Below, piece by piece: positions 1-19,003 of a stretch of 19,003 nucleotides of DNA (the stretch's first letter is position 1; the number at the start of each line of letters is the position of its first letter). The stretch comes from Eledone cirrhosa. Its lineage: Eukaryota. The notes below the pieces were generated by a model. The model was given only the letters and a program-made list of their open reading frames with translations. It did not search any database and was not told the DNA's origin. The position numbers and the translations under genes are program-made. The DNA lies in NCBI GenBank assembly GCA_964016885.1, contig CAXHJY010001672.1:1-19003 (forward strand), in the 5' to 3' direction.

Positions 1-10601: not shown

Positions 10602-10602
<1 letters not shown>

Positions 10603-10632
<30 letters not shown>

Positions 10633-11875
10633 CATACATACATACATACATACATACATACACCTACATACATACATACATACACATATATACATACACA
10701 GATAGACACACATACATACATACATACATACATACATACATACATACATACACAGATAGACATACATACATACATACATACATACATACATACATACATA
10801 CATACACATATATACATACACAGATAGACATACATACATACATACATACACCTACATACATACATACACAGATAGACATACATACATACATACATACATA
10901 CACATATATACATACACAGATAGACATACATACATACATACATACATACACATATATACATACACAGATAGACATACATACATACATACATACATACATA
11001 CACATATATACATACACAGATAGACATACATACATACACCTACATACATACATACATACACCTACATACATACATACACAGATAGACATACATACATACA
11101 TACATACATACACCTACATACATACATACATAGATAGACATACATACATACACCTACATACATACATACATACACAGATAGACATACATACATAGACATA
11201 CATACATACATACACCTACATACATAGATAGACTCACTTACATACATACACAGATAGACATACATACATACATACATACATACATACATACATACATACA
11301 TACATACATACATACATACATACATACACTTACACAGACACACAGATAGACATACATACATACATACACTTACACAGACACACAGATAGACACACATACA
11401 TACATACACACACTTGGATAGATAGACACATACATACATACACACATAGAGACACTTACATACATAGACACATACATACACACTTACATACATACATACA
11501 CACTTACATAGATAGACACATACATACACACACTTACACACATATACACTTACATAGACACATACATACATACACACACATAGACACATACACACTTACA
11601 CACATACATACATAAACACACACATACGTAGACATACATACACACACACATTTACACACACGCATACACACACAGATACACACATTCACACACACTCACA
11701 CTTACACACGCACATACATACACACACTCACACATTTACACACAGTCATACATTTACACACACACACACACAGTCACTCGCACACACATTTACACATACA
11801 CACATACACATACACACATTTACACATACACACACACACACACACACAGTCACCTACACACACATACACACACAA
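10603..11875 (+). repeat. (TACA)n array decaying into (CA)n, ~1.27 kb
   Basis: Direct reading, with recurrent cagataga and cacatatata markers. Confidence 0.96.
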
Positions 11876-12048
11876 CCATGCTATATATTCTAATCTCCAT
11901 GTAATATCTCCGTTTGTTATATCAATATGTTATATCGACCTGTTTGTTTTTACACTGTTACCAATATCACATGACTTATGGTGTAATTGTTTCGATGGTA
12001 AAGTTACAACTGTGCTATATCGTGGCTTAATGGTTAGAGTGGTATAAC

Positions 12049-12080
12049 GTGGCTTAGTAGTTGCAATATCAACTCGTTTA

Positions 12081-12134
<54 letters not shown>

Positions 12135-12166
12135 TAAATGAGTTGATATTACAAGCACTAAGCCAC
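12049..12166. repeat. Palindrome: 35 bp arms (4 mismatches) around (TA)n
   Basis: gtggcttagtagttgcaatatcaactcgtttaaac versus the reverse complement of the right arm, gtggcttagtgcttgtaatatcaactcatttaaac. Confidence 0.92.
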
Positions 12167-12219
12167 AATATTATAACAATATGACCCTCCCCAAAAATAA
12201 CAATATATATATATATTTA

Positions 12220-12255
12220 CAGGGTGTCCCCAACAATGTACATTTTGATTACCTG
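12220..12255. mobile_element. Possible Tc1/mariner-type TIR remnant
   Basis: TA|CAGGGTGTCCC...ACCTG|TA. The start is typical of mariner-type termini with TA target duplication, but the element is very short. Confidence 0.4.
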
Positions 12256-12273
12256 TACAGGCAATATTTATTA

Positions 12274-12337
<64 letters not shown>

Positions 12338-12345
<8 letters not shown>

Positions 12346-12439
12346 ATACTTTGGGAGGGTCATGTTGCCAATAAGAAACACACGCACCAGTGCGTGTGTT
12401 TCTTATTGGCAACATGACCCTCCTAAAATATAACAATAT
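12338..12439. repeat. Near-perfect palindrome: 50 bp arms, 2 mismatches, 2-nt loop
   Basis: atattgttatactttgggagggtcatgttgccaataagaaacacacgcac-ca-gtgcgtgtgtttcttattggcaacatgaccctcctaaaatataacaatat. Confidence 0.97.
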
Positions 12440-12493
12440 CGGTTTCAACACACGATTTCAGATAAAGAATCTTGCTAAACAAATTCAGAAACG

Positions 12494-12554
<61 letters not shown>

Positions 12555-12592
12555 ATATTAACAAATGGAAACTATATTAATAAAACCATATT

Positions 12593-12658
12593 TATTTTAT
12601 TATACATATTTCAAGGGCCACCAAGGTAAATTATGGTGCGCTTTCATCAGCTAAAATA
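12593..12658 (-). ncRNA. Type I hammerhead ribozyme motif with intact core
   Basis: UAUUUUAG-CUGAUGA-AAGCGCACCA(10-nt loop)UGGUGGCCCUU-GAA-AUAUGUAU-A/AUAAAAUA. Predicted cleavage lies between 12601 and 12600. Confidence 0.75.
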
Positions 12659-12733
12659 CAATACAGAATTAGTTTTATAAATAAATATTGACATACCCTG
12701 ACAAAAAGACAACCTTAACGGTTGGAGCTTCCT

Positions 12734-12827
<94 letters not shown>

Positions 12828-13171
12828 GTATATATATGCAGTGGTGGACTGGGTCTAAAAATATTGGTTGCTAGGAGATGAAGAGGGCCCACCTACATAT
12901 AGAATGCTATCATTTAATTTTTATAATGAATGAATAACATTTTCGAAAAATACATAAGTGGAAACAAAACAGTGCAATCAAACTTTTGCAGAAAAATATC
13001 TTTCCTTCTCCAATAAAAAAAATATTATGTATTTTGCGAAATCCAGAGACTTTCAATAATGACCAGAAGTCGACCCTAGCTCTAGGAAAGCCACGAACAA
13101 CACAACATCTTTTTAACTTTGATTTTGAAAGTAGGTTTATAATTATTAATTTTCATTATACATTTGTAGCT

Positions 13172-13274
13172 GTCTCGATGGCCTAGTTGGAGGAATCATA
13201 GACGGTGGTGATCCTGGTCTGAAGCTCGATCCTTGTTGGGAGTAGGGTTCCCGGTAAACCTTTCCAGTTTTTTT
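13172..13274 (+). ncRNA. tRNA-like Pol III module, left arm (degenerate, not a canonical tRNA)
   Basis: A box TGGCCTAGTTGG 13179-13190, degenerate B box AGCTCGATCC 13223-13232, T7 run 13268-13274. Confidence 0.5.
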
Positions 13275-13290
13275 CTATGGGTTTTAAAAT

Positions 13291-13386
13291 AAAAACTGAA
13301 AAAGGTTACATGTACCTCTTGACTAGGATTGAACCCAATGCCGGGATATCCAACGTCTCTAGTTCCTACCCTTAGGCCACAGAGAC
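13291..13386 (-). ncRNA. tRNA-like Pol III module, right arm
   Basis: A box TGGCCTAAGGGT 13379-13368, B box GGGTTCAATCC 13336-13326, T5 runs at 13303-13299 and 13295-13291. Confidence 0.55.
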
Positions 13387-13917
13387 AACTACGAATATCT
13401 TATGAAAATTCATACTTATAAACCTATTTTCAAAACAAAGTGTTGTGGTGTCGTTCATGTCTTTCTTAATGTTATTGCTCCTATTTAAGGTCGACTTCTA
13501 AATCACTTGGGTGTTCCATACACTACATCCTCGTTTTATTTCTCATCTATCTAGACTATATTTCAATCTTCAATCCATGTTTCATTTCTGTGTGTGTGTC
13601 CACCCCCCACAATCCCCCCCCCCCCCGGTTGACTAAATGCTTTGCTTAATTGTTTTTTTTTTAAATCTTATTCTTTCTCTAAGGTTTCAGGTATTTTTTG
13701 AAAGCAAAGCATTGGCCCCCTAAAATACTACAGTGGGCCCTGCAATGCTACTGTAGGCTCTTGCAATGCTACCGTGAGCCACCTGGGGGCCCACTTGCCA
13801 TTGGGAAACCTGGCAACCAGACCAGCCCGTCACTGTATATATATATATGTACGTGTGTGTGTGTGTCTGTATGTCTTCTACATCTGTATACGTGTTCTAT
13901 AGCATCGTCAAAACAGT

Positions 13918-13950
13918 GACAACAACAACAACAAAGCCAACAACGACCAT

Positions 13951-13982
<32 letters not shown>

Positions 13983-14417
13983 CGACATCTACAACAACAA
14001 CAACAACACCACCACCAGATAGTTAATCTATCGGTAAGATTGACCTTTCTAATCACATTCCTGCTCTGCCAATTAACGCAGTTTTACAACAGGACAGCAT
14101 CATTAACATCATCATCATCATCATCATCATTATCAGCAGCAGCAGCAGCAACAACAACAACACCAGCAGCAACATCATCATCATCATCAACAATATCAGC
14201 AGCAGCAACATCGTCAACATCATCGGCATGGTCGTTATCGTCATATATCATCATCATCATCATAACCACCACCATCGCCATCGCTATCATCATCACCACC
14301 ATCGCCATCGTCATCATCGTCATCACCACCACCATCATCATCATCATCATCGTCATCATCACCATCATCATCACCACCACCATCGCCATCGTCATCATCA
14401 TCACTATCGTCATCGCC

Positions 14418-14449
<32 letters not shown>

Positions 14450-14540
14450 CGTCAACATCATCATCATCATCGTCATTATCATCATCGTCATCATCATCAT
14501 CATCATGCTACAGTAGTGATATACCAACAACAACAACAAC
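13918..14540 (+). repeat. (CAA)n 13918-14015 and (CAT/CAC/CAG)n 14108-14505
   Basis: Direct reading. Confidence 0.93.
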
Positions 14541-14719
14541 ATCAATCTCATCACTTCCATTTACAAAACATGTTCCACAATTAAACTTTTAGTCGAGTAT
14601 TTTTTCTTTTATTTCTAGAATTTTCTTTCTTCCTTTCTTTCTTCCTTTCTCTCATCCTTTCTCTATTTCCTTCTACTTTTCTCTTTATCTTCCCATCTTT
14701 CTTTCTTTCTTTCTTTCAT

Positions 14720-14982
14720 TTATTTCTCCCACCCCTTCCATCCTTTCTCTTCTCCAAGACGCCATTTTCTTTAATTATCTCCCCCCCCCCCCTCCCTTCC
14801 TTCCTTTCATTCCTCCTAGCCGCCATTTCTTCCATTCTCTTTCTCACCCCCCTTCCTTTCTTTCATTCTTTCTCCTAGCCGCCATTTCTTCCACCACCAC
14901 CACTTCCACCCCTCCACCATAGCCGCCATCTTCTCTGATAAACTAACCCAGTATCTAACTATATTAAATATATCCGCCATAT
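14720..14982 (+). repeat. Degenerate pyrimidine-rich ~45-60 bp repeat, each unit carrying CGCCAT
   Basis: CGCCAT at 14760, 14821, 14880, 14924 and 14975. tttcatt..tcctagccgccatttcttcca is duplicated. Confidence 0.7.
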
Positions 14983-15107
14983 CTTCATCCAAAGCTATTT
15001 AGTTACATCACATAAAATTATTTACTTATTTATCATTTCATTTTTTTTTGTTTATATTGGTATTGGTTGTTGGTGAATATTAGTAGCATCGTTTGGTAGC
15101 AAGTTTC

Positions 15108-15750
15108 CTTCTTCTTCTTCTTCTTCTTCTTCTTCTCTTTCTTCTTCTTCTTCTTCTTCTCTTTCTTCTTCTTCTTCTTCTTCTTCTTCTCTTTCTTCTT
15201 CTTCTCTTTCTTCTTCTTCTTCTTCTTCTTCTTCTTCTTCTTCTTCTTCTTCTCCTTCTTCTTCTTCTTCTCTTTCTTCTTCTTCTTCTTCTTCTTCTCT
15301 TTCTTCTTCTTCTTCTTCTTCTTCTTCTCTTTCTTCTTCTTCTTCTCTTTCTTCTTCTTCTTCTTCTTCTCTTTCTTCTTCTTCTTCTTCTTCTTCTTCT
15401 CTTTCTTCTTCTTCTTCTTCTTCTTCTCTTTCTTCTTCTTCTTCTTCTTCTTCTTCTTCTTCTTCTTCTCTTTCTTCTTCTTCTTCTTCTTCTTCTTCTT
15501 CTTCTTCTTCTTCTTCTTCTTCTCTTTCTTCTTCTTCTTCTTCTTCTTCTTCTTCTTCTTCTTCTTCTTCTCTTTCTTCTTCTTCTTCTTCTTCTTCTTC
15601 TTCTTCTTCTTCTTCTTCTCTTTCTTCTTCTTCTTCTTCTTCTTCTTCTTCTTCTTCTTCTTCTTCTCTTTCTTCTTCTTCTTCTTCTTCTTCTTCTTCT
15701 TCTTCTTCTTCTTCTTCTTCTTCTTCTTCTTCTTCTTCTTCTTCTTCTTC
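15108..15750 (+). repeat. (CTT)n array, ~640 bp, purely pyrimidine
   Basis: Direct reading. In-phase CTCTTT interruptions. Confidence 0.98.
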
Positions 15751-15874
15751 TGTCCCAAGCAACTGTCTCCAACTGACCCGGCTGAATCCCCAAGGGAGAC
15801 CAGCCAAGCTCATGGATGTTATCCAACAATCTTGCTCGGAGGTCTACCCCCGGATCTCTTGCCTGTCCAGCGAT

Positions 15875-15875
<1 letters not shown>
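15748..15875 (-). mobile_element. RTE-clade (Rex3/Expander-like) LINE C-terminal fragment with one frameshift
   Basis: TGKRSGGRP/(+1 nt)/RARLLDNIHELGWSPLGIQPGQLETVAWDR resembles the GRPR.RW.D....LAW..LG..P..L..V...R ending of Rex3/Expander proteins (from memory). Confidence 0.75.
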
Positions 15876-15926
<51 letters not shown>

Positions 15927-16131
15927 AGGAGGTAGTATGGTAATGGAAGTGGAGGAGGAAGAGGAGGGGGAGTAGGAGATGGTGGTGCTGGTGGCATCTC
16001 CTCTTCCTTCTCCCCATTCGCTATTTCCTCCACCTTCAACACCATCTACTACTCCTCTACTACTCCTCATCTACTACTCTTCTTTCTCTTCCACTTTCAC
16101 CACCACACTATCTTCTACACACACACACAAA

Positions 16132-16203
<72 letters not shown>

Positions 16204-16205
16204 AA

Positions 16206-16456
16206 CACTTAGAAGACCTTATAAAGTTTAGTACAAGATATTTTGATGAAGTAGTTGACATTATATCTAAGAGAAGCGAGAAGCGAAATATAGGAAGTTA
16301 GCAACGTATTTGTGAAGATACTGCATCTTCAATTAATTCATTCTGTTGTTATCTCCTCCATCTCTTTGTTTTCTTGAGTGTATCTTAACGAAAGTAGATA
16401 TTTCAATTTCATTTTATAGAATTATTTTGTACTAAACTTATAAGGTTTTCCTAGTG
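16206..16456. mobile_element. MITE-like element, ~250 bp, with ~35-55 bp TIRs
   Basis: Left cacttagaagaccttataaagtttagtacaagata versus right (reverse complement) cactaggaaaaccttataagtttagtacaaaata. CACT termini, no clear TSD. Confidence 0.7.
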
Positions 16457-16486
16457 TGAATGGATTTATGTATGTATGTATGTATG

Positions 16487-17012
16487 TTCTTCTGGTTTTA
16501 TAATTTCACAAATTTTTTCCCAATAGAGAGAGAGTCGGTTTCTAACATAGACACAAGACTCTCTCATTGGAATTTACACAACATCAATTAGGTAGATATG
16601 TATGTATGCATGCATGTGTAGATATGGATGTTATTGTATGTATGGATGTGTATGTTTTGAGTTGTATGTGTGCATGTGTATATGCTTTGTATCTGTACAT
16701 GTGTATATGCAGTTATTAGATGCAAAATTTTTGGAATGTTTTACATATTTTTACTGTTCCATTAATGGATTGTACTTGTAGTTTCCTAACTAGTTGTGTT
16801 CTTTCTGTTCCTGTGAAGCCTAGCTTCTCAAGATTTGTATTGAGGCAGTTACTAACATATCCCAGTGCCCCAATAATCACAGGCATAAATCTGAAGGTGT
16901 AATCAGGGTGGAGTATCTGCAGATTTCTCATCAGTTCTGCATAAATATTCTCCTTTTCGCTTATCTTTGATATTATATTGGCATCTGCTGGGCAGCTAAT
17001 TTCCCCTACTGT
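16487..17012 (-). mobile_element. 5'-truncated non-LTR retrotransposon with restriction-like endonuclease C-terminus (Dong/R4-like) and 3' UTR
   Basis: Open frame 17012-16716: [53 protein letters not shown]...GTVKICKTFQKFCI*. The E-x-S-C-P...K...Y...P(V/I)IIGALG pattern is typical of R4/Dong endonuclease domains. The UTR ends at a (CATA)n run. Confidence 0.85.
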
Positions 17013-17345
<333 letters not shown>

Positions 17346-17560
17346 TTATGTATGATTTAAATTCAAAAGATATATATTCAGAAAGAGAAAAAGAATCATA
17401 TATCGTTCGAAAACACATAGAATTTGGAACACACACACACACAAACAAACACACACACATATATAAGGGGATCGCTTGTCACTGCTCTAACACTGAACTG
17501 GAAATCGGTAGAGTATATGGAAGGAATATATTAGTTTAACGCTTGAAATAGCAGGAAGAG

Positions 17561-17600
17561 GGTCTTAACGTTTCGGGACGCTAGTCCTTCATCAGCAGAA
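17561..17600 (-). ncRNA. Minimal hammerhead ribozyme motif of the Penelope-associated type
   Basis: UCUG-CUGAUGA-AGGAC-UAGC-GUCCC-GAA-ACGU-U/AAGA. Full core, palindromic ACGU stem III, closing pairs of stems I and II mismatched. Confidence 0.75.
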
Positions 17601-17860
17601 AGAATAAGAAATTAGATAGATTGAAGAGACGGGCGGGGAGGAATCGGAAAAAAATGTTTTTAGAAAAAATAACAGGTCCATTGATGTCGCCATCTCTTGG
17701 AAAACTGTACTCATAGAAATATTGTATATGTAGAAAGGCATAATGAAAGCTGAATCCTAGGTCGTAAAATTAAAAAAATTCTCATTTGAATCATTTACTT
17801 AACTGGATCTTCTGAAACTATTTATCCTCATCGAGCCCTCTTTGTATTTTAGTCTTCAAG

Positions 17861-18320
<460 letters not shown>

Positions 18321-18583
18321 TCAGAGATTTAAACAAATGTTAGATAAATAGACACATTAGATAAAGAGATAAACGAGTGTATTTAGAGCTTAGCTAGCAA
18401 ACATTAATTTGACAACAAACTGACAGAAGACATGACGACGTCCAGACTATTTTAAGATTGTTGGAAGAAACCTCACGTAAATTGTAAAAATATTTCAAGA
18501 TAACGGTTGATAAGCAGGCACAACCCCATTCATATAATTGTTGGCAACAATAAGAGAGTAAAAATACTCGCCATTGATGTTTC

Positions 18584-18997
<414 letters not shown>

Positions 18998-19003
18998 CAA
19001 TCT

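Follow-up and report, generated by a model that had tools for sequence, protein, structure and literature searches.

Penelope-like elements (PLEs) of the Hydra clade, as described in PMC8557442, carry canonical hammerhead ribozymes in their pLTRs and insert into (TA)n; they encode a single frame joining a reverse transcriptase (RT) to a C-terminal GIY-YIG endonuclease (EN), with RW(K/T/R), DKT, CxCX5C, CxxC and CxH motifs, and their insertions come with an inverted 5′-truncated partner copy and an optional tail. PLE pLTR hammerheads were reported by Cervera and de la Pena (2014; PMC4209133) to have a larger helix II (7–8 bp) and a palindromic helix III, to act as dimers, and to occur as many consensus families per genome, in close pairs on opposite strands and with low predicted activity as monomers. 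In vitro work on Poseidon PAc from Anolis (Frangieh et al. 2024; PMC11167929), a PLE of another clade, identified uncut RNA as the main template and traced the tail to starts of the RT at two internal sites; RNA reads ending at the cut were not found. Metazoan non-LTR retrozymes (PMC7229834) place a type I hammerhead in short low-GC repeats. These features have observed or proposed counterparts in the elements described below, with the retrozymes the likeness being confined to the ribozyme type and its short low-GC setting. Both PMC8557442 and PMC11167929 call the function of PLE hammerheads, and the regeneration of pLTRs, open.

The window examined here is a whole 19-kb contig (19,003 nucleotides) from the 3.0-Gb genome of Eledone cirrhosa, in which microsatellites are abundant. 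It contains two type I hammerhead motifs, both read on the minus strand: copy A, of family A, at 12658–12593 and copy B, of family B, at 6678–6608. Copy A runs from an 8-nt strand of stem I (12658–12651, pairing with 12600–12593) through CUGAUGA (12650–12644), a 31-nt stem II (12643–12613), GAA (12612–12610), stem III with AUAUGUAU (12609–12602) and A17 at 12601 to the second strand of stem I; copy B has the same order with a 36-nt stem II, CAA and AUGCGCAU. The predicted cuts, 12601/12600 in copy A and 6616/6615 in copy B, each follow the first A of AAUAAA, and (TA)n begins about 42 nt (copy A) and about 35 nt (copy B) past stem I, so that the layout and the distance to (TA)n are those given in a preliminary description of this DNA. 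A pattern drawn post hoc from both copies matched the window twice, against 0.00 matches expected from 200 shuffles, and a general hammerhead pattern had 34,717 exact matches in the genome, against 0 for the reversed control.

Copy A lies in a short pLTR segment, or stub, at 12551–12738 on the minus strand, which is 97.4% identical to loci L031 and L004 over 12543–12738 and whose counterpart in L146 joins an open reading frame (ORF). Its 5′ border, at −136/−138 from the cut and thus at a pile-up of 5′ ends among family A copies, and its 3′ border, at a short 3′ end at +50, are both blurred by TA, the (TA)n target repeat occupying 12494–12550 on the 3′ side of the element and 12739–12837 on the 5′ side. 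Copy B, by contrast, does not form a short cassette of this sort: it sits in an insertion of about 590 bp, composed of a 5′-truncated family B copy extending from the 3′ UTR/pLTR to the short 3′ end (6570–7055, minus strand; 96–97% identity to full-length L058) and an inverted tail (7054–7156, plus strand; 98% identity to L058:1116–1218), followed by (TA)n.

The preliminary description had made its reading depend on further genomic copies that keep the core, and the family A core has 4,975 exact matches in the genome. A first look at family A gave 1,361 candidates, the 30 best loci being 95.6–100% identical, and in 16 of 20 loci picked solely by the endonuclease DNA of L031 the cassette was found downstream within 1.5 kb. 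In L146 and L147, cassette and tail continue into an ORF, with the ATG of L146 at +192 from the cut, and in the 5′ pLTR the hammerhead motif precedes the start codon by about 190–210 nt. Among 20 loci examined, family A showed no intact frame (longest, 543 aa), its cassette flanking broken frames. All three of the family B pLTR pairs examined (L058–L060) enclose an open 800-aa frame in a unit of 3.7 kb with a 3′ UTR of about 1 kb, and this is the EN+ PLE layout, with pLTRs around one RT + GIY-YIG frame. The earlier proposal that the motifs mark retroelement ends which are tied to TA repeats and bear a hammerhead with an elongated stem II is supported; the elements are PLEs, with RT + GIY-YIG frames adjoining.

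The family B protein has RLRW, DKT, YRDD, CxCX5C, CxxC and CxH motifs. SDKT is present in both families, the RW motif reads RLRWT in family B and RLRWR in family A, and the proteins of both families contain the CxCX5C linker, carry CxxC and CxH on either side of the E and N residues of the EN, and lack CCHH; the two proteins are 40% identical over their C-terminal part. The GIY-YIG domain was assigned from motif position, and the family B protein was not recognized when its sequence was searched against Pfam and PDB. Inverted 5′-truncated partner copies and a one-sided tail are present, as are the preference for (TA)n insertion and the canonical hammerhead by which the Hydra clade is recognized. 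The Neptune clade was dropped as a candidate on DKT and CxCX5C. Motif reading and a by-eye comparison with Hydra-1_Obim assign families A and B, as new families, to the known Hydra clade of PLEs; their hammerhead sequence sets them apart from Hydra-1_Obim.

The proteins of Hydra-1_Obim align by eye with those of families A and B; its unit is 2.5 kb long against 3.7 kb in family B, and Hydra-clade elements are described as "generally <3 kb" (PMC8557442). Relative to that clade as described there, the A/B group has longer stem II loops (15–36 nt from core to GAA), a tail of about 95–100 nt rather than 30–40 nt, and, as a trait of its own, an unpaired fourth position in stem II. Compared with the hammerheads of PMC4209133, stem I in families A and B is 8 bp long and AU-only, stem III is an 8-nt palindrome, and helix II opens with A-U or G-U, not G10.1-C11.1. 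In Poseidon PAc the ribozyme overlaps the start of the ORF, whereas in families A and B it lies about 200 nt upstream (PMC11167929). For such elements, published work already covers a long stem II, palindromy of stem III and the targeting of (TA)n. We found no paper on families A and B or on a cap-derived G at PLE 5′ ends in a literature search that was thin on subscription papers, and the accessible part of PMC13282606 mentions neither hammerhead nor Hydra.

The covariation that the preliminary description saw between the two copies holds across subfamilies. Among 16 related sequences picked to span subfamilies, 97.6% of 288 cells are paired, against 37–56% in slid controls, and there are 21 two-sided changes against 7.3 in shuffles, the controls taking no account of relatedness. 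Two-sided changes fall in four pairs of stem II and one pair of stem III, and changes in stem I are one-sided only in the A/B group; three helices with compensatory changes are present. The stem II sequences had been called unrelated yet paired, and both do pair, but they are not unrelated: their bases are homologous, the first seven pairs being in register with swaps between G-C and A-U. Both leave the fourth position unpaired, as do 48 of the 49 distinct sequences compared. Fold stability is unremarkable (z from −0.5 to −1.6), and no hammerhead was found among the Rfam matches listed (150 of 191 for the window and 19 for L146 and L147).

An intact core had been ascribed to the hammerhead of the cassette. 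The hammerhead core CUGANGA / GAA / UH is present in copy A and in both families but not in copy B, which has C in place of G12 (6627), a change carried by 1 of 42 family B copies examined and, among 100 listed rows of that family, by 1. Copy A, for its part, lacks the 2.1-1.1 pair that closes stem I: its G at position 2.1 (12651) breaks the pair and occurs in only one of 63 family A copies examined, namely the window's own, the other 62 having U. As G12 is the general base of the hammerhead and the 2.1-1.1 pair closes the core, copy B is likely to be dead and copy A would be impaired. Calculated self-duplexes of stem III have energies of −2.2 kcal/mol (family A) and −10.5 kcal/mol (family B), while intramolecular closure costs energy; these predicted energetics fit the dimer model of PMC4209133, and the ribozyme would need either a dimer partner, through its palindromic stem III, or the element's protein.

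The ends of the copies show how such a cassette may arise. Copies have two 3′ ends, about +50 (short) and about +145 from the cut, with a small hairpin just after each position; in a series of 30 family A loci that follows their order in the genome, the copy stops at the short end or close to it in 18 and runs on through the tail of about 95 nt in 7. At the 5′ side, 56 of the first 100 of 1,508 family A matches stop no more than about 5 nt from −137, 42 extend beyond it and 2 are unclear, and 38 of the first 100 of 7,103 family B matches end at −124; these tallies of 5′ ends were made by eye, and each arm of a fold-back insertion was entered as a row. In both families the fixed 5′ site falls on the A of a CA step, which agrees with the initiator consensus BBCABW. 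Most AT-flanked junctions at these sites carry an extra G where the element has C before that A: in family A, 38 have G and 12 have C (all 50 rows), with 8 of the G rows explainable by an inverted arm and 17 G against 7 C at pure TA flanks; in family B, 61 have G and 39 have C (first 100 of 314 rows), with 24 G against 2 C among junctions at which the TA phase is broken. At a control position lying 18 nt deeper in the element, none of 9 rows had a G, and the window copy itself is without the extra G. An extra G at full-length 5′ junctions of L1 has been ascribed to the mRNA cap (PMC11702581), and a defined start inside the pLTR has been described for Penelope of Drosophila virilis (PMC2377424). 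In families A and B, the G marks the end of the RNA more surely than it marks a cap, because RT could also extend its product by one untemplated base wherever a template stops.

The window's cassette is probably a 5′-short pLTR copy of a Hydra-clade PLE set in a TA repeat, likely the product of an RT that began within the leader, passed a hammerhead that had not been cut and came off the template at the capped start of the RNA. In such a process the RT would start inside the RNA leader, the two 3′ ends being internal RT starts by analogy with Poseidon PAc (PMC11167929), and the stub would be a copy of about the first 186 nt of the RNA. The fixed 5′ end would then correspond to the transcription start and the extra G to a copied cap, although start site, cap and cleavage are all predicted from genomic copies. 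AAUAAA also lies 16–21 nt upstream of the fixed 5′ end of family A in 39 of the 42 continuing rows (by eye; L031/L146), and family B is without it at the corresponding place; given this hexamer, the fixed end of family A could also be a 3′ processing site. It stands at the distance of a poly(A) signal from the CA at which copies start, and the end of one transcript might coincide with the beginning of the next.

On another reading, the cassette would be an ordinary, randomly 5′-truncated copy of the 3′ pLTR, its 5′ end marking an RT pause or a hotspot of microhomology with the TA target instead of the RNA start. Truncation at the 5′ end is frequent in families A and B, and the window copy, besides lacking the extra G, starts at TAT and merges with (TA)n. 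We nevertheless consider this account unlikely, since a single sharp site per family takes 38–56% of rows though the AT-rich leader is full of equal microhomologies, and since the untemplated G is restricted to the fixed 5′ site and absent from the control site 18 nt inside. A short unit of fixed length with a type I hammerhead and low GC would suit a retrozyme, or a SINE-like unit, that lacks autonomy and relies on PLE proteins for its copying after being cut into monomers and circularized, and a religated circle would likewise produce read-through of the cut site (PMC7229834). The unit is, however, collinear with the leader of an ORF and belongs to an autonomous element, a circle has no end and so offers no source for a fixed 5′ boundary with an extra G, and the head-to-tail, 150–450 bp non-coding tandem repeats of non-LTR retrozymes were not found: the 10 close pairs among 100 family A sites listed are all back-to-back and inverted, with none head-to-tail within 1 kb. 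A retrozyme origin is accordingly highly improbable.

The preliminary description correctly placed the predicted cut of copy A inside AAUAAA (12601/12600 in 12601–12596), and went on to suggest that self-cleavage and polyadenylation are mutually exclusive. In both copies of the window, and in family B as a whole, the cut falls within an AAUAAA that stem I would conceal, and AAUGAA and AAUAGA are weak variants of the poly(A) signal. A hammerhead that removes the poly(A) signal has been described in Clec2 mRNAs (PMC6765202). Competition between the two processes at this hexamer nonetheless strikes us as extremely unlikely. Among 100 listed rows from sister subfamilies with the same downstream 27 nt, read by eye, the hexamer is AAUGAA in 58, AAUAAA in just 18, AAUAGA in 7, AACGAA in 7 and something else in 10, and in aligned examples the changes keep stem I paired through G-U. 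No run of A8 was present within 25 nt of any of 70 3′ ends, and the location in a 5′ leader means that use of the signal would abort the mRNA; AAUAAA lies across the cut in none of 26 Hydra rows in File S2 of PMC8557442, again by eye. A role of this AAUAAA in polyadenylation is therefore unsupported, and the hexamer would be a by-product of the AU-rich stem I.

The cut site is passed by 98 of 100 family B rows listed, and in the family A group at most 2 of 100 listed rows begin near the cut and at least 98 do not begin at it. Because copies read through the cut site, most templates were uncut, and the copy ends of both families suggest that capped, uncut RNA is the usual template, as uncut RNA is the main one for Poseidon PAc; that work was done in vitro, and a fixed capped 5′ end of genomic stubs is not among the results we could see reported there (PMC11167929). 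When junctions close to the cut were selected, 289 matches were obtained, against 8,912 in family B. From the first 100 of these 289 rows, 17 were removed because by eye they were intact variants with point or indel changes, and rows forming a pair were combined; this left 77 events, of which 63 are junctions; 11 of the 63 lie exactly at +1, where 8.3% would be expected (p = 0.013, flank-matched null), and copies beginning at the cut make up about 0.4% of family B. The wider class of +1, −1 and −2 holds 18 of the 63 (p = 0.20) and is not enriched, and by eye the family A group shows no clear peak at the cut, where its TA-like stem III confounds the reading. These junctions hint weakly at rare cleavage in vivo, in which the ribozyme would cut only a small share of templates. 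In four family B loci (L170, L183, L191 and L219), internal deletions join the upstream leader to the cut site or to within 2 nt of it.

Several further observations concern the surroundings of these elements. A third hammerhead, of another family, lies at 17555–17605 on the minus strand, with a 4-bp stem II, an ACGU palindrome as stem III and CUGAUGA at 17595; it has a relative in L027, and the window copy seems to carry a G at the position that closes stem I. About ten more hammerhead families with differing stem I sequences are present in the flanks of loci L002–L120. Beside the cassette, fold-back insertions lie between TA runs at 12342–12440 and 12049–12166, the former recurring next to family A copies in L002, L014, L021 and L027, and both are likely to be ends of other PLE families that use the same TA sites. 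A frame remnant at 16716–17000 (minus strand) resembles the C-terminal end of non-LTR elements whose endonuclease is of the restriction-like type. In predicted folds of the leaders (L146:1229–1553 and L058:959–1297), the extreme 5′ end would pair with sequence near the start codon, its partner in the family A fold being the second tail hairpin, and the leaders contain upstream AUGs, 10 in family B (L058:959–1294) and 3 in family A (L146:1229–1550), some of them within the ribozyme.

As a ribozyme, the hammerhead of these elements is ordinary, and its value is mechanistic, lying in the tally of copy ends at the cap and at the cut. The copy ends agree with the in vitro result for Poseidon and supply exact positions for RNA tests. 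Family B is a practical substrate because it has young copies with intact frames, and family-type copies are suited to cleavage assays, whereas the two damaged window copies are not. We tentatively put forward, at somewhat less than even confidence, that the stubs are strong-stop-like products: RT would start in the leader of capped mRNA, pass the uncut hammerhead to the cap and then have to jump or fold back, and the genome would tally the outcomes, with the cap as the end point of about 40% of copies and the cut as the starting point of about 0.4%. If this is true, cleavage by a PLE hammerhead in vivo would have left its first genomic footprint in the slight excess of copies that start at the cut.

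What the first reader, a model, noticed from the sequence alone, without database searches (positions are those of the whole stretch)
13060..13505. Two convergent tRNA-like Pol III units forming one long palindrome
Seen: each arm has ~110 bp of homologous upstream sequence, then gtctc, an A box, a tRNA-like spacing, a B box and an oligo-T run just before the axis. The arms are clearly diverged, yet box motifs and T runs remain recognisable (the left B box has a T>C change). Neither arm has a SINE body or LINE-derived tail. Inference: a fold-back element whose arms encode ~85-100 nt Pol III RNAs terminating at the centre, or paired TFIIIC sites acting as an insulator. Read-through transcription would give a ~200 bp hairpin. 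I do not recognise this architecture as a named family.
Basis: partly seen in the sequence, partly recalled or inferred. Interest (0 to 1): 0.7.

Follow-up and report, generated by a model that had tools for sequence, protein, structure and literature searches.

The report
Transposon-borne pair of Pol III genes
The palindrome is a face-to-face pair of tRNA-like promoter cassettes from a repeated family whose promoter letters are kept better than the rest, and a small cut-and-paste transposon has carried this pair to an estimated two to three thousand places; the cassettes likely make short RNAs, and this copy is likely a decaying passenger.

Summary
Observation confirmed. The arms are 75% identical. 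Each has a TATA block at -34, A and B boxes 45 nt apart and a T-run. The left B-box change is private to this copy.

The palindrome is not a free-standing fold-back element. It is cargo in a non-autonomous hAT transposon (window 12839-13835; 14-bp TIRs; 8-bp TSDs), with roughly 2,000-2,500 palindromes genome-wide. The arms belong to a wider cassette family in non-coding ~3.5-kb arrays (82 of 87 units in convergent groups) and in arrays near contig ends.

Across 55 diverged array cassettes, B-box, A-box and TATA positions change about half as often as base-matched sites (P<=0.0008). The spacer does not, and no RNA fold covaries. Among transposon copies the boxes decay almost like other sites (P=0.056).

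Best reading: a lineage-specific Pol III gene family, resembling rodent 4.5SH, with one pair captured by a hAT element. Transcription is untested. The scan's unchecked notes record similar tRNA-like cassettes in DNA transposons of other genomes.

The parts
12831..12838 (+). left 8-bp target-site duplication (matches the right one at 7 of 8)
12839..13064 (+). left end of a non-autonomous hAT element, with the 14-bp TIR at 12839-12852; shared with the palindrome-free form up to 13064
   Evidence: loose ends at 13064 continue into the palindrome-free form
13065..13277 (+). left arm: upstream flank plus Pol III cassette
13127..13156 (+). conserved -45..-15 block, with the TATA motif at 13138 (-34)
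13172..13274 (+). left tRNA-like unit: A box 13179-13190, B box 13224-13232 (mutated in this copy), T7 terminator 13268-13274
13299..13386 (-). right tRNA-like unit: A box 13369-13379, intact B box 13326-13334, T5 terminator 13299-13303 (a second T5 at 13291-13295)
13402..13431 (-). right -45..-15 block, with the TATA motif starting at 13420
13285..13499 (-). right arm: upstream flank plus Pol III cassette
13500..13591 (+). rest of the captured ~760-bp segment (truncated here by an internal deletion)
13627..13835 (+). right end of the hAT element, with the TIR at 13822-13835
13836..13843 (+). right 8-bp target-site duplication

Best explanation
The palindrome is a convergent pair of tRNA-like TATA + A box + B box cassettes from a repeated, lineage-specific family, lying as cargo inside a non-autonomous hAT transposon that spread it to an estimated 2,000-2,500 sites; the cassettes are likely RNA polymerase III genes for short RNAs, and this copy is likely a decaying passenger. 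SHOWN: (1) hAT ends and 8-bp TSDs bracket the palindrome, and composites of 0.8-3.1 kb with one to three palindromes carry TSDs around their outer ends; (2) related cassettes (mean 69-73% identity) sit in non-coding ~3.5-kb subunit arrays, nearly always in convergent groups, and in arrays near contig ends; (3) in the arrays the promoter positions change about half as often as base-matched positions, while the spacer, the 3' part and the RNA fold are not constrained. INFERRED: TFIIIC binds the boxes and TFIIIB the TATA block; Pol III starts a few bases upstream of +1 and stops at the central T-runs, giving two RNAs of about 85-105 nt; one pair on a (TA)n-bounded ~760-bp segment became joined to hAT MITE ends and was amplified once, after which copies drifted nearly neutrally. 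What selection keeps in the parent arrays appears to be the promoter (factor binding or the act of transcription) more than the RNA.
For: hAT carrier: 15 of 24 left-right end pairs have at least 7 of 8 matching flanks, 10 of 14 where the left flank is not a TA run; in L123 the outer left end matches (7/8) and the inner does not (2/8); L137 (3,146 bp) matches 8/8. The segment has the same orientation as the nearest hAT module in 53 of 53 cases. Copy number: 40 of 2,713 candidates were scored and all matched; 1,057 exact hits of an 18-nt motif, 0 for the control; 50 of 250 known arms carry it exactly. Parent family; 82 of 87 units in convergent groups. Constraint, 55 non-redundant cassettes: changes per column A key 3.4 vs 8.0 (P=0.0008), B key 3.7 vs 7.9 (P=0.0001), TATA 3.4 vs 8.0 (P<0.0001), spacer 6.9 vs 6.6 (P=0.72); same pattern on 39 cassettes. 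15 of 15 unit-only copies lack the TATA block, and their homology begins between -18 and +7, as expected for copies made from RNA. Passenger: boxes 0.058 vs 0.070 matched substitutions among 125 copies, P=0.056; only minor substructure in the tree of copies.
Against: No transcript or ChIP evidence was obtained. The rest of each 3.5-kb subunit is about as similar between copies (70-90% in aligned windows) as the cassette as a whole, so the arrays may be old repeats with only the promoter peaks standing out. Only 21 of 55 array cassettes keep all A-key, B-key and TATA letters. The unit-only copies show no convincing TSD or poly-A tail and came mostly from a query that itself lacked the upstream block. 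Some segments lie with no hAT module within a 10-kb stretch (7 of 12 chosen for lacking one nearby), so independent mobility is not excluded. No autonomous partner with this exact TIR was seen in 40 hAT-domain stretches. P=0.056 is borderline, so weak constraint in the transposon copies is not excluded. The parent tRNA was not identified.
Confidence: 0.6

Rival explanations
1. The cassettes work mainly as DNA sites: paired TFIIIC/TFIIIB platforms that would act as chromatin boundaries or nuclear anchors in arrays and near chromosome ends, the RNA being a by-product; the hAT element would then have spread ready-made insulators.
For: Promoter letters are kept while spacer, 3' end and fold are not. 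A third lineage keeps the -45..-15 block (95%) with unrelated sequence further upstream (25%), and several members have a duplicated B box. 52 of 89 listed TATA-block hits lie within 1 Mb of a contig end, against 1.1% of sequence. B-box clusters in inverted repeats act as boundaries in fission yeast (PMC6829894, passages).
Against: Keeping a TATA block at fixed distance and T-runs points to transcription, not TFIIIC binding alone. The near-end hits are tandem duplicates at about 8 contig ends, were found with that same block as query, and no telomeric repeats were seen in 15 fetched stretches. Dispersed copies decay.
Confidence: 0.18
2. The cassettes are working parts of an unrecognised selfish element (the ~760-bp segment or the ~3.5-kb subunit), which would need Pol III recruitment for its own spread; constraint then reflects selection among element copies.
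For: The segment has sharp, shared ends at (TA)n, forms head-to-tail tandems and sometimes lies without hAT parts. A second dispersed family here also carries a full tRNA gene with its flanks.
Against: No TIR or Helitron-type termini were seen by eye at the segment ends. Orientation relative to hAT modules is fixed (53 of 53). The arrays hold no transposase or viral protein: among 76 ORFs the only curated-cutoff Pfam hits were LINE-type RT and endonuclease fragments, and frameshifting indels occur throughout.
Confidence: 0.12
3. The units are decayed SINE heads duplicated in inverted orientation and multiplied neutrally; the apparent promoter conservation comes from mutation bias, gene conversion or search bias.
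For: Unit-only copies exist, several next to other SINE-like repeats. Whole subunits are about as conserved as the cassette. No covariation: 301 of 500 shuffles reach the observed score.
Against: The test was base-matched with CpG sites removed and held on cassettes collected by position at a permissive threshold. The kept positions are the canonical box letters at a fixed 45-nt spacing plus a TATA motif at -34. No SINE body or tail follows the units in the arrays.
Confidence: 0.07
4. The pair matters as a source of double-stranded RNA, from read-through across the palindrome or from overlapping convergent transcripts, feeding small-RNA silencing.
For: The 446-nt strand folds into one long hairpin (z -12.9). 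A few array pairs have nearly identical arms (L261, L297).
Against: Any palindrome folds this way. T-runs on both strands stop Pol III before the transcripts overlap. Most arm pairs are 20-30% diverged.
Confidence: 0.03

Closest known systems
Rodent 4.5SH and 4.5SI RNA genes (PMC7279448; passages seen)
   Same: Lineage-restricted ~100-nt Pol III genes with A and B boxes plus a TATA-like box at -31/-24; hundreds of 4.5SH genes each sit in a 4-5 kb tandem unit.
   Different: Here the units come in convergent pairs, are 25-30% diverged from each other, show no conserved fold, and one pair was amplified by a DNA transposon. Expression is untested.
Primate snaR genes (PMC3045588; abstract, outline and section 19 seen)
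   Same: SINE-related Pol III small-RNA family spread by segmental duplication, with retroposed relatives.
   Different: snaR is Alu-derived and demonstrably expressed; no convergent pairs or DNA-transposon capture in the parts seen.
hAT MITEs such as Drosophila Mar and Vege (PMC3517528; passages seen)
   Same: Non-coding, short TIRs, 8-bp TSDs, AT-rich interior unrelated to a transposase.
   Different: This one carries one to three Pol III cassette pairs and has a composite form with two left ends.
Hy/Pol III of Hydromantes and Xenopus satellite 1 (table rows in PMC9659126)
   Same: Tandem repeats built from tRNA-related Pol III promoter sequence.
   Different: From the table rows alone: listed as SINE-derived satellites; nothing seen on paired orientation or an upstream block.
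Fission-yeast IR boundary elements and ETC/COC sites (PMC6829894; passages seen)
   Same: B boxes in inverted repeats.
   Different: Those recruit TFIIIC without Pol III; here A box, TATA block and terminators are present, and no boundary activity is shown.
Cassandra elements carrying 5S genes in their LTRs (recalled; paper not held)
   Same: A non-autonomous transposon carrying Pol III units.
   Different: Plant LTR retrotransposon with a 5S promoter, not a hAT element with tRNA-type promoters.

Membership tests
non-autonomous hAT element | 8-bp target-site duplication | tested here: met
   15 of 24 end pairs at least 7/8; 10 of 14 with non-TA-run left flank
non-autonomous hAT element | short TIRs (5-27 bp), length under 4 kb | tested here: met
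   14-bp TIR; end-to-end lengths 248-3,146 bp (criteria from PMC3517528)
non-autonomous hAT element | autonomous partner with the same ends | tested here: inconclusive
   150 PF05699 matches in the genome; L361 and L373 have TIRs with a similar start, but none of 40 stretches has this element's ends around a transposase
type 2 Pol III small-RNA gene (4.5SH/4.5SI-like) | A and B boxes at tRNA spacing, T-run terminator | tested here: met
   45-nt spacing in both arms and in the array majority; T-runs; the window's left B box is mutated
type 2 Pol III small-RNA gene (4.5SH/4.5SI-like) | conserved TATA-like box about 30 nt upstream | tested here: met
   TATA at -34 from the tRNA-like +1; fewer changes than matched sites; the true start site is unknown
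type 2 Pol III small-RNA gene (4.5SH/4.5SI-like) | Pol III transcript detected | not testable with these tools
   only three contig runs of unknown kind were offered
tRNA gene | cloverleaf with acceptor and anticodon arms | tested here: not met
   ARAGORN: 0 in the window, 0 on the majority sequences at thresholds 100, 90 and 80, 0 in 18 array stretches; no Rfam tRNA hit on a well-kept pair
SINE | element starts at the Pol III start, with body, tail and variable TSD | tested here: not met
   more than 100 bp of shared upstream flank, no body or tail, moved with hAT ends; unit-only copies lack clear TSDs
foldback (FB-type) transposon | long inverted arms form the element's own termini, flanked by a TSD | tested here: not met
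   TSDs flank the hAT ends, not the arms; homology among copies runs past both arm ends
type 3 (U6-like) Pol III gene | upstream element shared with this genome's U6 genes | tested here: not met
   7 of 20 fetched U6 upstream regions read by eye: a TATA motif in several, but not the cassette's block
vault, Y or 7SL RNA | match to the Rfam model | tested here: not met
   no such hit at E<=10 on the window palindrome or L257, none at gathering score in 150 kb of arrays; distant invertebrate members could be missed
pearl / DTC84 tandem-repeat MITEs | AA target duplication; complete A and B boxes absent | tested here: not met
   8-bp TSD and complete boxes here; PMC3879986 passages

The most novel reading that the evidence does not exclude
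This genome has evolved a portable Pol III promoter module (TATA block, A box, B box, terminator) that is kept for recruiting TFIIIC/TFIIIB and not for its RNA. It is deployed as face-to-face pairs in interstitial arrays and near chromosome ends as chromatin boundaries, and a hAT transposon scattered about 2,500 such paired platforms across the genome, reshaping insulator and nuclear-anchor sites.
Probability: 0.15. Interest if true: 0.82.

Novelty: new variant of a known kind. Interest (0 to 1): 0.56.

Why it matters
It points to a Pol III cassette family, not found in the paper searches run here, in a probable octopus genome, with hundreds of array members and a measurable signature of selection on the promoter and not on the RNA. 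That makes a long-standing question testable in one system: whether such Pol III units are kept for their transcripts or as TFIIIC-bound chromatin landmarks. It is also a clean case of a DNA transposon capturing Pol III genes together with their upstream promoter, which retroposition cannot do, so many copies may remain transcribable: 73 of 99 copies ungapped at the boxes keep both boxes in at least one arm. The single copy in this window is probably unimportant.

Tried and rejected
tRNA gene: rejected. Known Rfam family: none (the one gathering-level hit lies away from the cassettes).

Two-hairpin RNA fold proposed from the majority sequence: 77% of cells pair, but covariation equals the shuffles (301 of 500) and RNAalifold gave no structure. 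Not supported.

Coding genes in the arrays: none found. U6-type upstream element: not shared.

Relatives outside this genome: 0 exact hits of one degenerate motif in metagenome contigs and of a shorter one in viral contigs; exact patterns are weak tests.

Expression: no RNA holder listed, which says nothing either way.

Excision footprints of the inner MITE: flanks are mostly microsatellite, so inconclusive. A hAT transposase next to one copy (L361) is a separate nested element.

The strand excess of the 18-nt motif (426 forward, 631 reverse) stays unexplained. The 11-unit array on C13 holds only 6 exact hits, and the parent-type motif gives only 71.

Literature: 10 full-text searches listed no description of this family. 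Repbase and Dfam could not be searched, older cephalopod SINE papers are probably not held, and no supplements were read, so an existing repeat-library entry is not excluded. PMC12730594 had no tRNA passage.

Full report
1. The observation. The palindrome is real: arms 13065-13277 and 13285-13499 match at 151 of 201 columns, score 156 against at most 38 in 1000 shuffles. Each arm has an A box, a B box 45 nt further on and a T-run before the axis, predicting units of about 97-103 nt (left) and 84-88 nt (right) from the tRNA-like +1. Both arms also have a TATA motif at -34. It is not a tRNA and matches no Rfam family. The window is a microsatellite-rich 19-kb contig of a 3.0-Gb animal genome. 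The scan's notes call this genome an octopus; I did not test that.

2. The carrier. A genome search gave 2,713 candidates; all 40 scored matched, the 39 other than the window at 86-91%, nearly all over the whole query. Homology runs from 12839 to 13835 and ends in a 14-bp TIR. Of 24 left-right end pairs in the fetched loci, 15 have at least 7 of 8 matching flanks, and 10 of 14 where the left flank is not a TA run. Short TIRs, 8-bp TSDs and length under 4 kb define hAT elements (PMC3517528, passages). A palindrome-free form of the MITE exists and shares the left end up to 13064. The fullest forms read: left end, palindrome segment, (TA)n, second segment, (TA)n, second left end, right end. TSDs surround the outer ends (L123, 1,712 bp; L137, 3,146 bp with three segments). 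The window copy is an internal-deletion derivative. The segment (~760 bp, bounded by (TA)n, no TIR seen) has the same orientation as the nearest hAT module in 53 of 53 cases, which argues for co-descent and against independent insertion. Against this, 7 of 12 stretches chosen for lacking nearby hAT parts had none within 10 kb. hAT transposase domains are common in the genome, but the exact partner was not found in 40 stretches.

3. Copy number and decay. An 18-nt motif shared by both arms has 1,057 exact hits and its control 0. 71 hits are of the parent type, and 50 of 250 known arms carry the motif exactly. This gives about 2,500 palindromes, or about 2,000 if the unexplained strand excess comes from one array. 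Of the first 30 hits in genome order, 27 lie in this family's context and 3 are unit-only. 125 copies differ from the majority by 5.6% (62 fused to the left end) and 7.4% (51 with the segment's own start), with only minor subfamily structure; these copies were picked by similarity, so the values are low estimates. Boxes mutate at 0.058 against 0.070 for base-matched sites (P=0.056). Of 99 copies ungapped at the boxes, 73 keep both boxes in at least one arm and 25 keep all four. The left B-box change is private to the window copy.

4. Where the pair came from. One motif hit in a different context (L213) led to a wider family. Related cassettes lie in ~3.5-kb subunits that form blocks of roughly 15-25 kb on at least eight contigs, with young duplicates on C24. 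82 of 87 distinct units are in convergent groups. The subunits are non-coding, and hAT modules are essentially absent from them (one partial hit). In a tree of 43 cassettes the window's two arms group with one array cassette (support 87, midpoint root), so they are two paralogous members of this family. The outer ~75 bp at the left and ~150 bp at the right of the segment found no homologue in the arrays, so the exact source locus is not found. A third lineage, found with the TATA block as query (436 exact hits), keeps only -45 to the B box: 95% identity in the block and 25% further upstream in 28 non-redundant of 64 cassettes, several with two B boxes (biased by the query). Of the first 100 hits listed, 11 were dropped because the contig length was not known; 52 of the other 89 lie within 1 Mb of a contig end (1.1% of sequence), as tandem duplicates at about 8 ends. 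No telomeric repeats were seen in 15 stretches.

5. What is conserved. Parsimony changes per column were compared with base-matched, non-CpG columns. On 39 cassettes: B key 1.5 vs 5.0 (P=0.0014), TATA 1.75 vs 4.3 (P=0.005), -45..-15 block P<0.0001, A key P=0.04, whole A box P=0.26, spacer P=0.86, and the 3' part changes faster than average. On 55 non-redundant cassettes from 115 of 138 hits collected by position at a permissive threshold: A key P=0.0008, B key P=0.0001, TATA and block P<0.0001, spacer P=0.72. Columns are not fully independent, so these P values are guides. A two-hairpin fold fits the majority sequence but has no covariation support. The upstream block was not seen before this genome's U6 genes. 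Caveats: the rest of the subunit is about as similar between copies as the cassette overall, and only 21 of 55 cassettes keep all key letters.

6. Indirect sign of transcription. Fifteen unit-only copies all lack the TATA block, and their homology starts between -18 and +7. This fits reverse-transcribed short RNAs, but there is no clear TSD or tail, and most were retrieved with a query lacking the block. No RNA run was available.

7. How it most likely works. Inferred from standard type 2 promoter biology (PMC7279448, passages): TFIIIC binds the boxes, places TFIIIB on the TATA block, and Pol III makes two short RNAs that end at the central T-runs without overlapping. Because the hAT element captured DNA, the upstream promoter travelled with the units, unlike SINE copies. 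The pattern of constraint suggests that the promoter matters more than the RNA in the parent arrays, which keeps the insulator rival alive (PMC6829894, passages). In the dispersed copies, including this one, near-neutral decay points to a passenger.

8. Comparison and novelty. It works like 4.5SH (Pol III genes with a TATA-like box in 4-5 kb tandem units) and snaR (spread by segmental duplication), but belongs to neither. The carrier meets the hAT MITE criteria that could be tested. It is not a tRNA, SINE, FB-type element or pearl-type MITE. Ten paper searches listed no description of it; repeat libraries and supplements were not seen. A sequence look-up in the scan's notes found nothing. A word look-up showed unchecked notes on tRNA-like cassettes in DNA transposons of other genomes; these are leads only and suggest the theme recurs. 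Verdict: new variant of a known kind, interest 0.56.

Noticed in passing
L033, L035-L043 (match at about 1501-1574; shared region about 1170-2900 in the tRNA's orientation): A second dispersed repeat carries a full cloverleaf tRNA (anticodon varies between copies) with ~330 bp of shared upstream flank and a T-run. It starts after (TA)n with a short hairpin and continues into an inverted-repeat module; copies are 92-97% identical.
   Followed up: partly
L228 / L254 (G000:C13 about 34.452 Mb) and G000:C1719 about 175.7-176.2 kb: Small tandem arrays of the unit alone: 11 copies at a 93-95 bp period, and hits at a 79-bp period.
   Followed up: partly
L381-L390 (ends of C8, C10, C13): Near-end tandem units of roughly 10-28 kb, each with a cassette triplet (+,-,+) and LINE-like fragments, near-identical across different contigs.
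   Followed up: partly
L305-L310, L294, L295 (G000:C24 13.81-13.89 Mb): A 35-40 kb segmental repeat containing a cassette block and minisatellites, with relatives at many places on C24.
   Followed up: partly
L200:1448-1548: A left-type unit sits inside the centre of a different short fold-back repeat.
   Followed up: no
L361:3905-6160: A decayed hAT element with transposase remnant, related TIR start and near-matching 8-bp flanks is nested in the internal microsatellite of one copy.
   Followed up: partly
L323-L340 (G000:C19 31.78-31.84 Mb): A tandem array of about 30 U6 snRNA genes at a 1.8-kb period.
   Followed up: no
L032, L034 (G000:C1 about 243.65-243.68 Mb): Cluster of tandem tRNA-Thr genes.
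   Followed up: no
window 8912-9191: 34-bp minisatellite, 8.2 copies.
   Followed up: no
genome-wide: The 18-nt motif shows a strand excess (426 vs 631) that none of the arrays found explains.
   Followed up: partly
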